Sequence record: MT446422.1
Reading direction: 5' to 3' (one strand)
Source of the DNA: Escherichia virus TH57
Length of the DNA: 64,000 nucleotides
Part shown: positions 1 to 64,000 of the stretch, one piece after another
How positions within the stretch are numbered: position 1 is the stretch's first letter
Layout of the letters: each line of letters opens with the position of its first letter
Program-made: the position numbers and the translations under genes
Notes under the pieces: generated by a model
The model's input: only the letters and a program-made list of their open reading frames with translations
Database searches by the model: none
What the model was told of the DNA's origin: nothing

Positions 1-80
1 ATCTGGAAGAATTTGCTAATCGATTTGATGAGAAAGAAAACGAATTAATAGCTTATGTGAATACGCTTTAAGAAGGTGAT

Positions 81-653
81 ATGGCGAGTTTAATTTATCA
101 TTACGCAGCAATGAATGCAGGCAAAACAGCTTCATTGCTGACTGCAGCTTATTCCTATAAAGAGCGTGGAATGAGTGTGCTTTTGCTAAAGCCTGTTATT
201 GATAATCGGGACTCGGAATCTGAAATTAAATCACGTATTGGTATTAGTCAGGAAGCAAACCTGGTAACGGCCGACATGAACCTGTTTGAATTCTATAAAT
301 GGGCCGAGTCTCAAAAGGATATCCATTGTGTCCTGGTCGATGAAGCTCAATTTTTGTTACCAGAGCAAATTGACCAGTTAGCTCAAGTGGTTGATAATTA
401 CAATATCCCCGTTATGTGTTACGGGCTAAGAACAGATTTTCGGGGTCAGTTATTTCCCGGTTCAGCCAGACTTCTGGCTATTTCGGATAAACTGGTTGAA
501 TTAAAGGGCGTCTGCCATTGCGGCCGGAAAGCAACCATGACCGCTCGAGTAATCGACGGTGCTGCTGTAAAGGACGGCGAGCAAGTATTGGTCGGTGGGA
601 ATGAATCGTACGTATCTTTATGCAGGAAACATTGGCTCGAATTGACAAGCTGA
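81..653 (+). CDS. tk: thymidine kinase
   Basis: 190 aa, P-loop NAGKT, strong match to recalled T4 Tk; followed by rI as in T4. Confidence 0.9.
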   Translation: MASLIYHYAAMNAGKTASLLTAAYSYKERGMSVLLLKPVIDNRDSESEIKSRIGISQEANLVTADMNLFEFYKWAESQKDIHCVLVDEAQFLLPEQIDQLAQVVDNYNIPVMCYGLRTDFRGQLFPGSARLLAISDKLVELKGVCHCGRKATMTARVIDGAAVKDGEQVLVGGNESYVSLCRKHWLELTS

Positions 654-660
654 GGTCCTT

Positions 661-936
661 ATGATATATAAGATTTGGACGTATATCTCTATTTTTGTTA
701 TTGCTGGAATTGCATTTATCCCCACACAAACAGATAGCGAGAGATATGAAAGGGAAATTGAAATAGTAGCAAGCACGTATCATTCTGTTAATAAAGAATG
801 CCCGAATAAAAATGGAATAAATTTACAAAAAGCACATTATATGCTGACTGTTACTAGTCCGGTGCAAAGAATATGGGTTGATAGCCATTTTTCTGATTTA
901 TTTGCAATATATTGTTTCAAGTTTAAAAGATTATAA
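661..936 (+). CDS. hypothetical small membrane protein (rI.1 position)
   Basis: 91-aa ORF with N-terminal hydrophobic segment, 8 nt after tk stop. Confidence 0.5.
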   Translation: MIYKIWTYISIFVIAGIAFIPTQTDSERYEREIEIVASTYHSVNKECPNKNGINLQKAHYMLTVTSPVQRIWVDSHFSDLFAIYCFKFKRL

Positions 937-1010
937 ATACAGTTACTAACTAGTATTCCGCTATGTTAAGGCTGCAAAGCGTAATCATGACCAACAATAA
1001 GGAGTCCTTT

Positions 1011-1304
1011 ATGGACCTTATTCGAGGACTTTCTCTAAGTCTATTACTAATGGGCTGTTTAGGCCCAAATCTGTCCTCTGCTACAGATGGTAAATTTACA
1101 CAGTATGCAGATAGTGCGATGCAAATCTATTCGCAATTCAAAGAACCTAGCGTCGAGCAGTCCGAACAATTTTGGGCTTTTATTAAAACCGAATGGAACA
1201 ATAAGAGTCAATGTGTAAATGAAATCACATGTCAAATTGATGGCCGTGCTGCTGCAGTCGAATACGCTAAATTAATGAAGGTAAAATTGGAAGATGAAAT
1301 TTGA
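1011..1304 (+). CDS. rI: lysis inhibition regulator rI
   Basis: 97 aa from internal ATG with AAGGAG SD; signal-anchor N-terminus; C-terminal half resembles T4 RI. Confidence 0.75.
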   Translation: MDLIRGLSLSLLLMGCLGPNLSSATDGKFTQYADSAMQIYSQFKEPSVEQSEQFWAFIKTEWNNKSQCVNEITCQIDGRAAAVEYAKLMKVKLEDEI

Positions 1305-1677
1305 TGATTTCGTAACGGGTCGTGGGTCTGAGGTGGATTCATATATTGGGTGGTTGTTAGTCTCTTTGGCTTATTTTAAATCCGCCCATCTTGAAACCAA
1401 AAGTTACGCCCGCCATAAAGCTTATGATTTCTACTTCACAGAAATCCAAGGTCCACTCGACCAGTTCAGTGAGCAATGGTTAGGTTACAGCGGGAAACAA
1501 TACAAAGCTGCATTACCGTCCGCCTCGGACTTGCCGAAAGATACAATTTTGTTTTTAGATGAAATGATTAAAAGCTCGGAAAGAGTCTATAAAGTTGTAC
1601 CCAAGGCTATTCAATCGACTCTGGACGATATCGTTGGAGTTTTCTTTCAGACTAAGTATCTGTTAACATTAGAGTAA
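1294..1677 (+). CDS. hypothetical protein (rI.-1 position)
   Basis: 127-aa ORF overlapping rI stop; synteny. Confidence 0.55.
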   Translation: MKFDDFVTGRGSEVDSYIGWLLVSLAYFKSAHLETKSYARHKAYDFYFTEIQGPLDQFSEQWLGYSGKQYKAALPSASDLPKDTILFLDEMIKSSERVYKVVPKAIQSTLDDIVGVFFQTKYLLTLE

Positions 1678-1682
1678 TTCAA

Positions 1683-1712
1683 AAGGTCTGCCTTCGGGTG
1701 GACCTTTTTTCA
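1683..1712 (+). terminator. rho-independent terminator-like hairpin with T-run
   Basis: GC hairpin with TTCG core followed by TTTTTT. Confidence 0.5.
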
Positions 1713-1720
1713 TTTAGGGG

Positions 1721-1778
1721 GTTTACATCCTCATCAAAAGGGTGTACTATTATCCCATCAACTACTGAGGAGAACACA
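1721..1778 (+). promoter_or_regulatory. early promoter cassette, CATCAACTACTGA leader type
   Basis: -35 GTTTAC, 18-bp spacer, -10 TACTAT, conserved leader TATCCCATCAACTACTGAGGAG, then ATG. Confidence 0.55.
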
Positions 1779-1982
1779 ATGAGAATTAAAAATATCAAGA
1801 TTGATGCAGTTAATACTGGTGATGAGGTTGTTATCTATCTTAATGATTATGCAATCTTTATGGACAGTGCCACTGATGAAGAAATGGTTGAACTCTTACA
1901 GAAAGCTCCATTTGAACTGTGTGAAGAAGATGCTACCCATCTTTCATCAGCAATTTTCTCATTATCATATGTGGTGGAATAA
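1779..1982 (+). CDS. hypothetical protein
   Basis: 67-aa ORF from ATG directly after the conserved leader with GAGGAG SD. Confidence 0.5.
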   Translation: MRIKNIKIDAVNTGDEVVIYLNDYAIFMDSATDEEMVELLQKAPFELCEEDATHLSSAIFSLSYVVE

Positions 1983-2218
1983 TGAAACTTACAAATACCA
2001 TGGTTTCATTGGAATATGAAACCAATAATCATATTCTTGAAATTAAGATATTTGATGACGGAAGCATATTTGCTGATTACCGCGGATATAGAATTCGCCT
2101 GGAAAAGGAACAGCTTAAAGATGTTGAGCTTTTTAAAGAAACATTAAAAAGTTGTGGGTGTAAACTGAAAAATACTCAAGTCCAAGAATTAATTTCTACC
2201 ATCAACAAATACTGGTGA
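1982..2218 (+). CDS. hypothetical protein
   Basis: 78-aa ORF, start overlaps preceding stop. Confidence 0.5.
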   Translation: MKLTNTMVSLEYETNNHILEIKIFDDGSIFADYRGYRIRLEKEQLKDVELFKETLKSCGCKLKNTQVQELISTINKYW

Positions 2219-2222
2219 TATT

Positions 2223-2405
2223 ATGTTAACTACTGAACAAATTGAAAAAATTATTAAACTCGCCTGGCATATTGAAAATGCATCTAATGACCTGGCAGTG
2301 GAATTATGTGAAGGCTATTCATATTCTGGAATAGAACAGTGTAAGCGTGATTTGAATAGTTCTAAAGCTAATTTGGTTGAATATCTGAATGGGTTGAAAG
2401 CATAA
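2223..2405 (+). CDS. hypothetical protein
   Basis: 60-aa ORF in operon tiling. Confidence 0.45.
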   Translation: MLTTEQIEKIIKLAWHIENASNDLAVELCEGYSYSGIEQCKRDLNSSKANLVEYLNGLKA

Positions 2406-2662
2406 TGGCTGTTGGATTTGCAAAAGATGGCGCTGAACAGTTAGAGATGGAAGCGGTTGTACAAGCCGCTATCACCCATGCGAGAGCACAGGTTGCAGTT
2501 GAAAGGGAGTCTGCTGAATTCTGTTTTGACTGCGACGAAAAAATTCCTGAAGCGCGGAGACAAGCGATTAAGGGTGTGATATATTGTGTTGGTTGTCAAT
2601 CAATGCATGATGAAATTTTTAAACGTGAGCCACGAAACTGTTGGCACAGGAGCATGAGATGA
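2405..2662 (+). CDS. DksA/TraR-family C4 zinc-finger protein
   Basis: 85 aa; C-F-D-C ... C-V-G-C with intervening IPEARRQA fits the DksA/TraR C4 signature. Confidence 0.6.
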   Translation: MAVGFAKDGAEQLEMEAVVQAAITHARAQVAVERESAEFCFDCDEKIPEARRQAIKGVIYCVGCQSMHDEIFKREPRNCWHRSMR

Positions 2663-2753
2663 TTTACTATCTTGAACCTTGGGCTTGGTTAATAATGGCT
2701 GTAGGGCCTGTTTTAATTGGTTTATTCTTTTCATGGTTAGCGAGGAAACTGTA

Positions 2754-2969
2754 ATGTTATATGACCCTAGTGGTAATTCTGAAAATGGTGTGATTGTTCT
2801 GGAGCCTGAGCATCCAGTTGGTGACGTATACCGCCCGGTTGAAGTGTGCGAATGTAATTTTGTTAAAGGTAATACTGGTGGTATTTCCATTGAGCAAGAT
2901 GATGATGTTATTTACCTGGATGCAAGCCAAGTAGAAGCGCTTTATAGTATTTTAAAACACAACCGGTGA
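2754..2969 (+). CDS. hypothetical protein
   Basis: 71 aa from ATG with GAGGAA SD; track ORF 2679 begins at an upstream TTG. Confidence 0.45.
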   Translation: MLYDPSGNSENGVIVLEPEHPVGDVYRPVEVCECNFVKGNTGGISIEQDDDVIYLDASQVEALYSILKHNR

Positions 2970-3167
2970 TTTATGAAAACTAAAGAAAAGCATTTAAAGC
3001 TTGAAGAGCTTATCGAGGCCTTATGCAGGTACAGTTGCTAGATTCGAAACAGCATTTTGTCACCAATACTCGGTTGATGATTGTACTAGGCTTTCTAAAG
3101 AAGAAGATAATGCCCTTAAAGAATTGCTAAATTTTATTAAACAAAATGTGAAATGAGGAAATAGAAA

Positions 3168-3728
3168 ATGATTATTGAAACGACTGAATTGTTTGGCGAA
3201 CTGACCGCTGAAGTAGTTAATAACGCAATTGAGCTTTGTCAAGAAGACGATAAAATCGTACTGACTATCGCTGATATTAAACCGCTTTATGATTTAATGG
3301 TTTTGGATAGACACGATTATCTTAATGGTCGTGCTAGTGCTCCTATTGATATCAATGATGATATGTATGCCTATATCTATAAAAATGAAGCTGGGTTTAA
3401 TCTGGAAAATGGTATTGAATGTCTGAGCATCAGCGATTCTGATAAATTCTTTGATTGTATTTTCAAACTCTTTCAGGAAGAATGTAAACCAGAAGTTGAA
3501 TGGAAAGTCCCAGGACAAGACGCACTGATTCGTTCTAGCGAAACGTTTGAAGGCGATGAAGAGGAATTAGATTATAACACTGAACTGACTGTGCATCAAC
3601 ATAACGGCCGTGACTTGTTGTCCATTGTCCAAAGACATGACGGCGAAAGTGAAGTAGTATTTACTAAGGACGAGCTAAAAGTTTTAGTCTCTTATCTGAA
3701 CTCTGTTATCCCAACTATGAACGCTTAA
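3168..3728 (+). CDS. hypothetical acidic protein
   Basis: 186-aa ORF with GAGGAAA SD, D/E-rich. Confidence 0.55.
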   Translation: MIIETTELFGELTAEVVNNAIELCQEDDKIVLTIADIKPLYDLMVLDRHDYLNGRASAPIDINDDMYAYIYKNEAGFNLENGIECLSISDSDKFFDCIFKLFQEECKPEVEWKVPGQDALIRSSETFEGDEEELDYNTELTVHQHNGRDLLSIVQRHDGESEVVFTKDELKVLVSYLNSVIPTMNA

Positions 3729-3738
3729 GGAAAATATT

Positions 3739-4191
3739 ATGATTATCAATACAAACTCATGGCACGCTCGTTTCCACGACCGTTTTTATGACCGCCATTC
3801 TCGACCACACTCTTTGTGTGCTTACTTTTGGAAAATTGTATGGGCCTGCTTTATTTGTTCTGTGCTTGCAGGTAGTACAATCTTCGCCTTATCTGCTGCA
3901 GGTGCTGGTATATTGGAGCAGTTCTTTGTATTAAGTATTCCTGTTGGTTTAGGGTTAGGGTTTATTTTAGGACTAGCTACAGTAGCTCTTATTCTGGCTG
4001 TAGCATTTGGTTTAATGTACGGTCTAATGAATTTATGGTCCTGGTACGATTTACATAAAGAAGAAAAAGAATGGAAACGTATTCAAGCTGAGCGTGAAGG
4101 CCGAGAAACTAAAGAAAACGTTTTCATTCAATATATCAAAGCTCGTAAATCTAAGATGTGTCCGGTAATCCATTTTGAGGCGAAGAAATGA
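3739..4191 (+). CDS. hypothetical membrane protein
   Basis: 150 aa, two long hydrophobic segments, basic C-terminus. Confidence 0.55.
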   Translation: MIINTNSWHARFHDRFYDRHSRPHSLCAYFWKIVWACFICSVLAGSTIFALSAAGAGILEQFFVLSIPVGLGLGFILGLATVALILAVAFGLMYGLMNLWSWYDLHKEEKEWKRIQAEREGRETKENVFIQYIKARKSKMCPVIHFEAKK

Positions 4192-5198
4192 GAACAGTTA
4201 TGAAAGGCTACTTCGGTAGCCATCTTTATGGAACAAGTACTCCTGAATCTGATGTCGATTTTAAGGAAATCTTTGTTCCACACCCACGTGATATTCTGTT
4301 AGGTACGGCTATGAACCATACCAACTTGAACACGAATAATACGGCATCCAAAAACACTAAAGACGATGTTGACCACGAGCTTTATAGTCTGAAATATTTC
4401 TTTAAACTGGCGGCTGAAGGCGAAACTGTTGCTCTGGACATGATTCACACTCCGGCTAACCTGGTAGTCAAATCCGATTTACCAGATGTATGGAAATTTA
4501 TCCAAGACAACCGTTCACGGTTCTATACAACTAACATGAAAGCCTATTTGGGGTATGTCCGTAAGCAAGCTTCAAAATATGGTGTTAAAGGTTCTAGACT
4601 GGCTGCTCTGCGTGGTGTACTGGCAATTGTTAACCAGATTCCTGAACAGTGGGTCGATTATCAAGAAGATGGTTCTGTTAAACAGCGTCGAACTAAGGTA
4701 GAAGATATTAAGCACCGACTCCCTGAAAACGAGTTCTGTGAATGGGTATTTCATAACCATGAGAAAACAGGTCCTCAAACGTTCTATACTGTCCTCGGTC
4801 GTAAATACCAAACCACTTTGTCGTTAATCGAGCTTAAGCAATCTCTGAATAAGCTTGATTCTGAATATGGTGAACGTGCTCGCAAGGCCGAAGCCAATGA
4901 AGGTATTGACTGGAAAGCTCTGAGCCACGCTTATCGTGCTGGATATCAGTTGAAGGAAATTTATATGACCGGTGACCTTCAATATCCTTTACGAACAGCC
5001 CCATTTATCCTTGAAATCAAACAAGGCCTACACGCTTTTAAAGATGTACAAGCTGAACTTGAAGCAATCGTCGATGAAGTCGAAACCAATGCCATCTGGG
5101 CGGCCAAGAACGGCATGCCAGACAAGGTAGACATGAAGTTCTGGGACAAGTTTGTTGAAGAGGTATATCTTGACAACCACAATTCCTATTATTGTTAA
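4188..5198 (+). CDS. putative nucleotidyltransferase-fold protein
   Basis: 336 aa; N-terminal GSHLYG...SDVDF resembles the minimal NTase motif; ATGA overlap with upstream ORF. Confidence 0.45.
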   Translation: MRTVMKGYFGSHLYGTSTPESDVDFKEIFVPHPRDILLGTAMNHTNLNTNNTASKNTKDDVDHELYSLKYFFKLAAEGETVALDMIHTPANLVVKSDLPDVWKFIQDNRSRFYTTNMKAYLGYVRKQASKYGVKGSRLAALRGVLAIVNQIPEQWVDYQEDGSVKQRRTKVEDIKHRLPENEFCEWVFHNHEKTGPQTFYTVLGRKYQTTLSLIELKQSLNKLDSEYGERARKAEANEGIDWKALSHAYRAGYQLKEIYMTGDLQYPLRTAPFILEIKQGLHAFKDVQAELEAIVDEVETNAIWAAKNGMPDKVDMKFWDKFVEEVYLDNHNSYYC

Positions 5199-5203
5199 AT
5201 TCT

Positions 5204-5229
5204 AAGGACCCTTCGGGGTCCTTTTTTTA
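5204..5229 (+). terminator. rho-independent terminator
   Basis: GGACCC-TTCG-GGGTCC hairpin followed by TTTTTTT. Confidence 0.75.
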
Positions 5230-5242
5230 TTTTAAAAAGTAG

Positions 5243-5311
5243 TGTACGACCAGATGGTTATGAGGCATAATGATTCCATACTGAGTTACCAAATAAAAAC
5301 TGGAGAATAAA
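5243..5311 (+). promoter_or_regulatory. early promoter cassette, CCATACTGAGTTACC leader type
   Basis: AAAAAGTAGTGTAC -35 region, 17-bp spacer, CATAAT, conserved leader GATTCCATACTGAGTTACCAAA..CTGGAGAATAAA ATG. Confidence 0.6.
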
Positions 5312-5518
5312 ATGTTAGAATTAATCAAAGCTGCTGGTGAAAAAGGTCTGATGGTTAACACTCGTGACCCTGAACAACGTCAAGCATTTGGTGAGTTAAA
5401 AGCCAAAGGTCTGGTTAAAGCATCCCTTGGTATTGGCAATGCTTTGCGTGTGACTTTGACCCCTGCAGGTAAAGCAATGTTCTTCCCTAAACCATTACCA
5501 AAACGTCGTCGCAAGTGA
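5312..5518 (+). CDS. hypothetical small basic protein
   Basis: 68 aa, C-terminal KRRRK, directly after promoter cassette. Confidence 0.5.
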   Translation: MLELIKAAGEKGLMVNTRDPEQRQAFGELKAKGLVKASLGIGNALRVTLTPAGKAMFFPKPLPKRRRK

Positions 5519-5524
5519 GGAATT

Positions 5525-5827
5525 ATGAAAAAGTATGAAATTGACATGATTGATGCATGTCTTAAATCTGCTGACCATTTTAAGTTGAAAATGCACAAGT
5601 TAAGAGGAATGGTCAAAACTCCAGAAGAGAAGAAACGTTATGCTCTGAAGGAGAAATGTAAAGCTCTTATCATGATGGATAAGTTGCAAATAGTCGCCGC
5701 AGAAGCTCACAGGACACGTAAAGCTGAGGCCCTTAGTGTTTATATGGCAGAACAGCTACAGCGCGCACAGCAAGCCGTTAAGAGCGCGTGGTTCAGTGGT
5801 GAAAATACTGAAAGAACTTTTAATTAA
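5525..5827 (+). CDS. hypothetical protein
   Basis: 100-aa ORF with GAGG SD. Confidence 0.5.
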   Translation: MKKYEIDMIDACLKSADHFKLKMHKLRGMVKTPEEKKRYALKEKCKALIMMDKLQIVAAEAHRTRKAEALSVYMAEQLQRAQQAVKSAWFSGENTERTFN

Positions 5828-5829
5828 AT

Positions 5830-5896
5830 GTGTACATAGTATGGGGATAGCCGTATAATGTTCCCATACTGAGTTACCAAATAACTGGAGAATAAA
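5830..5896 (+). promoter_or_regulatory. early promoter cassette, CCATACTGAGTTACC leader type
   Basis: GTGTAC, 18 bp, TATAAT, then TTCCCATACTGAGTTACCAAATAACTGGAGAATAAA ATG. Confidence 0.6.
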
Positions 5897-6421
5897 ATGG
5901 AAGCCAAATCAATCTTTAATCTGATTAATTACAATAATGGTAATTTTAAATCAGAAGCACAAAGTAAGTTCTTTAATGATGTTGCTTGTGTGGGTGAGAT
6001 TACAGTATCAGGTGGTCAGACTTATAAAAACGCCTGGAACTGGATTGTGACTGTTGATTCAGTTGGTATTGTTGATGTATATAAAAACACCAATAAAAAT
6101 CGCTCCTTGTTCTGGTCAAGAGAGACTAATGCTGAGTATCAGGCAACAAGAGCAAAGAAAAATATGCCTACTGAATCTGATGTACAGAACATCAAATCAG
6201 ATATCCAATATTATGATGGTCTGATTGCTGAACAACAAGCGGTGCTTGATAAGTTCAATGAAATCAAAGCATGTAAAGAGATTCCTGAATTCATGCGGGA
6301 ATCGGTTAATGAACAATACAATCTCACTTCAGAGCGTATTGAAACCTATACCAAACAAAGAGCAGAGCGCCAGGTACTCCTTCAGAAGTTTGAAGAGCGT
6401 TTAAAGACGGTTCACGCATAA
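5897..6421 (+). CDS. hypothetical protein
   Basis: 174-aa ORF after promoter cassette. Confidence 0.55.
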   Translation: MEAKSIFNLINYNNGNFKSEAQSKFFNDVACVGEITVSGGQTYKNAWNWIVTVDSVGIVDVYKNTNKNRSLFWSRETNAEYQATRAKKNMPTESDVQNIKSDIQYYDGLIAEQQAVLDKFNEIKACKEIPEFMRESVNEQYNLTSERIETYTKQRAERQVLLQKFEERLKTVHA

Positions 6422-6423
6422 AC

Positions 6424-6447
6424 GCTTTATACCAAGGATGGTATAAT
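6424..6447 (+). promoter_or_regulatory. putative middle-type promoter
   Basis: GCTTTAT MotA-box-like element about 12 bp upstream of TGGTATAAT. Confidence 0.4.
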
Positions 6448-6484
6448 GGTTCTGACCTTTGATTAATCTATTGAGGAAATTATT

Positions 6485-7333
6485 ATGTCACAAGCAATTA
6501 ATGAAATTCGTTCTGAAGTTAAAAAAGTTGTTAAATTCGGGCGTATTCCAAGCACTAAAGATGTGGTTTTAAATGTTCTATATATGATGTGGAATAAGTT
6601 CAATGTTTGTACTAATTCCGCTGAATTCACTAAAATCTTTGAAAAGACCAACGGTCTTCTTACATTAGAAGACCGAGTCATGAAATCTCTTCATCGTTCA
6701 GGTATGTTGTCTCGTGCTAATGCCAAAATTATTCTTAAAAAATATAACAAAGGTTACGACCTTTATGGTCGTGCGATTAGCACCATGACGTTTGATGAAG
6801 TGGTTAAAGACCTTTGGAAAAACCAGCGCCGTTTATTGGCATTAGGTGCTCGTTTAGCAAGCGGTCAAGATAAACAAATGACCTTTAAAACCAATAATTC
6901 TTTAGATTATAAACTATTTAATGTTATTAAAGGTCAAAATGAAGGCGAATACAGTATTTCTTCTTTTAGTGGATGTCAATACGAAAACTGGAAATTCCAC
7001 CTCCGTTTGGCTTTGTCTGAACTCGAATGTCACGGGGTTCTTACCTTTTATGATGTTAAAACTGGAGGCGTCCAGCGTATTAAATTATGTCAAATTAAAG
7101 ACCGAGTTGAAGTCGAGAGCCCCATTGAACAAGCTCCTAAAATGGAACCTGTTCCAGTGCGAAGCAATGAAAAATATTCAGAGCAAATTGAGCTTTTCAC
7201 TAAACAGATTGAAGAGCTCAACATCACCATCCAGCAGCAAGATGATGAAATTTTCCGTCTGTCGGGACTGAACAATGCAGCGAAAGCCGAACGTCAAAAA
7301 CTGATGAACGTTATTGAATTGCTTAAGGATTAA
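6485..7333 (+). CDS. hypothetical protein with C-terminal coiled-coil
   Basis: 282 aa; C-terminal ~45 aa heptad-like (QIEELNITIQQQDDEIFRL...). Confidence 0.55.
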   Translation: MSQAINEIRSEVKKVVKFGRIPSTKDVVLNVLYMMWNKFNVCTNSAEFTKIFEKTNGLLTLEDRVMKSLHRSGMLSRANAKIILKKYNKGYDLYGRAISTMTFDEVVKDLWKNQRRLLALGARLASGQDKQMTFKTNNSLDYKLFNVIKGQNEGEYSISSFSGCQYENWKFHLRLALSELECHGVLTFYDVKTGGVQRIKLCQIKDRVEVESPIEQAPKMEPVPVRSNEKYSEQIELFTKQIEELNITIQQQDDEIFRLSGLNNAAKAERQKLMNVIELLKD

Positions 7334-7334
7334 T

Positions 7335-7550
7335 ATGACCATTTTGATTATCAGTATTATTTTTGGTTATCTTTTGACGGGATTTATTACTACCCTGTTG
7401 CTCCACAAGTTTGATAGTCCCTACGAAAGTGGGGACGAGTATGATGCGGTGTTCACAACATTTTGCTGGCCTATATTCTGGGTAGTCGCTGTTATAATGT
7501 GTGTGACCTGGCCTTTTGCTAAACTCTATGAAAAATTACTTGGAATATGA
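7335..7550 (+). CDS. hypothetical small membrane protein (CWP-motif family)
   Basis: 71 aa from ATG right after upstream stop; two TM segments; CWPIFWVV motif shared with 10288..10455. Confidence 0.5.
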   Translation: MTILIISIIFGYLLTGFITTLLLHKFDSPYESGDEYDAVFTTFCWPIFWVVAVIMCVTWPFAKLYEKLLGI

Positions 7551-7551
7551 T

Positions 7552-8439
7552 ATGAACATTAAAACACGTAAAGAATATTCTCGATTTGAACAGCGTGAAG
7601 GTCGTGCGACTCGTCTTATCGCGATGAATTCTCTGGTTAACTTTGGCAAAATTAAATCAGGTTCTGCCACCCAGGGGTATGGACAACGTATTGTAAGAAT
7701 TAACTCTCTGAATGATTACTGCCGCCGCCCGGCGTTTTTGTTTGGTGCCACAGTTCGTAAGAGCATCAAGGAAATCCTGGCTGCTGGGCTTCGTATTCGT
7801 AAAGCTCCGGTTAACATCAAGAACTATAATTTCAATTCTAGTAACTTGATTATCAATATCAAGAATGATGGTGTGCAGATTAAGTTCAAGCCAACTACTA
7901 AAGGCGATGTTGCCCTTTGTGATACCTTTAAAGAGGTTATGGGTATTGCTCTGTTTTATATGCGTCATGCTGTTGAAGCATACACGTTTGAAGAAGATAC
8001 AAATTATATCCATCAAACAGAAAAATTCCTTAAAACTATAACCATTGATATTAAATTAACTAAAGAATATCTTTTGTCTTATGCTCCTTATCAAGAGAAA
8101 AATGAACCAGAAGAGAAAAAGGAATCAGAAATGGAACGTATCCCTACTGCATCATATGGCCCAGCATTTGCAGGTCAGTATAAAACACAACCTATTTCAC
8201 CACCGGACGTTAAAAATATGTACAAATGGAACGTCCAGCCATCCAGCTCTCTTGGAATCTTTAACCCATCAATGAAACCTATTGAGAGCCATCATGCTGA
8301 TGCTATCCAGGAATCAGTCAACCGCTTAAACGGTCTGATTGAAGATGAGAAAAAGGGTATTCAGGACGTCCTGAATCGCATCAAGAACATGGAAAAACAA
8401 CGCAATAAATTGCAAGCTGCAATCAAAGCATTAAAATAA
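7552..8439 (+). CDS. hypothetical protein with C-terminal coiled-coil
   Basis: 296 aa from in-frame ATG just after upstream stop; C-terminal heptad-like tail. Confidence 0.5.
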   Translation: MNIKTRKEYSRFEQREGRATRLIAMNSLVNFGKIKSGSATQGYGQRIVRINSLNDYCRRPAFLFGATVRKSIKEILAAGLRIRKAPVNIKNYNFNSSNLIINIKNDGVQIKFKPTTKGDVALCDTFKEVMGIALFYMRHAVEAYTFEEDTNYIHQTEKFLKTITIDIKLTKEYLLSYAPYQEKNEPEEKKESEMERIPTASYGPAFAGQYKTQPISPPDVKNMYKWNVQPSSSLGIFNPSMKPIESHHADAIQESVNRLNGLIEDEKKGIQDVLNRIKNMEKQRNKLQAAIKALK

Positions 8440-8440
8440 T

Positions 8441-8470
8441 GTTTACTTCCAAGGATGGAGGGAGTATAAT
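8441..8470 (+). promoter_or_regulatory. early sigma70-type promoter
   Basis: GTTTAC, 18 bp, TATAAT. Confidence 0.5.
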
Positions 8471-8496
8471 GAATTCCTACTTTTGAGGAGAACACT

Positions 8497-9489
8497 ATGA
8501 CACGTAATGAATATATCCGGGCCTTTAACACCACTATCGATGCAAAAGTAAAACCATTAATAGGTGAATCGGCTATCCTTTCGATTATCAATTTCTGGTT
8601 AAATCAGATTGACGCATCGATTGTTGCATCCGGTCGTTTTAAGAAAGACATCATGACTATTGCGAGTCGTGCTGGTAATGATGATATCAAGAAAACTTTT
8701 AAAGGTTCCCGAGTCCTGGCATACCTGGTTAATAAAGACCTTCTTAATAAGTTTGGTGTTGAATCCAGACGTGGTAAAGGTACAATTGGGTATCATTGGT
8801 TTGGTGATGTTGAAAAATACTACCTTGATACGCAAGGCTATACTGTTTCTGAATTCGCAAATTGTTGGGCTCGTGAATTCAGAGATAACAAAATGTCTAT
8901 CATCAAATCAGCGACAAAAATGATGGGTGGTGATTTTCGCACTATCTCCCATTTGGCTGAGCACATGATAAATGTTAAAGATTCTGGTGAAAACCAGGTA
9001 ATTATTGCAGTTAAGTATGAATTCTTTACGCCAGTGGCTACCCCAGAAAATGTCAAAAAGTATCTTGATGTTGCATGTGTTCTTACTCATCAGCTGCAGT
9101 GTGCCCTTAACTATATGCGTACTGTTGAAAAAATTAAAGTAGACCCTATCACCAGTACTCATGGTTGGAAGGGTTATAAAATTGTGGTAACATTACGCAA
9201 AGTTAAATGTGCAAAGCAACCAACTGTTGCAGAAATCCATAAAAAGAAAAGTGAGGAAATTATGAATGCACCGCAAGAAGTTACCACCCTTGAAGACCTG
9301 ATTGATAATCTGAATAATGAACCAGTGAAACAAAAAGCGCCTGAAATTGTTGCCCTGGAAACAGCGTATAATGAAGCTCTTGTTATTAATAAAAAGGCAA
9401 CTGAAGATTATACAAAAGCCAAGCGACTTTGGGAAGAATCAACCAATCGTCTGGATAAACTGGAACAGGCTCTGGAGCTGCTGAAATGA
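8497..9489 (+). CDS. hypothetical protein with C-terminal coiled-coil
   Basis: 330-aa ORF, GAGGAG SD; C-terminal heptad-like tail. Confidence 0.55.
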   Translation: MTRNEYIRAFNTTIDAKVKPLIGESAILSIINFWLNQIDASIVASGRFKKDIMTIASRAGNDDIKKTFKGSRVLAYLVNKDLLNKFGVESRRGKGTIGYHWFGDVEKYYLDTQGYTVSEFANCWAREFRDNKMSIIKSATKMMGGDFRTISHLAEHMINVKDSGENQVIIAVKYEFFTPVATPENVKKYLDVACVLTHQLQCALNYMRTVEKIKVDPITSTHGWKGYKIVVTLRKVKCAKQPTVAEIHKKKSEEIMNAPQEVTTLEDLIDNLNNEPVKQKAPEIVALETAYNEALVINKKATEDYTKAKRLWEESTNRLDKLEQALELLK

Positions 9490-9803
9490 AAAATCGTTTA
9501 AGAGAAGATATTGCTGCGGCCTCTAATACAGATTTATTGAAATTTATTAAAGAAGCCGAGCTCGATGAAGTTAAATTGAATGGAAAAATTCATGGCTGTG
9601 ATGATTATAGCCGAGATATTCCTGATTGGAATGCTATTATTAAAATTGTCGAACGTCGTGAAAAAGCTTCTAAGAACGTTCCTAACTGTCCTATGTGTGG
9701 AACTGAACAAGTCCAGTTGATTCAATGGCGACATAATCCGCTTCAGTATAAATGTCGCATGTGTAAACACAAATTTGAGCGAGATGAAAATGGCAAAGCG
9801 TAA
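9486..9803 (+). CDS. hypothetical zinc-ribbon protein
   Basis: 105 aa; C-terminal CPMCG...CRMC. Confidence 0.5.
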
Positions 9804-10035
9804 AGAATATGTTGAGACCGCCGAAAGGGTGGTCCGTGAATTAACTCTGGCCTATTATAAAGAACACGGCAAATTTCCGGATAGTTATTCGGTATTGAAA
9901 TCTGCTTTAACTCGTTCATATAATAATATCCTTACTGAAGTGCATGATATCAGAAATGCGCACCTTAAAGAAACCGGAACAGAGCTTGACCGCTCTGAAG
10001 TATTCAAACAAGTATTAGGAATTCAAGATGTTTAA
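9775..10035 (+). CDS. hypothetical protein (nrdC.1 position)
   Basis: 86-aa ORF; true start may be a downstream in-frame ATG. Confidence 0.45.
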
Positions 10036-10291
10036 AGTATATGGCTATGATTCAAACATTCATCGTTGTGTTTTCTGCGACAATGCAAAACGTCTACTTG
10101 ACGTTAAAAAACAGCCTTACGAATTCATCAACGTGATGCCTGAAAAAGGTGTGTTTGATGATGAGAAGATTGCTCAACTCCTGGCTGCACTTGGTCGCGA
10201 ATCCCAAATTGGTTTGACTATGCCACAAGTGTTTGCTCCTGACGGAAGTCATATTGGTGGCTTCGACCAACTGCGAGAATATTTCAAATGA
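10028..10291 (+). CDS. nrdC: thioredoxin/glutaredoxin NrdC
   Basis: 87 aa, CVFC active site, near-identical to recalled T4 NrdC. Confidence 0.9.
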
Positions 10292-10455
10292 TTGAATTAA
10301 TGTTGGGTGTTTTGTATCTTATCATTGGTATTGGTTATGCTAAGACCCTAGCTAAATTAGATGATTTCGGTGCAGGTGACTTTTGCTGGTGGCTGACGTC
10401 TATGATTTGTTGGCCTTTATTTCTGGTTGGTGCTTCATTCTGGAACTTTAAATGA
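10288..10455 (+). CDS. hypothetical small membrane protein (CWP-motif family)
   Basis: 55 aa, ATGA overlap with nrdC stop; CWPLFLVG motif; not in ORF track (below 60 aa). Confidence 0.4.
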   Translation: MIELMLGVLYLIIGIGYAKTLAKLDDFGAGDFCWWLTSMICWPLFLVGASFWNFK

Positions 10456-10477
10456 TTGACGAATTTATGGTGGAATT

Positions 10478-10786
10478 ATGATTGGATTAAATGAACAGAC
10501 TATTTTTCTAGGTGATGGTACCGAAGATGACCTAGAATATAAACTCTATGAATACATGGTAGCCCTGGCGAAAGAAGAAGGTATTGACTTTGCTGTGGCT
10601 AATCCATATGGCGAGAACACCGTTGTAATCGGTGGCACTGCTTATGAAGTCCAATGGCAATACGTTGGGCTTGAATCTGAAGAATATGAAGAAGATAAGC
10701 ATGGCGATTGGCATCCGGTTGGTCCTTGGTATTGGGACGACGGTGAGCCTGATTTTGAAGTATCAAGCTATTGGAGTGACCAATGA
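10478..10786 (+). CDS. hypothetical acidic protein
   Basis: 102-aa ORF. Confidence 0.5.
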   Translation: MIGLNEQTIFLGDGTEDDLEYKLYEYMVALAKEEGIDFAVANPYGENTVVIGGTAYEVQWQYVGLESEEYEEDKHGDWHPVGPWYWDDGEPDFEVSSYWSDQ

Positions 10787-11103
10787 CTATTGAAAATGAA
10801 TTAGATGTTGATGCTGTTTTAAGCGAAATCATTGAAGACCATGATGCGTTTACCGAATCATACGAGTTTGAATTTTCGGACTACCTGGTTCCGGTTGAAT
10901 TAGGCGAATGGACACAAACCGGCAAATACCAATATCGCCAGGCAATTTATTTCAGCAAAAAACATAATGTGCATGTGGCTGTAAACGAAACTCGTACCGG
11001 CTCTTATCATACCGATTGGGACTATATGGTCCCGACTGTTGAACTGGTTAAGCTCCAAGAACGTGTCGTAACCCAAACTATCAGAGAATGGATTACGCTA
11101 TAA
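10783..11103 (+). CDS. hypothetical protein
   Basis: 106-aa ORF, ATGA overlap. Confidence 0.5.
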   Translation: MTIENELDVDAVLSEIIEDHDAFTESYEFEFSDYLVPVELGEWTQTGKYQYRQAIYFSKKHNVHVAVNETRTGSYHTDWDYMVPTVELVKLQERVVTQTIREWITL

Positions 11104-11220
11104 AACCATGGTATACCGCTCGATGGGAAACTGTCGAGCCAGAGGAACCTGTTTACAACGATTCCGAAATAGATTATAATGAACCTTCAAACAATGATTT
11201 AATCGATATGGAGTTTGGAT

Positions 11221-11394
11221 ATGAGTACCAAAATTGAAGTTGGCCGCCACAAAGGTCGTTTAATTGAACATTCACTTTACGAATTGTCGGATTCTCGTAA
11301 GTTACCCGATGAAGAATCTGCTTTAATTTTTGCCGCGGCGGATTATATCCATTGGCTTGAAGCACAACTTCGCTTTTCTGATGAGGTCTTTTAA
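11221..11394 (+). CDS. hypothetical small protein
   Basis: 57-aa ORF whose stop overlaps the next ATG; not in track. Confidence 0.35.
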   Translation: MSTKIEVGRHKGRLIEHSLYELSDSRKLPDEESALIFAAADYIHWLEAQLRFSDEVF

Positions 11395-11663
11395 TGTTTT
11401 TAGAAATTGTTAATATTCATGCTGCTCAATCAGGTTTTATGAAAGAGCTTCAAGACGCAGGATTTAAAAATGGCGATGTTATCCAGGCGTTAAGACAACG
11501 TTTTGACCCTGATGTTGAATGTAATGTTTGGGACGTTGTTGAAACAGATGAATACCTTTTTGATACCATAGAAATTGAAGGGTCATGGACTTGTATCACT
11601 GAGTATATGATAATTGATAATGGTAACGTTGAATGCCATTATCCTTGTTTTAGGATTGTTTAA
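11394..11663 (+). CDS. hypothetical protein
   Basis: 89-aa ORF. Confidence 0.5.
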   Translation: MFLEIVNIHAAQSGFMKELQDAGFKNGDVIQALRQRFDPDVECNVWDVVETDEYLFDTIEIEGSWTCITEYMIIDNGNVECHYPCFRIV

Positions 11664-11839
11664 TGAAAACTAAATTAGTCTATACTGAAAAGTTAAATGG
11701 TGCCAAGGTCTGGAAACTTCTTATCAAAGGAAGTCCTACTGACCAGTTTATGGCCACCTGTGTGGGATTGTATACTCGCCCTACCAAAAAGATGATTCGT
11801 CAATTTAAACGGTTGCATCGCTCGTTCTATAATATTTAA
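11663..11839 (+). CDS. hypothetical small protein
   Basis: 58-aa ORF, TAATG overlap with upstream gene; not in track. Confidence 0.4.
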   Translation: MKTKLVYTEKLNGAKVWKLLIKGSPTDQFMATCVGLYTRPTKKMIRQFKRLHRSFYNI

Positions 11840-11844
11840 TAAAT

Positions 11845-11869
11845 ACCCTTATCTAATAATGGTAAGGGT
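11845..11869 (+). promoter_or_regulatory. 5' UTR hairpin sequestering the gene 49 ribosome-binding site
   Basis: 7-bp stem ACCCTTA/TAAGGGT with 11-nt loop; the AAGGG SD lies in the 3' arm 6 nt before the ATG. Confidence 0.5.
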
Positions 11870-11874
11870 TTATT

Positions 11875-12348
11875 ATGTTGTTGACTGGCAAATTATACAA
11901 AGAAGAAAAACAAAAACTTTATGATGCACAAGCTGGTAAGTGTCCAATTTGCCACCGTGATTTGGACTCTGATGTTCAGGCCAACCATCTTGACCATGAC
12001 CACGAATTGAACGGGCCAAAAGCCGGTAAGGTTCGCGGGTTACTATGCAATCTGTGCAATGGAACAGAAGGGCAAATGAAGCATAAGTTCAGCCGTTCGG
12101 GTCTGAAAGGTCGTGATGTTGACTACCTGGAATGGTTGGAGAGTTTGCTTGTCTATCTGAAATCTGATTATACCGAAAACAATATTCACCCCAATTTTGT
12201 AACAGACAAAGCCAAAGAGTTTGGCCGCCTGGGGAAAGAAGAAATGATTCGGGAAATGCTTTTGAATGGTATGACTTATAATGAATCTGACACCAAAACA
12301 CAATTAATGGCTTCATTTAAGAAGCAGCTTAGAAAGAGTTTAAAATGA
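11875..12348 (+). CDS. 49: endonuclease VII, Holliday junction resolvase
   Basis: 157 aa, near-identical to recalled T4 gp49 including Zn-binding cysteines. Confidence 0.92.
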   Translation: MLLTGKLYKEEKQKLYDAQAGKCPICHRDLDSDVQANHLDHDHELNGPKAGKVRGLLCNLCNGTEGQMKHKFSRSGLKGRDVDYLEWLESLLVYLKSDYTENNIHPNFVTDKAKEFGRLGKEEMIREMLLNGMTYNESDTKTQLMASFKKQLRKSLK

Positions 12349-14162
12349 CAATTGAAAACGAAATTGAAGGATTGATTCATAAAACTAATAAAGACCTTTT
12401 AAACGAGAATGCTAATAAAGATTCTCGTGTTTTTCCAACTCAACGTGACCTTATGGCTGGTATTGTATCTAAACACATTGCCAAAAATATGGTCGCGTCT
12501 TTTATTATGAAAGCACATGAAAGCGGAATTATTCATTTCCATGATATTGATTATTCCCCTGCTCTTCCATTTACTAATTGCTGTTTAGTAGATTTAAAAG
12601 GAATGCTTGAGAACGGATTTAAGCTTGGTAACGCACAGATTGAAACTCCTAAATCAATTGGTGTTGCTACTGCAATTATGGCACAAATTACTGCACAGGT
12701 TGCTTCTCACCAATATGGTGGAACGACTTTTGCTAATGTAGACAAAGTATTTTCTCCTTATGTTAAACGTACATACGCAAAACATATTGAAGACGCAGAA
12801 AAATGGCAAATCACTGATGCATTGAATTATGCCCAATCTAAAACAGAAAAAGACGTATACGATGCATTCCAAGCTTATGAATACGAAGTAAATACTCTCT
12901 TTAGTTCAAACGGACAAACGCCTTTTGTAACCATTACATTTGGTACGGGAACTGACTGGACTGAACGAATGATTCAGAAAGCAATTCTGAAAAATCGTAT
13001 CAAAGGTCTTGGTCGCGATGGGATAACTCCTATTTTCCCTAAACTTGTTATGTTCGTTGAAGAAGGTGTTAATCTTTATAAAGACGACCCGAACTATGAT
13101 ATTAAGCAGCTTGCTCTAGAGTGTGCAAGCAAAAGAATGTATCCTGATATTATTTCAGTTAAGAATAATAAAGCTATCACCGGTTCATCTATTCCTGTTT
13201 CTCCAATGGGTTGCCGTAGTTTCTTGAGCGTATGGAAAGATTCGACTGGTAATGAAATTCTTGATGGACGTAATAATCTTGGCGTTGTAACACTGAATCT
13301 TCCTCGTATTGCATTAGATTCTTATATTGGAACACAGTTCAATGAACAGAAATTTATCGAATTGTTTAATGAGCGAATGGATTTATGTTTTGAAGCATTG
13401 ATGTGCAGAATTAGTTCCTTAAAAGGAATTAAAGCGACTGTTGCTCCTATTCTTTACCAAGAAGGTGCGTTCGGGGTTCGTCTTAAACCTGATGATGATA
13501 TAATTGAGTTATTTAAAAACGGTAGAAGTTCAGTGTCTTTGGGATACATTGGTATTCACGAATTGAATATTCTTGTCGGTCGTGATATTGGGCAGGAAAT
13601 TTTAACTAAAATGAATGCTCGTCTTAAGCAGTGGACCGAAAGAACCGGTTTTGCTTTTAGCTTGTATTCTACTCCCGCTGAAAACCTTTGTTATCGATTC
13701 TGTAAACTTGATACTGAAAAATATGGAAGTGTAAAAGATGTTACCGATAAAGGATGGTACACTAACAGTTTCCATGTTTCAGTAGAAGAAAATATTACTC
13801 CGTTTGAAAAGATTTCTCGCGAAGCACCATATCATTTCATTGCGACAGGTGGTCACATTTCTTATGTTGAACTTCCTGATATGAAAAATAACTTAAAAGG
13901 TCTTGAGGCTGTATGGGATTATGCTGCACAACATTTAGATTATTTTGGTGTTAATATGCCAGTAGATAAATGTTTTACGTGTGGAAGTACCCATGAGATG
14001 ACTCCTACTGAAAACGGATTTGTTTGTTCTATTTGTGGAGAAACTGACCCTAAAAAGATGAACACAATAAGAAGAACATGCGGCTATCTTGGAAACCCGA
14101 ACGAACGCGGATTTAATCTCGGCAAAAATAAAGAAATCATGCATAGGGTTAAACACCAATGA
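12345..14162 (+). CDS. nrdD: anaerobic ribonucleoside-triphosphate reductase
   Basis: 605 aa uninterrupted; C-terminal CxxC Zn site; T4 NrdD-like. Confidence 0.92.
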   Translation: MTIENEIEGLIHKTNKDLLNENANKDSRVFPTQRDLMAGIVSKHIAKNMVASFIMKAHESGIIHFHDIDYSPALPFTNCCLVDLKGMLENGFKLGNAQIETPKSIGVATAIMAQITAQVASHQYGGTTFANVDKVFSPYVKRTYAKHIEDAEKWQITDALNYAQSKTEKDVYDAFQAYEYEVNTLFSSNGQTPFVTITFGTGTDWTERMIQKAILKNRIKGLGRDGITPIFPKLVMFVEEGVNLYKDDPNYDIKQLALECASKRMYPDIISVKNNKAITGSSIPVSPMGCRSFLSVWKDSTGNEILDGRNNLGVVTLNLPRIALDSYIGTQFNEQKFIELFNERMDLCFEALMCRISSLKGIKATVAPILYQEGAFGVRLKPDDDIIELFKNGRSSVSLGYIGIHELNILVGRDIGQEILTKMNARLKQWTERTGFAFSLYSTPAENLCYRFCKLDTEKYGSVKDVTDKGWYTNSFHVSVEENITPFEKISREAPYHFIATGGHISYVELPDMKNNLKGLEAVWDYAAQHLDYFGVNMPVDKCFTCGSTHEMTPTENGFVCSICGETDPKKMNTIRRTCGYLGNPNERGFNLGKNKEIMHRVKHQ

Positions 14163-14629
14163 ATTACGATAGAATATATCCTTGCGATTTTATTAATGGT
14201 CCTGGCTGCAGGGCCGTTCTTTTCGTTACAGGTTGTTTGCATAAATGCGAAGGGTGTTATAATAAATCAACATGGAATGCTAGAAATGGTGTTCCATTCA
14301 CTGGTGAAACACTAGAACAATTAATTGAATGTTTGAATAATGATTATATAGAAGGATTGACTATAACTGGAGGAGACCCTCTCTATCCCGATAACCGAGA
14401 TGTTATTCACTCTGTGGTTCAAACTATTAAAAATCTTTATCCCAATAAAAGCATTTGGTTGTGGACCGGATATAAGTTTGAAGATATTAAACAACTAGAA
14501 ATGCTTAAATATGTTGATGTTATTATTGATGGGAAGTATGAGAAAAATCTTCCGACCAAAAAACTGTGGCGAGGGTCAGATAATCAGCGACTTTGGTCAA
14601 ATACCGATGGGGTGTGGAAACATGATTAA
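14159..14629 (+). CDS. nrdG: anaerobic RNR activating protein (radical SAM)
   Basis: 156 aa; CxxxCxxC cluster motif near N-terminus; ATGA overlap with nrdD. Confidence 0.9.
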   Translation: MNYDRIYPCDFINGPGCRAVLFVTGCLHKCEGCYNKSTWNARNGVPFTGETLEQLIECLNNDYIEGLTITGGDPLYPDNRDVIHSVVQTIKNLYPNKSIWLWTGYKFEDIKQLEMLKYVDVIIDGKYEKNLPTKKLWRGSDNQRLWSNTDGVWKHD

Positions 14630-14743
14630 ATTTAATTATATTATGGACACTATAAATGATATGATTTTTCATTTTGGTCCAGAATTTTATTCGCAGTATA
14701 GTTTAGTGTTTATCAATGCTTGGTTAATCAATTAAGGGTAAAT

Positions 14744-14959
14744 ATGAATAAATTTCGTAATGCTACAGCAGATATTCTGGCAAACATAACGCTTGTGTTG
14801 TTCATCGTTTGTCTGCTTATTCTGGCTATCCCGTTTGGTTTACTGTTTGTTATCATCGGTTGGTTAAGCACCAATCCTGGCCTAGAAAGCTCTGAATTCA
14901 ACAAACGAATCCAGGCTATTCATAGTACCATTGCAAAAATGATGAAGGTGAAAGAATGA
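14744..14959 (+). CDS. hypothetical membrane protein
   Basis: 71 aa from ATG with AAGGG SD; one long TM segment. Confidence 0.45.
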   Translation: MNKFRNATADILANITLVLFIVCLLILAIPFGLLFVIIGWLSTNPGLESSEFNKRIQAIHSTIAKMMKVKE

Positions 14960-15255
14960 AACGTTTTGAAGAATATGTAGCTACTAATTGGACCGCGTGG
15001 GACAAATTCGGTGATGAATGGTACTTCCACGACTGTGACCTGGACCCGAAATTCTTTGCTGATAAAGAAGAAGACCTTAAAGATATCTATGCTCTATCTG
15101 AGATTCATGGAATCAAACCGACGGTTTATTTCTCTTTCAATGACACAGGTTTCCTTATTCAGGTTTATGTCCCGTATGCAACCGCCAGCGATGAAGAAGT
15201 TATTAAAACCTGGAACTACCAAGGAGTGATTTCCTGTGGGCCAAAACTCGACTAA
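14956..15255 (+). CDS. hypothetical protein
   Basis: 99-aa ORF, ATGA overlap. Confidence 0.5.
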   Translation: MKRFEEYVATNWTAWDKFGDEWYFHDCDLDPKFFADKEEDLKDIYALSEIHGIKPTVYFSFNDTGFLIQVYVPYATASDEEVIKTWNYQGVISCGPKLD

Positions 15256-15553
15256 GATTGAAATTTATGGTATCCCCGAAGAAGTCGGTCGATGCCCTGG
15301 TTGTATGCACGTAAGGAGCCTTCTGGGCTCCTTAAACCTTCCTTATACATTCTATTCAGTCCTTAACAAACAAGGCTCTGAAATCGCTTATGACAGGCCT
15401 TTAATCATGTCTTTGGCTAAGCGTGCTGGATATCCTACCCTTAACATTCGTTACCCAGTGATTTTTGTCAATGATGAAAAAATGACAAATATTCCTGCCT
15501 TTAAAACAAAACTGATATCCCTGGGGTACGACCAGGACTTAATTGAAGATTAA
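15236..15553 (+). CDS. glutaredoxin-like protein (nrdH-like)
   Basis: 105 aa from GTG with AAGGAG SD; CPGC dithiol motif; position matches T4 nrdH. Confidence 0.5.
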   Translation: MGQNSTKIEIYGIPEEVGRCPGCMHVRSLLGSLNLPYTFYSVLNKQGSEIAYDRPLIMSLAKRAGYPTLNIRYPVIFVNDEKMTNIPAFKTKLISLGYDQDLIED

Positions 15554-15620
15554 AAAGGGGTGTACAAGCCCCTTTGAACGGTGTATCATTATCCCATCAA
15601 CTACTGATGAGGAAAACAAA
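15554..15620 (+). promoter_or_regulatory. early promoter cassette with stem-loop, CATCAACTACTGA leader type
   Basis: AAAGGGG/CCCCTTT hairpin enclosing GTGTAC, then TATCAT and ATCCCATCAACTACTGATGAGGAAAACAAA ATG. Confidence 0.55.
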
Positions 15621-15803
15621 ATGGTTATTGAAGATAAAGAAATTAAACTTGACCATTATTATTCTGTAAATGGTTATCCTATACAAGTAACCAAAGTGAC
15701 TGACCAAGATGTATGGTATCGTCCTTTGAAATGGCCAGACGCTCCGTTGATGGTGTGCGACCGTAGCTTGTTCAATACAGTTGCGAAAGGACCTAAATTA
15801 TGA
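15621..15803 (+). CDS. hypothetical protein
   Basis: 60 aa from ATG right after conserved leader. Confidence 0.5.
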   Translation: MVIEDKEIKLDHYYSVNGYPIQVTKVTDQDVWYRPLKWPDAPLMVCDRSLFNTVAKGPKL

Positions 15804-16054
15804 GCCTGAAATTACACTCAATGAAAAATATCATTACCCTTAATCTGGATGATGAGCGCCTGATTTTTCTCACCGTCACTGATAAGAATATTGAAATTGC
15901 AAATGGTCCTAAGACTTATTGTTGCCCAGTGAAGAATTGGAAACATGTAACCTTTTTGACCCTGGGTGAACGCCTGAAAGACCTTAAGTTGGATTTGGAT
16001 GTCAAAGATATCCAGTACATTAAAAATCTTATTGGATACAAACTGTTGAGGTAA
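15800..16054 (+). CDS. hypothetical protein
   Basis: 84-aa ORF, ATGA overlap. Confidence 0.5.
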   Translation: MSLKLHSMKNIITLNLDDERLIFLTVTDKNIEIANGPKTYCCPVKNWKHVTFLTLGERLKDLKLDLDVKDIQYIKNLIGYKLLR

Positions 16055-16056
16055 CT

Positions 16057-16350
16057 ATGGGTAAAACTATCCGTCGTAAAGAATTGTCTGTAAAAGATTT
16101 TTATTATTCCGGACGTCGTAAAGCACCAGACGGTGTAAGTCAGGAACAAGTTGAAGAAAATATTTTCCGTTCAGACAAATGGAAGCGTATGCGTGGCGTT
16201 GATTCAGAAGTCAAGAATGAAATGAATCGTCAACTGCGCAAAGAAGTTCGCCAGTTGAAAAAAGATGTATACGTTGAGGATGATTTTGATTATAATACTT
16301 CTCACCGTGTTGCAAAGCGTAAATCAAATGAATGTTATCGTTACAGTTGA
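16057..16350 (+). CDS. hypothetical basic protein
   Basis: 97 aa, K/R-rich. Confidence 0.5.
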   Translation: MGKTIRRKELSVKDFYYSGRRKAPDGVSQEQVEENIFRSDKWKRMRGVDSEVKNEMNRQLRKEVRQLKKDVYVEDDFDYNTSHRVAKRKSNECYRYS

Positions 16351-16357
16351 GGAAAAT

Positions 16358-16489
16358 ATGAATATCAAACGTATGCTTTTTAAACAAGGGTTATACACTT
16401 TAAATTCTGCTCCAAAAGGCGATACAACCAAGTGGTCAGTAAATGACTGGATTGAATTTATTGATGAAAACGGTAACTGGAAAATTTAA
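16358..16489 (+). CDS. hypothetical small protein
   Basis: 43 aa from ATG with GAGGAAAA SD. Confidence 0.35.
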   Translation: MNIKRMLFKQGLYTLNSAPKGDTTKWSVNDWIEFIDENGNWKI

Positions 16490-16687
16490 ATGAACCCTGA
16501 ATCTAAATTATCACAGCGAATTGCTGAAGCTCGTCGCCAGTTTTTTGAAAATATGATAGCTCAAGGTATCGATGACGAAGTTTTTCTAAACTGGTTTTGG
16601 AATCACAAGTATTCAAGTTGTTCAGGAGCGATATTCATATCAGCCGCAATGATGTATGAAGGCTGGAAAGCGGCTAAAGCGCAATAA
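16490..16687 (+). CDS. hypothetical protein
   Basis: 65-aa ORF. Confidence 0.45.
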   Translation: MNPESKLSQRIAEARRQFFENMIAQGIDDEVFLNWFWNHKYSSCSGAIFISAAMMYEGWKAAKAQ

Positions 16688-16694
16688 AAACCAA

Positions 16695-16759
16695 CGGGGT
16701 CATGGTATAATGACCCTAGGATAATAAAATTTTAATTTAATGAGACTGAGGAATATATC
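16695..16759 (+). promoter_or_regulatory. early promoter with inverted repeat flanking -10
   Basis: GGGTCAT-GGTATAAT-GACCC. Confidence 0.45.
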
Positions 16760-17086
16760 ATGACTGCATCTATCACTAACATCATCGCTAATTTCGCATT
16801 TACTAAAGTTAACACTCTGATGAAATCTGGTTTTGTTACTCCTGAGATTCTGGACCAGTGGGAAGGCGATGTACAGAAACTGATTATTGCAGAAGGTCAG
16901 ACAATGGGTAAAGCGCGTATTCGTGAAAGCCTTGTCCAGTATATCCTGAATGAATTTGATGTAGTAGCGTTTGGTTTACCGCTTCTGCGTGAAAACAAAG
17001 AAGTTTCTGATAAAGCTATCAAGCGTATGAAGTCCCAACGCAAGAAGGGGTTTGTTGACCTGAAAATTGTTAAGGGTGCAAAATGA
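16760..17086 (+). CDS. hypothetical protein
   Basis: 108-aa ORF with GAGG SD. Confidence 0.5.
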   Translation: MTASITNIIANFAFTKVNTLMKSGFVTPEILDQWEGDVQKLIIAEGQTMGKARIRESLVQYILNEFDVVAFGLPLLRENKEVSDKAIKRMKSQRKKGFVDLKIVKGAK

Positions 17087-17346
17087 TGTGCCCTGCTATT
17101 GAATTACCTGAAGGTGTTGCGGTAATAGTATCCTACAAACATACGTATGCTAATGGAATTCGCCGAGCTCATAAAATTAGTCACGGTTACTATTTACAAA
17201 GGACTTTAAATTATTTCATTTCAATGGGATATGAATTCAGAATCTATCCTATGTGTACTAAAACCAAGTACACTAAAATCGATGCTTGGGAAGCTTGGGC
17301 GGAAGGCATGACATTAGACGAATTCCTGGACTACTTAAATGATTAA
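17083..17346 (+). CDS. hypothetical protein
   Basis: 87-aa ORF. Confidence 0.5.
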   Translation: MMCPAIELPEGVAVIVSYKHTYANGIRRAHKISHGYYLQRTLNYFISMGYEFRIYPMCTKTKYTKIDAWEAWAEGMTLDEFLDYLND

Positions 17347-17605
17347 AATAAAACTCTCTAATTACGATAAAAACCTGGAAATGATTACTATGAAAGAAGA
17401 ACTCCTGAATGATGTCCGCTTGACGGGTTATGCAGTTCAATTTAATGATGTTGGTGTCCTCCAGATTGAAGGCGACCACTTTATTATTGAATATGAATTC
17501 CATCAGTATTGGTTGTATGCCAAAGATGAAGTAGGTGGGATTGATTATGTTGACCAGTTTGATAAGCTTGACGATGTTTTAGAAGCTGCCCAGATGGTTT
17601 ACTGA
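17339..17605 (+). CDS. hypothetical protein
   Basis: 88-aa ORF; start uncertain (alternative ATGs at 17381 and 17390). Confidence 0.45.
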   Translation: MIKIKLSNYDKNLEMITMKEELLNDVRLTGYAVQFNDVGVLQIEGDHFIIEYEFHQYWLYAKDEVGGIDYVDQFDKLDDVLEAAQMVY

Positions 17606-17871
17606 TGCACATCAATCATACAATGATATCCGTCCAGGACCTGGGAACGTTTTGGGTGGATGAATTTATGAAAATAACATTCTTCCCGCATGCAGAAGGG
17701 TATGGCTCTTGGGAGTCTCATATCGGTATGCTGAATGAAGGACAATACCGCAACGAGCATGACCGTTTGATGGAATTCATTAGCGATGCCGAGGTTATTC
17801 CTTATATTGACATCCATGAATTTAAGGCAATTATGGAGAAGGTCTTTCAGGCTTACTGTTTACTTCGCTAA
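17605..17871 (+). CDS. hypothetical protein
   Basis: 88-aa ORF, ATGA overlap. Confidence 0.5.
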   Translation: MHINHTMISVQDLGTFWVDEFMKITFFPHAEGYGSWESHIGMLNEGQYRNEHDRLMEFISDAEVIPYIDIHEFKAIMEKVFQAYCLLR

Positions 17872-17896
17872 TGCTTTGTATTAAGGATGATATAAT
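17872..17896 (+). promoter_or_regulatory. middle (MotA-dependent) type promoter upstream of gene 55
   Basis: ATGCTTTG MotA-box-like element, 12-13 bp, TATAAT. Confidence 0.5.
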
Positions 17897-17919
17897 ATTC
17901 ATATACTAAGTGAGGCGAT

Positions 17920-18477
17920 ATGAACGAAATTAAATTAACCAAGAATAACTATGTAAATAATAAAGAGCTTTTGAAAGCTATTTCGGAGTGGAAACAGAAG
18001 CTGAATGCGAACACCGACCCGAACAAAATTATTCGCCAGAACGATGTTATTGGTCTGGCGATTATGCTTATAGCCGAAGGTCTTAGCAAACGTTTCAACT
18101 TCTCCGGATATACCCAATCCTGGAAGCAAGAAATGATAGCAGACGGAATTGAGGCCGCAATAAAAGGTCTTCATAACTTCGACGAAACAAAATACGATAA
18201 TCCACATGCTTACATAACAATGGCTTGCTTCAATGCTTTCGTTCAGCGTATCAAAAAAGAACGTAAAGAAATGGCAAAGAAATATAGCTACTTCGTCCAT
18301 AACGTATATGATTCACGTGACGACGATATGGTGGCTCTGGCTGATGAAACATTTATCCAGGACATCTACGACAAAATGACACAGTACGAATCCTCTTTAG
18401 TTAAAGCGCCAGGGTCTGATAAGAGCGCCAAAGATAAAGAAGGTGATTTGGATTTTTTATATGGAACATCAATTTGA
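17920..18477 (+). CDS. 55: late-transcription sigma factor gp55
   Basis: 185 aa; long stretches identical to recalled T4 gp55. Confidence 0.92.
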
Positions 18478-18694
18478 TATTACCGATTTTTTAGATAAAA
18501 TCGAGGAAGACTTTACTGCGCTCCCATATTTCATTAAACTTTATCTGCGAGACATAAAAGGTCTTCCAATTGATATCGACCCTTTAAACGTCCGGAATCT
18601 GGAATTTACTTCACCGGATAATAACGTTGATTACCGTTATCATGTGGATAATGCTAATCTATATTTTACAATTGAGTTAACTCCCAAGGATTAA
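18461..18694 (+). CDS. hypothetical protein (55.1 position)
   Basis: 77 aa from internal ATG; start uncertain. Confidence 0.4.
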
Positions 18695-18695
18695 T

Positions 18696-19007
18696 ATGCA
18701 AGCTCCAGATATTTCTCAACTGACCGATAAGCAGATTGAAGAAGCACAGGAACGTCTCGAAGAAGCGAACGCACTCGAAGCGCAGAGTCAAGCAGCAAAG
18801 ATTCTGAAAAAGAATGCTCGTGAAATTGCACGACTGAATAAGCATGCTCAAGGGGCAGTGCTGGAAAACAATTTTGAAGCATACAAATATGCTTTAGTTA
18901 AACTGCGTGGAATTTACCGCCAACCAGTTACGGAAGACCTGATTAAGTTGATGTGGGAAACTACTCGCAAACAAATTTGGGAAATCGTAAATGGCATTAG
19001 TAAATAA
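18696..19007 (+). CDS. hypothetical protein
   Basis: 103-aa helical ORF. Confidence 0.5.
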   Translation: MQAPDISQLTDKQIEEAQERLEEANALEAQSQAAKILKKNAREIARLNKHAQGAVLENNFEAYKYALVKLRGIYRQPVTEDLIKLMWETTRKQIWEIVNGISK

Positions 19008-19194
19008 ACCTTTTAAACGGCTTCTTGTTGGAGCCGCTTTCAGACTTCGCTCATACGGTAATATCTGTATCAAGCAGACCGAAACCGAATATAAAATGGT
19101 TGGTCAGTATTCTGATGGTATTTTTCAGATTGAGCCTGTGGCCAAGGTTTGGGTGGATTCACACCAACTTAAGAAATGGTGGCAACGATGGTAG
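18991..19194 (+). CDS. hypothetical protein
   Basis: 67-aa ORF. Confidence 0.4.
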   Translation: MALVNKPFKRLLVGAAFRLRSYGNICIKQTETEYKMVGQYSDGIFQIEPVAKVWVDSHQLKKWWQRW

Positions 19195-19284
19195 GATTTT
19201 ATGAAAGCGGATGTAACGAAGACGAACATCCGGATTTTTAAGCTTATGAACGACGAATAAGAAAAAGTTTAAGAGGTTTTATGA

Positions 19285-19458
19285 ATGACGAATTCGACGG
19301 ATTTTGATAAGATTAAATCTGGCAAAAATGAGATGATACTTCAATTTGAAGCCGCTCGTATTAAAGCAGAAAATGAAGGCACTATTACCCATAAGAAAAT
19401 CAAGTTCAAGTCTAATCGCGAACCTCTGTATGGTGTATTAATTGGAAAGGAAGCCTAG
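19285..19458 (+). CDS. hypothetical small protein
   Basis: 57 aa, AAGAGG SD, terminator overlaps its end; not in track. Confidence 0.35.
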   Translation: MTNSTDFDKIKSGKNEMILQFEAARIKAENEGTITHKKIKFKSNREPLYGVLIGKEA

Positions 19459-19470
19459 TGCTTCCTTTTT
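19446..19470 (+). terminator. rho-independent terminator
   Basis: AAAGGAAGC-CTAGT-GCTTCCTTT followed by TT. Confidence 0.65.
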
Positions 19471-19493
19471 GCTTTATATTCGGGATGATAAAA
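19466..19493 (+). promoter_or_regulatory. middle-type promoter upstream of 47
   Basis: TTTGCTTTAT MotA-box-like element, then GATAAAAT. Confidence 0.4.
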
Positions 19494-19514
19494 TGAACCA
19501 ACTGAGGAGAACAT

Positions 19515-19658
19515 ATGGAATTATTTTTAGGATATGTTGTGTTATTCATGGCATTCTACACATTCACACGAGCTTGTTGGATAGGATTCTTTTCTACTCC
19601 TGACGGGTTCATTTCAATAATTTTATTTTGCACTGCGATAACGGCGCTTGGCTTATGA
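19515..19658 (+). CDS. hypothetical small membrane protein
   Basis: 47 aa, GAGGAGAA SD, ATGA overlap with gene 47; not in track. Confidence 0.4.
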   Translation: MELFLGYVVLFMAFYTFTRACWIGFFSTPDGFISIILFCTAITALGL

Positions 19659-20674
19659 AAATTTTAAATTTAGGTGATTGGCACTTGGGTGTCAAAGCTG
19701 ACGACCCATGGGCTCAAAACATTCAACGTGATGGTATTTTACAGGCGATTGCATATTCCAAAGCGAATGGAATTAAAGTTTGGATTCAATATGGTGATAT
19801 TTTTGACGTCCGTAAGGCCGTAACGCATAAGACAATGGAATTCAGCCGCGAGATTATGGAACTCCTTCGTGAAGCAGGAATTACTATGCACACGATAGTC
19901 GGGAACCATGACATGAATCTGAAGAATAAGATTCATCCTAATGCTATCACCGAACTCCTGAATAAGTATGACCATGTTAAAATCTACGACAAGCCAACGA
20001 CTGTTGATTTTGACGGTTGTCAGATTGATATGATTCCATGGATGTGTGACGAGAACGCGACTGACATTCATCAACACATCAAAACTTCTGGTGCCGAATA
20101 TTGCATCGGTCACTGGGAATTAACCGGGTTTTATTTCTATAAAGGATTGAAATCCCACGGGCTTGAGCCTGATTTCCTTAAGAAGTACAAGCAAGTTTGG
20201 TCTGGGCACTTCCATACCATTTCAGAAGCTGCGAACGTTAAGTACATAGGAACGCCATGGACATTAACAGCAGGTGATGAGAATGACCCGCGCGGATTCT
20301 GGGAATTTGATACAGAAACCGAAGAGATGAAATTTATTCCGAATGAAACCACCTGGCATCGGAAGATTTTTTATCCAAACGAAACTATTAACTACGACGA
20401 CTTCAAAGACTTATCAGTCCGTGTTATTGTAGAAAAAGTCGATAAAGACCTGACCAAGTTCGAATCTGAATTAGAAAAGCGTGTACATGAATTGCGTGTT
20501 GTCAATAAGGTTGATAACAGTGTTGATACGACTGACTCCGAAGAAGAGTTAGACATAAAACGCTTAACTGATATGATGGCAGAATATATTGATGCATTAC
20601 CTGACACCAATGAGAAAGAATCAAAAGCTCTTAAAGCATTGGCCAACAAATTATATCTTGAGGTGCAACCGTGA
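19655..20674 (+). CDS. 47: recombination endonuclease subunit gp47 (Mre11/SbcD-like)
   Basis: 339 aa from MKILNLGDWHLG; phosphoesterase motifs GDxHLG, GDxFD, GNHD. Confidence 0.9.
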   Translation: MKILNLGDWHLGVKADDPWAQNIQRDGILQAIAYSKANGIKVWIQYGDIFDVRKAVTHKTMEFSREIMELLREAGITMHTIVGNHDMNLKNKIHPNAITELLNKYDHVKIYDKPTTVDFDGCQIDMIPWMCDENATDIHQHIKTSGAEYCIGHWELTGFYFYKGLKSHGLEPDFLKKYKQVWSGHFHTISEAANVKYIGTPWTLTAGDENDPRGFWEFDTETEEMKFIPNETTWHRKIFYPNETINYDDFKDLSVRVIVEKVDKDLTKFESELEKRVHELRVVNKVDNSVDTTDSEEELDIKRLTDMMAEYIDALPDTNEKESKALKALANKLYLEVQP

Positions 20675-20934
20675 GACTTTATGATTTTAATGAAGCGGGG
20701 CTTGAACATATCCGCGAATGTGATGTGGTTGACGACGATAATCAACCGAATACTATTAAGTATTGGTTTGAAGCTATCACTGACCGGGAAACCGGTCAAC
20801 TTATCAAAGTCTATGTAGTCACCGATTGGGCCGTAGAATTTAGTTTTAATGTAATGGAAGATGATACTCCAGAAACATTAATTCATATGGCTGAATCATG
20901 CATCAAGGATGCTTATAATGATGAAAATGTATAA
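20671..20934 (+). CDS. hypothetical protein
   Basis: 87-aa ORF, ATGA overlap. Confidence 0.5.
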   Translation: MRLYDFNEAGLEHIRECDVVDDDNQPNTIKYWFEAITDRETGQLIKVYVVTDWAVEFSFNVMEDDTPETLIHMAESCIKDAYNDENV

Positions 20935-21133
20935 ACATGATTTTCATATTGGCGATGGCTGGTTCGGTAATGTAGAATGGGACGTGGATGGTTCTTGGTA
21001 TACCGGAACTATGTATGTCACTTCTGAATATTCTGAAGGTGTTTCATGGGTCATGGAACTTGACGACGTGTTTGCTTCTTCCGAAGAAATGCTAGAATAT
21101 GCTGAACAAACAATTCGTGAGAACAATACATGA
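20927..21133 (+). CDS. hypothetical protein
   Basis: 68 aa from in-frame ATG; start uncertain (track gives 20909). Confidence 0.4.
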   Translation: MYKHDFHIGDGWFGNVEWDVDGSWYTGTMYVTSEYSEGVSWVMELDDVFASSEEMLEYAEQTIRENNT

Positions 21134-22812
21134 AAACGTTTAAGCTTAAGAAAGTTATCTATAAAAATATTATGTCGGTTGGTGCTCAACCGATTACTGT
21201 TGAACTGGATAAAGTCCAGAAAACTCTTGTAACTGGCAAGAATGGCGCAGGGAAATCTACGTTCCTTGAAGCGGTTACCTTTGCTATGTTCGGTAAGCCT
21301 TTCCGTGATGTAAAGAAAGGTCAGCTGATTAACTCGAGCAACAAAAAAGATATGCTCGTTGAATTGTGGATGGAATATGATGGAAAAGAATACTATATCA
21401 AACGCGGGCAAAAACCCAATGTTTTTGAAATCTCTTGTGGCGGTAAACGTCTTGATGAATCTGCCAGCAGTAAAGACTTCCAAGCGGAATTTGAACAGCT
21501 TATCGGAATGTCATACGCAAGCTTCAAACAAATTGTCGTACTCGGCACAGCTGGATATACCCCTTTTATGGGCCTATCCACTCCTGCCAGAAGAAAGCTT
21601 GTCGAAGACCTTTTAGAGGTTTCTGTACTGGCCGATATGGATAAGCTGAACAAATCTCTTATCCGCGAAGTCAATAGCCAAATCCAGGTGATGGATGTAC
21701 AGCATGACGGTATCGTTCAACAGATTAAAATCTATCAGGACAACGAAGACCGTCAAAGAAAATTGTCAGGCGATAATCTGTTGCGACTGCAAACGATGTA
21801 TGATGAACTTGCCACAGAAGCACGTGGAATCAAGGCAACTATCGAAGAAGCAACGACAAGACTGACCGAGATAATCTTGGGAGAAGACCCTGAGCACGAA
21901 CTCACAAAGTTAAAGCAGGAATCATTCCTGATTAAATCGAAGATTGACGATTATCGAAAGGTTGTTGGTCTGTACGAGAAAGGTGGTTGTTGTCAGACCT
22001 GTGCCAGTCAGTTGCATCCAGGAGACCCTATTGTCGCCAGGATTGAGTCAAAGATTGAAGAATGTAATGCATCGGCTGATAAGCATAAAGCTCGCCAGAA
22101 TGCTGTTCAGGAGCAATTTGATGCGTATACCAAGGCAAGACAAAACCAGCGTACAATAGCTCAAGACATTCAAACTAAGAAACAAACCTTAGTCCAGACT
22201 GTCGAAAAAGCTAAAAAGGTTAAAGCATTAATCGAGCAAGCCAAGTCAGAATTCATTGACCATGCAGCAGACATTAAAATGCTTCAAGACCAGCTTGATA
22301 AAATAGTCAAACAGAAATCTGACCTTGTGATGGAAAAATATCAACGTGGTATCCTAACGGATATGTTGAAAGATTCTGGTATCAAGGGCGCGATTATTAA
22401 GAAATATATTCCTATCTTTAATAAGCAGATAAACGCTTATCTTAAAGTTATGGAAGCTGATTATAGCTTTACGTTAGATGAAGAGTTCAACGAAACGATT
22501 AAATCTCGTGGACGTGAAGACTTTAGCTATGCATCATTTAGCCAGGGTGAAAAAGCTCGTATAGATATTGCATTGCTGTTTACATGGCGCGATATTGCTG
22601 CGAAAGTATCTGGTGTTAATATTAACACATTGATTCTGGATGAAGTTTTTGACTCGGCCACTGATGTAGAGGGTGTTAAAGCAATTGCTACCATCCTGAA
22701 CAAATTGGAAGACACCAACATTTTTATTATCAGTCACCGAGACCATGACCCGGAAGCATACGGGCAACATCTCCAGATGAAAAAAGTTGGTCGATTCACC
22801 GTTATGGAATAA
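21130..22812 (+). CDS. 46: recombination endonuclease subunit gp46 (Rad50/SbcC-like)
   Basis: 560 aa; Walker A GKNGAGKST; CxxC zinc hook; strong match to recalled T4 gp46. Confidence 0.92.
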   Translation: MKTFKLKKVIYKNIMSVGAQPITVELDKVQKTLVTGKNGAGKSTFLEAVTFAMFGKPFRDVKKGQLINSSNKKDMLVELWMEYDGKEYYIKRGQKPNVFEISCGGKRLDESASSKDFQAEFEQLIGMSYASFKQIVVLGTAGYTPFMGLSTPARRKLVEDLLEVSVLADMDKLNKSLIREVNSQIQVMDVQHDGIVQQIKIYQDNEDRQRKLSGDNLLRLQTMYDELATEARGIKATIEEATTRLTEIILGEDPEHELTKLKQESFLIKSKIDDYRKVVGLYEKGGCCQTCASQLHPGDPIVARIESKIEECNASADKHKARQNAVQEQFDAYTKARQNQRTIAQDIQTKKQTLVQTVEKAKKVKALIEQAKSEFIDHAADIKMLQDQLDKIVKQKSDLVMEKYQRGILTDMLKDSGIKGAIIKKYIPIFNKQINAYLKVMEADYSFTLDEEFNETIKSRGREDFSYASFSQGEKARIDIALLFTWRDIAAKVSGVNINTLILDEVFDSATDVEGVKAIATILNKLEDTNIFIISHRDHDPEAYGQHLQMKKVGRFTVME

Positions 22813-22836
22813 TGCTTTAAACAAGGATGTTATAAT
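22811..22836 (+). promoter_or_regulatory. middle-type promoter
   Basis: AATGCTTTAA MotA-box-like element, 12 bp, TATAAT. Confidence 0.5.
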
Positions 22837-22846
22837 AGAGGCTATT

Positions 22847-23038
22847 ATGGCTGACTTCTTAACCGGGCAGCATTTACTGGCTGTCCCTGAAATTAAACGG
22901 TATGTGTTAGTTAATACCTTTTCGAAAGATGAACACCTTGTCACTGAACGTGACTTGCAAAACGCTTTCGGTGAAGAATATGTTAAAATAATCGCGAACA
23001 GACACAATGCCTGGTTCGCATATGAATACTTTGATTAA
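22847..23038 (+). CDS. hypothetical protein (45.2 position)
   Basis: 63 aa from ATG after middle promoter. Confidence 0.4.
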   Translation: MADFLTGQHLLAVPEIKRYVLVNTFSKDEHLVTERDLQNAFGEEYVKIIANRHNAWFAYEYFD

Positions 23039-23062
23039 TTGATAATGAATAGAGAGAATATT

Positions 23063-23470
23063 ATGAACAACGTAACTGCTAAAGATATCCAAGTTAAAAC
23101 CATCCGCACTGACGCTAACCCGCATAACCAAAACCGTGTGCGCAAATCCTGGGTTCTGGCCTGTGATGAAGCATCTGCTACCCGTCTGCAGTCTCTGCCG
23201 CAAGAAATTAAATTCATGCTGTACGGTGTGATTGATACTGATGTATCTGATAAGTGGATTGAACTGATGCGTAATCACTACAACGATTCACTGGCTGCTG
23301 GTGCTAAACTGGTTATCGACCGTGATGGTTCCGAACGTCTTGAAGATGATTATTGTGTTAACTCGGACGACCATCTGGTGCAAGCCGGTTCTATTATTGC
23401 TGCGCAACTTCCAGAGTATATTGAATCTCTTCCGGAAGCTATCCGCAAACAAATGGCAGTTGTTGCTTAA
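23063..23470 (+). CDS. rpbA: RNA polymerase-binding protein RpbA (positional)
   Basis: 135 aa from ATG after GAGAGAA SD; position between 46 and 45 as in T4. Confidence 0.55.
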   Translation: MNNVTAKDIQVKTIRTDANPHNQNRVRKSWVLACDEASATRLQSLPQEIKFMLYGVIDTDVSDKWIELMRNHYNDSLAAGAKLVIDRDGSERLEDDYCVNSDDHLVQAGSIIAAQLPEYIESLPEAIRKQMAVVA

Positions 23471-23500
23471 TTAATTTTGATTTGAATAAAAGGTAATTAA

Positions 23501-24196
23501 ATGAAATTCTCTAAAGACACTATCGCAGTTCTGAAAAACTTCACCTCCATCTACTCTGGCATTATGCTTAAGCCAGGTAATACCATCCTGACCCGTTCTG
23601 TAACTGGAGCGTCATATGGCGAAGCCGAAATCAATGATACAATTGACTTTGAAGCTGCGATTTATGACCTGAACGGCTTCTTAAGTATCCTGGGCCTGGT
23701 AACTGACCAAGCTGAAGTATCTCTGGCTGAAGATGCATCGAATATCATTATCAAAGACCAACGTTCAACGATTCACTGGCCTGCAGCAGACCCGAGCACT
23801 ATCGTGTTCCCTGCTAAGAAGATTCCTTTCCCGGTAGCTAAGGTTATCTTCGACCTGAAAGGCAGTGACCTGCAGCAGCTTCTGCGTGTGGCTGGTGGTT
23901 TGTCTCTGGATACTTTTGCAATCACCAACAAAGACGGTAAGATTGTTATCCATGGTTATAACCAGCTCGAAGATAAAGAATTAGCGCGTCCATTGTATTC
24001 CCTGGTGTGTGGTGATTACGAAGGTGATGCAGCGTTTAAATTTATCATTAACAAACTGAACATGAAAATGATTCCGGCTGATTACCGTGTTATGCTTTGG
24101 GCAAAAGATGATAAATTTGCTACGAAGTTTGAAGGTACACAAGCAAGCTATGTGATTGCAATGGAACAAGGCTCTAGCCACGAATTCCAAGATTAA
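23501..24196 (+). CDS. 45: sliding clamp gp45
   Basis: 231 aa; extensive identity to recalled T4 gp45. Confidence 0.93.
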   Translation: MKFSKDTIAVLKNFTSIYSGIMLKPGNTILTRSVTGASYGEAEINDTIDFEAAIYDLNGFLSILGLVTDQAEVSLAEDASNIIIKDQRSTIHWPAADPSTIVFPAKKIPFPVAKVIFDLKGSDLQQLLRVAGGLSLDTFAITNKDGKIVIHGYNQLEDKELARPLYSLVCGDYEGDAAFKFIINKLNMKMIPADYRVMLWAKDDKFATKFEGTQASYVIAMEQGSSHEFQD

Positions 24197-24254
24197 TAAA
24201 TGGGGCTTCGGCCCCATGGAGTACAAAGTAGAAACTAATATGAGGAAAATAATA

Positions 24255-25232
24255 ATGGCAACAGTAATTAACGGTCTAACAGTCAACGAATCCGACTTCA
24301 TGTGGGAACAAAAATACCGCCCAGGCACATTATCAGAGTGTATTCTGCCGGCTCATGATAAAGAAACGTTAGAGGCGATTGTTAAAAAAGGTTTGATTCC
24401 TAACTTGATTCTGGTCAGTAGTTCCCCTGGCACCGGTAAGACAACAGTTGCGAAAGCTATGTGTGCGGATACGAATTCTGATATGTTGTTTGTTAACGGC
24501 TCCGATTGTCGAATTGACTTTGTGCGTAATGAATTGACTCGCTTTGCATCATCCAAATCAATCGAAGGGCGCCGTAAGGTAATCGTTATCGATGAGTTTG
24601 ACCGTGCAGGTCTGGCAGAATCCCAGCGACATCTTCGTAGTTTCATGGAAGCTTATTCGAGCAACTGTTCAATCATTATGACCGCGAACAACATCGATGG
24701 TATCATCACTCCATTGCAGTCCCGTTGCCGTGTGATTAAATTCGGTGAGTCAACCGATGAAGACCGTACCTCCATGCTTAAACAGATGATTCATCGTTCA
24801 GTGGCTATCTGTAAGAACGAAGGTGTTGAAATCGAAGACCTGAAAGTTGTTGCTGCCCTGGTTAAGCATAACTTCCCGGACTTGCGTAAGACAATTAACG
24901 AGCTTGACCGTTACTCTGCGAAGGGTGTTATCGATTCTGGTATCTTAAGTATCGTGACAAATAATCGCACTCCAATCGATGATGTGATTGATGCCCTTAA
25001 GGACCGTAACTTTAAAGTTCTCCGTGGCCTGGCACCGAAATTTGCAAATGATTATTCAAACTTCATTGCCAAGCTCGCTGATGAAATGTACGGCAAACTG
25101 ACTGGTGCAAGCATCATCCGTATGTATGAGATTGTGGGTGAGAACAATCAGTATCACGGGCTGGCAGCGAACACCGAAGTTCACTTGACTTATCTGTTTG
25201 CTCAACTGGCTGGGGAAATGAAATGGCTGTAA
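24255..25232 (+). CDS. 44: clamp loader large subunit gp44
   Basis: 325 aa from ATG with GAGGAAAA SD; Walker A SPGTGKTT; track ORF extends upstream in frame. Confidence 0.9.
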   Translation: MATVINGLTVNESDFMWEQKYRPGTLSECILPAHDKETLEAIVKKGLIPNLILVSSSPGTGKTTVAKAMCADTNSDMLFVNGSDCRIDFVRNELTRFASSKSIEGRRKVIVIDEFDRAGLAESQRHLRSFMEAYSSNCSIIMTANNIDGIITPLQSRCRVIKFGESTDEDRTSMLKQMIHRSVAICKNEGVEIEDLKVVAALVKHNFPDLRKTINELDRYSAKGVIDSGILSIVTNNRTPIDDVIDALKDRNFKVLRGLAPKFANDYSNFIAKLADEMYGKLTGASIIRMYEIVGENNQYHGLAANTEVHLTYLFAQLAGEMKWL

Positions 25233-25801
25233 GTCTCTTTGATGATGACGTTCAATTAAACGAACATGAGGTTGCGTGGAAATCACGTGACTTTAACAAA
25301 ATTCAGGAATTGTCCGATTCATACAAAGAGAAAGCAGAAAATGAATTGTTCGCGATTCTTAATGACATAACCGTTAGCAAAAAACCACGGAACCTGATTC
25401 AATCGGAAAACTACAATAAATTCTGGTTGGAAAACGCATTGAGCCAACATGTCGATTGCATTATGCAGGTGAACGTGATGAACTTAATCGGTTCCGGGTT
25501 AACAGACCAACAGCATTATAATTATTTGCTGCATGCGGTTCCACAAGGCAAACGTTATGGTAAATGGGCAAAGGCTGAGCCGGATGCGGTCAACGTCCAG
25601 CTTGTGTTAAAGCTTTTAATGAAATATTATACAATTAATGCAGATGATGCTTTGATGTATATGGAAACATTGAAAGTCAAAGGTAGTCTTAAAGATGTTT
25701 TGAAAAAGACAAAAGGTCTGGTAACGGATGAATTCTTAAAGACCGTTACCAGTAATGTGAAAGAACAAAAAGAAATTAAAAAACAAATATTGGAATGGTA
25801 A
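25223..25801 (+). CDS. 62: clamp loader small subunit gp62
   Basis: 192 aa, overlaps gene 44 end; synteny. Confidence 0.85.
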   Translation: MAVSLFDDDVQLNEHEVAWKSRDFNKIQELSDSYKEKAENELFAILNDITVSKKPRNLIQSENYNKFWLENALSQHVDCIMQVNVMNLIGSGLTDQQHYNYLLHAVPQGKRYGKWAKAEPDAVNVQLVLKLLMKYYTINADDALMYMETLKVKGSLKDVLKKTKGLVTDEFLKTVTSNVKEQKEIKKQILEW

Positions 25802-25802
25802 A

Positions 25803-26171
25803 ATGATTGAAATTACATTAAAGCAACCTGAAGACTTCCTGAAAGTTAAAGAAACTCTGACCCGTATGGGCATCGCAAATAATAAAGACCGTGTGCTGTA
25901 CCAGAGCTGCCACATCCTCCAGAAGCAAGGTCGTTACTATATTGTTCACTTCAAAGAAATGCTGCGTATGGATGGTCGCCAGGTAGATATTGATGGTGAA
26001 GACTATCAGCGCCGTGATTCCATTGCTCAACTGCTCGAAGACTGGGGCTTAATCACTATCAAAGAAGAAGAGCATAATGAATTGTTCGCAGTAACAAACA
26101 ACTTCCGTGTTATCTCCTTTAAACAAAAAGACGACTGGAAGCTCGTAGCCAAATATACAATTGGTAATTGA
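25803..26171 (+). CDS. regA: translational repressor RegA
   Basis: 122 aa, near-identical to recalled T4 RegA. Confidence 0.92.
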   Translation: MIEITLKQPEDFLKVKETLTRMGIANNKDRVLYQSCHILQKQGRYYIVHFKEMLRMDGRQVDIDGEDYQRRDSIAQLLEDWGLITIKEEEHNELFAVTNNFRVISFKQKDDWKLVAKYTIGN

Positions 26172-26172
26172 T

Positions 26173-26388
26173 ATGAAGCATGAAATTGAAACATGCGAAC
26201 GCCTTAAAGAAATATATGGACTTTCCCCAACTCAAACTATTTTTGACCTTTCCGAAGAACTTCAAATAGAATTTCAAAAGGAACTCAAGAAATTATTGCA
26301 TCCTGGGCAGAGAGTCTTCCAGGCTATGGTTAGAACTAAAGATGAAAAGGGGAATCCGACCATCGAACGTCGTACAATAGAAATTTAA
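26173..26388 (+). CDS. hypothetical protein
   Basis: 71 aa between regA and the gene 43 control region; start uncertain. Confidence 0.4.
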   Translation: MKHEIETCERLKEIYGLSPTQTIFDLSEELQIEFQKELKKLLHPGQRVFQAMVRTKDEKGNPTIERRTIEI

Positions 26389-26391
26389 AGC

Positions 26392-26413
26392 AAAGGGACT
26401 TCGGTCCCTTTTG
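26392..26413 (+). terminator. rho-independent terminator
   Basis: AGGGAC-TTCG-GTCCCT followed by TTT. Confidence 0.65.
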
Positions 26414-26416
26414 TAG

Positions 26417-26473
26417 TATAATAGCGTCAAGTCATAAAACAAAAGTCAATCACTCGACTATAAAGGAAACCAA
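26417..26473 (+). promoter_or_regulatory. gene 43 promoter and putative translational operator hairpin
   Basis: TATAAT at 26417-26422; hairpin AGTC-AATCACTC-GACT (26444-26459) then AUAAAGGAAACCAA AUG, like the T4 gp43 operator layout. Confidence 0.4.
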
Positions 26474-29188
26474 ATGCAAGAATTTTATTTAACTATCGAA
26501 CAAATCGGTGACAATCTGCTTGAACGATACATTGACAAGAACGGTCATGAACGTGTTCGTGAAATCCCTTATGCTCCATGCTTGTTTATGCATGCCCGTG
26601 AAGACCAGGCTGCAAAGTATACAGACATCTATAATAAAGGTTGTGTGAAAAAAGAATTCGATTCCATGCGTGATGCATCCCAGTGGATGAAGCGAATGAA
26701 TGACATGGGTCTCGAAGCTATGGGTATGGATGACTTTAAACTCGCATACTTGTCCGACCGTTACCCGCACGAAATCAAATACGATTCAAGTAAAATCCGT
26801 GTGGCTAACTTCGATATCGAGGTGACATCTCCTGATGGGTTCCCTGAGCCGTCTGAAGCACGTCACCCTATTGATGCCCTGACGCACTATGATTCGGTAG
26901 ACGATAAATTCTATGTCTTTGACCTTTTGAGCTCACCATACGCCACTGTGGAGCAATGGTCTATCGATATTGCTGCTAAGCTGCAAGAAGATGGCGGCGA
27001 TGAAGTCCCCGAAGAAATCCTGGAAAAAATTGTTTATATGGCCTTCGATTCAGAAGAAGAAATGCTCCAGCAGTATTTGGTATTCTGGAACGAGAAAACT
27101 CCGGTTATGTTGACTGGTTGGAACATCGAGAAGTTTGATATTCCATATATCTACAACCGCCTTAAAAATGTGTTTGGTGAAGCTACGGCAAAACGTCTGA
27201 GTCCACATCGTCGTACAAAAGTTAAGGTCATTAACAACGGATTCGGTGAAGAACAAGAAATCATTCAGATTCTGGGTATCTCTGTTCTGGATTATCTGGA
27301 CCTGTATAAAAAGTTCAGCTTCACAAACCAACCATCTTATTCGTTGGATTATGTTGCAGAATCTGAGCTGGGTGTTGGTAAACTCCCGTATGATGGTCCG
27401 ATTTCTAAACTGCGTGAATCAAATCACCAACGGTATATTTCTTATAACATCATCGACGTTTATCGTGTTGTGCAGATTGACCGTAAGCGACAGTTTATTA
27501 ACCTAAGCCAGTCAATGGGTTATTATGCAAAAATGCAGATTCAGTCTGTATTCAGCCCAATCAAAACTTGGGATGCGATTATCTTTAACAGCCTGAAGAC
27601 GCAAAACAAAGTCATTCCGGAAACCAAATCGCATGTTCGCCAATCGTTCCCTGGTGCATTTGTTAAGGAACCGATTCCGAACGCATACAAATACGTTATG
27701 AGCTGTGACTTAACATCTCTGTATCCGAGCATCATCCGACAGATTAACATCAGTCCAGAAACGATTGCCGGGTCATTTGCACCTGCGCCGATGTACGAAT
27801 ACATTGCAGGAACTGCTGACCGTCCATCTGATACATTTAGTTGTGCTCCAAACGGTATGATGTATTTTAAAGATGTTGCGGGTATTATTCCGACAGAAGT
27901 CACCAAGGTGTTTAATCAGCGTAAAGAACACAAAGGCTATATGCTTGCGGCTCAACGTAATGGTGAACTGATTAAGGAAGCTCTGCGTAATCCAGGAACT
28001 GGTACAACCGAGCCTGAAGTTGATTATCGTTATGACTTTGATGACAATATGAAAACAACCTTGCATGGTCTGAATCAAACAGTCCTGAATGGTATGTTGT
28101 ACAAAGCGCAGATGGAAGAAGTTGCTGGTATGACCGCACAGATTAACCGTAAACTGCTTATCAACAGTTGTTATGGTGCTCTGGGTAATATCTGGTTCCG
28201 TTACTTTGACCTGCGAAATGCAACCGCGATTACATCTTTCGGGCAACTTGCATTGCAGTGGATTGAGCGTAAAGTTAACGAATATTTTGATAGTGTTTGT
28301 GGTACAAGTGGTGAAACATATGTATTCTATGGCGATACTGACTCCATTTATATCCAGTGCGATAACCTGATTAAAAAGGTTGGTGGCGAATCTAAATTCC
28401 GCGATACAAACCACCTGGTTGACTTCATGGACAAGTTTGCGAAAGACCGTCTGGAACCAGCAATCGATAAAGCTTTCCGTGAACTAGCTGAATACATGAA
28501 CAACAAACAGCACCTTATGTTTATGGACCGTGAAGCGATTGCATGTCCTCCACTTGGTTCTAAAGGTGTTGGTGGATTCTGGACGGCGAAGAAGCGTTAT
28601 GCTCTGAACGTGTACGATATGGAAGGCACACGATATGCTGTTCCGAAACTGAAAATCATGGGTCTGGAAACTCAAAAGTCGAGCACACCAAAAGCATGTC
28701 AGAAAGCTCTGAAAGAATGTATCCGCCGTATGTTGCAAGAAGGTGAAGAATCTCTGCAGACGTACTTCAAGGAATTCAACAAGGAATTTAATGAGCTTAA
28801 TTACATGACCATCGCAGGTGTATCATCGGTTAACAACATCCAGAAATATAATGAGGGTGGTTTCCCTGGATTTAAGTGTCCGGCTCATATCAAAGGCGTG
28901 CTTGCTTACATGCGTGCAACCAAAGGGCTGAAGACTGTTCCACAAATCATGGAAGGGGAAAAGGTGTATGTGCTTCCTCTTAAAGTTGGTAACCCGTTTG
29001 GCGAAACCGTGATTGCGTGGCCATCAGGGATTGAACTCCCGATTGAAATTCGTGACCAAGTCTTGCAGTGGATGGACTACAACACACTGTTCCAGAAGAC
29101 TTTTGTTAAGCCATTGACAGGGTTCTCTGAAGCAGCTAAGGTTGATTACGAGAAAAAAGCATCTCTTTTTGATATGTTTGACTTTTAA
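26474..29188 (+). CDS. 43: DNA polymerase gp43 (family B)
   Basis: 904 aa, uninterrupted; exonuclease and polymerase motifs (FDIE, YGDTDS). Confidence 0.95.
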   Translation: MQEFYLTIEQIGDNLLERYIDKNGHERVREIPYAPCLFMHAREDQAAKYTDIYNKGCVKKEFDSMRDASQWMKRMNDMGLEAMGMDDFKLAYLSDRYPHEIKYDSSKIRVANFDIEVTSPDGFPEPSEARHPIDALTHYDSVDDKFYVFDLLSSPYATVEQWSIDIAAKLQEDGGDEVPEEILEKIVYMAFDSEEEMLQQYLVFWNEKTPVMLTGWNIEKFDIPYIYNRLKNVFGEATAKRLSPHRRTKVKVINNGFGEEQEIIQILGISVLDYLDLYKKFSFTNQPSYSLDYVAESELGVGKLPYDGPISKLRESNHQRYISYNIIDVYRVVQIDRKRQFINLSQSMGYYAKMQIQSVFSPIKTWDAIIFNSLKTQNKVIPETKSHVRQSFPGAFVKEPIPNAYKYVMSCDLTSLYPSIIRQINISPETIAGSFAPAPMYEYIAGTADRPSDTFSCAPNGMMYFKDVAGIIPTEVTKVFNQRKEHKGYMLAAQRNGELIKEALRNPGTGTTEPEVDYRYDFDDNMKTTLHGLNQTVLNGMLYKAQMEEVAGMTAQINRKLLINSCYGALGNIWFRYFDLRNATAITSFGQLALQWIERKVNEYFDSVCGTSGETYVFYGDTDSIYIQCDNLIKKVGGESKFRDTNHLVDFMDKFAKDRLEPAIDKAFRELAEYMNNKQHLMFMDREAIACPPLGSKGVGGFWTAKKRYALNVYDMEGTRYAVPKLKIMGLETQKSSTPKACQKALKECIRRMLQEGEESLQTYFKEFNKEFNELNYMTIAGVSSVNNIQKYNEGGFPGFKCPAHIKGVLAYMRATKGLKTVPQIMEGEKVYVLPLKVGNPFGETVIAWPSGIELPIEIRDQVLQWMDYNTLFQKTFVKPLTGFSEAAKVDYEKKASLFDMFDF

Positions 29189-29190
29189 GT

Positions 29191-29257
29191 GTTTACAACG
29201 GCAAAGGACTGCCGTATGATTACTCCATCAACTGATGAATAACTTAAGGATATTAAA
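29191..29257 (+). promoter_or_regulatory. early promoter, CATCAAC leader type, upstream of imm
   Basis: GTTTAC, 18 bp, TATGAT, TACTCCATCAACTGATG leader. Confidence 0.5.
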
Positions 29258-29500
29258 ATGGAAACATTAATTGCGGGTACTGTTGTTCTGGGTGCTGGCT
29301 CTTTCTTCCTGGCTGCACTGGCATATTTTCTGCCGTGGATTATCGCACTACTGCGAGGAACCAAAAGTAATTGCGGAATCTTCTTTGTTAACCTCCTGTT
29401 AGGTTGGACAATGGTCGGATGGTTTATTGCATTTATCTGGGCACTCGTTGCTGAGCGTAAATCAAACGCACAAGTAATTATCATCAAGGAAACCAAATGA
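29258..29500 (+). CDS. imm: superinfection immunity protein Imm
   Basis: 80-aa two-TM protein with YFLPWIIA motif; downstream of 43 as in T4. Confidence 0.8.
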   Translation: METLIAGTVVLGAGSFFLAALAYFLPWIIALLRGTKSNCGIFFVNLLLGWTMVGWFIAFIWALVAERKSNAQVIIIKETK

Positions 29501-29640
29501 AGATAATTACAATTATTATACTGATTGCATTTTTTAGTATGTCAATCTATTGGGCAATAATGACTCCGCATATGATTCCAACTTTAATTTTGGGTTGGGT
29601 ATTTTTGGGGCTCCAAGCTCGCTATGAATGTTTTAATTGA
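29497..29640 (+). CDS. hypothetical small membrane protein (imm.1 position)
   Basis: 47 aa, ATGA overlap with imm; not in track. Confidence 0.4.
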   Translation: MKIITIIILIAFFSMSIYWAIMTPHMIPTLILGWVFLGLQARYECFN

Positions 29641-29650
29641 GGAAAATACA

Positions 29651-30154
29651 ATGAAAAAGTTAGCTATCGCAGCTGTTATGCTGCTATCTGGTTGTGCTTA
29701 CCAGGGCGATGTAGTTAATGTCAGTGAAATTGGTAAAGCGCGAATTGCTGCAGACCGTCAGGTGCATAATGGTTCCTTTGATTTCAAAGGTGGTACTGGA
29801 CTTATCTACAAACGCGACAACAATCAATGTGGAAACAACTGCGCAAAATATGCTCAACAAGAAATTGAGTACAAACGCGAGCAAGCTGCAAAGCATGACG
29901 AAATCATTGCCAAGCTGGAAGCAGAAACTAAGCGACAAAATGACTTGGATACTGTTAACCAGATTTCACAGGTCTGCATGTCATACATCAATATGCAGAT
30001 AAACATCATGCGCGCGGAAGCTTATCAGGCAGCGGAGACGGGTTCTCCAAAAGCCAATGAGTATCGCGATATGTATCAGCGGTCTGCTCAAAATCGTCTG
30101 AGCTATATTAATAAATGTGTGGCTAAAGAGAAAGCCCGCCAAGGTATTAACTAA
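29651..30154 (+). CDS. hypothetical lipoprotein
   Basis: 167 aa from ATG with GAGGAAAA SD; signal peptide plus lipobox LSGC; sits where T4 has 42 and beta-gt. Confidence 0.55.
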   Translation: MKKLAIAAVMLLSGCAYQGDVVNVSEIGKARIAADRQVHNGSFDFKGGTGLIYKRDNNQCGNNCAKYAQQEIEYKREQAAKHDEIIAKLEAETKRQNDLDTVNQISQVCMSYINMQINIMRAEAYQAAETGSPKANEYRDMYQRSAQNRLSYINKCVAKEKARQGIN

Positions 30155-30177
30155 CATTAATTGCTCTAAAAATACAG

Positions 30178-30186
30178 TGATATAAT
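30178..30186 (+). promoter_or_regulatory. extended -10 promoter element upstream of uvsX
   Basis: TGATATAAT. Confidence 0.35.
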
Positions 30187-30239
30187 TATCCTATCTTAAA
30201 CCTGTGAGAAAAATATAATGGTGCCTATGGAAAAAATGA

Positions 30240-31418
30240 ATGTCTATTGCAGATTTGAAATCCCGTTTGATTAAAGCTTCTACATCCAAAATGACTGCGA
30301 CTCTTACTAAGTCCAAGTTTTTTAATGATAAAGATGTAGTTCGTACAAAAATCCCGATGCTGAACATTGCAATCAGCGGTGCACTAGATGGTGGTATGCA
30401 GTCAGGTTTGACTATTTTTGCTGGTCCGTCAAAACACTTTAAATCCAATATGGGTTTAACGATGGTCTCTGCATATATGAACAAATACCCCGAAGCAATC
30501 TGTTTGTTCTATGATTCAGAATTTGGTATCACAGAAGCCTATCTGCGTGCAATGAAAGTAGACCCGGAGCGTGTTATCCACACACCAATCCAGTCGGTTG
30601 AACAATTGAAAGTTGATATGGTTAACCAGCTTGAAGCAATTGAGCGTGGTGAAAAAGTCATTATCTTTATTGACTCAATCGGTAACATGGCGTCAAAAAA
30701 AGAAACAGAAGATGCGATGAACGAAAAAGTCGTTGGCGATATGACTCGTGCTAAATCCCTGAAATCTCTGTTCCGTATTGTTACCCCATATTTTAGTATC
30801 AAGGATATTCCTTGTGTCGCGGTTAACCATACAATCGAGACGATTGAGATGTATAGCAAAACCGTTATGACCGGTGGTACAGGTGTTATGTATTCTGCGG
30901 ACACCGTATTCATTATCGGCAAACGCCAGATTAAAGAAACTGGTAAAGAACTTGAAGGTTTCCAATTTGTTCTGAATGCCGAAAAATCTCGTATGGTCAA
31001 AGAGAAAAGTAAATTCTTCATTGATGTAAAATTCGATGGTGGTATTGACCCGTATTCTGGCCTGCTTGATATGGCAATGGAAATCGGATTTGTAGTGAAA
31101 CCGAAAGTTGGTTGGTATAACCGTGAATATCTTGATGTTGAGACCGGTGAAATGGTCCGCGAAGAAAAATCATGGCGTGCAAAAGATACTAACTGTACTG
31201 AATTCTGGGGCCCGTTGTTTAAGCACGAACCTTTCCGTGACGCAATCAAACGCCATTACCAACTGGGTGCAATCGATAGCAATGCTGTTGTTGATGCCGA
31301 AGTTGATGCGCTTATTGCCTCCAAGGTTGAAAAATACTCTGCCCCTGAAGGTAAGGCAAAACCATCTGCGGCAGATATCGAAAACGATTTAGATATGATG
31401 GAAGACCTTGATGAATGA
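30240..31418 (+). CDS. uvsX: recombinase UvsX (RecA-like)
   Basis: 392 aa; Walker A GPSKHFKS; high identity to recalled T4 UvsX. Confidence 0.95.
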   Translation: MSIADLKSRLIKASTSKMTATLTKSKFFNDKDVVRTKIPMLNIAISGALDGGMQSGLTIFAGPSKHFKSNMGLTMVSAYMNKYPEAICLFYDSEFGITEAYLRAMKVDPERVIHTPIQSVEQLKVDMVNQLEAIERGEKVIIFIDSIGNMASKKETEDAMNEKVVGDMTRAKSLKSLFRIVTPYFSIKDIPCVAVNHTIETIEMYSKTVMTGGTGVMYSADTVFIIGKRQIKETGKELEGFQFVLNAEKSRMVKEKSKFFIDVKFDGGIDPYSGLLDMAMEIGFVVKPKVGWYNREYLDVETGEMVREEKSWRAKDTNCTEFWGPLFKHEPFRDAIKRHYQLGAIDSNAVVDAEVDALIASKVEKYSAPEGKAKPSAADIENDLDMMEDLDE

Positions 31419-31752
31419 TATCGATTTATCTGATTTAGATAATTTCGAGAAAGATGCGGAGGGAGCTAAGGCTCCTTCTGTGCCTTACTACGAAAAAAGT
31501 TTGGAGATTATCCGGCAATCCATGGGAACCGTACGACAGGAAATTCTGTTATCACTCCCTGATGGGTCCAATCACATTGTGTACGTAACCGGAATTAAAA
31601 TTGAACCATCTGGAAAAGTTTCCGTTGATTTCGGCACCCCTTCTGAAGACCGCAAAGCGGAGCTTGCAGTGCATGTAGAAAAGTGTGTTACAATGCAAAT
31701 ACAAGATGAAATTGATAAGATTAAAATGAAAAAGAGGTGGTGGAAGTGGTAG
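31408..31752 (+). CDS. 40: gp40-like protein (positional)
   Basis: 114-aa ORF between uvsX and 41 as in T4. Confidence 0.5.
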   Translation: MMNDIDLSDLDNFEKDAEGAKAPSVPYYEKSLEIIRQSMGTVRQEILLSLPDGSNHIVYVTGIKIEPSGKVSVDFGTPSEDRKAELAVHVEKCVTMQIQDEIDKIKMKKRWWKW

Positions 31753-33176
31753 AAACTATTTTATCCCAGCTACTCTTTAACAAGGAATATTTTGTTAAAG
31801 TCTGGCCATATCTTAATAACACATATTTTGAAAAGGGTCCAGCAAAGACCCTTTTTAATACGATTAACGAACACGTAAAAGAATATCAAGCGGTACCAAC
31901 TAAGACTGCACTTGATATCGCGCTCGACAGTTCTGACCTTTCTGAAGTCGAATATGAAGGCACAAAGAAACTCTTAGGAGTCCTGGCCGATACTCCAGAA
32001 GACCAGGAATGGTTGGTCAAAGAAACCGAGAAGTATGTACAGAAGTCTGCGATGTTCAATGCCACATCCAGGATTATCGAAATCCAGAGTAATGCCGAAC
32101 TTCCAAAAGATAAACGTGATAAACGAATCCCAGATATTGGGGCTATCCCTGACATCATGCGCGATGCATTGTCCATCTGTTTTGACTCTGCTCTGGGGCA
32201 TGACTGGTTAAACGATTACGAAGCTCGATTCCAGACTTATCTGAACAAATCGAAGAAGGTTCCGTTCCGTATTAACATCCTGAATAAAATCACGAAGGGT
32301 GGAGTTGAGTACGGCACAGAGAACGTTTTACTGGCCGGGACAAACGTCGGCAAATCCCTTGGACTTTGTTCGTTAGCGGCTGACTATCTTCAGACTGGTC
32401 ATAACGTGCTTTATATAAGCATGGAAATGGCTGAAGAAGTATGTGCCAAACGTATTGATGCCAACTTGTTGGATGTATCTCTGGATGATATTGATGAAGG
32501 TCATGTGTCATGGGCAGAATACAAAAGTAAGATGGAAAAATGGCGTGCTTCCGGGACTCTCGGGACTCTGAAGATAAAACAATATCCAACTGGGGGCGCG
32601 CATGCGGATACCTTCCGTGCATTACTGAACGAGTACAAACTGAAGCAAGGATTTGTACCGGATGTGATTATTGTTGACTACCTGGCAATCTGCGCAAGCT
32701 CAAGACTGAAAACGTTTACCGAAAACAGTTACGGCCTGATTAAGATGGTTGCAGAAGAACTTCGTGGTCTGGCGGTCGAGAAAAATGTGGTCCTGTGGAC
32801 TGCAGCACAGACAACCAGGGGCGCAAACGTTGCAGCTGAGATTGACATGGCTGACATCGCAGAATCCTTTGGTATTGCTCACACGGCTGACTTTATGTTG
32901 GGTGTTGTTGAGACCGAAGAATTCGCTCAAATGGGACTGCAGTTAATCAAACAGCTTAAGTCTCGTTATGGCGATAAGAACTACTATAATAAATTCAAGA
33001 TGGGTGTTAAGAAAGGTAATCAACGCTGGTATGAGGTTGATGATGATTCAGCTCCTAAACAAGGCCCTACGGTGAAAGAAGCCACTGGTGAGATGAATCG
33101 TCAGGCTGAAATGAATAGACAAACCAGGGTCAACAGGAGCGACCTGGATGACCTTGCCGCTCAAATGAAATTTTAA
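31746..33176 (+). CDS. 41: replicative DNA helicase gp41
   Basis: 476 aa from GTG with GAGGTGG SD, N-terminus aligns with T4 gp41; Walker A GTNVGKS. Confidence 0.9.
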   Translation: MVETILSQLLFNKEYFVKVWPYLNNTYFEKGPAKTLFNTINEHVKEYQAVPTKTALDIALDSSDLSEVEYEGTKKLLGVLADTPEDQEWLVKETEKYVQKSAMFNATSRIIEIQSNAELPKDKRDKRIPDIGAIPDIMRDALSICFDSALGHDWLNDYEARFQTYLNKSKKVPFRINILNKITKGGVEYGTENVLLAGTNVGKSLGLCSLAADYLQTGHNVLYISMEMAEEVCAKRIDANLLDVSLDDIDEGHVSWAEYKSKMEKWRASGTLGTLKIKQYPTGGAHADTFRALLNEYKLKQGFVPDVIIVDYLAICASSRLKTFTENSYGLIKMVAEELRGLAVEKNVVLWTAAQTTRGANVAAEIDMADIAESFGIAHTADFMLGVVETEEFAQMGLQLIKQLKSRYGDKNYYNKFKMGVKKGNQRWYEVDDDSAPKQGPTVKEATGEMNRQAEMNRQTRVNRSDLDDLAAQMKF

Positions 33177-33184
33177 AATATTTT

Positions 33185-33209
33185 AAAAGGGGCTTACAGC
33201 CCCTTTTTC
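33185..33209 (+). terminator. rho-independent terminator
   Basis: GGGGC-TTACA-GCCCC followed by TTTTT. Confidence 0.7.
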
Positions 33210-33215
33210 TTATGT

Positions 33216-33247
33216 TATAATGACCCTATCAACTACTGGAGAATAAA
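33216..33247 (+). promoter_or_regulatory. early promoter cassette, CATCAACTACTG leader type
   Basis: TATAAT, then GACCCTATCAACTACTGGAGAATAAA ATG. Confidence 0.55.
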
Positions 33248-33565
33248 ATGAAAACTATTGATTGCAAAGCGGAATACAAAGTTTATTATCATGGCTCAAG
33301 CTCTAATGCTGGAATCCAAAATATGCTTTGCCCTCCTGATGCAACTGGTGTTCTGTCAGAAGTTGGGCGCAAGAAAAATTTAGGGCGTGTGTTTTTTACT
33401 GAAGATATTGGTTTGGCCCGTATCTATGCAGGAAGAGCAGCTCGCTCGTATGGAGGAGAACCCCGTCTTTATCGTGTGATTGCACCTGTTGACGTGGTTT
33501 GTTTAAATGATACTAAAGGTGCTACAGTTTATCACGCTGACTGGGCCTTCTGTGAGGAAATCTAA
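33248..33565 (+). CDS. hypothetical protein
   Basis: 105-aa ORF directly behind a terminator-promoter cassette, between 41 and dmd. Confidence 0.5.
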   Translation: MKTIDCKAEYKVYYHGSSSNAGIQNMLCPPDATGVLSEVGRKKNLGRVFFTEDIGLARIYAGRAARSYGGEPRLYRVIAPVDVVCLNDTKGATVYHADWAFCEEI

Positions 33566-33778
33566 ATGTATAAATTAGAGAACGTAGTGTTTATTGGTTG
33601 GTTTGAAAATGGTAATATGTTTACCAAAGAAACTGCACTAGATGTTAGCGACCAAAATATGATTGAATGGGTCACAGTGCAGTATGCAGAAGTGAATAAT
33701 GCGCTGGTGAAAGCCTTTGTTAATGACAATAAAGTTTTTGAATATGATTATCGTATCCACTTATCTGAGGAAATCTAA
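33566..33778 (+). CDS. dmd: Dmd antitoxin (inhibitor of RnlA/LsoA-type toxins)
   Basis: 70 aa; VVFIGWFENGNMFTKE...YAEVNNALVKAFVNDNKV closely matches recalled T4 Dmd; position downstream of 41. Confidence 0.75.
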   Translation: MYKLENVVFIGWFENGNMFTKETALDVSDQNMIEWVTVQYAEVNNALVKAFVNDNKVFEYDYRIHLSEEI

Positions 33779-34120
33779 ATGGCTTTTAATCCAGAAGACC
33801 GCGTAAAAGTAACAATCAAAGTGAGTGCTGTTGGTGTACCATCTTTTGAACGTTCTAGCATGTTCCACCCAGCAGGTATTCACTGGTATGTCCAGAAGAC
33901 TGCTGATAACTATAATGCACTGGTTGAAGCTTTTGTTGATGACAAGCTAATTCATAAAGTAGACATGCGTAAGGGTACTGCATTGCGTAATCTGATTTTG
34001 ACCGTTGAAGCTCAACTGGTAAATGAAGAAATCTGCCTTACTGATATTGAAGCAGCTCTTCATATTGCGCGTGCTGAATATTACAACTTGACTGGTTTTT
34101 CAGTTGAAGGCGAAAAATAA
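33779..34120 (+). CDS. Dmd-like paralog
   Basis: 113 aa; shares the NALVEAFVDDKLI core with the adjacent Dmd. Confidence 0.5.
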   Translation: MAFNPEDRVKVTIKVSAVGVPSFERSSMFHPAGIHWYVQKTADNYNALVEAFVDDKLIHKVDMRKGTALRNLILTVEAQLVNEEICLTDIEAALHIARAEYYNLTGFSVEGEK

Positions 34121-34178
34121 GTGTACAACAAAGGGATAATGCTGTATATTATCCCTATCAACTACTGAGGAGATTGAA
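34121..34178 (+). promoter_or_regulatory. early promoter cassette with inverted repeat, CATCAACTACTGA leader type
   Basis: GTGTAC; AGGGATAAT...ATTATCCCT inverted repeat around -10; TATCAACTACTGAGGAG leader. Confidence 0.55.
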
Positions 34179-34472
34179 ATGAAAAAGTTATTAATTGCAG
34201 CAATTCTTACCGTAGCATCATGTGGTACAGCTCCAGTTACTGCTGGGCTTGATAAAGACCTTTGTGAGTGGTCTATGACCGCTGACCAGACTGATGTTGA
34301 ACATCAGATTTATGCTGATATCATGAACATAACTAAACGTGACCGTCCTGATATGGTTAAAGAAGTGTCTGACCAACTGGCTTCTGGTGACGTTATGCAG
34401 TATAACTATGTTCTGTATTGCGATGCTTCATTCGACAACAGCAAAATTGTTCAATGGGTTACAGGTGAATAA
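34179..34472 (+). CDS. sp: spackle-like periplasmic protein Sp
   Basis: 97 aa, signal peptide with lipobox-like VASC; size and position match T4 sp; CEWSMTADQT motif. Confidence 0.6.
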   Translation: MKKLLIAAILTVASCGTAPVTAGLDKDLCEWSMTADQTDVEHQIYADIMNITKRDRPDMVKEVSDQLASGDVMQYNYVLYCDASFDNSKIVQWVTGE

Positions 34473-34473
34473 A

Positions 34474-34911
34474 ATGATTAACAGAAATTTGGTTATCAAA
34501 AAACTTCGCTGTAAAAATCCAAATGCGCAAGCATACAGAGTGTTTTGGAGCGACGAGATTCAATATCTGGGTTATTTTCTTGTTGACAGTGATAATAGAA
34601 TTACGTTTGCTCATAAGCTTCTTAACAAAGAATTAAACCATTGGCAAGAACTTATTGCAGTCAAGTCTAAATTATTTTCATGCAATGCAATGCACCAATT
34701 GGTTTATTTTTTCGCTGATGGTATTCCTGACAAGGTTGAGTTTGAAGGGTTTGAATTTAAAGACATCAATCCAGACAATGAATTGAATAATGATGTTGTT
34801 AATATGGGTATCCCTGGTAAGTACATCAAAAACAGTCTTTTGAAAATTCTGGAAAATCCTGTTTATTCAGTTGACGACCAAATTTTTAATGCCTTTATGA
34901 AGCGAGATTAA
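34474..34911 (+). CDS. hypothetical protein (61.2 position)
   Basis: 145 aa from in-frame ATG after sp stop; C-terminus DDQIFNAFMKRD. Confidence 0.5.
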   Translation: MINRNLVIKKLRCKNPNAQAYRVFWSDEIQYLGYFLVDSDNRITFAHKLLNKELNHWQELIAVKSKLFSCNAMHQLVYFFADGIPDKVEFEGFEFKDINPDNELNNDVVNMGIPGKYIKNSLLKILENPVYSVDDQIFNAFMKRD

Positions 34912-34912
34912 T

Positions 34913-35269
34913 ATGAGTTATTATAATTTTCTGAATTTTGAACTGGCCAGCAATAATGATGGTAATGCTCGTTATGAATTTCGTGAGCCTCGGTTTAATC
35001 AGGCGATTGGTTATATTATCGTTAAAGATGATGTTATCATAAAGGCTCGCTCATTTATGGTAATGGATGGACCTTATGAAGATACTCGTGGATACCCATT
35101 TGATAAAAAGAATGTGCGCGATTGCGCAATCTGGATAACTGGGAACCCTGAAATTGGGGTCATGATATCTACTGAAGCGAATGACATTCTGGAAGGGGTA
35201 GCCAAAGCTCAAGAACCGCCTACTGATATTGATGACCAGATTTTTAATGCCTTCATGAAGCGAGGTTAA
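34913..35269 (+). CDS. hypothetical protein (61.1 position)
   Basis: 118-aa ORF; C-terminus DDQIFNAFMKRG repeats the upstream gene tail. Confidence 0.5.
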   Translation: MSYYNFLNFELASNNDGNARYEFREPRFNQAIGYIIVKDDVIIKARSFMVMDGPYEDTRGYPFDKKNVRDCAIWITGNPEIGVMISTEANDILEGVAKAQEPPTDIDDQIFNAFMKRG

Positions 35270-35270
35270 T

Positions 35271-35492
35271 ATGTTTGTTTTGACCCAATTCTCTAAAGCA
35301 ATATATAGTTACTCTTGCCAGTGGGAAGTCTTTATTGATACTCCTTCGCCTAAGTATGGTGTTTTTGGACGAGTAACTACTCAAGCTTATGTTGCACGAC
35401 CGACTAAACGTCAGATTCGTAAACTTAAAAAGGCACATCGTCAATTGATTAAAAGAAGGGAACAATATGAGTGCAATGTGTACGGGCTCTAA
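35271..35492 (+). CDS. hypothetical basic protein
   Basis: 73-aa ORF. Confidence 0.45.
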   Translation: MFVLTQFSKAIYSYSCQWEVFIDTPSPKYGVFGRVTTQAYVARPTKRQIRKLKKAHRQLIKRREQYECNVYGL

Positions 35493-35658
35493 GATTTCGG
35501 TCTTCCAGATTTTTGAAGAATATGAAATCGTGTCGCAAGACCAAGAAGCAATCCATGTTATCGCTGATGATGGTGTTACCTGGATTATTCCGTTGTATCA
35601 TGAAGACACTTATGAAGTGACTGATGCAAATGGTGATAAAGCTATCTTCGTTGTATAA
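35467..35658 (+). CDS. hypothetical protein
   Basis: 63-aa ORF. Confidence 0.45.
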   Translation: MSAMCTGSKISVFQIFEEYEIVSQDQEAIHVIADDGVTWIIPLYHEDTYEVTDANGDKAIFVV

Positions 35659-35661
35659 ATA
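35654..35661 (+). promoter_or_regulatory. late promoter TATAAATA
   Basis: exact TATAAATA 17 nt upstream of the 35678 ATG. Confidence 0.5.
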
Positions 35662-35677
35662 GCGGAAAGGGGGTGTT

Positions 35678-35845
35678 ATGAAAACATTCAAAGATTTTAT
35701 AAACGAAGATATGGTTGCCGGTGATGCAGGTGGAAACCCAACTAATATCGCAACAGGTACCACTTCCGGGGCAGTTGTCAATAAAGGCCCTGAACAAATC
35801 CCATCAAAAAAGCGTAAGAACAAAGACGATAAACCTACAGTATAA
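35678..35845 (+). CDS. hypothetical small protein, possibly late-expressed
   Basis: 55 aa, AAAGGGGG SD, K/R-rich tail, followed by GGTCCC-CC-GGGACC hairpin; not in track. Confidence 0.4.
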   Translation: MKTFKDFINEDMVAGDAGGNPTNIATGTTSGAVVNKGPEQIPSKKRKNKDDKPTV

Positions 35846-35877
35846 TGGTCCCCCGGGACCATTGAAATGAGGAAACT

Positions 35878-36906
35878 ATGTCATATATTGATAAAGAATT
35901 TGCGGTCAGAGCTTTATCGTATCAACCACGTTATAGAGAAGTCACCGGGAGCACATTTAAAGCAAACTGTCGTTGTAAGGTTTGCGGGGACTCCCAGAAA
36001 GATTCACATAAGGCTCGATTCTGGGCGTATACCAATCCGTCTGATGGTGCGGTTTACGTGAAATGTTTTAACTGTGACTACTCCACGCATATAAGCAAAT
36101 ACATAAAAGAGTTTGAGCCGGATTTGCACCGGGAATATATGGTTGAGAAGTACAAGGAAAATGCCTTCGGTCGACAACGTAATGAAGTTGCAGAAACTCC
36201 GAAAGAACCAGAAAAAACTCCGGTTATTGAAGAGCTTGCTTTTTGCGAAAGAATCGATACTTTACCAGAAGCACATCCGATAGTTAAGTATGTGAAAAGT
36301 CGGTGTATTCCGAGCAATGTTTGGAACCGGTTATGGTTTACAAACAAATGGCCTGCATTAGTTAACTCCGTTAATCCTGGGACGTATAAGAATGAAACGA
36401 ATGAACCACGCTTGGTTATTCCTATCTTCAACGGCAAAAAAGAAATCGAATCTTTCCAAGGACGAGCTCTTCGCAAAGATGCACCACAAAAATATATCAC
36501 AATCAAAGCTCACCCAGAAGCTTCCAAAGTCTATGGCGTAGACAAGATTGATGAGCGCAAGCGCGTGTGGGTAATGGAAGGTCCGATTGATAGTTTGTTT
36601 ATCCCTAACAGCATTGCGATAACCGGTGGAACATTAGCATTGGAAGCCGTTCCTTATGCTGAAACCCGAGTATGGGTAATGGACAACGAGCCAAGACATC
36701 CGGATACGATTAAACGTATGAAGAAACTCGTTGAAGCTGGCGAAGCTGTTATGTTCTGGGACAATGCACCATGGCATACGAAAGACATAAATGAGATGGT
36801 TAAATCGGAGGGTGCAACCCCTGAACAAATCGAATCATATATGGCCGATAACGTTGCTCAAGGGCTGATGGCGAGAATGCGACTTTCGAAGTACGCAAAA
36901 GTTTAG
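35878..36906 (+). CDS. 61: DNA primase gp61
   Basis: 342 aa; N-terminal zinc ribbon CRCKVCGDS...CFNC; same length as T4 gp61. Confidence 0.9.
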   Translation: MSYIDKEFAVRALSYQPRYREVTGSTFKANCRCKVCGDSQKDSHKARFWAYTNPSDGAVYVKCFNCDYSTHISKYIKEFEPDLHREYMVEKYKENAFGRQRNEVAETPKEPEKTPVIEELAFCERIDTLPEAHPIVKYVKSRCIPSNVWNRLWFTNKWPALVNSVNPGTYKNETNEPRLVIPIFNGKKEIESFQGRALRKDAPQKYITIKAHPEASKVYGVDKIDERKRVWVMEGPIDSLFIPNSIAITGGTLALEAVPYAETRVWVMDNEPRHPDTIKRMKKLVEAGEAVMFWDNAPWHTKDINEMVKSEGATPEQIESYMADNVAQGLMARMRLSKYAKV

Positions 36907-37014
36907 GAAGGGATTCCGGTAAAGTAACCGATGATGGAATGGATATGTTCCATTGTGACCTGAGGTAAGTGTACCCCTTGTGATGCAGCGATAGGCATAA
37001 CCAGTAAGTTCTAC

Positions 37015-37212
37015 CTATATAAGGCCGATTAATGCCAGTGAAACATCTACAACTGATTCGAGTGCGATGACTGGCAATATAACGCCATGTGCCAATGCAA
37101 CAGGGGCAACAATGAAATTCCAGAGTAGAACTAAACAGAGTATCGAAAGGACTAGAATCGTTCGCTTACGACTGCCTTTGATGGCTTGAATTAGACTAGA
37201 TAGTTTTAGCAT
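37015..37212 (-). CDS. hypothetical small membrane protein on opposite strand
   Basis: 65 aa from ATG with AAAGGAGG SD; two hydrophobic segments; only minus-strand ORF with a strong RBS inside the early block. Confidence 0.5.
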   Translation of the reverse strand: MLKLSSLIQAIKGSRKRTILVLSILCLVLLWNFIVAPVALAHGVILPVIALESVVDVSLALIGLI

Positions 37213-37296
37213 ATATCCTCCTTTCTTGTATTTATGCTTCAAACCAATATGATATAATTAACATACAAACAACATGAATTGATAAGGAAAAATATA

Positions 37297-37815
37297 ATGG
37301 CTCATTTTAATGAATGTTCACAACTGATTGCTGGTGTTGACAAAGCTGAAGAAGCTTATGACAATGCAATTATCGAAGGCACTGACCCGCTGCAGATTAT
37401 GCTTGATATGCAGAAATCATTGCAGGTCCGTTTGGCTACTGAAAAACCAGAATACAACTCACATCCAGACGAATTGGCTACCGCCGGCGATGTTGTTGCA
37501 TGGCTTCGTAACCAGAAAGATTATGTTGATGATGAATTCCGTGAACTTCTAACTTCTCTCGGTGGTATGTCTAATGGCGAGAAAGCTGCATCTAGTGTAT
37601 GGAAGCCTTGGAAAGCCCAACATGCTGAATTCCGTAATCGTCGTATTGATGAGTTGTCTCCTGAAGACCAGCTCGAAATTAAATTTGAGATGATTGACAT
37701 CCTGCACTTTGTTCTGAACATGTTCCATGGTCTTGGCCTGTCGGCAGAAGAAATCTTTAAATTGTATTACCTGAAAAATGCTGAAAACTTTGCTCGTCAA
37801 GACCGAGGTTATTAA
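37297..37815 (+). CDS. 56: dCTPase-dUTPase gp56
   Basis: 172 aa from MAHFNEC; strong match to recalled T4 gp56. Confidence 0.9.
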   Translation: MAHFNECSQLIAGVDKAEEAYDNAIIEGTDPLQIMLDMQKSLQVRLATEKPEYNSHPDELATAGDVVAWLRNQKDYVDDEFRELLTSLGGMSNGEKAASSVWKPWKAQHAEFRNRRIDELSPEDQLEIKFEMIDILHFVLNMFHGLGLSAEEIFKLYYLKNAENFARQDRGY

Positions 37816-38096
37816 TGGCTCGTTTAAATAAACGACAGCTTAAGAAAGCTCGTAAGAAGCATATTAATGATATAATTGAAAACGCTAATGTTGAAATCTT
37901 TGTAGAACTTTTAGCCAATCAACTAAAAAATTTATCTAAACAAGAAATTGCTATGAATACTGAAAATGCTAAAAATGTAATCGAAACTCATAATGTTTTT
38001 GCCCAAGCTACTGCTGAATACATTGCTAATCCTACTGCTGAAAATCTAGCTAAAATGACCGAAGCCAATAAAGCAGTCCAAGCCGCCAAATTGTAA
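37815..38096 (+). CDS. hypothetical protein
   Basis: 93-aa helical basic ORF, ATGA-type overlap. Confidence 0.5.
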   Translation: MARLNKRQLKKARKKHINDIIENANVEIFVELLANQLKNLSKQEIAMNTENAKNVIETHNVFAQATAEYIANPTAENLAKMTEANKAVQAAKL

Positions 38097-38098
38097 GT

Positions 38099-38106
38099 TA
38101 TAAATA
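38099..38106 (+). promoter_or_regulatory. late promoter TATAAATA upstream of soc
   Basis: exact TATAAATA about 30 nt upstream of soc ATG; soc is a late gene in T4. Confidence 0.6.
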
Positions 38107-38137
38107 CACCTGTAATTAAACATCAAAGGAGTTTATT

Positions 38138-38371
38138 ATGGGTGGTTTCGTTAATATCAAAACCTTCACGCATGCAGCTGGTGAAGGTAAAGAAGTTAAA
38201 GGTACTGAGGTTTCAGTTCCATTTGAAATCTATTCTGATGCGCATCGTATTGCTAATGCTCATTATCAGACTTTCCCTTCGGCCGTTGCAGCCTATTCTA
38301 CCGTAGTGACTGATGCTGCTGACTGGAAGACCAAGAACGAGGCAATGTTTACGCCGACCGATATTGTTTAA
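38138..38371 (+). CDS. soc: small outer capsid protein Soc
   Basis: 77 aa; VNIKTF...YSDAHRIANAHYQTFPS matches recalled T4 Soc. Confidence 0.85.
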   Translation: MGGFVNIKTFTHAAGEGKEVKGTEVSVPFEIYSDAHRIANAHYQTFPSAVAAYSTVVTDAADWKTKNEAMFTPTDIV

Positions 38372-38375
38372 TTAT

Positions 38376-38401
38376 AGGGAACCTTCGGGTTCCCTTTTTG
38401 C
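38376..38401 (+). terminator. rho-independent terminator
   Basis: GGGAACC-TTCG-GGTTCCC followed by TTTTT. Confidence 0.75.
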
Positions 38402-38422
38402 TTTTAATAGAAGCGGTATAAT
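38397..38422 (+). promoter_or_regulatory. middle-type promoter
   Basis: TTTGCTTTT MotA-box-like element, 11 bp, TATAAT. Confidence 0.45.
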
Positions 38423-38447
38423 TATTTCAATTACAGAGGAGAATACT

Positions 38448-38645
38448 ATGTTAAACCGTTGGATTAAACCAAATAAAGCTTTAGATGAAATTATTGCTCA
38501 TGATGTCCATTTTAAGTACGGATTGGGTGTGTTTGATGAGGTTATCGTACATTCATTCATGATGCATGACGATGACTCTTTAGAATTCAATATTGAAATC
38601 CGTTATGATGATGGTCAAGTTGAATTTAAACGAGGTTTCCTATGA
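38448..38645 (+). CDS. hypothetical protein
   Basis: 65 aa from ATG with GAGGAGAA SD. Confidence 0.45.
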   Translation: MLNRWIKPNKALDEIIAHDVHFKYGLGVFDEVIVHSFMMHDDDSLEFNIEIRYDDGQVEFKRGFL

Positions 38646-39001
38646 TTAGTTGGCTCAAGAATTTGTTCAAGACCAAACCAAACGAGGGTGTGGTTCCGGT
38701 TAGCCTGCCGGATGTTAAGCTAAGAGAATATGTTTACATGGGTGACGGCATGATGGAAGAAGTTCGTCGACGTCCAGAAAAAGCCGGTAATGTCGGGCCA
38801 GGTGCATTACCATTGAATTCGAAAAAGTTAAAAGAGCATCTGGATTCAAGACGTCCTGCAAACCATATTAATACCACTCCAGTTATCGATACTACTTCGA
38901 TTGTGGTTACGGCCGCTGCAGTCAGTTCCTGGACCGGTGATTCGTCTTATTCCTCCTATGATTCGGGAAGCTGTGATTCGTCTTCCAGCTCGTGTGATTA
39001 A
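38642..39001 (+). CDS. hypothetical protein with Ser-rich C-terminus
   Basis: 119 aa; tail SSYSSYDSGSCDSSSSSCD. Confidence 0.5.
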   Translation: MISWLKNLFKTKPNEGVVPVSLPDVKLREYVYMGDGMMEEVRRRPEKAGNVGPGALPLNSKKLKEHLDSRRPANHINTTPVIDTTSIVVTAAAVSSWTGDSSYSSYDSGSCDSSSSSCD

Positions 39002-39196
39002 ATGAGAATTACAAGTTGGCTTAAAGATTGGTTGGTTACTCCAGGGATTGATGATTCCTGGGTGGCCAGAGCCGAGGAAGAAATGCAACGCGAAGCCGAA
39101 GAATGGGCTGTTAACGGGCTTAAAGCCATGCAGGAAAAGAAGACTGAACGAGCAGCGCTTAAACTGATGCGTGATATCTACGGAGATAAATCATGA
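39002..39196 (+). CDS. hypothetical protein
   Basis: 64-aa ORF. Confidence 0.45.
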
Positions 39197-39342
39197 CACA
39201 AGAAGATGCTGAACGCCGAGCAAAAGAAGCACTGGATTTGCTTTTGAAAATTGGCAGTAAAATGATGGAAGAAAACGAAAAGTACATCAAGGAAAATAAA
39301 GTTCCTGATGGTCCATTAGTCGGTAAGAGGAAAACATTATGA
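39193..39342 (+). CDS. hypothetical small protein
   Basis: 49 aa, ATGA overlaps on both sides; not in track. Confidence 0.35.
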
Positions 39343-39827
39343 AAGTATATGAATTAGAATTCTATGTCCGTGATTCGGCAGGTCAAACACGACCTTACGA
39401 TGCTACCGCATGCCTTATCATGGTTTACAATGGCATGGATTCGGTTACTGAGTTAGAAACAAAATTAATGAACCTGACGATGCCAGAAAATGTCATGATG
39501 AAGGTATTTCATAACAAAAACGTTAATGTGGCTGAAGGGTGTCCGTTTACTGTTTCTGAAGCTCTGCACATCAAAGGCTATCGTCACCCGGACCCTTATG
39601 CAGAAGGTACTGCGGATATTTTCTATAAAGATACCGATAGAATTTCAGAAGAACGCCTTAAAGGTCGCACATATCTGATTTCCACTACCGACGACCTTGC
39701 TGAAGTTGAACGTCAGATTTGGAAGCACTTTGATATTGGCTTACGCTTTACTTTAACAGAAGAAGCTATTCAAGATACTAAAATGCGTGCTCATATGTAT
39801 GGTTACGGTCCGATTGGTGGTTACTAA
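39339..39827 (+). CDS. hypothetical protein (possible mrh by position)
   Basis: 162-aa ORF upstream of the modB/modA-like pair. Confidence 0.5.
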
Positions 39828-40006
39828 TGGATTTATTTGAACTTTTTGAAGAGCCTAAAGCTCATACGGAAGCCCGTGTGGACCTAGTTGACGAACTTGA
39901 TGCGATTATACAGAAGCACGGTTTTAGTCTCCCAATGGAAGTTCTACGCGACCTGGCCTCATATTACGACGACCCACCTCCATGGGCACCATGGGTGAAA
40001 CAATGA
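39827..40006 (+). CDS. hypothetical small acidic protein
   Basis: 59 aa; not in track. Confidence 0.35.
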   Translation: MDLFELFEEPKAHTEARVDLVDELDAIIQKHGFSLPMEVLRDLASYYDDPPPWAPWVKQ

Positions 40007-40236
40007 ACTGGTTAACAAATATCCCCACATCGGCACTGGATATCGACCGTAAACATGCTCATAAGGAAATTGAGCAACAAAAAATTAATCGTTTACAAAG
40101 GCTTAAGACTGAATCCGAGACAATTAAAGTCAAACGCCCGACAGAATCGAAAAGTTCTTACTCATCATATCAATCTCCGATTGGCATGGCCGTAGACATT
40201 GCAGTCTTTGGCACCCCACTTGGAGTATTTAAGTAG
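40003..40236 (+). CDS. hypothetical protein
   Basis: 77 aa from in-frame ATG; contains SSYSSY. Confidence 0.45.
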   Translation: MNWLTNIPTSALDIDRKHAHKEIEQQKINRLQRLKTESETIKVKRPTESKSSYSSYQSPIGMAVDIAVFGTPLGVFK

Positions 40237-40292
40237 TTTACTTACTCCCCTCCTAATGACATAATGGTCTTTCTTACAACAGAGAGGCCATT

Positions 40293-40853
40293 ATGAACAT
40301 CATCAAATCTGATACCGAACCCAACCAGTTAAAATTTAGTGAAATGGAGATAGCTTCATTATTTGAGTGCCGTACAGCAAAGGTTGATAAGACCTTGCAT
40401 TCAAATGTCAACTCAATCATCAAGTCAAGGTTATCTATACCCGATACAGTCTTGTATCGTGGGGTAACCCAGCAAGAGATTGATTTATTAGATGAAGCAA
40501 AAGAATCAATGCAACCTTTTGAATTTGGAAGGATAACCTCCTTTACAGAAGACTATGGTATTGCCAGGGATTTTGCTGCAATGGAATATGTATCAAGGAC
40601 TATCATCAGATTGAATCATACAAAAGCTTTTTGTTACCATGATGCGATGCGCAAAATTGCGCTTGATGTTCCACTGGAATTCTTCAATACTGCTTCTGGT
40701 TCCGAACAGGCGGCAACGTTAAGACGTGAAGAATATATGGACATGATTGATTCTGAGCTTGAATGGTTTGTTCCAGCTGACCAGAAATTCGTGATAGTTG
40801 ATGCTGGATTTGTTGGTGATTATTATGTTCTTGACTGTGTACAAGAGCAATAA
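40293..40853 (+). CDS. modB: ADP-ribosyltransferase, ModB-like
   Basis: 186 aa; R (LYRG), S-x-T (TSFTED) and E-x-E (SELEWF) motifs; synteny with srd and dda. Confidence 0.6.
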   Translation: MNIIKSDTEPNQLKFSEMEIASLFECRTAKVDKTLHSNVNSIIKSRLSIPDTVLYRGVTQQEIDLLDEAKESMQPFEFGRITSFTEDYGIARDFAAMEYVSRTIIRLNHTKAFCYHDAMRKIALDVPLEFFNTASGSEQAATLRREEYMDMIDSELEWFVPADQKFVIVDAGFVGDYYVLDCVQEQ

Positions 40854-40897
40854 GACACGTTAATATGTTCCTATCAACTACTGATGAGGATAATAAA
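40837..40897 (+). promoter_or_regulatory. early promoter cassette, CATCAACTACTGA leader type
   Basis: GTGTAC inside the upstream gene's 3' end, 18 bp, TAATAT, CTATCAACTACTGATGAGGA leader. Confidence 0.5.
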
Positions 40898-41512
40898 ATG
40901 CTGTACACTGATGATGTTTTGAATGGAATTATTGACACTGCTGCTTCTAGTGAGTCTTTTCGTGACCAATGTCAAGCGGAGATTGATGCTCTTTATACAG
41001 ATGAAGAGCAATCGGTACTCTGGCAGTGTATGGAAAATAAACCCGACTTGATTCAAGAAGACTTAACCAGGATTATCCGCAACAATCTGAATACTGCACC
41101 GCCTGCGGCATTGTTCCGTGGTATATCAAAGAAAACTATGGAATACCTGGAAGATTTAAGATATGTTGGTGCGACAATTGAGTTCAACCGTGTAATGAGT
41201 TTTTCCAGGGACTGGCAGGTTGCAAGAAATTTTGCATCATACAGTTTCTATGGCACAAGGAACATTTTCTGTATAAACAATGCACCATATGCGTATAACT
41301 ATCAGGAAGCAATCTTCAAAATGATTTGCGGTGCTCCTCCTGAAGAGTTCAATGGTGCATATCCAGAAGCAACCAGGAAGTCAAACTTGCACCTGGTTAA
41401 TGATGAAGATGAGTTTATGTTTCCCGCTGGGACTACGCTCCGCGTAGACTTGATTGAAACACACCCATTGAATAACCTGTATACTGTTTGGCATTTAACT
41501 GTTTTGAACTAA
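40898..41512 (+). CDS. modA: ADP-ribosyltransferase, ModA-like
   Basis: 204 aa; R (LFRG), S-x-S (MSFSRD), E-x-E (DEDEFMF). Confidence 0.6.
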   Translation: MLYTDDVLNGIIDTAASSESFRDQCQAEIDALYTDEEQSVLWQCMENKPDLIQEDLTRIIRNNLNTAPPAALFRGISKKTMEYLEDLRYVGATIEFNRVMSFSRDWQVARNFASYSFYGTRNIFCINNAPYAYNYQEAIFKMICGAPPEEFNGAYPEATRKSNLHLVNDEDEFMFPAGTTLRVDLIETHPLNNLYTVWHLTVLN

Positions 41513-41572
41513 CCAAAGACCTTAGAACCATTATACACAGTAAAAATAAAAGCGTTAAAGGTGAAAAAGTAG

Positions 41573-41645
41573 TGTACATAAAAGATGAATAGTATATAAT
41601 GATTCCGTACTGAGTTATTCACGTCCGTAAGATGAGAAAAATATC
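41573..41645 (+). promoter_or_regulatory. early promoter cassette, CCATACTGAGTTA leader variant
   Basis: AAAAAGTAGTGTAC, TATAAT, GATTCCGTACTGAGTTATTC leader. Confidence 0.55.
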
Positions 41646-42392
41646 ATGACTTTATCAAAAACCAAAACACTGAAAGTTAAACGTCGTCTGGAACACACTC
41701 AAGCTTCTGCTAAACGTCGTGGTAAGGACTTTAACCTGGATTTCAATTACCTGGTTAACATTCTTGACCAAAAAGTTTGTGCTTATTCTGGTGAAGCATT
41801 TAATAACTCTGTTGAAGACGAGAAGTTATCATTAGAACGTTTTAACAATGATATTGGTTATATCAAGGGTAATGTTATTCCTGTTAAAAAGAAATACAAC
41901 ACCATGCGTTCTGATTGGTCCCTGGATGAGCTTAAACAACGTCGTGATGATGTTGCTGTAAAAATTGCTCGCCCGTCCGCCAAGAAGATTGAAAAGTTAA
42001 ATCTGACTTCAGAGAAATGGGAACAGATTAAAAAGGCATATAACCATATAAAGAACATTCAGCACAAACGTGAGAATCGCGTTAAGCATTATGCTCAAAT
42101 GAGTAAATCAGAACAGTCCAAAGAAAACCAATTAAAAATGGTTGCTTTGAAGGCTCGCATTGATGGTTCCCGTGTTGCGGAAGGTCATGAGCTTACTAAA
42201 TTGAATGTTTTGCTCAAAGGCAATGACTGGAAAGTTACCAAGAAATTAACTGATGCTGAAACGCTTTTTGATTGCTATGATAAAATCATTCAAGGTCTTG
42301 AGCGTTTTGAGAAGATTGGTTTTATTGGTAAATTAAAACTGAAACGTGGTTTGCCTTTGAACGCGTCAATTTTTAAACTGATTAGAGGTTAA
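41646..42392 (+). CDS. srd: Srd-like protein (positional)
   Basis: 248 aa basic helical protein; position next to dda.1 and dda; size matches T4 Srd. Confidence 0.5.
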   Translation: MTLSKTKTLKVKRRLEHTQASAKRRGKDFNLDFNYLVNILDQKVCAYSGEAFNNSVEDEKLSLERFNNDIGYIKGNVIPVKKKYNTMRSDWSLDELKQRRDDVAVKIARPSAKKIEKLNLTSEKWEQIKKAYNHIKNIQHKRENRVKHYAQMSKSEQSKENQLKMVALKARIDGSRVAEGHELTKLNVLLKGNDWKVTKKLTDAETLFDCYDKIIQGLERFEKIGFIGKLKLKRGLPLNASIFKLIRG

Positions 42393-42393
42393 T

Positions 42394-42693
42394 GTGATGT
42401 ACTACGCATATGTGCTGGTCCACAAAGATAAAGATGGTTTTGAACACCCATTGGAGTATGATGGAAAGGTGACCTTATACACCACAAAAGCTGGCGCAGA
42501 TTATGAACTTGCCAACTATTCATATACTACAAACCGCTATTTACGCATGGGACGTATTGAAACACGGTATATTCCCAGGAAGTGGTGGTTTGATAAGCGT
42601 GAAACAAAAACTGTTTTTCCTACTGAAGAACGCGCACGAGAATTGAAATTAGTTTTAGATACTTTATATGTTAAGCGAGTAAAATTGGCATGA
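42394..42693 (+). CDS. hypothetical protein (dda.1 position)
   Basis: 99-aa ORF. Confidence 0.5.
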   Translation: MMYYAYVLVHKDKDGFEHPLEYDGKVTLYTTKAGADYELANYSYTTNRYLRMGRIETRYIPRKWWFDKRETKTVFPTEERARELKLVLDTLYVKRVKLA

Positions 42694-44018
42694 TTAAATT
42701 TGAAGACTTGAACACAGGACAAAAAGAAGCTTTTGATTATATCACTGAAGCTATTCAGCGACGTTCAGGGGAATGTATCACTCTGAATGGCCCAGCTGGC
42801 ACAGGTAAGACCACTCTGACAAAATTTGTCATTGACCACTTAGTGCGTAATGGAGTTATGGGAATTGTGCTCGCTGCACCAACTCACCAGGCGAAAAAAG
42901 TTTTATCTAAATTGTCTGGTCAAACAGCGAATACAATCCATAGTATCCTGAAGATTAACCCGACCACATATGAAGACCAAAACGTTTTTGAACAGCGCGA
43001 AATGCCTGACATGTCAAAATGTAATGTTCTGGTTTGTGATGAAGCAAGTATGTATGACGGGTCTCTGTTTAAGATTATTCTTAACTCTGTTCCCGAATGG
43101 TGTACTATTCTTGGGATTGGTGATATGCACCAGCTGCAGCCAGTTGACCCAGGAAGCACACAACAAAAGATAAGCCCATTCTTTACGCATCCTAAGTTCA
43201 AACAGATTCATCTGACTGAGGTCATGCGAAGTAATGCTCCTATCATTGAAGTGGCGACAGAAATTCGCAATGGTGGTTGGTTCCGTGACTGCATGTATGA
43301 AGGCCATGGCGTGCAAGGTTTCACCTCACAAACCGCTTTAAAGGATTTCATGATAAACTATTTCAGTATTGTAAAAGATGCTGATATGTTGATGGAAAAC
43401 AGGATGTATGCATACACGAATAAATCAGTTGAAAAACTGAACAATATTATTCGTCGCAAGCTATATGAAACGGACAAAGCATTTTTACCGTATGAAGTCC
43501 TGGTTATGCAAGAGCCACACATGAAAGAGCTGGAATTTGAAGGTAAGAAATTCAGCGAAATTATTTTTAACAATGGTCAGTTAGTTCGCATCAAGGATTG
43601 CAAATACACTTCCACCATTCTCCGCTGTAAAGGCGAATCGCACCAGTTAGTGATTAATTACTGGGACCTGGAAGTTGAGTCAATTGATGAAGATGAAGAA
43701 TATCAGGTTGACCGCATTAAAGTTTTACCAGAAGACCAGCAACCAAAATTCCAGGCATATCTGGCGAAAGTTGCTGACACATACAAACAGATGAAAGCCG
43801 CTGGTAAACGTCCAGAGTGGAAAGACTTCTGGAAAGCGCGCAGGACCTTCTTGAAAGTTCGTGCTCTTCCGGTCAGTACAATCCATAAGGCACAGGGCGT
43901 TTCAGTGGACAAAGCATTCATCTATACTCCATGCATCCATATGGCCGAAGCTTCATTAGCGAGCCAGTTGGCTTATGTAGGAATCACACGAGCGAGGTAC
44001 GACGCATATTATGTATAA
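42690..44018 (+). CDS. dda: DNA helicase Dda (SF1B)
   Basis: 442 aa; Walker A GPAGTGKTT; extensive identity to recalled T4 Dda. Confidence 0.93.
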   Translation: MIKFEDLNTGQKEAFDYITEAIQRRSGECITLNGPAGTGKTTLTKFVIDHLVRNGVMGIVLAAPTHQAKKVLSKLSGQTANTIHSILKINPTTYEDQNVFEQREMPDMSKCNVLVCDEASMYDGSLFKIILNSVPEWCTILGIGDMHQLQPVDPGSTQQKISPFFTHPKFKQIHLTEVMRSNAPIIEVATEIRNGGWFRDCMYEGHGVQGFTSQTALKDFMINYFSIVKDADMLMENRMYAYTNKSVEKLNNIIRRKLYETDKAFLPYEVLVMQEPHMKELEFEGKKFSEIIFNNGQLVRIKDCKYTSTILRCKGESHQLVINYWDLEVESIDEDEEYQVDRIKVLPEDQQPKFQAYLAKVADTYKQMKAAGKRPEWKDFWKARRTFLKVRALPVSTIHKAQGVSVDKAFIYTPCIHMAEASLASQLAYVGITRARYDAYYV

Positions 44019-44256
44019 GGTACATAAAGAAGATTTAGATAATCTTATCTATGGTATTCAGGACGCGGTTGAATTTTTCGAAGATAATCCAACTATCGTC
44101 GTGCAGGGTAATTACGTTTTGCTGGAACTGAATCTTATTCGGAAACGTATGGCCGCGATTGAATATTTTAACAATGAAGAGCCAGGGATTTTTATCTCCG
44201 ACTATGTTGCTGGTGAAATTCAGAAATTAAAAGAGATGTGCGATGGTTGCTGGTGA
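44011..44256 (+). CDS. hypothetical protein
   Basis: 81-aa ORF whose last 17 codons run into the 40-bp tandem duplication. Confidence 0.45.
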   Translation: MYKVHKEDLDNLIYGIQDAVEFFEDNPTIVVQGNYVLLELNLIRKRMAAIEYFNNEEPGIFISDYVAGEIQKLKEMCDGCW

Positions 44257-44285
44257 AATTCAAAAATTAAAAGAGATGTGCGATG
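44206..44285 (+). repeat. 40-bp direct tandem duplication (2 copies, 1 mismatch)
   Basis: GTTGCTGGTGAAATTCAGAAATTAAAAGAGATGTGCGATG at 44206-44245 and again at 44246-44285 with G to A at unit position 18. Confidence 0.9.
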
Positions 44286-44966
44286 ATTGATGCTATTATT
44301 GACTTTGAAACTCTAGGAAACGGCTCGAAGGGAGCCGTTATTGACCTGGCTCTGATTACATTCGAATCTGACCCTGCTATTGTGGAATCATTCGAAACTC
44401 TGGTTAATCGCGGCAAACGTATTAAGTTCAGCCTCGAATACCAAAAAGGTAAGCGGTTGTTCGACACAACAACCATGGGTTGGTGGAAAAAACAATCACC
44501 AGAAGCTCGTGTTAACCTGACTCCTTCTGCGCATGATGTTGATACTCTGACCGGTATCCAACAGGCGATTGACTATCTGAATGGCAATGGAATTAACAAA
44601 TACGAAAGCCTTATGTGGTGCCGTGGAATGTCTTTTGACTTCCCGTTGTTTGTCGACCTTATCCGCGACCTACAGCGCAATGAGGGGATTCCTGAGCGTG
44701 AATTGAATACCTACGGTCTGGAGCCGGTTGTATTCTGGAATCAGCGAGATATCAGGACAGCCATCGAAGCCTTATCACTCGTCCGTAAGATGTGTGAAAC
44801 CCCATTACCGAAAGGGACTTTAGATGGATTTGTGGCGCACGATTCGGTACATGACTGCGCGAAAGATATTTTGATGTTGAAGTACGCCCAACGCTATGCT
44901 CTTGGTTTGGATGAAGTTCCTTCCGAAGAAGATGCAGACCCGTTATCTTTACCGAAAAAACGATAA
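44283..44966 (+). CDS. dexA: exonuclease A DexA
   Basis: 227 aa; DFET exonuclease motif; strong match to recalled T4 DexA. Confidence 0.9.
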   Translation: MIDAIIDFETLGNGSKGAVIDLALITFESDPAIVESFETLVNRGKRIKFSLEYQKGKRLFDTTTMGWWKKQSPEARVNLTPSAHDVDTLTGIQQAIDYLNGNGINKYESLMWCRGMSFDFPLFVDLIRDLQRNEGIPERELNTYGLEPVVFWNQRDIRTAIEALSLVRKMCETPLPKGTLDGFVAHDSVHDCAKDILMLKYAQRYALGLDEVPSEEDADPLSLPKKR

Positions 44967-44973
44967 AAAGTAG

Positions 44974-45033
44974 TGTACAAGGCCAATAGAAAGAGACATA
45001 ATCATCTCATCAACTACTGATGAGGATAACAAA
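44974..45033 (+). promoter_or_regulatory. early promoter cassette, CATCAACTACTGA leader type
   Basis: AAAAAGTAGTGTAC, CATAAT, CATCTCATCAACTACTGATGAGGA. Confidence 0.55.
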
Positions 45034-45291
45034 ATGATTACTTCTTTTGAAATTGGCCAACAATATGAAATGTCTGCTCTTCAAGCTGCTGAAGCAGGTC
45101 TGACTAAAGCGTTTGAATGTGCATTTGCAAATATTCGTGGTAAAATCTTTACTGTCAATAAAATTGCGGTATATGATAAAGAAACAGACATGAACAAAGG
45201 CATCTACCTGAACGTGTCAAATGCAAAAGGCCGTCGTGAAATTATGGTTGTACAACCTAATCAACTGGCGATGTTCAATAAGGTTGCATAA
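45034..45291 (+). CDS. hypothetical protein
   Basis: 85-aa ORF after promoter cassette. Confidence 0.5.
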   Translation: MITSFEIGQQYEMSALQAAEAGLTKAFECAFANIRGKIFTVNKIAVYDKETDMNKGIYLNVSNAKGRREIMVVQPNQLAMFNKVA

Positions 45292-46046
45292 TGAAACCAG
45301 AATTTATTGACTTTGATGTTGTAAGCACTTATGTGTGTCCAATTAAACCATTAAAACTTGAGAAACAAAATATGACTATTGAAATTAACAAAACTTATCA
45401 ACTGATTGAACCTATTATTCAAAACGCAGCTATGATTTCTGGGTATAATACTTTGACTGATGCTTTAGGTGAAGGTGAATTTGTTGTTGAAACTTTTGTA
45501 AAAAGTAACTGGTTTGATAAAGCATATATTTTGCATGCCCGTCGTCTGGATACTAATGAAGTGGAAAAAATTATGGTTTATGAAGCTGAGATTGAACTTT
45601 TCAAAGAAGTTGAAGAAACTCCTATCAAAGTTGGTAAAACATATCAGCTTATTGAAGATGGTAGTCAGTTTGATAATGCTATCGCACTGCATGCAGGCTG
45701 GCGTGTGCTGAAAGGTATTTTTGGCTTTGCTCCATTTACCGTTGAAACAGTTAAGTACCACAATCACTTAAATATCTTTGAATTTACTGCAATTAATGAA
45801 TCAGGTGACAATCTTGAAGCTATCCTTTATCCGCGTGAATCTGTACTGTTGGAAGAAGTTAACGAACTGGGTGACCCTATTGACTTGTTATGTAAACCAG
45901 TTCAAATCAAACGCCCATTTAACAGTTCCATTTGTGGTTGGGTAACAGACCAGTGGATTGAAGATGGGGTTGAACTCCTGAACGTCGTCCATGCTGGTGA
46001 ATTTACTGTTGTCCCACGTTCCATGGTTGTTCAAATTTTTAATTAA
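45291..46046 (+). CDS. MotB-like paralog with internal duplication
   Basis: 251 aa; two KTYQLIE-containing segments; C-terminal region similar to the next ORF. Confidence 0.5.
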   Translation: MKPEFIDFDVVSTYVCPIKPLKLEKQNMTIEINKTYQLIEPIIQNAAMISGYNTLTDALGEGEFVVETFVKSNWFDKAYILHARRLDTNEVEKIMVYEAEIELFKEVEETPIKVGKTYQLIEDGSQFDNAIALHAGWRVLKGIFGFAPFTVETVKYHNHLNIFEFTAINESGDNLEAILYPRESVLLEEVNELGDPIDLLCKPVQIKRPFNSSICGWVTDQWIEDGVELLNVVHAGEFTVVPRSMVVQIFN

Positions 46047-46052
46047 GTTTAG

Positions 46053-46123
46053 TGTACAAACTCTTGGGGTCGGAGTATAATGACCCCACTGGAGAATAAA
46101 CTTATTAACCAAGAGAGAAAATT
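46053..46123 (+). promoter_or_regulatory. early promoter cassette with inverted repeat around -10
   Basis: GTGTAC; GGGGTC-GGAGTATAAT-GACCCC; CACTGGAGAATAAA leader. Confidence 0.55.
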
Positions 46124-46615
46124 ATGAAAGTTGAAGCTGGTGATATTGTACGTGTTTCTAAAGAATCTCGTTCCAAAGCTGCTGGTCGTTTTGTTGAGGT
46201 TGTGGGTCTTCGCACTAATTTAGCAGGTGGAATTAAAGAAGTTAAAGTGCGCATCATTCCTAAAAATGGTCAGACTGAAACTCAATTGGCTTATGTGCAT
46301 CCTAAATTCCTGGAATCAACCGAATTTACTGGGTACATCGCTCCTGTGGCCGAAGAAGTTGAAACTATTGACCAGTCTCATGTTGGGGTTGATTTTAAAT
46401 GGAAATTGGGCAAAGGTGTCTTTTTTGTTTCACCTAAACCGTTTGAATATAATTGTCAGTATGGTCCGACTTATGAAACCACTAGCATGTCTGGTTATAT
46501 CACAGACCAATGGGTTGAAGAAGGTGTCAAACTGTATAATATCGTGTTCCTTGGAACCTTTAAGGTTGTTCCTGAGAGCTTTATTGTCGAGTATGCTGAT
46601 ATTCATTTTGCCTAA
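46124..46615 (+). CDS. motB: MotB-like protein (positional)
   Basis: 163 aa; position between dexA and 39; size as T4 MotB. Confidence 0.5.
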   Translation: MKVEAGDIVRVSKESRSKAAGRFVEVVGLRTNLAGGIKEVKVRIIPKNGQTETQLAYVHPKFLESTEFTGYIAPVAEEVETIDQSHVGVDFKWKLGKGVFFVSPKPFEYNCQYGPTYETTSMSGYITDQWVEEGVKLYNIVFLGTFKVVPESFIVEYADIHFA

Positions 46616-46662
46616 ATTATAAAAATGATAGGGTAATTTGCCCTATCAATGAGGAGAATATT

Positions 46663-46887
46663 ATGTTTAATGAAGATTGTGTGACCACTTCCCTGACTGC
46701 TGAAGAGTTTTGGGATACTGCTGAAAGTGATAAAGTGATTGTGAAGAAAAACATCAATGAATTTCTTTGCACCACTGATATCATTTATGTGTATGCAGAC
46801 AAAGACGCAGAACTACCTAGCTATGCGTTGTTCCGTGAAGAATCAGAAGATGGTACAGATTTTTGGAAGGAGATTTATAATGTCTAA
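46663..46887 (+). CDS. hypothetical acidic protein
   Basis: 74-aa ORF with GAGGAGAA SD. Confidence 0.5.
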   Translation: MFNEDCVTTSLTAEEFWDTAESDKVIVKKNINEFLCTTDIIYVYADKDAELPSYALFREESEDGTDFWKEIYNV

Positions 46888-47239
46888 ATTTGAAACTGAT
46901 AAGTGGTATTATTTTAAAGATAATGTTGCTGAAAGCAGATTCCGTTTGTTATGCACAGATAATGATAATATAGCCAATGCTATAATCAATGGCGAGGGAT
47001 TTAGACCAGTCAGAATTGAAGATGGTGATGTGTGTAAAATGGAATTATCAACTGGTGAATTTGTGAGCCTATTCATAAAGGAAGATGAATTCCGTTTCTT
47101 TGAAGAAGAAAAAGATGACGGCGATGAAGAAACTGAAGCTCCAGAAATCACTGCATTCCCATTGACTAAAATCACCATTAGTAATAATGAAGAAGCCTGG
47201 TCAGTTTTCCAGATGTTGAAAGCACACTTTAAGGAATAA
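46880..47239 (+). CDS. hypothetical acidic protein
   Basis: 119 aa from in-frame ATG with GGAAGGAG SD. Confidence 0.5.
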   Translation: MSKFETDKWYYFKDNVAESRFRLLCTDNDNIANAIINGEGFRPVRIEDGDVCKMELSTGEFVSLFIKEDEFRFFEEEKDDGDEETEAPEITAFPLTKITISNNEEAWSVFQMLKAHFKE

Positions 47240-47246
47240 TTTAGAG

Positions 47247-47420
47247 ATGCCACTTTATGATTACAAATGCCAATCTGAAGACTGCGCAAAAGAATACGAA
47301 AAAATCAAGAAAATCTCTGAAAGAGATAATGATGTTTGTCCTGATTGTCATCGGCTGGCTGTTCGGCTAGTCTCGGCCCCCAAACATGTTAATGGTGGGG
47401 TTTACGACCTGCTTAAATGA
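47247..47420 (+). CDS. FmdB-family zinc-ribbon protein
   Basis: 57 aa; MPLYDYKC..C ... CPDC fits the FmdB pattern; not in track. Confidence 0.5.
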   Translation: MPLYDYKCQSEDCAKEYEKIKKISERDNDVCPDCHRLAVRLVSAPKHVNGGVYDLLK

Positions 47421-47426
47421 GGAAAT

Positions 47427-47687
47427 ATGAAATATATTAATCGTTCTATTGCCGCGCTGGTTTTGGCAGTTTCATTGACTGGTTGTACTGATGCAGATAA
47501 TGCTGTTCGCGTATTAGATGCAAACGGCTATGAGCAAATCCAAATCACCGGATATAACTGGTTTGGATGCTCTAAAGATGATTTCCAGCATACTGGTTTT
47601 ACAGCAGTGGGTTCAACTGGTAAGAAAGTTGAAGGAACTGTTTGTTCTGGATTGTTGTTCAAGAATTCAACCATCCGATTTGAATAA
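47427..47687 (+). CDS. hypothetical lipoprotein
   Basis: 86 aa; signal peptide plus lipobox LTGC. Confidence 0.55.
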   Translation: MKYINRSIAALVLAVSLTGCTDADNAVRVLDANGYEQIQITGYNWFGCSKDDFQHTGFTAVGSTGKKVEGTVCSGLLFKNSTIRFE

Positions 47688-47705
47688 GGCCTTCGGGCCT
47701 TTTTG
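47686..47705 (+). terminator. rho-independent terminator
   Basis: AGGCC-TTCG-GGCCT followed by TTTT. Confidence 0.7.
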
Positions 47706-47728
47706 CTTTAAAATATGTGACTTATAAT
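47702..47728 (+). promoter_or_regulatory. middle-type promoter upstream of gene 39
   Basis: TTTGCTTTA MotA-box-like element, 12 bp, TATAAT. Confidence 0.5.
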
Positions 47729-47750
47729 ACCTCCATACACAAGAGGAAAG

Positions 47751-49583
47751 ATGATGATTAATAATGAAATTAAAGTACTCTCGGACGTCGAGCATATCAA
47801 AAAACGTTCCGGGATGTATATTGGTTCCAGTTCAAATGAAGCGCATGAGCGATTCTTGTTTGGTGAATATAAGTCCGTAAGCTATGTTCCTGGTATTGTA
47901 AAACTGATTGATGAAATTATTGATAACTCTGTTGATGAAGCAATTCGCACCAGTTTTAAATTTGCCAATAAAATTGATGTCCAAATTAAAGATAATCAGA
48001 TTTCGGTTTCTGATAATGGCCGTGGTATTCCACAGGCAATGGTTACAGACCAAAACGGTGAACAAATCCCTGGCCCTGTTGCAGCATGGACTATTCCAAA
48101 AGCAGGTGGCAACTTCGGCGATGATGCTGAACGTAAAACTGGCGGGATGAATGGCGTCGGGTCTTCTCTGACCAATATTTTCTCCGTATTGTTCACCGGG
48201 ATTACCGCTGATGGGGCGAACGAAATTACTGTTAACTGCTCCAACGGTATGGAAAACAAATGTTGGTCGACTAAGAAATCAAAGGGTAAAGGTACGACTG
48301 TTATATTTATTCCAGATTTTAGTCACTTTGAAGAAAATAGTCTGTCCCAGATTTATCTGGATATTACATTGGACCGTCTGCAGACTCTTGCTGTTGTTTA
48401 TCCGGATATTCAGTTCACCTTTAATGGTAAAAAGGTTGATGGCAACTTCAAGAAGTTCTCCAAGCAATTCGGAACCGAAGTTGTTATTCAGGAAACTGAT
48501 ACAGTATCGATGGCCTTTACGACCAGCCCAGACGGTTTCCGTCAGTTGACTTATGTCAACAACATTCATACAAAGAATGGCGGACACCACGTTGAATGTG
48601 TTATGGATGATATCTGTGAACACCTTCAGCCGGCGATTAAGCGCAAATATAAAGGCATTGAGGTGACCAAGGCACGAGTTAAAGAATGTCTCACCATGCT
48701 TATGTTCATCCGCGATATGAGCAACATGCGATTTGATTCCCAAACCAAGGAGCGATTGACTTCTCCGGCTGGTGAAATCCGAAATCACATTAAGATTGAT
48801 GCTAAGAAAATCGCGCAAGCTATTCTGAAAAATGAACCGCTGATTATGCCGATTGTTGAAGCTGCATTAGCCCGTAAATTGGCTGCAGAGAAAGCAGCAG
48901 AGACTAAGGCAAATAAGAAAGCTTCAAAGGCCAAGGTACAAAAGCATATCAAGGCCAACGAATGGGGCAATGATAAGTTGGAAACGACTCTATTCCTGAC
49001 CGAAGGGGATTCTGCAACTGGCCCATTTATCAAGGTTCGCGACCGTGAATTGCAGGGTGCTTATCCATTACGGGGCAAGTTTAAAAACACATGGGGCCTG
49101 AAAGCTATTGACGTTATGAAGAACGCTGAAGCCTTTGATGTGTGTGCAATTACTGGATTAACGATTGGACAACCGGCCGAGAATATGAATTACCGAAACA
49201 TTGCTATCATGACAGATGCGGATGTGGATGGTGTCGGTAGTATCTATCCATCGTTATTGGCGTTTTTCAGTAACTGGCCAGAGCTGTTCCATGAAGGACG
49301 AATTCGCTTTGTGAAAACTCCTGTTATTATTGCGCAGCTCAAAGATAAACAAGAATGGTTCTATTCTCTTCCTGACTATGAAGAAGCTAAGGATAAACTT
49401 CCGAAGCACACCATCCGATACATCAAGGGACTTGGTTCTCTGGAAGATGCCGAGTACAAACGCGTATTGCTCGAACCGGTATTCGAAGTTGTTCAATTGC
49501 CTGACAACTGGAAAGAACTGTTTGAAATGTTATTCGGTAAAGATTCCCAGCAGCGCAAAGATTGGATGAATGCGACGCTATAA
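47751..49583 (+). CDS. 39: DNA topoisomerase II large subunit gp39 (ATPase), unsplit
   Basis: 610 aa continuous ORF covering the region that T4 splits into genes 39 and 60. Confidence 0.92.
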   Translation: MMINNEIKVLSDVEHIKKRSGMYIGSSSNEAHERFLFGEYKSVSYVPGIVKLIDEIIDNSVDEAIRTSFKFANKIDVQIKDNQISVSDNGRGIPQAMVTDQNGEQIPGPVAAWTIPKAGGNFGDDAERKTGGMNGVGSSLTNIFSVLFTGITADGANEITVNCSNGMENKCWSTKKSKGKGTTVIFIPDFSHFEENSLSQIYLDITLDRLQTLAVVYPDIQFTFNGKKVDGNFKKFSKQFGTEVVIQETDTVSMAFTTSPDGFRQLTYVNNIHTKNGGHHVECVMDDICEHLQPAIKRKYKGIEVTKARVKECLTMLMFIRDMSNMRFDSQTKERLTSPAGEIRNHIKIDAKKIAQAILKNEPLIMPIVEAALARKLAAEKAAETKANKKASKAKVQKHIKANEWGNDKLETTLFLTEGDSATGPFIKVRDRELQGAYPLRGKFKNTWGLKAIDVMKNAEAFDVCAITGLTIGQPAENMNYRNIAIMTDADVDGVGSIYPSLLAFFSNWPELFHEGRIRFVKTPVIIAQLKDKQEWFYSLPDYEEAKDKLPKHTIRYIKGLGSLEDAEYKRVLLEPVFEVVQLPDNWKELFEMLFGKDSQQRKDWMNATL

Positions 49584-49586
49584 ATA
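49579..49586 (+). promoter_or_regulatory. late promoter TATAAATA overlapping the gene 39 stop
   Basis: exact TATAAATA. Confidence 0.45.
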
Positions 49587-49591
49587 GATGT

Positions 49592-49607
49592 GGGAGAATA
49601 TTCTCCC
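49592..49607 (+). repeat. perfect 16-bp palindrome
   Basis: GGGAGAATATTCTCCC between the late promoter and the next ATG. Confidence 0.9.
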
Positions 49608-49623
49608 GCTACTAGGAGACAAT

Positions 49624-49776
49624 ATGACTAAATACTGGATTACACTCGCTACCGGTGAATATGGTTTTCTCTGGGCAGAGAAAAAGCCTTTGTTTGCAGA
49701 ATTTGTAACAATCACGTGCGAAACCTGGGAAGGTGAAACTTTCATGGCGTATGGTCAAGTCTATAAAGTAGAATAA
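49624..49776 (+). CDS. hypothetical small protein
   Basis: 50 aa from ATG with AGGAGA SD; followed by terminator. Confidence 0.4.
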   Translation: MTKYWITLATGEYGFLWAEKKPLFAEFVTITCETWEGETFMAYGQVYKVE

Positions 49777-49780
49777 AATT

Positions 49781-49806
49781 TGGTCTCCTTCGGGAGACCT
49801 TTTTAT
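49781..49806 (+). terminator. rho-independent terminator
   Basis: GGTCTCC-TTCG-GGAGACC followed by TTTTT. Confidence 0.75.
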
Positions 49807-49854
49807 TATGTACAAGCCACAAAAATTGTGTTAAGATGTCTTTGAGGTGAAAAT

Positions 49855-50139
49855 ATGATTATGTCTGACGGAAGTTTAGTTAATCTGCAAAATGTTGCAC
49901 GGTGTATTATGGAAGCAGGTCTAAGGAAGGTGCAGGGGCTCCCAGATAACGACAGGAAGCGAAGTTACTTGTTAGCTGTAAGAACAACAGCCATGAGCAT
50001 TAAGGCTGGCCAGAAGGTCCCTGAGGAGCGAATTGAAGCACTCCTTGCATTGATATACCATGACCAAGAACATAAAGCTACCATGCGTAGTATGAGAAAA
50101 ATATTACAGGAGATTGGAAATGACGAACTTCAAAGTTAA
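49855..50139 (+). CDS. hypothetical protein
   Basis: 94-aa ORF. Confidence 0.5.
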   Translation: MIMSDGSLVNLQNVARCIMEAGLRKVQGLPDNDRKRSYLLAVRTTAMSIKAGQKVPEERIEALLALIYHDQEHKATMRSMRKILQEIGNDELQS

Positions 50140-50323
50140 TATGGAACTGTTTGATAAGGCTATCCATAAAGAGTACCGTGTTATCCAACGATTTTTTGAT
50201 ATAAGAGAAGCTGAAGAGTTTAAAGAACGCTTCAAAGAAATCCGTATTAAAATAGCTTCTGACGCCGCAACAAAGGATGAACTTCTTGAAGTTGCAGAAT
50301 TAATCAAACGTAACATAAAGTGA
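50114..50323 (+). CDS. hypothetical protein (rIIA.1 position)
   Basis: 69-aa ORF; start uncertain. Confidence 0.45.
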   Translation: MEMTNFKVNMELFDKAIHKEYRVIQRFFDIREAEEFKERFKEIRIKIASDAATKDELLEVAELIKRNIK

Positions 50324-50330
50324 GAAAAAC

Positions 50331-52565
50331 ATGATTTTAGAAACTGAAAAGGAAACAATCCTTGGTAATGGTGCCAAGGCATCAGCATTCACAATCCAGG
50401 CATCTCCAAAGGTGTTTAAGATTCTGACCAGCGACCTTTATACAAACAAGGTGCGCGCGGTTGTTCGTGAGCTGATTACCAATATGATTGATGCTCATAT
50501 GCTCAATGGTTGTCAGGATAAATTCATTGTGCAAGCTCCTGGTGAACTGGACCCACGTTTTGTATGTCGTGACTTTGGTCCGGGTATGAGTGATTTCCAG
50601 ATTCGTGGTGATGAAAATACTCCAGGTCTGTATAACAGTTTCTTTGCATCATCCAAGGCTGAATCCAACGATTTTATTGGTGGCTTTGGCCTGGGTTCTA
50701 AATCTCCGTTCAGTTATACCGAGACGTTTAGCCTGATTTCATATCATGATGGTCAAGTTAACGGTTATGTCGCTTATATGGATGGCGATGGCCCACAGAT
50801 TAAGCCAACCTTTAGCGAACCAATGAAACCTGGTGACCGCACAGGGATTGAAGTTGTTGTCCCGGTTGATAGTAATGATTTTGGTAAGTTCCGCTACGAG
50901 ATTGCGTATATCATGCGTCCATTTGCTGGACTGGCTGAAGTGCAAGGCGTAGGCGAAATTAATTACTTCCCAGAATTTGATGATTATTATGCTCCAGCGC
51001 GTATTGATTATAGCAGCCCAGAACGTTATGGACTTTATGCAATTTACGGCGGTATTGTTTATCCGATTGGTGACGGTTATACAAAGAAAACCTGGATGAC
51101 TGCCAAAAATGATGTTGTCTTTATTAAGTTCCCGATGGGTTCGTTGGATATTGCACCTTCTCGCGAAGCATTATCACTGGACAAACGTACGGTCGCAAAT
51201 ATCGTTGAACGTATTGAATCGCTTGATAAGAAGGTCATGGAAGATGATTGTAAGAAATGGCAGGAATCAGAATGTATCCGCCATACGTATCGCGAATTGC
51301 AGAGTCTGAGTTATGAAGCTCGTAATTTTCTGAAAGCTCGTAATGCTGAAACGAAATTTACAAAATCACAATTGACTTTTAACCAGATGTACGAAATGTT
51401 CGAGCTGGACAAAGACCTTATTAATGCCGGGGTTGTCTATGATATCTATAGCACCACCCGTCTGAAACGTCTGCGTAACTCAAGCTCGAACACGAATACT
51501 GCAAGCCTGACAAGCATGTTTGGTATTCATAATGATACCTTGAATATTGTTATTGACGATGCTAAAGGGCGAATTGCGATGATTCGTGGTATCAGTTCAA
51601 TGCTGTATGACACCAGCGCGAAAGCCAAAAAGCTCAAAGCATCTGGTAAAGTTCCGACTGTGCAGGGTAGTAGTCTATTGTTCGTTGACCCAACCAGCGA
51701 AATTCAAACACGTCTGATGGTTCAACTTCAAGAACGATTTAAAGGCGATACAGTTAATATCTATCGTACGTCTGAACTGACCGCCCTTGTAAAAGACTGG
51801 ATTCCGGTTGCGGACCCGAAAGAGCGTGTTAAGTCAAAGACTCCATCGGTGATTCGTTGGACTAAAACCAATGGTCGATGGCAGGCTGTTGAAGAATTTA
51901 CATGCGCTGCTGATGCAGAGGAAATCGATGGTTATGCTGTATTCATTAACCGTAGCAACATTTCCCCGTTGAATCAGGATTATGGCGTCACGAACTTCGG
52001 GACCCAGACATTGTGCAAACTGGCAAACCTGTTGGAAATCAATGAATTCTGTGTTATTCGTCCACAGCTTCAGAAAAAGGTTACCAAGCTGGCGCAGTGT
52101 GATTGTCTGATTGAAGCTGCAGTCAATCGTTATGTGGAATTGATTGATTCAGTTGATGCGGACCAGTACATTGCCGCTTCAAGCCGTTCGCGTTATTATA
52201 TTCCTATCCTGTCTGAATATGCAGAACTGAATTTTATGTTCAAGTATTTTTATGCAAAAGATGTTCAGAAAGATGTGAACACTGACTATGCCGAACTAAT
52301 GCAGTTCAATAAGTTCTTTGCTTATAACGCATATAACAGTGGAACAGTTGATAAGACCATGCAGGAAACTCTGGTCCTTTGTAATAAGATTTATGACGAC
52401 CTGACCAAAAACGCTTCGGTAACAAGCGATAAAATGGTTTTTGAATTTGAAAAGAATCACCCGATTGTTTCACACTTTTTATATAACCGTAACGCCATGT
52501 CAACTGAACAAGTACAGAACGTTGCTCAAATCATGAAGGCCGTGGAAGCGGCCAATAAGGAATAA
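50331..52565 (+). CDS. rIIA: rIIA protein
   Basis: 744 aa; N-terminal region matches recalled T4 rIIA. Confidence 0.93.
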   Translation: MILETEKETILGNGAKASAFTIQASPKVFKILTSDLYTNKVRAVVRELITNMIDAHMLNGCQDKFIVQAPGELDPRFVCRDFGPGMSDFQIRGDENTPGLYNSFFASSKAESNDFIGGFGLGSKSPFSYTETFSLISYHDGQVNGYVAYMDGDGPQIKPTFSEPMKPGDRTGIEVVVPVDSNDFGKFRYEIAYIMRPFAGLAEVQGVGEINYFPEFDDYYAPARIDYSSPERYGLYAIYGGIVYPIGDGYTKKTWMTAKNDVVFIKFPMGSLDIAPSREALSLDKRTVANIVERIESLDKKVMEDDCKKWQESECIRHTYRELQSLSYEARNFLKARNAETKFTKSQLTFNQMYEMFELDKDLINAGVVYDIYSTTRLKRLRNSSSNTNTASLTSMFGIHNDTLNIVIDDAKGRIAMIRGISSMLYDTSAKAKKLKASGKVPTVQGSSLLFVDPTSEIQTRLMVQLQERFKGDTVNIYRTSELTALVKDWIPVADPKERVKSKTPSVIRWTKTNGRWQAVEEFTCAADAEEIDGYAVFINRSNISPLNQDYGVTNFGTQTLCKLANLLEINEFCVIRPQLQKKVTKLAQCDCLIEAAVNRYVELIDSVDADQYIAASSRSRYYIPILSEYAELNFMFKYFYAKDVQKDVNTDYAELMQFNKFFAYNAYNSGTVDKTMQETLVLCNKIYDDLTKNASVTSDKMVFEFEKNHPIVSHFLYNRNAMSTEQVQNVAQIMKAVEAANKE

Positions 52566-52566
52566 T

Positions 52567-53541
52567 ATGTTTAATATTAAAGCTTTATCCAAATTTGACC
52601 AAAACCAGGTAGTTTCTCTTTATAAAACTGGTAATTATACCCAACAGGAACTAGCAGATAATTTCGGTGTATCGGTTGACACCATTCGCCGTGTTTTGAA
52701 AAATGATAAAGAATCAAAATTATCTAAAACCATTTCTGCATCACTGAAAGCAGCTGTTGGTGTGGCGATTAATGCTCCGGTGACAGTAACGGTTGAAGTC
52801 CCGGTTGTTGAAGATACAATCGGCGGGAGCCGCCCGGAAATCGTATGGAATGCATCAAGCAAATTCGTTTCCATCACCGAAGGTCGTACGGTCTGGAACG
52901 CAACAAAAGACCATAAACACTTTAATGATATTATTCAGGCATTGATTGAATCTCGTTTTGATGATGCTATCGAGTTTATCTCAATCAAAGCTGCAGTACA
53001 AAAATATGTGAAAGGCGATGTGCGTATTGAAGGTGGTAGTTTGTTCTATCAGGGAATTGAACTGCGCTCTGGCCTGGTTACTCGTATCATTGATTCAATG
53101 CAAAATGGCGAAGACTTTGAATTCTATCTGCCGTTCCTTGAGAATCTCCTTGAGAACCCGAGTGAGAAAGCTGTACAGCGTTTGTTTGACTTCCTGGTTG
53201 CAAACGATATCGAAATCACCGAAGATGGCCATTTCATCGCCTGGAAAATGGTTCGTTCAACCTACAAAGATTGCCACTCAAACACATTCGACAACAGCCC
53301 TGGCCAATATGTTAAAATGCCGCGCTCTCGTGTGAATGACAATGACGAACAGACCTGTTCAACTGGGCTGCACGTTTGTTCTAAAGGTTATATCGGAAGT
53401 GGCTTTGGTCATGGTGATGGGCGCATCGTATCCTGTAAAGTTCACCCGCGCGATGTTGTAAGCATCCCGGTGGATTATAATGATTCCAAAATGAGGGTAT
53501 GTGGTTATCTGGTCCTTGATGATGTAACTGAACAATTCTAA
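52567..53541 (+). CDS. rIIB: rIIB protein
   Basis: 324 aa immediately downstream of rIIA. Confidence 0.85.
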   Translation: MFNIKALSKFDQNQVVSLYKTGNYTQQELADNFGVSVDTIRRVLKNDKESKLSKTISASLKAAVGVAINAPVTVTVEVPVVEDTIGGSRPEIVWNASSKFVSITEGRTVWNATKDHKHFNDIIQALIESRFDDAIEFISIKAAVQKYVKGDVRIEGGSLFYQGIELRSGLVTRIIDSMQNGEDFEFYLPFLENLLENPSEKAVQRLFDFLVANDIEITEDGHFIAWKMVRSTYKDCHSNTFDNSPGQYVKMPRSRVNDNDEQTCSTGLHVCSKGYIGSGFGHGDGRIVSCKVHPRDVVSIPVDYNDSKMRVCGYLVLDDVTEQF

Positions 53542-53574
53542 ATGAATCGGGGCTTCGGCCCCTAATGAGGCTTT

Positions 53575-53772
53575 ATGTTAGGTTTCCAAGCACGTGTAGT
53601 TGAAGAATATGACCAGCTGGTTTTGAAAATCAATGCTCTTGAAGAATTTATTAAGGGCGGTGTTTTTGAAACTCTCGATGCTCGTCAACAAGGTCTTTTG
53701 ATTGCCCAGTTAGATGCAATGGGTGCTTATGCTCATGTACTGGCAATTCGTATCTCTTATTTTGGTGAATAA
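53575..53772 (+). CDS. hypothetical protein
   Basis: 65-aa ORF. Confidence 0.45.
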   Translation: MLGFQARVVEEYDQLVLKINALEEFIKGGVFETLDARQQGLLIAQLDAMGAYAHVLAIRISYFGE

Positions 53773-53775
53773 ATT

Positions 53776-54045
53776 ATGATTAAGCATTTCAATGTGTCAG
53801 ACCGTGACATCAAAGTTTCAAATCTCCGGGGTCACCATTACGCAGGAATAGTTTACTGTGGCAAGCTCATCAAGCATGAAGGTGATGTTCACTATGGCTG
53901 GTTGGAATGTGATGAAGTAGTTGTTGGGGAATTCCCTGACCCGGATTCTGATACATTTGATGCTAATGACCGTTTGTATTATGGCGAGCTTCATATCCGG
54001 GGAATCGTCGGTATCGATGAGGTAAAAGATGATTCAGAAGAGTAA
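53776..54045 (+). CDS. hypothetical protein
   Basis: 89-aa ORF. Confidence 0.5.
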   Translation: MIKHFNVSDRDIKVSNLRGHHYAGIVYCGKLIKHEGDVHYGWLECDEVVVGEFPDPDSDTFDANDRLYYGELHIRGIVGIDEVKDDSEE

Positions 54046-54622
54046 AACATGGGAGCATCTGAAAAAGATGCCCTCCTTTCTTTATACAAAGGAAGACTTA
54101 ACACCTGAATCCCTACAAAAGATTGTAGACACGGCCAGGTATTCATTGCGTAAAGACCCAGGTCAAGACCGTGAGCAAGTCATGCAAAGATGTATGGTGG
54201 CTACAATGGCAGAACAAGCTATTGCTAAATGGACCTCCGGCTTTTTATGCGGCGGTGATGAAGATTACGATAATCCTTATTCCTTTGCATTTGATGTAGT
54301 TTCGAAGGAAGGGGTAAGAATCGAAGTCAAGACCCACCAGTCTGGTTCCAAATGGATATCCGTGCATACTGGTAGTCAGGGCGATTATCCACATGGTTAC
54401 GGGATTAATCTTGGTCCTTTTATGCAACACAAGCTTGCTGACCTTATGATTATGTTTAATGTAAAAGAGACTATCAAAGGTTATAGATTTAAACCAAAAT
54501 TCCTTGCTGGGCCTGGGGCTTTTGTTCCTGAGTCCGGTCTTGTGCAGAAGTCACAAGGGGATGGCTGGTACCTCCGTTCTTGTTCAGAAGAAAAATTCCC
54601 CTATCACCGGTTTACAAGCTGA
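54029..54622 (+). CDS. hypothetical protein (possibly denB-like by position)
   Basis: 197-aa ORF between rIIB and ndd; no motif recognised. Confidence 0.45.
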   Translation: MIQKSKTWEHLKKMPSFLYTKEDLTPESLQKIVDTARYSLRKDPGQDREQVMQRCMVATMAEQAIAKWTSGFLCGGDEDYDNPYSFAFDVVSKEGVRIEVKTHQSGSKWISVHTGSQGDYPHGYGINLGPFMQHKLADLMIMFNVKETIKGYRFKPKFLAGPGAFVPESGLVQKSQGDGWYLRSCSEEKFPYHRFTS

Positions 54623-54669
54623 ACCAACCATGTAATAATGTCCTCACACCAACAAATGAGGACATTATC

Positions 54670-54945
54670 ATGGACCACGTTACTACTCACAACATTAAAC
54701 AAATTCTTATTCAAGCACTCAAAAACAACAACATCAATTTTCCAACCCATGAAATTTTTGATGTGGTATTCAACGAAGTCCAGGGTCAAGTTGCATATTA
54801 TGACGTTATCGTTTATCTTTCAGAATTTGAAGTCTACCACCTGACTGAAATCGCTTTCTATCTCTATCGTGGAACAGCAGATTTTACTGGTGTCGTGAAT
54901 GCAGTTGGCGCATATAAAGAAGTTAAAGAACAAATGCACAATTAA
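54670..54945 (+). CDS. hypothetical protein
   Basis: 91 aa from in-frame ATG. Confidence 0.45.
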   Translation: MDHVTTHNIKQILIQALKNNNINFPTHEIFDVVFNEVQGQVAYYDVIVYLSEFEVYHLTEIAFYLYRGTADFTGVVNAVGAYKEVKEQMHN

Positions 54946-54955
54946 TTAAAAAGTA

Positions 54956-55019
54956 GTGTACATCAGTATGGAGTCTATGTATAATGATTCCATACTGAGT
55001 TACCAAACTGGAGAATAAA
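54956..55019 (+). promoter_or_regulatory. early promoter cassette, CCATACTGAGTTACC leader type
   Basis: AAAAAGTAGTGTAC, 18 bp, TATAAT, GATTCCATACTGAGTTACCAAACTGGAGAATAAA ATG; AGTATGGA...TCCATACT inverted repeat around -10. Confidence 0.6.
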
Positions 55020-55175
55020 ATGAAACCTGCTCAATATGCAATGACTTTATACCTTGAAGTTAATGGCGATATTACTGAATTTTTTAAATTAATGCAACAG
55101 CGTGGAAAAAGTTTTGCAGTTACTGAGCGTCAATTTTACGCTTGCCGTAAAAATACATACAATCGTTATGCATGA
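55020..55175 (+). CDS. hypothetical small protein
   Basis: 51 aa directly after conserved leader; not in track. Confidence 0.4.
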   Translation: MKPAQYAMTLYLEVNGDITEFFKLMQQRGKSFAVTERQFYACRKNTYNRYA

Positions 55176-55185
55176 GGAAAATAAA

Positions 55186-55452
55186 ATGGATATTAAATTA
55201 TACTACGCCAAACACAAAGTTACAGGTATGGTTGTTGCCGCTATGTATGATGCGTCAGGTGATGGTGATGATGTTACCACAGAATTGTCTCTTTCTGATT
55301 GTAAATTTCTTCGTCCATTGATTGCATCAAAGGAAGATTTGGAAAAGCTTATTGATGGAAAACTGGATAATGTTGATGGCATAGATATTCTTTATGACCT
55401 TCGCACCGCATTGCACAGGGGTCTGATTGAAATAAAAGAGGTGATATTTTGA
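55186..55452 (+). CDS. hypothetical protein
   Basis: 88 aa from ATG with GAGGAAAA SD. Confidence 0.45.
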   Translation: MDIKLYYAKHKVTGMVVAAMYDASGDGDDVTTELSLSDCKFLRPLIASKEDLEKLIDGKLDNVDGIDILYDLRTALHRGLIEIKEVIF

Positions 55453-55542
55453 GCAGCAAAACCTGGTGTCTTATCTGGATGCTGTGTATCCCAGTAATTT
55501 GCGTTTGTTTTAGTTTATTATTAATGAAACTTGCATAAAAGA

Positions 55543-55597
55543 GTGTACATCTCCGGTGGTTGTAGTATAATGAACCTATCAACTACTGGAGATGATT
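55543..55597 (+). promoter_or_regulatory. early promoter cassette, CATCAACTACTG leader type
   Basis: GTGTAC, 17 bp, TATAAT, GAACCTATCAACTACTGGAGATGATT ATG. Confidence 0.55.
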
Positions 55598-55714
55598 ATG
55601 AAAAAGTTACTTAAAGCCATTTGGAACATGTTTGTATTGTTTGTTGTCCTGAGCATTTTCCCAATTGTTTTTATGATTGACCATGTGCGCGTTTACTTTA
55701 ACTATTTCTTTTGA
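55598..55714 (+). CDS. hypothetical small membrane protein
   Basis: 38 aa, one TM segment; not in track. Confidence 0.35.
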   Translation: MKKLLKAIWNMFVLFVVLSIFPIVFMIDHVRVYFNYFF

Positions 55715-55724
55715 GGATAATATT

Positions 55725-55931
55725 ATGAATTACAATTCACAATTTCAGAAATCCAATCGTCGCTTTGACTTTATGTTCAAGTTTATTGTGGCGATGATTA
55801 TCCTGATTTTCATTGGTGCCATTGCAATGATTAGTTTCCAGCTCTGGATTGCTGCTGAAGTGTTCACACAAATCCAGGATAATGGTTTGAAGTCTGTTGT
55901 TGATGTAATTTGGAATGGAGCTAAGCAATGA
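55725..55931 (+). CDS. hypothetical membrane protein
   Basis: 68 aa from ATG with GAGGATAA SD. Confidence 0.45.
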   Translation: MNYNSQFQKSNRRFDFMFKFIVAMIILIFIGAIAMISFQLWIAAEVFTQIQDNGLKSVVDVIWNGAKQ

Positions 55932-56173
55932 AACTTTTTAAAGACATTGCAGTTGGTGAAAAATTTGTCCTGGGTAATGGTCAACAACTGATTCGCATTT
56001 CGCCTTTAATGGATAACAGCGAGCGCCCCGTGCGCACTGAAAACTGTTTGGATTATCCTTTTTATCAGAAGCGTTTTGCAATTGAAAATAATACTGAGTG
56101 CTTCACAGTTGATGAACTGATGGAATCATCAGAAGAAGTTGACTTGTGGGATGGCGCAGTAGACCCTGAATAA
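55928..56173 (+). CDS. hypothetical protein
   Basis: 81-aa ORF, ATGA overlap. Confidence 0.5.
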   Translation: MKLFKDIAVGEKFVLGNGQQLIRISPLMDNSERPVRTENCLDYPFYQKRFAIENNTECFTVDELMESSEEVDLWDGAVDPE

Positions 56174-56188
56174 ATTGAGGAAATCATT

Positions 56189-56530
56189 ATGTCTAAATTA
56201 TTTTTTGGTAATGCCAATGTTATGTTCTTTAAGAACCTTAGTCTCCAAGATGCAGCTTTATGTAATCAAGGGCAGATTCCAGGGTTACATTTAAAAACTG
56301 TAATGAGCACAGATTTTGTTTTTGTTCAAGACCCTGATACAGGTTTTTACAGATTTATTAAATTCCGTATGTGCATGGACCCCGACTATCGCAATGCTTA
56401 CTATGTAAGTTATGAAAATGTTATTAAAGAATTACGTAATACCTATGGATATGCTTTGATAAACCTGAATAAGGTGTATAACGCTACTTGTTACACCCCC
56501 GAATTTATTTTAGAACAACTTCAAAAATAG
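56189..56530 (+). CDS. hypothetical protein
   Basis: 113-aa ORF with GAGGAAA SD. Confidence 0.5.
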   Translation: MSKLFFGNANVMFFKNLSLQDAALCNQGQIPGLHLKTVMSTDFVFVQDPDTGFYRFIKFRMCMDPDYRNAYYVSYENVIKELRNTYGYALINLNKVYNATCYTPEFILEQLQK

Positions 56531-56603
56531 TGTACAAACTCATGGGGTCAGAGTATAATGACCCCACTGGAGCACAAAACTTTAACTTACTGAGGAAATT
56601 AAT
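56530..56603 (+). promoter_or_regulatory. early promoter cassette with inverted repeat around -10
   Basis: GTGTAC; GGGGTCA-GAGTATAAT-GACCCC; CACTGGAGCACAAAAC leader. Confidence 0.55.
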
Positions 56604-57053
56604 ATGACTACTTACATGACCCGTCGTGACGTACTGAATGCTGGCGCTACCACTGTTGCTCACATCCATAATGGCAATTATGTTGTAGGGCGTCCAACTA
56701 AAGAAGCTATCACCCAACCAGGTTTTTATTTCGTGGTTAAAGGTGAAGGCGAATCACGTATTGTTGCTGCACGTTTTTACGTTGGTAACCAACGTTCACA
56801 ACAAGGGTTTGACACTGTATTAAGTCACATCCGCAAACAGCGTTCACAACTGTCGCGCACAATGGCGAACAATGGTGTTATCTATGAAGTCCTGTTTGTT
56901 CCAGTTTCTAAAATGAAACCTTTGACAACTGGTTATGGTAAAGGTCAAATTGCGATGGCGTTCACACGCTCACATAGTTCTGATTGTCAGACCCTTTCAG
57001 AAATGAATCGCATGCTTGCTGATAACTTTAAATTCATTTTGCAGAGCTATTAA
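56604..57053 (+). CDS. ndd: nucleoid disruption protein Ndd
   Basis: 149 aa; [14 protein letters not shown]...[12 protein letters not shown]...[11 protein letters not shown] matches recalled T4 Ndd. Confidence 0.9.
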
Positions 57054-57054
57054 T

Positions 57055-57135
57055 ATGAGTAATTTCCATAATGAACATGTGATGCAATGGCATCGTCATA
57101 ATCTGAAATTAACCGGCGTCTTTGGGCGCCCTTGA
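57055..57135 (+). CDS. stp: Stp peptide (PrrC anticodon-nuclease activator)
   Basis: 26 aa [26 protein letters not shown], near-identical to recalled T4 Stp; not in track. Confidence 0.8.
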
Positions 57136-57142
57136 GGAAAAT

Positions 57143-57298
57143 ATGAATAAATTTGTTTATAGTGTAGCTTTTTTCTGTTGGTCATTTGTATTTGTTGGAA
57201 CATTATTAACTGGAGAAACTTCAGTATTTTCACAGGCGATTGCTCAAGGTACCGTAGCGGTTTTATCACTATTTAAATTATTGGATAAAAATGATTAA
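57143..57298 (+). CDS. ac: Ac-like small membrane protein (positional)
   Basis: 51 aa, membrane; position between stp and 52; same length as T4 Ac; not in track. Confidence 0.5.
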   Translation: MNKFVYSVAFFCWSFVFVGTLLTGETSVFSQAIAQGTVAVLSLFKLLDKND

Positions 57299-57431
57299 GA
57301 AAATCTTGGGCTACTCATTAGCCCTTGCTACCTTATTGGTGGCGCTGTATTATGGAGTTGTATTTGCATTAGTGCAGGTTGTGCTTTTTATTTCTGATGC
57401 TATAATGGCAGTACATTCGTTAATCTGGTAA
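57291..57431 (+). CDS. hypothetical small membrane protein (52.1 position)
   Basis: 46 aa; not in track. Confidence 0.4.
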   Translation: MIKKILGYSLALATLLVALYYGVVFALVQVVLFISDAIMAVHSLIW

Positions 57432-57439
57432 GGTGATAT

Positions 57440-58819
57440 ATGTCTGACGTTTTAAGTATGATGTCCAAACAGTTCAGTGATTCCATGGGGTCCCTTAACC
57501 CACGCAGTCTAAAAGACATTATTGATGTGGAAGCATTGTCATATGCTATCTACACTGTGGAAGGTCGTGCCATCCCAAACATGATTGATGGTTTTAAACC
57601 AGTTCACAGATTTGTTATGGCGAGAGCATTAGACCTGGCTCGTGGCGATAAGAATAAATTCCATAAGGTTGCCTCCATTGCAGGTGGCGTAGCTGATTAT
57701 GGTTATCACCATGGCGAAGCATCAGCGGAAGAAGCAACTTCTGGTCTGGTCGCAACATATAAAAATGAATACCCCATGTTTGATGGGCAAGGCAACTTTG
57801 GTTCCAGAATGGTGCCAGAAGCATCATCAGCTCGTTATGTATTCGCAAGGGTTTCAAAGAACTTTTATAACTTGTTTAAGGATACAGAATATGCTCCGGT
57901 CCATCCTGATGAAGAACATAAGCCTCCTGCTTTTTATCTTCCTGTTATTCCTACTGTATTACTTAACGCCACTTCTGGGATTGCTGTTGGCTTCGCTACT
58001 GATATTCTTCCTCATTCGTTCCAGGACGTCAAGGAAGCTGTTAAAGCTATCGTGGAAGGTCGTGAGCCGGTTGCTCCGAAAGTAAAATATCCAGAATTCC
58101 GTGGTGAAGTTGTTGAGCTGGAAGAGCCTGGTAAGTATGAGCTTCATGGCACGTACAAAATGACTTCCAGGACTCAAATGGAAATTACTGAAATCCCGGT
58201 CCAATGGAACCTGGAAAAGTATACAAGTAAAATCCTGGACCCACTGGAAGAGAAAGGTTTTATCACCTGGAAAGATAACTGTGGCGAGCATGGTTTTGGG
58301 TTTAAGATTAAATTCCGTAAGGAATACAAGCTGGATGGCACTGAAGAAGAAAATCATGAGAAAATCATGAAAGACTTTGGTCTGATTGAGAAGCTCTCCC
58401 AGAACTTAACTGTACTTAATCACAAAGGCAAATTGGCTGAATACACCAACACGCTTGACCTGATTCGCGATTTCGTTGATGTCCGTAAGACTTATGTCCA
58501 AGTGCGAATTGACAGTAAGATTAAAGAAACTGAAGCCGCGTTTAAACTGGCCCGAGCAAAAGTCTTCTTTATTAAAGAAGTGATTGATGGTAAGGTTGTT
58601 ATCCAGGGGAAACCTCGTAAGAAGTTGATTGAGGAGCTCCAGGCGAGTGAAATATATGGCGATTATGCAGAGAAGTTAGTGGCGATGAACATCTACCATA
58701 TGACCTCTGATGAAGCCAAGAAGCTTGCAGACGAAGCAAAGGCTAAGAAAGCCGAGCATGAGTACTGGAAGACAACTGATGTTAAAACTGAATACCTTAA
58801 TGATTTGGAGGCTCTATGA
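57440..58819 (+). CDS. 52: DNA topoisomerase II medium subunit gp52 (GyrA-like)
   Basis: 459 aa; matches recalled T4 gp52. Confidence 0.9.
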   Translation: MSDVLSMMSKQFSDSMGSLNPRSLKDIIDVEALSYAIYTVEGRAIPNMIDGFKPVHRFVMARALDLARGDKNKFHKVASIAGGVADYGYHHGEASAEEATSGLVATYKNEYPMFDGQGNFGSRMVPEASSARYVFARVSKNFYNLFKDTEYAPVHPDEEHKPPAFYLPVIPTVLLNATSGIAVGFATDILPHSFQDVKEAVKAIVEGREPVAPKVKYPEFRGEVVELEEPGKYELHGTYKMTSRTQMEITEIPVQWNLEKYTSKILDPLEEKGFITWKDNCGEHGFGFKIKFRKEYKLDGTEEENHEKIMKDFGLIEKLSQNLTVLNHKGKLAEYTNTLDLIRDFVDVRKTYVQVRIDSKIKETEAAFKLARAKVFFIKEVIDGKVVIQGKPRKKLIEELQASEIYGDYAEKLVAMNIYHMTSDEAKKLADEAKAKKAEHEYWKTTDVKTEYLNDLEAL

Positions 58820-58914
58820 GTTTTGGAGTTGAGTTTGCATTGCTTTGTATTTTCGCGGCAATCGCGGGTGTGATTGTTGGTATGTTTATTGGTAATAAGA
58901 TAGATAAAGACTAG
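58816..58914 (+). CDS. hypothetical small membrane peptide
   Basis: 32 aa, ATGA overlap with gene 52 stop; not in track. Confidence 0.3.
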   Translation: MSFGVEFALLCIFAAIAGVIVGMFIGNKIDKD

Positions 58915-58936
58915 GGCCCTTCGGGGTCCTTTTTTA
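58913..58936 (+). terminator. rho-independent terminator
   Basis: GGGCCC-TTCG-GGGTCC (one mismatch) followed by TTTTTT. Confidence 0.65.
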
Positions 58937-58948
58937 TTTTAAAAAGTA

Positions 58949-59027
58949 GTGTACAAGTCCCTTGACCCGATGCATAATGATTCCATACTGAGTTACACAC
59001 TGAATCATAAAAATTTTGGAGAATAAA
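58949..59027 (+). promoter_or_regulatory. early promoter cassette, CCATACTGAGTTAC leader type
   Basis: AAAAAGTAGTGTAC, CATAAT, GATTCCATACTGAGTTACAC...GGAGAATAAA ATG. Confidence 0.55.
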
Positions 59028-59243
59028 ATGTTTACTGCACAACAGAATGAAGGTCAAGAATACATCAACGCCAAATTCAAATCTAACAAAGAAGCTTGTT
59101 ATTACTACTTTGACATGTTCAAACTGGCAAACTCTAAAGAAGAACGTAAACAAGCGATTGATGTTATTGTTTCTACTTCCCATATGAAACGTACTGTGGT
59201 ACAATCATATGCATCAAATTATATGAAATCTATTAAGGGATAA
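59028..59243 (+). CDS. hypothetical protein
   Basis: 71 aa from ATG after leader (track ORF begins at upstream TTG). Confidence 0.5.
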   Translation: MFTAQQNEGQEYINAKFKSNKEACYYYFDMFKLANSKEERKQAIDVIVSTSHMKRTVVQSYASNYMKSIKG

Positions 59244-59245
59244 TT

Positions 59246-59854
59246 GTGAACAAGTTAAATTATATCGTTAAATGCTCCCAGAACGCCTTACATGAGACTG
59301 ATGTCAATGCCCTGGTGTTTGTATACAAAAACAACTTTGTGCGTCCAGAGGTTGTTTTAAACCAGCAGAACACATCAATTGATAGTGTGCAGACATTGTT
59401 GAATAACAACTATGTTGAAGCTTCTGGTGATGGTTTGATGGTTACAGAAAAAGGTGTTGACCTTATTCTGGATGCAGCTGAACTTTGGGCAAATGAAAAT
59501 AATCCTGACCTTCTGGAAGTGAAGAAGACAAGAACAAAACGCGGTGTGACTGATGAAATGGAAGCGACTGCAGAATATATCAAAGAGCAATTGTTGTCTA
59601 TTGGTATTGACTTTAAGAGCATTTCAGAAGACCGCAGCAATCTGATTGTGAAGTTCAAGCGTGTCAAGACATTAAAACAGATTGATGTACGTCGTGATGG
59701 TCAGATTCGCGTGCATGCGTATAATACTGAACAAAAGATAGTAAAACAGTTTACAGACGTGGGATTTAGCGTTAAAGTGGGTGGATTAAATACCTACATT
59801 GACAACGTTATGTCAACTGAAAACATTCAACATGTTATTAACATCTTAAAGTGA
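59246..59854 (+). CDS. motA: middle-transcription activator MotA
   Basis: 202 aa from GTG; SGDGL and NIQHVI regions align with recalled T4 MotA; adjacent to gene 52. Confidence 0.8.
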   Translation: MNKLNYIVKCSQNALHETDVNALVFVYKNNFVRPEVVLNQQNTSIDSVQTLLNNNYVEASGDGLMVTEKGVDLILDAAELWANENNPDLLEVKKTRTKRGVTDEMEATAEYIKEQLLSIGIDFKSISEDRSNLIVKFKRVKTLKQIDVRRDGQIRVHAYNTEQKIVKQFTDVGFSVKVGGLNTYIDNVMSTENIQHVINILK

Positions 59855-59864
59855 GGAAATTGTT

Positions 59865-60041
59865 ATGAACATCTATCTGATTAAGTACCTAAAAGATGGT
59901 AAAGAACGTGATTACCAAATCCCCGCAAAAAATGAATATGATGCGTGTGTTCGCCTTGGTCAGATTCATGGTGATGACCGTGAATATCGCAATGATGTTG
60001 AAATTGAAATCCAATCTGTAACTTTGAAAGTGAGAGGCTAA
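59865..60041 (+). CDS. hypothetical small protein (motA.1 position)
   Basis: 58 aa with GAGGAAA SD; not in track. Confidence 0.4.
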   Translation: MNIYLIKYLKDGKERDYQIPAKNEYDACVRLGQIHGDDREYRNDVEIEIQSVTLKVRG

Positions 60042-60043
60042 TC

Positions 60044-60376
60044 ATGAATAAGCTGAATATTGTTAATGAATTGCGTGCTTGCGTAGAACCTACTCAAGAG
60101 GGTTGGGATGTTTGGTATCATGGCGCTTACCTTGGGACTATTGTCAAGGTCAAAGCTGGTCAGTATCTTATTCACCGCCAGGATGATGCAACAGCACCGT
60201 TTGGCGTCCGCAAGAACTTCATGGCAGCGATTGGCGCCTTTGTTCCAGCAGCATATGAAGTCTATAAAGCTGACTATAAGGAATACCAGGAATCACAACC
60301 AGTTATTCGCTCAATTGGTGTCAATAAAGCTCAACAGAAAAGTCTGTGGCAACGTGTTAAAGGTTGGTTCAAATGA
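60044..60376 (+). CDS. hypothetical protein
   Basis: 110-aa ORF. Confidence 0.5.
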   Translation: MNKLNIVNELRACVEPTQEGWDVWYHGAYLGTIVKVKAGQYLIHRQDDATAPFGVRKNFMAAIGAFVPAAYEVYKADYKEYQESQPVIRSIGVNKAQQKSLWQRVKGWFK

Positions 60377-60711
60377 TTCCTATGGAGCTAAATTGGGATG
60401 GCGAAGGTCATTCCCTTAAATTGATTGAAGAGCAACGTAACGCTTGGGATGAGCGTTGTGCCCTGGTGAATGGTATTAAGGTAATTTATAACCTTCATCT
60501 CCAAATTGATAATATTCCTCTTGAGTTTGGTATGCAGTTATCACGTTTTCTTGAGATTATTACTATAGAAAAAGTATCCATAACTTCATTTGGTGTATGT
60601 CAAACAGTTGATATCAAATTGGCTTCTTCTGATAAAGGCGAGTTGATTGGTATTGGTGATAAAATTCATGAATTCGTGAAATATAATGGTTATAAGGTGA
60701 TTATCAAATGA
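60364..60711 (+). CDS. hypothetical protein
   Basis: 115-aa ORF. Confidence 0.5.
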
Positions 60712-61196
60712 ATCCATTAAAAGGTAAAGAATTATCTTTTAAAGACCGTATGGCTTTATTGGATAAAGCTCTTTCTCGTGAGACACCTGAAAGTCTAGCG
60801 GCTAAATTACAGGCATCCGGTGACTATACAGAATATACAGAAGAAGATGTTTTAGAAGAAGTCCCAGAAATCTGTTGGCAGATTGCTCATTGGAACAACA
60901 ATGAAAAATATCAGCGACGAATTGTATGCGCTGCCAACCGCTTTAGATTAAAAGATGGCGGGACTTTGGTTATTCCTGGCGCCAGACATTATTCAAAAGA
61001 TATGGCAGAAGTGCTTGACCAGGTAAGTGATAAACTTGTATCAGACCATGTTTGTGGTGATAATCAAGGATTCATTGACCAATACAGCAATTACTGGACC
61101 CGTGAAGAAGCAATGATTATTGCGACTTATGCAAATCAAGTGCGTATTGAACGTGGTGGTAGTGAAAAAGAACTTTACTCTGAGGACCTTTACTAA
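60708..61196 (+). CDS. hypothetical protein
   Basis: 162-aa ORF, ATGA overlap. Confidence 0.5.
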
Positions 61197-61477
61197 TGAA
61201 TCTTAAACAACTCCAGATTGATGCAATCGAAGCCCATATTAACCATATTAAACGTCTGAATGTTATGCTGGAAGACAACTGGGGAACTTATGTCAACCAA
61301 CCGGCCTGGGATGCATTAGACCATGAATATATAAAGAATATTAGTTCCAAGACAATTCATGGAAATATGGAAGGCCTAAAGCCATTCTTGCGTGATATGT
61401 ATATTGCTACTAATAAAGAAATTATTGGCTCTTTGGAATATCAATTAAGGAAATTGCATGAACAATCTGGTAGCTAA
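61196..61477 (+). CDS. hypothetical protein
   Basis: 93-aa ORF. Confidence 0.5.
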   Translation: MNLKQLQIDAIEAHINHIKRLNVMLEDNWGTYVNQPAWDALDHEYIKNISSKTIHGNMEGLKPFLRDMYIATNKEIIGSLEYQLRKLHEQSGS

Positions 61478-61577
61478 ACACGATTTCAATAAGGCATCTG
61501 TCCATAAGGACAAGAAGAAAAATTTTAAAGAGTCCAATCGCAAACAGAAACATAAGGGTAAAGGCTATGATTACTAA
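61458..61577 (+). CDS. hypothetical small basic protein
   Basis: 39 aa, K-rich; overlaps neighbours; not in track. Confidence 0.25.
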   Translation: MNNLVAKHDFNKASVHKDKKKNFKESNRKQKHKGKGYDY

Positions 61578-61857
61578 ACTCCATACATATCAAGCAACTG
61601 AATTGGTTATTCTTATTGATGAGCTTTTTAAAATCCATGCTTCAGTTCCAGCCGAAATCTATGCAGAAATTCTTTGTGATTTGGATAGCAGCTTTGGCTA
61701 TATTCAACCGGAATATACAATTAGATTCTCTAGTGAACGACCTGGCTACGCTAAAGTGGTTTTTGGTCCTGGATTAGATGAAGAACAAGTATTAAGAGAA
61801 ATTCAAGAAGAAATTGATGATTTTGGTTTAGAAGATTACATCGAGGAATCACTATGA
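61567..61857 (+). CDS. hypothetical acidic protein (possible Arn-like by position)
   Basis: 96 aa, strongly acidic, two ORFs upstream of asiA where T4 encodes Arn. Confidence 0.4.
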   Translation: MITKLHTYQATELVILIDELFKIHASVPAEIYAEILCDLDSSFGYIQPEYTIRFSSERPGYAKVVFGPGLDEEQVLREIQEEIDDFGLEDYIEESL

Positions 61858-62018
61858 GTCATAACTTAGAGAACACCATCACTGGCCAACGTACACACGA
61901 ATCGACTTGCTTTGATGAATTCCTGGGAGCCGATTTTAAGTTCCAGGAACCAGTTGAACAGATGTATCAGGAATATGTTGTACAGATGGAAAATCATGTG
62001 TACAACCCAGAGGAATAA
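61854..62018 (+). CDS. hypothetical small protein (asiA.1 position)
   Basis: 54 aa, ATGA overlap; not in track. Confidence 0.35.
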   Translation: MSHNLENTITGQRTHESTCFDEFLGADFKFQEPVEQMYQEYVVQMENHVYNPEE

Positions 62019-62076
62019 TAGTACAATATCCTTACTGAATAATTGAATGTCTTATTGAATACTTGAGTAAATTAAA

Positions 62077-62352
62077 ATGACTAAATTTGAAATTGTTTCT
62101 GAAATTGTTACTATAACTTCAATTTTGATTAAAACCGACCGGGAAGATATTACGATGAAGCGTGATGTGTTTATCGCGTTTTTGAATGAGTTGGGATTAA
62201 GGAATGAGAATGGTAATGAGTTAAACAATGTATCGTTTAACAAGTTGTTTAAAAGTTTATCTGAAGATGAAATTGAACAAATCATTGAACAATTTAACGA
62301 AGGATTCGAAGATATACACCGATATCTGATGATGTATACCTCCGGATTCTAA
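62077..62352 (+). CDS. asiA: anti-sigma70 factor AsiA
   Basis: 91 aa; ITSILIK..REDI...FIAFLNE...EQFNEGFE..HRYL matches recalled T4 AsiA. Confidence 0.9.
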   Translation: MTKFEIVSEIVTITSILIKTDREDITMKRDVFIAFLNELGLRNENGNELNNVSFNKLFKSLSEDEIEQIIEQFNEGFEDIHRYLMMYTSGF

Positions 62353-63002
62353 CGTGTACGCCCGAGCGTACGACCTGCTTGCCCACACATAGCAGAAAGC
62401 CTATCAAAACTAAGGTCGGGTTTTTGCTTATACCAGTACAGCGAGACTGTACCTGCATAAACGTTTTCCAAATTAAAGAATGGGCAGCTGAACATATATT
62501 CGAAGCTGCTTTTTTTCTTTGTTGGTAAGAATACAGATTCCGTGCCGGATTCAAAATAATTACCATTAACCCCCGCCAAATATTCCGCTGAAGTTTTATC
62601 TATTGGAAACCCACCCAAGTTTTTTTCGTCGACTGTATCAGGTAATATCCCCTCATAACCCACCATATCCACGAAGTAGTTAAGGTTAGTTGGTCTAAAA
62701 GAATATATTGCTGTAAAGTCTGCCCCACTTGATGAGTGAACTATCTGGATTTGCTCGATAGCTGCAATTTTAAATCTGTTATCCTGGTCTTGCCTTATCA
62801 TTTCTGTGTACGAGGCATATGAAGCATCCCTATACGCATCTAAAATTGCATCACCTTTATACCAGATTACCGCCATTAAAAATAATAGAACAATAACTAG
62901 TACCCGGGAAAAAACAACTTTCCCGGTTGCATTATCTTTAAAAATTCTATCAAGAAGTCCAAAAAGTAGGTCGGGTATTGAGATTCCTACTTTTGGTTCC
63001 AT
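62349..63002 (-). CDS. t: holin T
   Basis: 217 aa; N-terminal LLFGLLDRIFKDNATGKV and TM segment match recalled T4 holin; stop overlaps asiA stop. Confidence 0.9.
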   Translation of the reverse strand: MEPKVGISIPDLLFGLLDRIFKDNATGKVVFSRVLVIVLLFLMAVIWYKGDAILDAYRDASYASYTEMIRQDQDNRFKIAAIEQIQIVHSSSGADFTAIYSFRPTNLNYFVDMVGYEGILPDTVDEKNLGGFPIDKTSAEYLAGVNGNYFESGTESVFLPTKKKSSFEYMFSCPFFNLENVYAGTVSLYWYKQKPDLSFDRLSAMCGQAGRTLGRTR

Positions 63003-63020
63003 ACTTTTCTCCTTTAAAGA

Positions 63021-63028
63021 TATTTATA
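63021..63028 (-). promoter_or_regulatory. late promoter TATAAATA for gene t
   Basis: TATAAATA on minus strand about 18 nt upstream of the t ATG, with AAAGGAG SD. Confidence 0.6.
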
Positions 63029-63042
63029 ATGCTTTTGCGTTA

Positions 63043-63588
63043 TTATTTTTTAAACAATCCTTTGAAGAATGATTTTTTCTCTTTCTCTGGCCAAGCCGGG
63101 AATTCACCACCAAGGTGTTCGTGTTTTTCTAAAAGAGCAAAGAAACGTTTAAGATTCTGGTGATAGAATTTTTCTTTCTTATCGGCGACTGAGGCTTCAA
63201 CCATATTACTTAATACCTGGAATTCTTTATACAAATCGTCAATTTTTCGATTACGAATTAAAACGCGTTTATAGGTTTCGTCTTCTTTCCAGCCATCGTC
63301 GGTCCACACATCAAATTCACCAGGCTCGTCAAAAGATATACCGACTGGGCTTCCTATGTCATTTATTAAGATTTCTTCTTTATTAAAAGTCCATGCACGT
63401 TTGCCTCGATGGTCTTCTTCATAAATCCAATCTTGAACGCGTTCATCAAATACAACGGCGAAACCTTCTTTAGGTTCCAATGGTTCCTTTGTGGTTGAGT
63501 GAGCCGGGAGACCAAGACCTTTAATGGGTTTATAATTTTCTTCTTTGTAAAATTCTTTTGTGTCAAAATAAAAATGATAAATTTTCAT
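63043..63588 (-). CDS. 38: tail fibre assembly protein gp38 (T4-type)
   Basis: 181 aa from MKIYHFYFDTKEFYKEENYKP, near-identical to recalled T4 gp38 (track ORF starts at upstream TTG). Confidence 0.9.
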   Translation of the reverse strand: MKIYHFYFDTKEFYKEENYKPIKGLGLPAHSTTKEPLEPKEGFAVVFDERVQDWIYEEDHRGKRAWTFNKEEILINDIGSPVGISFDEPGEFDVWTDDGWKEDETYKRVLIRNRKIDDLYKEFQVLSNMVEASVADKKEKFYHQNLKRFFALLEKHEHLGGEFPAWPEKEKKSFFKGLFKK

Positions 63589-63592
63589 ATTC

Positions 63593-63615
63593 AAAAGGGG
63601 CCGAAGCCCCCTCTC
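63593..63615 (-). terminator. terminator-like hairpin between 37 and 38
   Basis: minus-strand GGGGGC-TTCG-GCCCC followed by TTTT. Confidence 0.5.
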
Positions 63616-63616
63616 C

Positions 63617-64000
63617 TTATGCTAAACGAACGATATAGTTAAAAGCAATGTTTTTAACCGTGTTTTCTGTATTACCTGTACTATTTACAGTGATAGTATG
63701 ACCGTGCGAACCAATTGCTACCGAGTGGGTATGAGCACCAATACCTACAGTATGTGTATGGGCACCAATACCTACAGTATGCGCGTGGTTACCTGTGGTA
63801 CTTGTGGTTCCTGACCAAGAGTGGGTATGAGCACCATCATTTGATGTTTTACCAATAGAGCTACTAATACCGATAACACTGGTTGAATTAAATCCAGTCA
63901 TACCAGACGAGGCAGATACTGAATTAACACCGTCTGGAAATAACCCGTTTGGATTATTTCCACTCGAATATCTAGGACCTGAACGAGCGTGCTGGTGAGC
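63617..64000 (-). CDS. 37: long tail fibre distal subunit gp37, C-terminal part (partial)
   Basis: frame stays open to the window edge; ends NIAFNYIVRLA like T4 gp37; His-box repeats GAHTH. Confidence 0.85.
   Translation of the reverse strand, partial: AHQHARSGPRYSSGNNPNGLFPDGVNSVSASSGMTGFNSTSVIGISSSIGKTSNDGAHTHSWSGTTSTTGNHAHTVGIGAHTHTVGIGAHTHSVAIGSHGHTITVNSTGNTENTVKNIAFNYIVRLA
63735..63788 (-). repeat. 27-bp tandem repeat (2 units) encoding the gp37 His-box motif
   Basis: GCACCAATACCTACAGTATG core repeated; encodes two copies of TVGIGAHTH. Confidence 0.8.

Follow-up and report, generated by a model that had tools for sequence, protein, structure and literature searches.

The capsid targeting sequence (CTS) carries the T4-type internal proteins into the scaffolding core of the prohead, and the cleavage consensus of the protease gp21, as established for T4, is (L/I)-x-E followed by the cut. 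Cleavage of the gp21 type after Glu has been confirmed in the literature. The T4-type CTS reads MKTYQEFIAE; its residues 4 and 7 govern targeting, and its residues 8 and 10 govern processing. T4 gp23 sheds its first 65 residues at maturation. Residues 66-105 of gp23 face the scaffold and later form the N-fist and N-arm, and the substitutions A66D, A94V and G97S alter head length. T4-type late promoters depend on gp55, gp33 and gp45. They consist of TATAAATA at positions -13 to -6, where position -13 is variable and a -35 element is not required (PMC1524935). Gene 61.1 has been described as a conserved ORF of unknown function (Nolan et al. 2006), and our literature search for a function, transcript mapping or virion proteomics of 61.1 returned gene tables only.

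The DNA analysed here, a stretch of 64,000 nucleotides from Escherichia virus TH57 (the window), belongs to a VR7/SP18-like T4 relative (Gaprivervirus). A first-pass annotation had pointed to a late promoter motif, a small ORF with a Shine-Dalgarno sequence and a hairpin before gene 61. All of these are present where it had placed them, and comparison with the 61.x ORFs of T4-like genomes identified the ORF as the known gene 61.1, which the annotation had not recognised. The locus has the following features:

35467..35658, plus strand: upstream 63-aa ORF, similar to VR7ORF036c and RB69 ORF033c (phrog_3249, E 2.5e-33)
35654..35661, plus strand: TATAAATA, putative T4-type late promoter element (gp55-dependent -10 region), from the exact 8-mer, spacing and conservation
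35666..35675, plus strand: strong Shine-Dalgarno sequence AAAGGGGGTG of 61.1, read directly from the sequence
35667, plus strand: predicted late transcription start, 6 nt past the motif, from the -13 to -6 rule and the sequence
35678..35845, plus strand: gene 61.1, 55 aa plus stop (phrog_1823; identical to VR7 gp61.1; purifying selection)
35678..35707, plus strand: codons 1-10, MKTFKDFINE, CTS-like leader ending in I-x-E (likeness to the CTS; alignment with the gp23 cleavage site)
35708..35803, plus strand: codons 11-42, core DMVAGDAGGNPTNIATGTTSGAVVNKGPEQIP, homologous to the N-terminus (N-fist/N-arm) of mature gp23* (BLASTP, tblastn, hhalign)
35804..35842, plus strand: codons 43-55, charged tail SKKRKNKDDKPTV, conserved only in its KK(R/K)K cluster (family comparison)
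35841..35848, plus strand: TATAATGG motif spanning the stop codon and the 5' hairpin arm, conserved between genera in primary sequence
35843..35864, plus strand: hairpin with a 9-bp stem, a CCCG loop and no T-run (predicted fold; covariation)
35878..36906, plus strand: gene 61 (DNA primase), the downstream neighbour (phrog_47, E 1e-94)

The ORF runs from the ATG at 35678 to the stop codon at 35843-35845, and its translation is MKTFKDFINEDMVAGDAGGNPTNIATGTTSGAVVNKGPEQIPSKKRKNKDDKPTV. The product is 100% identical to gp61.1 of VR7 and 72% identical to that of T4, and it matches phrog_1823 over residues 1-52 (E 1e-32). More than 1,400 phage records contain relatives, and the family comprises 52 clusters at 50% identity. 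Purifying selection clearly acts on the gene: pN/pS ranges from 0.05 to 0.34, and synonymous sites are close to saturation. 61.1 is thus a real, strongly conserved gene. Its assignment to the gp61.1 family is based on full-length similarity and on its place immediately 5' of the primase gene on the same strand; this place directly upstream of gene 61, whose own Shine-Dalgarno sequence GAGGA is at 35869-35873, was found at every locus examined, from the T-even types to KVP40-type phages. A 137-aa ORF on the minus strand (35449..35862) overlaps 61.1 and was rejected as a gene, because substitutions follow the pattern expected of the plus-strand frame. Neither the short nor the long forms of 61.1 (see below) matched any Pfam or NCBIfam entry, and a PHROGs search returned families of unknown function only.

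The predicted product has three parts: a leader matching the CTS, a 32-residue core homologous to gp23* and a short lysine/arginine cluster. The leader has an aromatic residue at position 4, F at 7, I or L at 8 and E at 10, as expected of a CTS (F4, F7, I8 and E10 in 61.1). It is identical at seven of ten positions to the T4 CTS and, likewise, at 7/10 to Ip6 of VR7, a phage whose internal proteins begin with MKTYQEFI[TN]E. When 2,173 ATG-started ORFs (approximately 164 kb) were scanned for the CTS pattern, the only matches were the eight genes of the two internal-protein clusters and 61.1. Copying of the leader from an internal-protein gene was considered and rejected: the DNA sequences disagree at many synonymous sites within their first 30 nt. 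The sequence I8-N9-E10, followed by D11, corresponds to the gp21 motif, with a predicted cut after Glu10, and this glutamate is invariant among the short forms. The CTS-like leader is missing from the short form at three loci (L031, L035 and L040; MTLLEKYKQSLSE) and from all long forms.

Homology to gp23 extends from the leader into the core. In a BLASTP comparison with VR7 gp23, residues 2-46 of 61.1 aligned without gaps with gp23 residues 55-99 (19/45 identities, 42%; E 1e-9). A tblastn search of the whole phage collection with 61.1 retrieved gp23 N-termini at E-values between 1e-5 and 8e-4, and hhalign aligned 61.1 with gp23 with a probability of 97.4% (E 1.3e-11). The alignment is colinear across the cleavage site: Glu10-Asp11 of 61.1, where gp23 has Glu-Ala, coincides exactly with the position of the gp23 maturation cut, and residue 11 is aligned with the mature N-terminus annotated for the KVP20 capsid protein. 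Conservation within 61.1 is highest at the residues it has in common with gp23 and at the cleavage-site Glu. From these alignments, gp61.1 is judged homologous to gp23 around the maturation site and the N-arm. The leader is itself colinear with gp23 residues 55-63, and common descent of the whole segment appears at least as likely as a leader copied from an internal-protein gene. AlphaFold predicted no autonomous fold for the 55-aa protein (pLDDT 60, pTM 0.15); the gp23 N-arm is also disordered before head expansion. A fold search of BFVD returned family members and noise only. The earlier guess that the ORF encodes a virion-associated or late-acting protein gains support from the CTS-like N-terminus and from the homology to the gp23 maturation site and N-arm. 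The K/R-rich tail, to which the annotation had also drawn attention, was borne out in part: K44 and K45 are conserved, but a basic tail is not a feature of the family, the T4 tail being a mixture of K and E.

We inspected 13 sequence types drawn from 42 loci, 34 of the 52 representatives of metagenomic clusters and 29 sequences of the long form. All of them have a Glu that precedes [MV]x[AGS]GD by 0-2 residues, and the position two residues N-terminal to this Glu is usually hydrophobic; only this x-E motif is universal in the family. Other genera have, instead of the 10-aa leader, a helical N-domain some 105 residues long. These long forms (154-166 aa; phrog_2086) occur in RB69, S16-, KVP40- and Acj9-type phages and share with the short form the C-terminal module (x-E, then MVAGD...NIASGTTxGA..NKGP..KRKR), the site before the primase gene, a TAAATA-containing upstream element and the hairpin, but differ in carrying the conserved helical N-domain in place of the CTS-like leader. 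AlphaFold predicted the helical N-domain of the long form with only moderate confidence. The RB69 reference long form is split by a frameshift. The best explanation for the exchange of N-termini would be a removable targeting part joined to a conserved mature peptide.

Comparison with the known systems delimits what gp61.1 may be. The internal proteins (IPI, IPII, IPIII, Ip6/7/9/10) match the 61.1 leader in their first ten residues, and Ip9 shares with 61.1 the overlap of TATAAATA with the upstream stop codon. In contrast to 61.1, the internal proteins are folded, 8-20 kDa in size, highly variable between phages and encoded in hypervariable clusters, whereas 61.1 has, after its leader, a 45-residue conserved peptide that is homologous to gp23 and predicted to be disordered, and it occupies a fixed locus beside gene 61. 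It therefore lacks both the hypervariable cluster location and the variable folded mature domain typical of an internal protein. Nor can gp61.1 be a shell subunit, since the HK97-fold body (A, P and I domains; E-loop) is missing altogether: 45 residues align, and there is no Pfam match. The database names 'major capsid protein' and 'major capsid domain-containing protein' given to members of the 61.1 family are misleading. Soc resembles gp61.1 in being encoded by a small early-strand gene with its own TATAAATA (at 38099, 31 nt before the ATG at 38138), but it is a folded decoration protein, unrelated in sequence, that binds the expanded capsid from outside and has neither a CTS nor a gp21 site. 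The T4 member of the family, gp61.1 (AAD42508), has 54 aa and is named 'hypothetical protein'. It shares the core (MKTFKEFIKE, then DMVAGDSGGNPENISIGTTSGAVVNKGPEQIP) and the site before gene 61 with the protein studied here, but its tail is a mixed K/E one as opposed to a basic one.

The observed anatomy, conservation, homology and motif specificity of 61.1 are best accommodated if gp61.1 is a prohead-targeted substrate of the gp21 protease, a reading to which we assign a probability of about 0.5; gp61.1 is probably a head-assembly peptide made late. We infer promoter activity, packaging, cleavage and a role for the mature peptide in the following scheme. The protein would be synthesized late from TATAAATA, and also early by read-through from upstream promoters. 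The leader and the gp23-like scaffold-facing segment would bring it into the assembling prohead, where gp21 would cut after Glu10, in a cleavage equivalent to the maturation cut of gp23, and release a 45-residue peptide starting with DMVAGD. The freed peptide could stay in the head, or it could compete with the gp23 N-terminus for the scaffold, the protease or the shell. A counterpoint comes from near-atomic maps of the T4 head: all density on the outside is reported as assigned, and the only additional density mentioned is that of short helices under gp24*.

Late synthesis would depend on the TATAAATA element upstream of the gene. At 35654 the 8-mer is exact and its distance from the start codon is short, as in late genes: the gap to the 61.1 ATG is 16 nt, and the corresponding gaps in VR7 late genes range between 9 and 31 nt (gp26, 17; gp13, 18; holin t, 18; gp22, 29; soc, 31 nt). 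A start at 35667 would leave an 11-nt leader on the transcript. The motif is not enriched in the window (five copies observed, 4.9 expected); four of the five precede a same-strand ORF start by 16-31 nt, and these include the copies at soc (38099) and at holin t (63021, minus strand). An exact copy precedes 61.1 in five sequence-distinct lineages, with the motif starting 21-35 nt from the ATG, and these copies sit behind at least three unrelated upstream genes. Three further lineages carry GATAAATA, CATAAATA or AATAAATA (A/G/C-ATAAATA) upstream of 61.1. In the window the motif overlaps the TAA stop codon (35656-35658) of the 63-aa ORF, whose last codons and TAA supply its first five bases. Because this TAA ends the upstream gene, part of the conservation of TATAAATA could be due to stop-codon constraint. 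Taken together, TATAAATA before 61.1 is a plausible late promoter.

In T4 the arrangement is different. The T4 gene abuts 61.2 and lacks TATAAATA, only TATGAATA being found there; a search of T4 between gene 41 and soc for a late promoter able to drive 61.1 found none. It also lacks the hairpin, since its stop codon is 2 nt from the ATG of gene 61. The T4 61.1 transcript has been classed as early, and the T4 whole-cell proteome study gives the protein no class. In the window 61.1 belongs to a co-oriented early/middle transcription unit, which makes exclusively late expression unlikely; early plus late expression is the better expectation. The first-pass proposal of a late gene on the early strand, as soc is, thus agrees with the spacing, the conservation among lineages and the soc arrangement, but has to be amended in that 'late only' is unlikely and that the T4 orthologue is early and has no motif.

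The hairpin between 61.1 and 61 had been described as GGTCCC-CC-GGGACC. It is present, but a loop of 2 nt cannot close, and the predicted fold pairs 35843-35851 with 35856-35864 around a 4-nt loop, so that the stop codon is part of the stem (-12.7 kcal/mol). Compared with dinucleotide shuffles this fold is unremarkable alone (z = -1.3). The hairpin was found at 16 loci with at least eight different stem sequences and dG values between -11 and -18 kcal/mol. Across these 16 loci 92.7% of the hairpin cells were paired, and 15 cells showed double changes, as compared with 6.2 ± 2.0 in shuffled alignments, none of 500 of which reached the observed value. The hairpin is therefore conserved, with significant compensatory changes. 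At five loci (L017, L020, L039, L046 and L047) it is followed by a T-run, so that a late transcript would end there before gene 61. In the window the sequence downstream of the stem reads ...GGGACCATTGAAATGAGG; a GC-rich stem-loop is present, the adjacent T-run of an intrinsic terminator is absent, and a terminator scan called none. Judged by its position, which is homologous to that of the intrinsic terminators after 61.1 elsewhere, the hairpin of this phage appears to be terminator-derived. As the hairpin is a full terminator in several genera, promoter, gene and hairpin can be viewed as a self-contained cassette, which is embedded in the cluster of replication genes on the early strand. A conserved TATAAT (35841-35846) was considered as a promoter and rejected, because neither a usable -35 element nor a TG extension or a MotA box accompanies it in this window. 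A search of Rfam over 35300-36100 gave no match.

One alternative is that gp61.1 is a primase-linked replication accessory, which might modulate gp61 or gp41 and be expressed chiefly in the early or middle period, and that the resemblance to gp23 is the relic of an old partial duplication without any role in the head. The invariable place of the gene directly before gene 61 and the early-classed T4 gene devoid of a late promoter would both fit such a function. The adjacency is, however, weak evidence, because gene order is conserved across the whole region anyway; moreover, a hairpin or terminator separates 61.1 from 61 in most genera, the late-promoter motif recurs upstream of 61.1, and a relic would not be expected to keep the residues shared with gp23 and the cleavage Glu under the strong selection measured. 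We consider this alternative unlikely. Two points nevertheless count against the preferred reading: T4 61.1, early-classed, has neither TATAAATA nor the hairpin, and a site before the primase that is conserved out to KVP40-type phages could point to a replication role.

Alternatively, TATAAATA and the hairpin could serve mainly to control the primase gene, giving late primase transcripts that are attenuated or stabilised, and 61.1 would merely lie between them. Without a T-run after the hairpin, late transcription in this phage would probably continue into gene 61, and no convincing sigma-70 or MotA promoter was found between the two genes. Yet the full terminators at the five loci named above would stop a late transcript before 61, primase expression in T4 needs neither element, and the CTS-like and gp23-like features of the protein would be left unexplained, which makes control of the primase as the main purpose of the two elements distinctly unlikely.

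It is also conceivable that gp61.1, as a free, predicted-disordered copy of a gp23 segment, is a decoy of the gp23 N-terminus which diverts a host protease or an abortive-infection sensor and is not a part of the head. Host defences that sense capsid proteins exist, such as Lit, which responds to the Gol region of gp23, and expression both early and late would suit a protective role. The Gol region, which we take to start at about gp23 residue 93, would nevertheless lie almost wholly outside the 55-99 stretch aligned with 61.1, and we know of no host sensor of a segment like gp23 55-99; a decoy would need neither the conserved hydrophobic-x-E motif nor the CTS-like leader. Such a role is very unlikely. 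Finally, a chance origin of the locus (a fortuitous TATAAATA created by a stop codon, an unexceptional GC hairpin and a functionless small ORF) would agree with the motif count, with the hairpin z-score taken alone and with the lack of Pfam, NCBIfam and Rfam matches, but is highly improbable in view of the strong purifying selection, the spread of the family over more than 1,400 records and 52 clusters, the retention of the motif behind different upstream genes and the covariation of the hairpin.

If the preferred reading of gp61.1 as a prohead-targeted gp21 substrate is extended, the 45-residue product may, after trimming by gp21, act in trans as a capsid N-arm/N-fist module on the scaffold, protease or shell sites of the gp23 N-terminus, where it could tune head length, the timing of maturation, or near-vertex sites that have no gp23 neighbour. 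This extension is speculative and, by our estimate, has only a small chance of being right.

61.1 is among the few ORFs that are conserved across essentially all T4-related phages and still have no function assigned. The analysis replaces a 'hypothetical protein next to primase' by a specific hypothesis, in which a targeting leader, a gp21 motif and a copy of the scaffold-facing part of gp23 are combined in one small protein. Should the head-assembly hypothesis be wrong, 61.1 would be nothing more unusual than a small conserved ORF behind a plausible late promoter. If it is true, gp61.1 would be a new conserved component of T4-type head assembly, the CTS would be a general docking-and-cleavage motif common to gp23, the internal proteins and 61.1, and many 'major capsid protein' database entries for small proteins would need correction. 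If the product also acts as an N-arm module in trans, a previously unrecognised and near-universal head-assembly component of T4-like phages would be encoded within their replication gene cluster.

Comparison with the 61.x ORFs of T4-like genomes identified the 55-aa ORF directly upstream of primase gene 61 as the known gene 61.1. The nearest relatives of the region are the Gaprivervirus phages VR7, VR20, VR25 and SP18 (96-99% identity), and in VR7 the ORF is annotated '61.1, gp61.1 conserved hypothetical protein', flanked by VR7ORF036c and the primase gene '58=61'. The promoter motif, Shine-Dalgarno sequence, ORF and hairpin described in the first-pass annotation were all found where it had placed them:

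35654-35661, + strand: T4-type late promoter motif TATAAATA, overlapping the TAA stop of a 63-aa ORF upstream
35666-35675, + strand: Shine-Dalgarno sequence AAAGGGGGTG, 9/10 match
35678..35845, + strand: gene 61.1 ORF, 55 aa
35843-35851 paired with 35856-35864, + strand: hairpin, ahead of the gene 61 ATG at 35878

When a 31-codon core of 61.1 was compared with ten diverged relatives, pN/pS was 0.05-0.34 with synonymous sites near saturation (pS 0.5-0.9), and the ORF is beyond reasonable doubt a real coding gene. A literature search found no paper on the function of 61.1. Among the neighbours, the adjacent ORFs 34339..34911 and 34913..35269 share the ending ...DDQIFNAFMKR(D/G), which suggests tandem paralogues with a common C-terminal tag; T4 gp61.2 ends in the same motif (...DDQIFNAFMNRG). 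Between gene 61 and the dCTPase gene 56, on the opposite strand, lies a membrane-like 75-aa ORF (37015..37242, - strand; phrog_2024, similar to VR7ORF033w and RB69ORF029w), whereas in T4 this position is occupied by dam.

Searches of Pfam, NCBIfam and Rfam gave no match for 61.1, and AlphaFold predicted no fold for gp61.1 (pLDDT 60, pTM 0.15). In the phage collection, tblastn returned 61.1 loci and the N-termini of gp23, the major capsid protein, from distant T4 relatives (E 1e-5 to 8e-4), including KVP20, Proteus Pm5461, Aeromonas 50AhydR13PP and Citrobacter KKP_3664. In BLASTP, residues 2-46 aligned gap-free with residues 55-99 of VR7 gp23 (19/45 identical, E 1e-9), and profile-profile comparison gave a probability of 97.4% (E 1.3e-11). 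The gp23 maturation site falls on Glu10|Asp11 of gp61.1, and the mature capsid start annotated in the KVP20 record is the residue exactly aligned with residue 11. Maturation of T4 gp23 removes the first 65 residues. Residues 66-105 of the mature form, gp23*, are disordered, internal and adjoin the scaffold in the unexpanded head; on expansion they are externalised as the N-fist/N-arm and form part of the Soc site, and head length is altered by the gp23 substitutions A66D, A94V and G97S. Annotation pipelines have registered the similarity to gp23 only in the form of a wrong name, calling relatives of gp61.1 'major capsid protein' or 'major capsid domain-containing protein'; gp61.1 shares the N-terminal segment of gp23 without the HK97 body and is therefore not a capsid protein. 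At a Pectobacterium-phage-like locus (L029, 2001-2171) the 61.1 core reads GDGGYDADNIASGTTSGAIVDLGP and is nearer to gp23 (GDHGYDATNIAAGQTSGAVTQIGP) than are other 61.1 sequences, a hint that ancestral states have been retained or that gene conversion has taken place between 61.1 and gene 23.

Residues 1-10 of gp61.1, MKTFKDFINE, match the capsid targeting sequence (CTS) of T4 internal proteins, MKTYQEFIAE. All eight genes of the two internal-protein clusters of VR7 begin with a version of it (e.g. MKTYQEFI[TN]E, MKTFNELFNE), and when 2,173 ATG-started ORF candidates from the window and VR7 50-150 kb were scanned with the leader pattern, only these eight and 61.1 matched. CTS positions 4 and 7 serve targeting and positions 8 and 10 processing; gp61.1 has F, F, I and E there. 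Because the leader is also colinear with gp23 55-63 (F4/F57, F7/F60, I8/L61, E10/E63), the CTS may be a general docking-and-cleavage motif common to gp23, internal proteins and 61.1. From the usual internal proteins gp61.1 is set apart by its fixed locus and by its conserved, predicted-disordered mature part, so that it is not one of them in the ordinary sense.

Members of the 61.1 family come in two lengths, a short form of 50-70 aa (T4, VR7, JS98 and CC31-type phages) and a long form of 154-166 aa (phrog_2086; RB69, S16, Yersinia TG1, Acj9, GAP161 and KVP40-type phages). Exhaustive searching of 1.84 billion representatives with a profile yielded 52 clusters, none longer than 251 aa. The prohead protease gp21 cuts C-terminal to Glu, with the consensus L/I-x-E established for T4. 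In all sequences inspected (13 sequence types from 42 loci, representatives of 34 of the 52 clusters and 29 long-form sequences) a Glu stands 0-2 residues ahead of the [MV]x[AGS]GD core, and the residue two before this Glu is usually hydrophobic. The long form carries a conserved helical N-domain of ~105 residues in place of the 10-residue leader; a large domain has been swapped for a peptide that is known to suffice for prohead targeting, and through this the downstream 45 residues stayed strongly constrained. The simplest explanation of this pattern is that the N-terminus serves as a detachable targeting element, with the gp23-like peptide as the functional product. In RB69 (NC_004928, 2818-3284, minus strand) a frameshift splits the long form into ORF032c (63 aa) and '61.1' (92 aa), and the related contigs L024 and L025 have an intact 155-aa gene there; the split is either a sequencing error or real pseudogenisation. 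Some metagenomic relatives (P0035, P0055, P0058) have an additional C-terminal domain of ~100 aa. At its start stands another CTS-like motif (M..FKQFVE), as though a gene with a CTS had been fused or lay directly adjacent, a further tie to prohead-targeted proteins.

From these sequence comparisons we put the probability that gp61.1 is a head-targeted substrate of gp21 at about one half. The protein would be made late from TATAAATA and also early through read-through, and would enter the prohead core, where gp21 would cut after Glu10 and release a 45-residue peptide starting DMVAGD that mimics the gp23* N-terminus. The peptide might remain in the head, exit with the scaffold fragments, or compete with gp23 for sites on scaffold, protease or shell. 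Counting against this reading, published T4 head maps mention unassigned density only as short helices under gp24*.

By count, TATAAATA is not enriched in the window (5 observed, 4.9 expected), but four of the five are located 16-31 nt ahead of a same-strand ORF start, and two of these ORFs are the classical late genes soc (site 38099, ATG 38138) and holin t (minus strand, site 63021). In VR7 (100 kb), 13 of 25 sites precede annotated late gene starts by 9-31 nt (gp26, 17 nt; gp13, 18; gp51, 24; gp24, 25; alt, 25; gp22, 29; gp18, 29; Ip9, 9), a range into which the 16-nt gap at 61.1 fits. Since the T4 late promoter motif spans -13 to -6, with position -13 variable among T4 relatives (PMC1524935), transcription would start at ~35667, and the predicted 11-nt leader holds the entire ribosome-binding site. 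Among 42 related IMG/VR loci plus T4, RB69 and JS98, five groups distinct in sequence carry an exact TATAAATA that begins 21-35 nt ahead of the 61.1 ATG: the VR7 group, the VR5/JS98 group, L020/L023, L031/L040 and the long-form L044. The genes upstream are of at least three unrelated kinds, and the overlap with their stop is always solved alike (xTA TAA ATA). Three more groups have GATAAATA, CATAAATA or AATAAATA, and most others TTAAATA, which has no known late-promoter status. On this conservation and spacing, TATAAATA is probably an active late promoter in TH57. Another exact copy at 932-939 overlaps the stop of ORF 661..936, 23 nt ahead of ORF 963..1304 (113 aa, with a signal/lipobox-like N-terminus, LLLMGCLG), a second candidate late gene on the early strand. 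The copy at 49579-49586 overlaps the stop of the gp39 topoisomerase ORF (47751..49583), 1 nt before ATG 49588, and if active would serve something farther downstream than the ORF starting there.

The hairpin as first drawn (6 bp, 2-nt loop) is unable to form; the predicted fold is a 9-bp stem with a CCCG loop that includes the stop codon (-12.7 kcal/mol). Taken alone it is unremarkable against dinucleotide shuffles (z = -1.3). At 16 loci the 61.1 stop is followed by a stem-loop, and the stems have at least eight different sequences (-11 to -18 kcal/mol, z-scores -3 to -7). In their alignment 92.7% of cells are paired, compared with 18-62% in controls with slid register, and 15 cells changed on both sides versus 6.2 ± 2.0 in shuffles, with the observed value reached in 0 of 500 shuffles. 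In L017, L020, L039, L046 and L047 a T-run completes a textbook intrinsic terminator; the T-run is absent in the TH57 window and JS98, and no hairpin follows 61.1 in T4-type phages, L031 and L044. The 8-mer TATAATGG (35841-35848) spans the stop codon and the 5' arm; it recurs at the same place in L009, L017, L020, L028, L029, L037, L039, L041 and L047, kept across genera despite a shifting reading frame of the stop. With TGA stops the region reads TGnTATAAT, an extended -10, and TATAATGG could be a gene 61 promoter nested in the 61.1 terminator, whose transcript would begin within the hairpin and escape it. In the TH57 window it lacks a -35 element, a TG and a MotA box, and TATAATGG is somewhat over-represented (7 versus 3.0 expected; 6 on the + strand).

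The proposal that 61.1 is a late unit on the early strand, as soc is, is partly supported. In many genera the gene, with a promoter before it and a terminator after it, is a self-contained unit within the early-strand cluster; in TH57 the terminator half has degenerated, and transcripts are therefore likely to read through into gene 61. T4-type phages are the exception: 61.1 abuts 61.2 with only TATGAATA there, and the nearest same-strand TATAAATA is that of soc. T4 has neither motif nor hairpin at 61.1, which counts against the late-cassette reading, and its 61.1 has transcript class early and proteome class 'none'. Most VR7 internal-protein genes have sigma-70-like rather than late promoters, so early expression of 61.1 does not speak against a head protein, though it weakens the 'late gene' label.

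Gene 61.1 itself is already known, as are late promoters, terminators and the CTS as kinds of element. What appears to be undescribed is that 61.1 unites a CTS-like leader and a predicted gp21 site with a copy of the gp23 maturation-site/N-arm segment. The role in the head that this would imply is a specific hypothesis drawn from sequence, cheap to test, about a gene conserved among T4-like phages.

Follow-up and report, generated by a model that had tools for sequence, protein, structure and literature searches.

Judged from its sequence and from that of its relatives, the open reading frame (ORF) at 37015..37212 on the minus strand of Escherichia virus TH57 is a real, conserved protein-coding gene of the T4-type enterobacterial phages (Tevenvirinae). 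The combined evidence is best explained by a conserved gene which is probably transcribed late and encodes a small inner-membrane protein, with a speculative role as a modulator of a larger membrane protein; we give this reading a probability of about 0.8. All positions refer to the window, which is the whole analysed stretch of 64,000 nucleotides from this T4-type phage of the genus Gaprivervirus.

The small gene and its ribosome-binding site

The gene is of the T4/RB69 type and is called paralogue A in the following. Its assignment is based on the ORF list, the match to the profile phrog_2024, tblastn, dN/dS ratios and an AF2 model. The mechanical ORF call starts from a TTG codon (37015..37242, minus strand), and translation from the ATG at 37212 yields 65 aa, MLKLSS...IGLI, up to a TAG stop codon (37017..37015); the ORF is thus present as described in the first-pass annotation. 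Read along the minus strand, the order is CATAAATA (37236..37229), CAAG, the Shine-Dalgarno (SD) sequence AAAGGAGG (37224..37217), ATAT and the ATG (37212..37210), with 4 nt between CATAAATA and AAAGGAGG and again 4 nt between AAAGGAGG and the start codon. The strong SD sequence that had been claimed is therefore found, but with a spacing of 4 nt and not of 5 nt.

Twelve minus-strand ORFs of at least 30 aa in the window are preceded by an SD-like match of at least 5 nt. When a match of at least 6 nt was demanded in the scripted scan of ORFs of at least 30 aa, the 65-aa ORF was the only one left on the minus strand between positions 1 and 62000, and within that range it is indeed the sole minus-strand ORF with a strong ribosome-binding site. 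The next minus-strand ORF with such a match (AAGGAG) has 217 aa and is located at 62349..63002; we recognise it as the homologue of the T holin. A GGAG-containing SD core is present at all homologous loci compared.

Distribution and conservation of the family

The family is already catalogued as PHROG 2024, and its members are annotated as hypothetical in VR7, RB69, RB14 and hundreds of genomes. All residues of the product (1-65 of 65) match the phrog_2024 profile with E=3.8e-26, the function being given as unknown in PHROG, and 13 of 13 diverse relatives match the same profile (best E=1.5e-31). The NCBI database already contains a protein with 100% identity (P0001). The 600 bp round the ORF share 98% identity with phage TH54 and 90-95% with VR7, VR20, SP18 and others.

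With the window protein as tblastn query, matches were found in 692 phage records, and two distant family members as queries added a further 97 and 183 records. Named homologues are VR7ORF033w in VR7, RB32ORF030w in RB14 and RB51, and RB69ORF029w in RB69. The hits of the distant queries include Edwardsiella phage PEi20, Enterobacter phage CIP9, the Dhakavirus JS98, many Klebsiella T4-like phages, the Citrobacter phages CkP1 and CF1, and Salmonella phage Melville. Relatives are present in six genera of the Tevenvirinae. Four of these (Gaprivervirus, Tequatrovirus, Mosigvirus and Dhakavirus) are assigned by record taxonomy or title; the other two are represented by the PEi20-type and the Klebsiella-type phages. 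When 1.84 billion representative proteins were searched with a profile, 8 clusters at 50% identity were obtained. Each traced cluster comes from a T4-like contig, where the gene, in opposite orientation, separates the primase gene from the dUTPase/gene 56, and no relative outside the T4-like phages was found among these 1.84 billion proteins.

Pairwise dN/dS values range from 0.07 to 0.37, and the synonymous sites are saturated between genera. Position and orientation are kept down to about 30% identity, and in the annotated T-even relatives the lengths of the homologues vary only from 60 to 68 aa. Conservation in related phages had been named as one of the checks for this gene, and the 692 records, the common locus and the dN/dS range provide it. 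The window copy resembles the other members of PHROG 2024 (VR7ORF033w, RB32ORF030w, RB69ORF029w) in the family profile, the antisense orientation, the site between gene 61 and gene 56/dam, and the length. It differs from these relatives by its distance of 108 bp from gene 61, compared to overlapping stops, because a shortened second paralogue lies between the two genes.

A chance ORF in an intergenic region with a fortuitous SD sequence has to be considered for such a gene: it is short, AT-rich DNA yields ORFs, and it is unannotated in the RefSeq record of T4 and in that of JS98. Conservation, synteny and dN/dS refute a chance origin, to which we give practically no credit. The 65-aa ORF, its strong ribosome-binding site, the conservation, the purifying selection and the fixed locus together indicate a genuine gene.

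Gene neighbourhood and comparison with T4

The small gene is flanked by gene 61 and gene 56, both on the plus strand. Gene 61 (DNA primase, 35878..36906) is the convergent neighbour and was assigned by phrog_47 (E=1e-94) and synteny; gene 56 (dCTPase/dUTPase, 37297..37815) is the divergent neighbour and was assigned by phrog_173 (E=5.7e-45). The small protein is 52% identical to its T4 counterpart, compared to 60% for gp61 and 69% for gp56, and has thus diverged only slightly more than the two enzymes beside it. In all lineages compared the small gene is antisense to early genes and convergent on gene 61, and in T4, RB69, RB14, JS98 and PEi20 its stop overlaps that of gene 61 by 4 bp.

In the first-pass annotation the locus was contrasted with that of T4. 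This contrast does not hold, since the orthologue is present in T4 as well, between dam and gene 61: it has 66 codons (NC_000866 17738..17938, plus strand; L008 2739-2939) and is located inside the 309-bp gap between these genes, where the RefSeq record holds no feature. The record of JS98 likewise lacks an annotation at the corresponding place (NC_010105 15343..15543; L027 1114-1314).

The gap between genes 61 and 56 is a recurrent hotspot of insertion and deletion, which is occupied by dam in T4, by MazG-like genes in PEi20 and by a homing endonuclease gene in P8. On the other side of gene 56, between that gene and soc, a 93-aa ORF (37815-38096, plus strand) takes the place that segF has in T4 and VR7; its N-terminal half matches phrog_5782, "virion structural protein", with E=3.7e-15. 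In T4 a hairpin which resembles a terminator and has a run of T (ATGGCATTAACAAGTGCCAT TAATTTTTGT; L005 2007-2026) is found on the early strand just 3' of gene 61, within the 5' portion of the small coding sequence. An equivalent of this hairpin downstream of gene 61 was not found in the window.

On the strand of the small gene, neither the window nor T4 was found to have an intrinsic terminator 3' of the ORF, so that a late transcript could extend antisense into gene 61. Such a late antisense RNA could itself be the functional product, lowering the level of primase mRNA or blocking read-through on the early strand. Convergence on gene 61, often with overlapping stops, is the most conserved feature of the locus, and transcription of both strands is described for some sites of T4 (PMC2988020). 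The purifying selection, however, acts on amino acids while the synonymous sites are saturated, and the ORF length, the strong SD sequence and the residue motifs are kept down to about 30% identity. In the metagenomic lineage L023 the stop codon of the small gene is located inside a canonical intrinsic terminator (3202-3223, plus strand) with a perfect 9-bp stem, a TTCG loop and a T6 tail, and antisense read-through is therefore not family-wide. The same lineage has an additional 124-aa gene between the small gene and the primase gene. We give the antisense RNA only a slight chance as the product of the locus, and its role would be secondary at most.

A decayed second paralogue next to gene 61

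From the end of gene 61 (36906) to the stop codon of the ORF (37015-37017) 108 bp are counted. The length given in the first-pass annotation is thus correct, but the segment is no spacer: by alignment with MN01 it corresponds to a shortened second paralogue. As far as can be read from the alignment with MN01, VR7 and EAWsc9, the gap is a dead paralogue (paralogue B, JS98/MN01 type; 36903..37014, minus strand), which in the window phage has been cut to a non-functional remnant of the 3' half.

An intact B copy is present in MN01. It has 66 aa, starts 8 nt after the stop of the first gene and overlaps the stop of gene 61; its product is MGTLFYQIWKLTSKKDKKLIMGFLALDVFLWNLLVVPIAASQGVHLPQVTMEHIHSIIGYFTGIPS. 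Paralogues A and B are 40% identical over 42 aa (E=3e-10), B also matches phrog_2024, and in JS98 the B type is the only copy. Relative to MN01, 97 bp between two GTGGAACT repeats are missing from the window, and with them the start of paralogue B and most of its helix. At the deletion junction a Trp codon has been changed from TGG to TAG. The remnant still encodes ...PIAASQGVHLPQVTMEHIHSIIGYFTGIPS, and a residual ORF of 31 codons (36903..36998) overlaps the gene 61 stop by 4 bp and has no SD sequence. Unusual RNA folding was not found for the 108-bp segment (z=-1.65).

Paralogue B has been damaged in other ways elsewhere, by a different deletion in EAWsc9 and its relatives and by a 1-bp insertion in VR7. 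In the Yersinia phage P8 (L004 1754-2521), in RZ and in DK-13 a homing endonuclease gene follows directly after gene 61 and adjoins the B remnant. Paralogue A is intact in all B-damaged Gapriverviruses compared. The intact A copies and the repeated decay of B suggest that the two paralogues are functionally redundant.

A probable late promoter variant

Upstream of the SD sequence the box CATAAATA (37229..37236, minus strand) corresponds to a putative late promoter box of the gp55 type (-13 to -6), in which C replaces T at -13. The first-pass annotation had noted that it is one mismatch away from the late promoter TATAAATA, and the mismatch is located at the tolerated position -13. Eleven lineages were compared, namely the window, T4, a second T4-type contig, RB14, RB69, JS98, PEi20 and four metagenomic types. 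ATAAATA is found 14-33 nt before the ATG in 11 of 11, with differing flanks, and the preceding base is C in four lineages, G in four, A in three and T in none (0/11). Among the TATAAATA sites listed for T4 late promoters, 32 of 50 are perfect and in 9 of 50 the base at -13 is A (PMC2988020). In T4 relatives, the T at this position is described as poorly conserved (PMC1524935).

Counted on both strands of the window, VATAAATA occurs 3 times, compared to 17 +/- 3.8 expected from shuffles, which indicates that such boxes are avoided where they are unwanted. The perfect TATAAATA occurs 5 times (4.9 expected). These numbers suggest that stray late boxes close to the consensus are selected against in the early region. 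Perfect boxes precede soc (38099) and, on the minus strand, t (63021-63028), where the box is 18 nt upstream of the ATG. The layout of t in the window is TATAAATA-5 nt-AAAGGAG-6 nt-ATG, and that of the small gene is CATAAATA-4 nt-AAAGGAGG-4 nt-ATG. A further minus-strand ORF of 145 aa (63043-63480) is located beyond t.

Conservation of the box, the t-like layout and the tolerance at -13 lead us to infer late, gp55-dependent transcription. CATAAATA is very probably a working late-promoter variant, and transcription would start at about 37223 on the minus strand with a very short leader of about 11 nt, much like that of t. Since T is never found at -13, the promoter may be weak. In the published promoter survey of RB69 no late promoter was called at this locus (PMC1524935). 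For T4 a table of 150 transcription start sites from dRNA-seq, of which 22 are antisense, has been published (bioRxiv 10.1101/2024.04.04.588121).

Two other boxes of the window may be mentioned here. A perfect TATAAATA (35654-35661, plus strand) precedes the homologue of gene 61.1 (55 aa, 35678..35845) at a distance of 16 nt from its ATG, and this gene combines a late-type box with a place in the early cluster on the early strand. A second hidden gene was considered behind AATAAATA at 48304-48311, the other VATAAATA copy of the minus strand, and was rejected, as this site is antisense inside the topoisomerase gene (610-aa ORF, 47751..49583) and no ORF follows.

Overlap with a putative middle promoter of gene 56

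The late box adjoins a putative MotA-type middle promoter of gene 56 (37235..37258, plus strand). The consensus of the MotA box is (a/t)3TGCTT(t/c)A. In the window TGCTTCA (37235-37241) is followed by an 11-nt spacer and TATAAT (37253-37258), which is preceded by TG. For RB69 a middle promoter is predicted at the equivalent place (Pm:16038; PMC1524935 supplement). A scan for sigma-70 promoters did not report this putative promoter, which has no -35.

The first-pass annotation had stated that oriA of T4 is not apparent here. The RefSeq record of T4 (NC_000866) equates the oriA primer with the transcript of genes 56 and segF. As an equivalent of the gene 56 middle promoter is recognisable at 37235-37258, the absence of oriA cannot be concluded.

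The MotA box and the late box are divergent and overlap by 2 nt, and the non-consensus C at -13 of the late box is the G of TGCTT on the other strand. In this lineage, the gene 56 promoter, and not late transcription, could therefore hold part of the late motif in place.

Architecture of the protein

The AF2 model, calculated from a 14-sequence alignment, contains helices at residues 2-11, 15-41 and 51-64 (mean pLDDT 77). The N-terminal 17 residues have a net charge of +5. Residues 18-41 are uncharged with a mean Kyte-Doolittle (KD) value of 2.50, and residues 42-65 have a mean of 1.97 with two acidic and no basic residues. Two hydrophobic segments, as noted in the first-pass annotation, are thus present in the window copy, but family-wide only one transmembrane (TM) helix is robust. 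The best 19-residue window of the tail reaches a KD value of 2.27 in the window copy and 0.6-1.7 in distant relatives, whose tails contain Pro-Pro, Glu, Lys or Arg. For RB69ORF029w, TMHMM predicts a single TM segment at 21-41 (PMC1524935 supplement).

In 13 sequences with 25-55% identity W31, P37 and G43 never vary, N32 and P47 are kept in at least 90%, and the acidic residue at 53 is also invariant or near-invariant. The window protein has the family signature, in which a basic patch is followed by a TM segment with W-N-[FYL]x3-P and this by G-x3-P with an acidic residue after it. All of these conserved positions (W31-N32, P37, G43, P47 and acidic 53) map to the helix's outer half or immediately past its end. 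The best family-wide reading is a single-pass inner-membrane protein (N-in, C-out) with a short acidic hydrophobic tail at the periplasmic face, and the window copy may form a two-helix hairpin.

Homology searches

Pfam and NCBIfam gave no match at E<=10, PADLOC only a meaningless one (E=0.045), and the profile search against the PDB only YejA (E=0.38). Foldseek against viral models returned same-family members alone at E<=0.1, and no Rfam family was found on either strand of 36700-37500. Homology to any holin, exclusion protein or toxin was not detected by Pfam, NCBIfam, PADLOC, PHROG and the fold search. Our literature search found no study of the gene, and no transcript, protein or phenotype data for any family member. 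We know of no r-type or lysis mutant which was mapped at the locus.

Possible function

The gene would be transcribed late in infection and against the direction of the surrounding early genes. Its 65-residue product would insert in the inner membrane with the basic N-terminus in the cytoplasm, one TM helix spanning about residues 18-41, and the 24-residue acidic hydrophobic tail at the periplasmic face. Among small membrane proteins with a single pass, most of those characterised modulate a larger membrane protein. The small protein resembles MgrB, AcrZ and MgtS in its size, its N-in single helix and the conservation in or next to the helix; this is a likeness of architecture only and no homology. 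An MgrB-like architecture suggests helix-helix binding to a larger membrane protein, and we speculate that the small protein binds such a partner through the conserved helix face and the juxtamembrane tail and modulates it late in infection.

The leading candidate for the partner would be the lysis apparatus (holin T, antiholin RI or spanin), ahead of a host envelope protein, as timing, location and T-even-restricted distribution make the lysis and lysis-inhibition machinery the most plausible target, a step to which we nevertheless give well below even odds. With the holin T and antiholin RI of T4 the small gene has in common the late-type promoter, the inner membrane as location, the restriction to T-even phages and the t-like spacing of promoter and SD sequence. 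Neither protein has sequence or fold similarity to the small protein, and both t and rI are far away. T is moreover much larger (217 aa in the window), and RI has a SAR-type secretory N-terminus and a globular periplasmic domain, which the small protein lacks.

In a few genomes the family is labelled as a holin ("holin family protein" in EAWsc9, "putative holin" in KP1079, "Holin" in UniProt for OE5505). A holin or pinholin-type lysis protein which permeabilises the inner membrane at a set time would be small and membrane-embedded and could have a late promoter; the promoter and ribosome-binding site layout in common with t and the polar Asn in the middle of the helix would also fit. However, no holin family of Pfam or NCBIfam matched at E<=10, the PHROG function is unknown, and the only "Holin" matches of the fold search are OE5505, which belongs to the same family, and one unrelated protein at E=1.9. 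A charged hydrophilic C-terminal domain is missing, the last 24 residues being hydrophobic with 2 acidic and 0 basic ones. The gene is not located in a lysis cassette either; its neighbours are the primase and dCTPase genes, and the T holin gene, which these phages already carry, is 25 kb away (62349..63002). It is established from T4 genetics that t-null T4 does not lyse, and so there is no second sufficient holin. The "holin" labels are without any support that we could find, a holin function appears very unlikely, and we suppose, speculatively, that the protein is not a stand-alone holin.

The first-pass annotation had also suggested an exclusion modulator or a type I toxin-like peptide. 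Such a peptide would damage or seal the membrane, and so kill the host or keep out superinfecting phage, and would be restrained by overlapping antisense early transcripts. One TM helix and a basic N-terminus resemble small membrane toxins, and early read-through from gene 61 to gene 56 would be antisense to the small gene. The type I toxins Hok and TisB are similar in being small hydrophobic peptides whose genes are overlapped by antisense transcription. They differ in that neither homology nor a dedicated antitoxin sRNA was found here: PADLOC and Pfam revealed no toxin or defence family, and no Rfam family matched on either strand of 36700-37500. Early transcription antisense to the small gene is expected, but it would not amount to a dedicated sRNA. 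The small gene moreover has a late-type promoter and belongs to a strictly lytic phage, to which a post-segregational toxin is of no obvious use.

As for exclusion, Imm and Sp of T4 are likewise small T-even envelope proteins, and the exclusion gene sp (spackle) is located in the neighbourhood, a few genes away. But both imm and sp count as early genes and are encoded by the early strand, in contrast to the small gene with its late-type box, and they show no sequence similarity to it (PHROG and Pfam searches give phrog_2024 only). Furthermore, the phages persist although their paralogue B has decayed repeatedly. We consider a toxin or exclusion peptide improbable, and prefer a modulator of a larger membrane protein.

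Significance

As a sequence feature the gene is ordinary, since it is a hypothetical gene which had already been catalogued. What is added by this analysis is the conserved, probable late-promoter variant, its overlap with the putative middle promoter of gene 56, the argument for a single-pass topology, the explanation of the 108-bp gap as a shortened paralogue, and the finding that the gene is lacking from the reference records of T4 and JS98. A conserved gene for a membrane protein, which is probably late, has been mislabelled as "holin" in a few genomes. The paralogue pair, with its repeated and independent decay, offers a natural experiment in which redundancy can be studied.

T4 serves as the model of lysis timing and of lysis inhibition, which makes one more conserved late membrane peptide a cheap and clearly defined target for a knockout. 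It is possible, as a tentative reading to which we give clearly less than even odds, that every T-even-type phage, T4 among them, has a late inner-membrane peptide which adjusts some event at the membrane when infection ends. Most attractive would be a third modulator, beside RI and RIII, of the time at which the T holin fires; alternatively the peptide may inhibit a host envelope enzyme. If so, T4 genetics would have missed it for sixty years because the target measures 200 bp, is absent from the reference annotation and is sometimes backed by a paralogue.

Follow-up and report, generated by a model that had tools for sequence, protein, structure and literature searches.

The two adjacent plus-strand genes at positions 40,293 to 41,512 very probably both encode stand-alone, arginine-specific mono-ADP-ribosyltransferases of the Mod family (R-S-E type) that would act early in infection to reprogram the host. 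We analyzed them within a stretch of 64,000 nucleotides (hereafter the window) from a Gaprivervirus, a T4-like coliphage, that shares 99.6% identity with phage TH54 and 94-96% with VR7 and VR20; the latter range also describes the nucleotide identity to VR7 and VR20 over the Mod locus itself. The gene pair is already known, as near-identical genomes carry a modB annotation for gene 1 and a modA annotation for gene 2, which stand in the GenBank records of Gaprivervirus vB_EcoM_VR7, VR20, VR25 and VR26. An earlier reading made from the sequence alone (the sequence-only reading) had placed the pair in the ModB/ModA position upstream of srd and dda, and synteny with T4, VR7 and VR20 bears this out: the order mrh-like/modA.3, modA.2, a small ORF, gene 1, gene 2, srd, dda.1, dda matches that of T4. 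Gene 2 lies directly upstream of srd, the position expected of a T4 ModA orthologue, and, as in T4, an early promoter lies between the end of gene 2 (41512) and the start of srd (41646). No Alt homologue was found in the window. The features of the locus are listed below; srd is among them for context, as the anchor of the synteny.

40175..40225, plus strand: stable hairpin just ahead of the gene 1 -35, within the 3' end of the small ORF (39982-40236)
40236..40265, plus strand: T4-type early (sigma-70) promoter-like site of gene 1, GTTTAC-18-CATAAT, preceded by TG
40293..40853, plus strand: gene 1 (ORF1), 186 aa, predicted Mod-family arginine-type mono-ADP-ribosyltransferase
40837..40866, plus strand: early promoter-like cassette of gene 2, GTGTAC-18-TAATAT then gttcctATCAACT
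40898..41512 (preferred start), plus strand: gene 2 (ORF2), 204 aa, predicted Mod-family arginine-type mono-ADP-ribosyltransferase
41572..41600, plus strand: early promoter-like site of srd, GTGTAC-17-TATAAT, the downstream boundary of the Mod pair
41646..42392, plus strand: srd, so named in VR7 and VR20; matches PHROG 1400 'Srd anti-sigma factor' at E = 2.5e-99

The sequence-only reading had described tandem mono-ADP-ribosyltransferase-type genes bearing the motifs LYRG, TSFTED and ELE in gene 1 and LFRG, MSFSRD and EDE in gene 2. Both ORFs exist on the plus strand, all six motifs are present, and family homology and fold agree with that description. When the two proteins were aligned with T4 ModA and ModB, the check that had been proposed, the R, S and ExE columns were invariant, as was the G; the same residues were invariant across 19 homologues. 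Motifs of this kind might nonetheless be a chance pattern in proteins that are not ADP-ribosyltransferases, and the bare ordered motif is indeed weak evidence: among the 51 window ORFs that reach 120 aa, 9 contain R..SxS/T..ExE, as do 216 of 2000 shuffled proteins (11%), while Pfam and NCBIfam scans returned only sub-threshold matches to DRAT, Sld5 and FTR (PF26816, Mod_ADP_RT, is newer than the Pfam copy scanned). The spaced form, [YFLW]RG..SxS/T..ExE, was found in 3 of the 51 ORFs, gene 1 and gene 2 among them, and in 2 of the 2000 shuffles. Homology was decisive. Both proteins matched PHROG 832 'RNA polymerase ADP-ribosylase' (8.7e-28 for gene 1, 1.8e-38 for gene 2), and PF26816 was precomputed on cluster representatives 99% identical to gene 1 (P0013) and 98% identical to gene 2 (P0001), as well as on the gene pairs of the metagenomic loci L013 and L015. 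BLASTP alignments spanning 150-173 residues related both proteins to T4 ModB (gene 1, 1e-23, 80 bits; gene 2, 5e-28, 92 bits) and to T4 ModA (gene 1, 1e-12, 50 bits; gene 2, 5e-19, 68 bits). This homology and the fold matches described next refute the chance explanation, to which we assign next to no probability.

The predicted folds of both proteins match transferases of the R-S-E clade and thus the ADP-ribosyltransferase fold, with the ordered Arg on beta-1, the S-x-S/T on the next strand and the E-x-E before a strand conserved in each. The motif strands fall at residues 54-57, 82-85 and 157-160 in the gene 1 model, and at 71-75, 100-103 and 172-175 in that of gene 2. A PDB sequence search with the two proteins recovered no Mod relative and no solved Mod structure. 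The catalytic residues of gene 1 are R56 (codon 40458-40460), S83-F-T85 (S83, 40539-40541) and E155-L-E157 (40755-40757 and 40761-40763); those of gene 2, numbered from 40898, are R74 (41117-41119), S101-F-S103 (S101, 41198-41200) and E170-D-E172 (41405-41407 and 41411-41413). R56 and G57 of gene 1 align with R73 and G74 of T4 ModB, and the R73A,G74A mutant of ModB is catalytically inactive (PMC10468400).

Both genes are under purifying selection; identity to the VR7 counterparts is 94% for the gene 1 protein and 98% for that of gene 2. We asked whether one copy, most plausibly gene 1, is an inactive pseudo-enzyme or a decaying duplicate. Gene 1 is the shorter of the two, its model lacks the two N-terminal helices seen in gene 2 and has disordered residues 1-12, and its dN/dS is roughly double the gene 2 value. 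The gene 1 ratio is, however, still only 0.08-0.12 against VR7 and VR20 (compared to 0.04-0.09 for gene 2 within the genus), its fold is confidently predicted (pLDDT 87), and R56, G57, S83 and E155-x-E157 are intact and invariant. The gene 1 lineage moreover persists in three divergent phage groups, and an inactive or decaying copy is very improbable. Two further features of gene 1 were dismissed: a terminator-like hairpin at 40649-40662 was within chance expectation, and an apparent natural deletion in phage DCP80, which would leave only the first 22 codons, corresponds to a run of N, i.e. a scaffold gap.

We next considered how the pair might be expressed. Three sites, ahead of gene 1, gene 2 and srd, combine a GTTTAC-like -35, a 17-18 nt spacer and a TAnnAT-type -10 that are kept in relatives; the published T4/PST early-promoter consensus is TTTACW-N17-TAYWAT (PMC2839356, PMC4122927). 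The hexamers of the gene 1 site are invariant in VR20, VR7, JS98 and the metagenomic locus L013, and equivalents of the srd site occur in T4, JS98, L013 and p000v. That gene 2 has a promoter cassette of its own starting inside the 3' end of gene 1, as had been claimed, also held, with the GTGTAC -35 lying in the last codons of gene 1. When 127,882 positions were scored with an early-promoter matrix derived from the window itself, the cassette came 18th, with 12.9 bits. Two other candidates were rejected under the same matrix: TTGATG-17-TATTAT (40798-40826) scored -23 to -45 bits, and TTGACT (40831-40836) scored -36 bits and has no -10 at 16-19 nt.

Alternatively, the pair may form a single operon read from the promoter at 40236-40265, with gene 2 devoid of a working promoter and perhaps translated from an ATG at 40865, which opens the longest form of ORF2 (40865-41512, plus strand, 215 aa). 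The -10 of the gene 2 cassette is weak (TAATAT; TAAGAT in VR7 and VR20), no A-rich, UP-like element was found upstream of it, a generic sigma-70 scan found sites no more numerous than in shuffles, and T4 modA, which overlaps modB by ATGA, is expressed with no promoter between the genes. Against this, the hexamers and 18-nt spacing are kept in VR7, VR20, JS98, L013 and L015 while the spacer itself diverges, Mosigvirus p000v has this cassette ahead of its only Mod gene, and the rank of the site in the window is high. The upstream ATG has no Shine-Dalgarno, sits within the -10 hexamer of the cassette, and is out of frame in L013 (counted on the junction alignment). Position 40898, in contrast, has a GAGG (40886-40889) 8 nt upstream, its equivalent is the annotated gene 2 start in VR7, VR20 and JS98, and the gene 2 homologues all start MLY... 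For these reasons, 40898 is probably the true start of gene 2. Taken together, these findings make a single operon unlikely and favor a separate early promoter for each gene.

The locus resembles the promoter-stem-loop (PeSL) cassettes of T4-type phages (Arbiol 2010, PMC2839356; Comeau 2014, PMC4122927) in that repeated early-promoter cassettes flank variable genes and that a stem-loop and promoter lie upstream of gene 1. The hairpin at 40175..40225 has a folding energy of -22.1 kcal/mol (z = -3.09), with none of 200 shuffles as stable, and together with the gene 1 promoter it forms a PeSL-like arrangement. The site between the Mod genes differs from a PeSL, having no stem-loop (z = 0.13) and lying partly within coding sequence, and is thus a bare promoter rather than a full PeSL; a stem-loop was likewise absent before the srd promoter (z = -0.63).

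The names modB and modA imply that gene 1 is the orthologue of T4 ModB, acting by modification and RNAylation on ribosomal proteins S1 and L2, EF-Tu and trigger factor, and gene 2 that of T4 ModA, ADP-ribosylating Arg265 on both alpha subunits of RNA polymerase. To place the two proteins, we assembled 108 Mod representatives by exhaustive profile search (word-indexed searches gave 12, 2 and 17) and built neighbor-joining trees of 15 and 68 sequences, whose deep nodes had bootstrap values below 55%. Since phmmer detected no similarity between the Mod proteins and T4 Alt, a jumbo-phage homologue or midpoint rooting took the place of an Alt outgroup. Gene order as in T4, the better match of gene 1 to T4 ModB than to ModA (80 versus 50 bits), and the 15-sequence tree, in which T4 ModA joined the gene 2 clade with only 52.5% bootstrap, speak for a one-to-one correspondence. 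Yet T4 ModB is the better match for gene 2 as well (92 bits, compared to 68 bits for ModA), and the grouping of gene 2 with T4 ModA was not recovered with 68 sequences, where T4 ModA, together with P0037 and P0048, occupies a long branch of its own. That tree splits T4 ModA, T4 ModB, JS98 modB, gene 1 and gene 2 into five lineages, and its deep nodes lack support; gene 1 did not group with T4 ModB, which lies elsewhere with joining nodes of at most 8%. Many genera, in addition, have a single Mod gene, and the two-gene state therefore need not be ancestral. One-to-one orthology is thus not supported by the trees and seems doubtful to us, so the T4 targets (RNA polymerase alpha; rS1/RNAylation) are not transferable by name. 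Judged from these comparisons, modB and modA label positions here, as they do elsewhere outside T4, and not demonstrated orthologues of the T4 enzymes; the family itself divides into several deep lineages.

Two placements were well supported. Gene 2 formed a clade with JS98 (Dhakavirus) modA and the Mosigvirus Mod proteins at 100% bootstrap, whereas gene 1 grouped only with the metagenomic proteins P0014, P0034 and P0035 (87-100%), and its lineage is found in three divergent phage groups. Gene 1 and JS98 modB share ~27% identity when read from the multiple alignment and 32% when compared by BLASTP, against 65% for gene 2 and JS98 modA. Likewise, gene 2 is equally diverged (64.7%) in L013 and JS98, but the protein of the upstream slot is 60% identical in L013 and 32% in JS98; the stretch in which nucleotide identity to JS98 falls to 32-56% runs precisely from one promoter site to the other. 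On this phylogenetic evidence, we take gene 2 to represent a conserved 'core' Mod lineage adjoining srd, and gene 1 a separate, faster-evolving lineage whose upstream slot has a promoter cassette on either side. Phage lineages appear to have exchanged this slot at the cassettes. We tentatively suggest, as a possible account that we hold at somewhat less than an even chance, that gene 1 is a distinct lineage swapped in by non-orthologous replacement with respect to Dhakavirus and T4, that its host target is neither RNA polymerase alpha nor rS1, and that the locus is an exchangeable effector slot rather than a fixed ModB/ModA pair. With trees built by neighbor joining only and deep bootstrap values below 55%, extreme divergence of gene 1 instead of slot replacement may also explain the pattern.

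With Mod-family enzymes as our preferred explanation for both genes, each would be read from its own sigma-70-type early promoter and translated from its own Shine-Dalgarno (GAGG at 40284-40287 for gene 1), and the unmodified RNA polymerase of the host should thereby yield both products during the first minutes after infection. If the two proteins work as T4 ModA and ModB do, three elements in each would form a cleft that accepts NAD+ and perhaps also NAD-capped RNA: the beta-1 Arg (R56 of gene 1 and R74 of gene 2), the S-x-S/T strand and the E-x-E loop. The second Glu of the E-x-E is predicted to catalyze transfer and the first to direct it to arginine, such that ADP-ribose would be passed to host transcription or translation proteins and the cell reprogrammed. 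Net charge and pI were considered as a hint of NAD-RNA use and rejected, because all Mod proteins are acidic and these properties do not discriminate.

As expected early host-takeover enzymes of a T4-like phage, the two genes were recognizable from raw sequence. ModB-type RNAylation is of current interest, and its structural determinants are not understood (PMC10468400). Since the family splits into lineages, a natural panel of Mod proteins that includes gene 1 and gene 2 provides a ready comparative set in which to look for the residues that steer an enzyme to RNA polymerase or to the ribosome, and to NAD or to NAD-RNA.

Compared to known systems, the closest are modB and modA of VR7, VR20, VR25 and VR26, which are the same genes with the same neighbors and differ in nothing material; we found no experimental work on the Mod genes of these four phages, whose names rest on T4 similarity only. 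In T4, ModA and ModB are early proteins (PMC9697503). T4 ModB modifies rS1, EF-Tu and trigger factor and RNAylates rS1 and rL2 (PMC10468400); gene 1 has the family, fold, R-S-ExE alignment and upstream position in common with it, but is ~20 residues shorter at the N terminus, and at 30-34% (gene 1) and 36% (gene 2) identity neither protein is its supported sister. T4 ModA attaches ADP-ribose to Arg265 on each of the two alpha subunits of RNA polymerase (PMC2988021); gene 2 shares its family, aligned motifs and slot immediately upstream of the srd promoter, but identity is 29-35%, and gene 2 has a candidate promoter where none of its own was found for T4 modA. The close relatives of gene 2 are the Mosigvirus Mod genes (e.g. 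p000v) and Dhakavirus JS98 modA, with 53-65% identity and the same promoter cassette with its ATCAAC leader. Mosigvirus differs in having no second, upstream Mod gene, and JS98 in that its upstream gene comes from another Mod lineage. Finally, the R-S-E toxins (C3 exoenzyme, VIP2, iota toxin Ia, CDTa, Certhrax, HopU1 and Tre1) have the same catalytic fold and motif order as the two proteins described here at only 10-15% identity, and, in contrast to these toxins, the Mod proteins are stand-alone phage early proteins without delivery or binding domains.

The window derives from a T4-like coliphage, a member of Gaprivervirus. Over 40000-41800 its identity is 99.6% to Escherichia virus TH54 and 94-96% to vB_EcoM_VR7, VR20, VR25 and VR26. 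On the + strand, two neighbouring ORFs correspond to genes annotated in VR7 and VR20: 40293-40853 (186 aa) to modB, and 40865-41512 (at its longest 215 aa) to modA. The pair is confirmed here and was already known, being annotated in near-identical public genomes; we refine the earlier reading in two respects, where gene 2 starts and the names modA and modB, which are positional. The features discussed below are as follows:

39982-40236, + strand: small ORF between modA.2 and gene 1, 84 aa (phrog_14077, E = 1.1e-46)
40236-40265, + strand: promoter-like site of gene 1, a cassette similar to that of gene 2
40293-40853, + strand: gene 1, 186 aa, Mod-family ADP-ribosyltransferase
40837-40866, + strand: promoter-like site of gene 2, GTGTAC (40837-40842), 18 nt, TAATAT (40861-40866), then gttcctatcaact; 12.9 bits
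40898-41512, + strand: gene 2, 204 aa from the preferred start, Mod-family ADP-ribosyltransferase
41572-41600, + strand: promoter-like site of srd, a similar cassette
41646-42392, + strand: srd (PHROG 1400)

The sequence-only reading had placed both genes in the ModB/ModA position upstream of srd and dda, and gene order at the locus indeed agrees with T4. In VR7 and VR20 the pair is preceded by mrh.2, mrh.1, srh, modA.4, modA.3, modA.2 and the small ORF, and followed by srd, dda.1, dda and dexA; profile matches in the window identified T4_MRH (E = 8.8e-47), Srd (E = 2.5e-99), dda.1 (Phage_Y01A, E = 1.6e-26) and dda (Dda SH3 domain, E = 3.1e-34).

The surroundings of the pair vary among relatives. 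The 84-aa ORF is annotated in VR7 and VR20, conserved at 66-73% nucleotide identity and unannotated in JS98 (a Dhakavirus), and missing from T4 and from the metagenomic T4-like contig L013. A single T4_MRH match was present in the examined part of the window (39339-39827, annotated modA.3 / Mrh in relatives); two adjoining T4_MRH-family genes lie upstream of the Mod pair in L013 (1883-2760) and in a second metagenomic contig, L015 (1306-2152). Over its N-terminal 100-160 residues, Srd also matched endonuclease (4e-20), HNH endonuclease (2.9e-17) and endonuclease VII (7.1e-09) PHROGs, and mid-srd (41939-42238) is a divergence trough relative to both JS98 and L013 (43-49% nucleotide identity). 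Neither tRNA or tmRNA genes nor Rfam families at the gathering threshold were found in the whole window (1-64000).

All of the ADP-ribosyltransferase motifs quoted for the two genes were found in the sequence. On its own, the ordered pattern R..SxS/T..ExE is uninformative: 9 of 51 ORFs of the window contain it, as do 11% of shuffled proteins. A spaced version with an aromatic-R-G motif was limited to 3 of the 51 ORFs, two of them genes 1 and 2, and 0.1% of shuffles. The third ORF matching [YFLW]RG..SxS/T..ExE (57440-58819, + strand, 459 aa) was taken as a chance match. The assignment rests on homology, not on the bare motif. Genes 1 and 2 matched PHROG 832, 'RNA polymerase ADP-ribosylase' (8.7e-28 and 1.8e-38, respectively), T4 ModB (BLASTP, 1e-23 and 5e-28) and T4 ModA (1e-12 and 5e-19), and Pfam PF26816 (Mod_ADP_RT) is precomputed on cluster representatives 98-99% identical to them. 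A Pfam copy predating PF26816 returned DRAT matches only, all sub-threshold. Since a profile search run exhaustively over 1.84 billion representatives recovered only 108 relatives at E <= 1e-3 (41 at E <= 1e-10), the Mod family is small.

In a 4-way alignment with T4 ModA and ModB, the catalytic motifs aligned and the Arg-Gly, Ser and Glu-x-Glu columns were invariant, as they were over 19 homologues. R56/G57 of gene 1 pair with R73/G74 of T4 ModB, whose R73A,G74A mutant is catalytically inactive and reduces the T4 burst 4- to 12-fold (PMC10468400). AlphaFold2 predicted both proteins with confidence (pLDDT 87.2, pTM 0.81 for gene 1; pLDDT 92.0, pTM 0.85 for gene 2). The gene 2 model matched C3bot, Certhrax, Tre1, CDTa and iota Ia in Foldseek (E ~1e-7), and the gene 1 model matched other Mod proteins among predicted viral structures at TM 0.72-0.82; a sequence search found no solved Mod-protein structure. 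In both models the motifs lie on predicted strands or at their edge: one strand carries the Arg, the following one, itself succeeded by a helix, carries S-x-S/T, and E-x-E immediately precedes a strand. This layout is the canonical R-S-E clade topology, in which E-x-E is a sign of arginine specificity. Within the genus, dN/dS was 0.08-0.12 for gene 1, 0.04-0.09 for gene 2 and 0.03-0.05 for srd, and both Mod genes are under purifying selection. Taken together, PHROG 832, BLASTP, the invariant columns and the fold support the mono-ADP-ribosyltransferase interpretation.

Activity, timing and targets are proposed by analogy with T4. Both proteins would be made early from promoters recognised by the host and, with NAD+ bound, would ADP-ribosylate host proteins at arginines. 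T4 ModA and ModB are early proteins (PMC9697503); ModA modifies the two alpha subunits of RNA polymerase at Arg265 and ModB targets translation proteins (PMC2988021), and ModB also joins NAD-capped RNAs to rS1 and rL2 (PMC10468400). Net charge and pI failed to discriminate between ModA-like and ModB-like roles of the window proteins.

The names modA and modB are positional. For both proteins, T4 ModB is a better-scoring match than T4 ModA. In bootstrapped neighbour-joining trees of 15 and 68 sequences, T4 ModA, T4 ModB and JS98 modB form separate lineages, the deep nodes being without support. Gene 2 groups at 100% support with JS98 modA (65% identity), the single Mosigvirus Mod (53-58%) and the protein P0011. 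Gene 1 clades with metagenomic proteins only, the nearest being P0014 (60% identity, 100% bootstrap), followed by P0034 and P0035 (~40%, 87%). One Mod gene precedes srd in Mosigvirus, Gelderlandvirus, Moonvirus, Karamvirus and two unclassified T4-like Klebsiella phages. Pairs of gene 1-type and gene 2-type occur in L013 (60% and 65% identity to the window, respectively) and L015 (39% and 53%). At equal gene 2 divergence (64.7%), identity of the upstream protein is 60% for L013 and 32% for JS98. Compared with JS98, the nucleotide sequence is 66-81% identical to the left of 40238, 32-56% identical over gene 1 and, rising again, 53-74% identical in gene 2, so that the trough is bounded by the two promoter sites. 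This pattern fits replacement of the upstream Mod gene between phage lineages, and promoter-cassette-mediated gene shuffling has been proposed for T4-type phages (PMC2839356, PMC4122927). Very fast divergence of gene 1 could instead be the cause, because the trees are simple and their deep nodes weak. Carrying replacement further, to gene 1 as a Mod lineage brought in by exchange and acting on a target of its own, is a tentative step that we consider somewhat doubtful.

Gene 2 probably starts at 40898, not 40865. ATG 40865 is without a Shine-Dalgarno and sits within the -10 hexamer of the intergenic promoter-like site, and ATG 40898 has GAGG 8 nt upstream, is equivalent to the annotated modA start in VR7, VR20 and JS98, and yields the MLY... 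N terminus common to all homologues. In L013 the upstream ATG falls in another reading frame (manual count on the alignment of the gene 1/gene 2 junction). These observations argue for gene 2 as 40898-41512 (204 aa).

The window contains T4-type early promoter cassettes, GT(G/T)TAC-N18-TAtAAT with a tCC.AT.A leader, 27 of them in + and 7 in - orientation. As the sequence-only reading had claimed, a gene 2 cassette begins in the 3' end of gene 1, its -35 falling in the last codons. Using a position matrix trained on 15 of the window's own cassettes, this site ranked 18th of 127,882 positions, and no minus-strand position reached 12.9 bits. In relatives the hexamers and 18-nt spacing are conserved and the spacer has diverged:

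VR7 and VR20: GTGTAC-18-TAAGAT
L013: GTGTAC-18-TATGAT
JS98: GTTTAC-18-TACTAT
L015: GTATAC-18-TAAGAT

The -10 is weak, no upstream stem-loop was found at this site and sites in a generic sigma-70 scan were not enriched relative to shuffles; it is therefore from conservation that we infer a putative function as an early promoter. A stable hairpin at 40175-40225, in the 3' end of the 84-aa ORF (-22.1 kcal/mol, z = -3.09), directly precedes the gene 1 promoter in a PeSL-like (promoter-stem-loop) arrangement.

Cassettes recur elsewhere in the window (for example 5242-5271, 58949-58978, 46052-46081, 56530-56559 and 54956-54985). Some pairs are near-identical over at least 50 nt: 5242/58949 and 46052/56530. 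In the second of these, GGGGTC..GACCCC arms flank the -10. Escherichia phage DCP80 (PQ671644), a Gaprivervirus record of 140,978 bp with gene 1 reduced to its first 66 nt (2501-2566), was rejected as a natural Mod-gene deletion: an N run follows the fragment, after which the sequence matches window 5201-7456, and the break comes from a gap in the scaffold or a wrong join at repeated promoter cassettes.

The recurring cassettes resemble mobile regulatory cassettes that have been described in T4-type phages; the published T4/PST consensus is TTTACW-N17-TAYWAT (PMC4122927). The single Mod gene of Mosigvirus p000v is preceded by the same cassette as gene 2, with an ATCAAC leader. In T4, unlike the window, modB and modA overlap by ATGA and have no promoter site between them.
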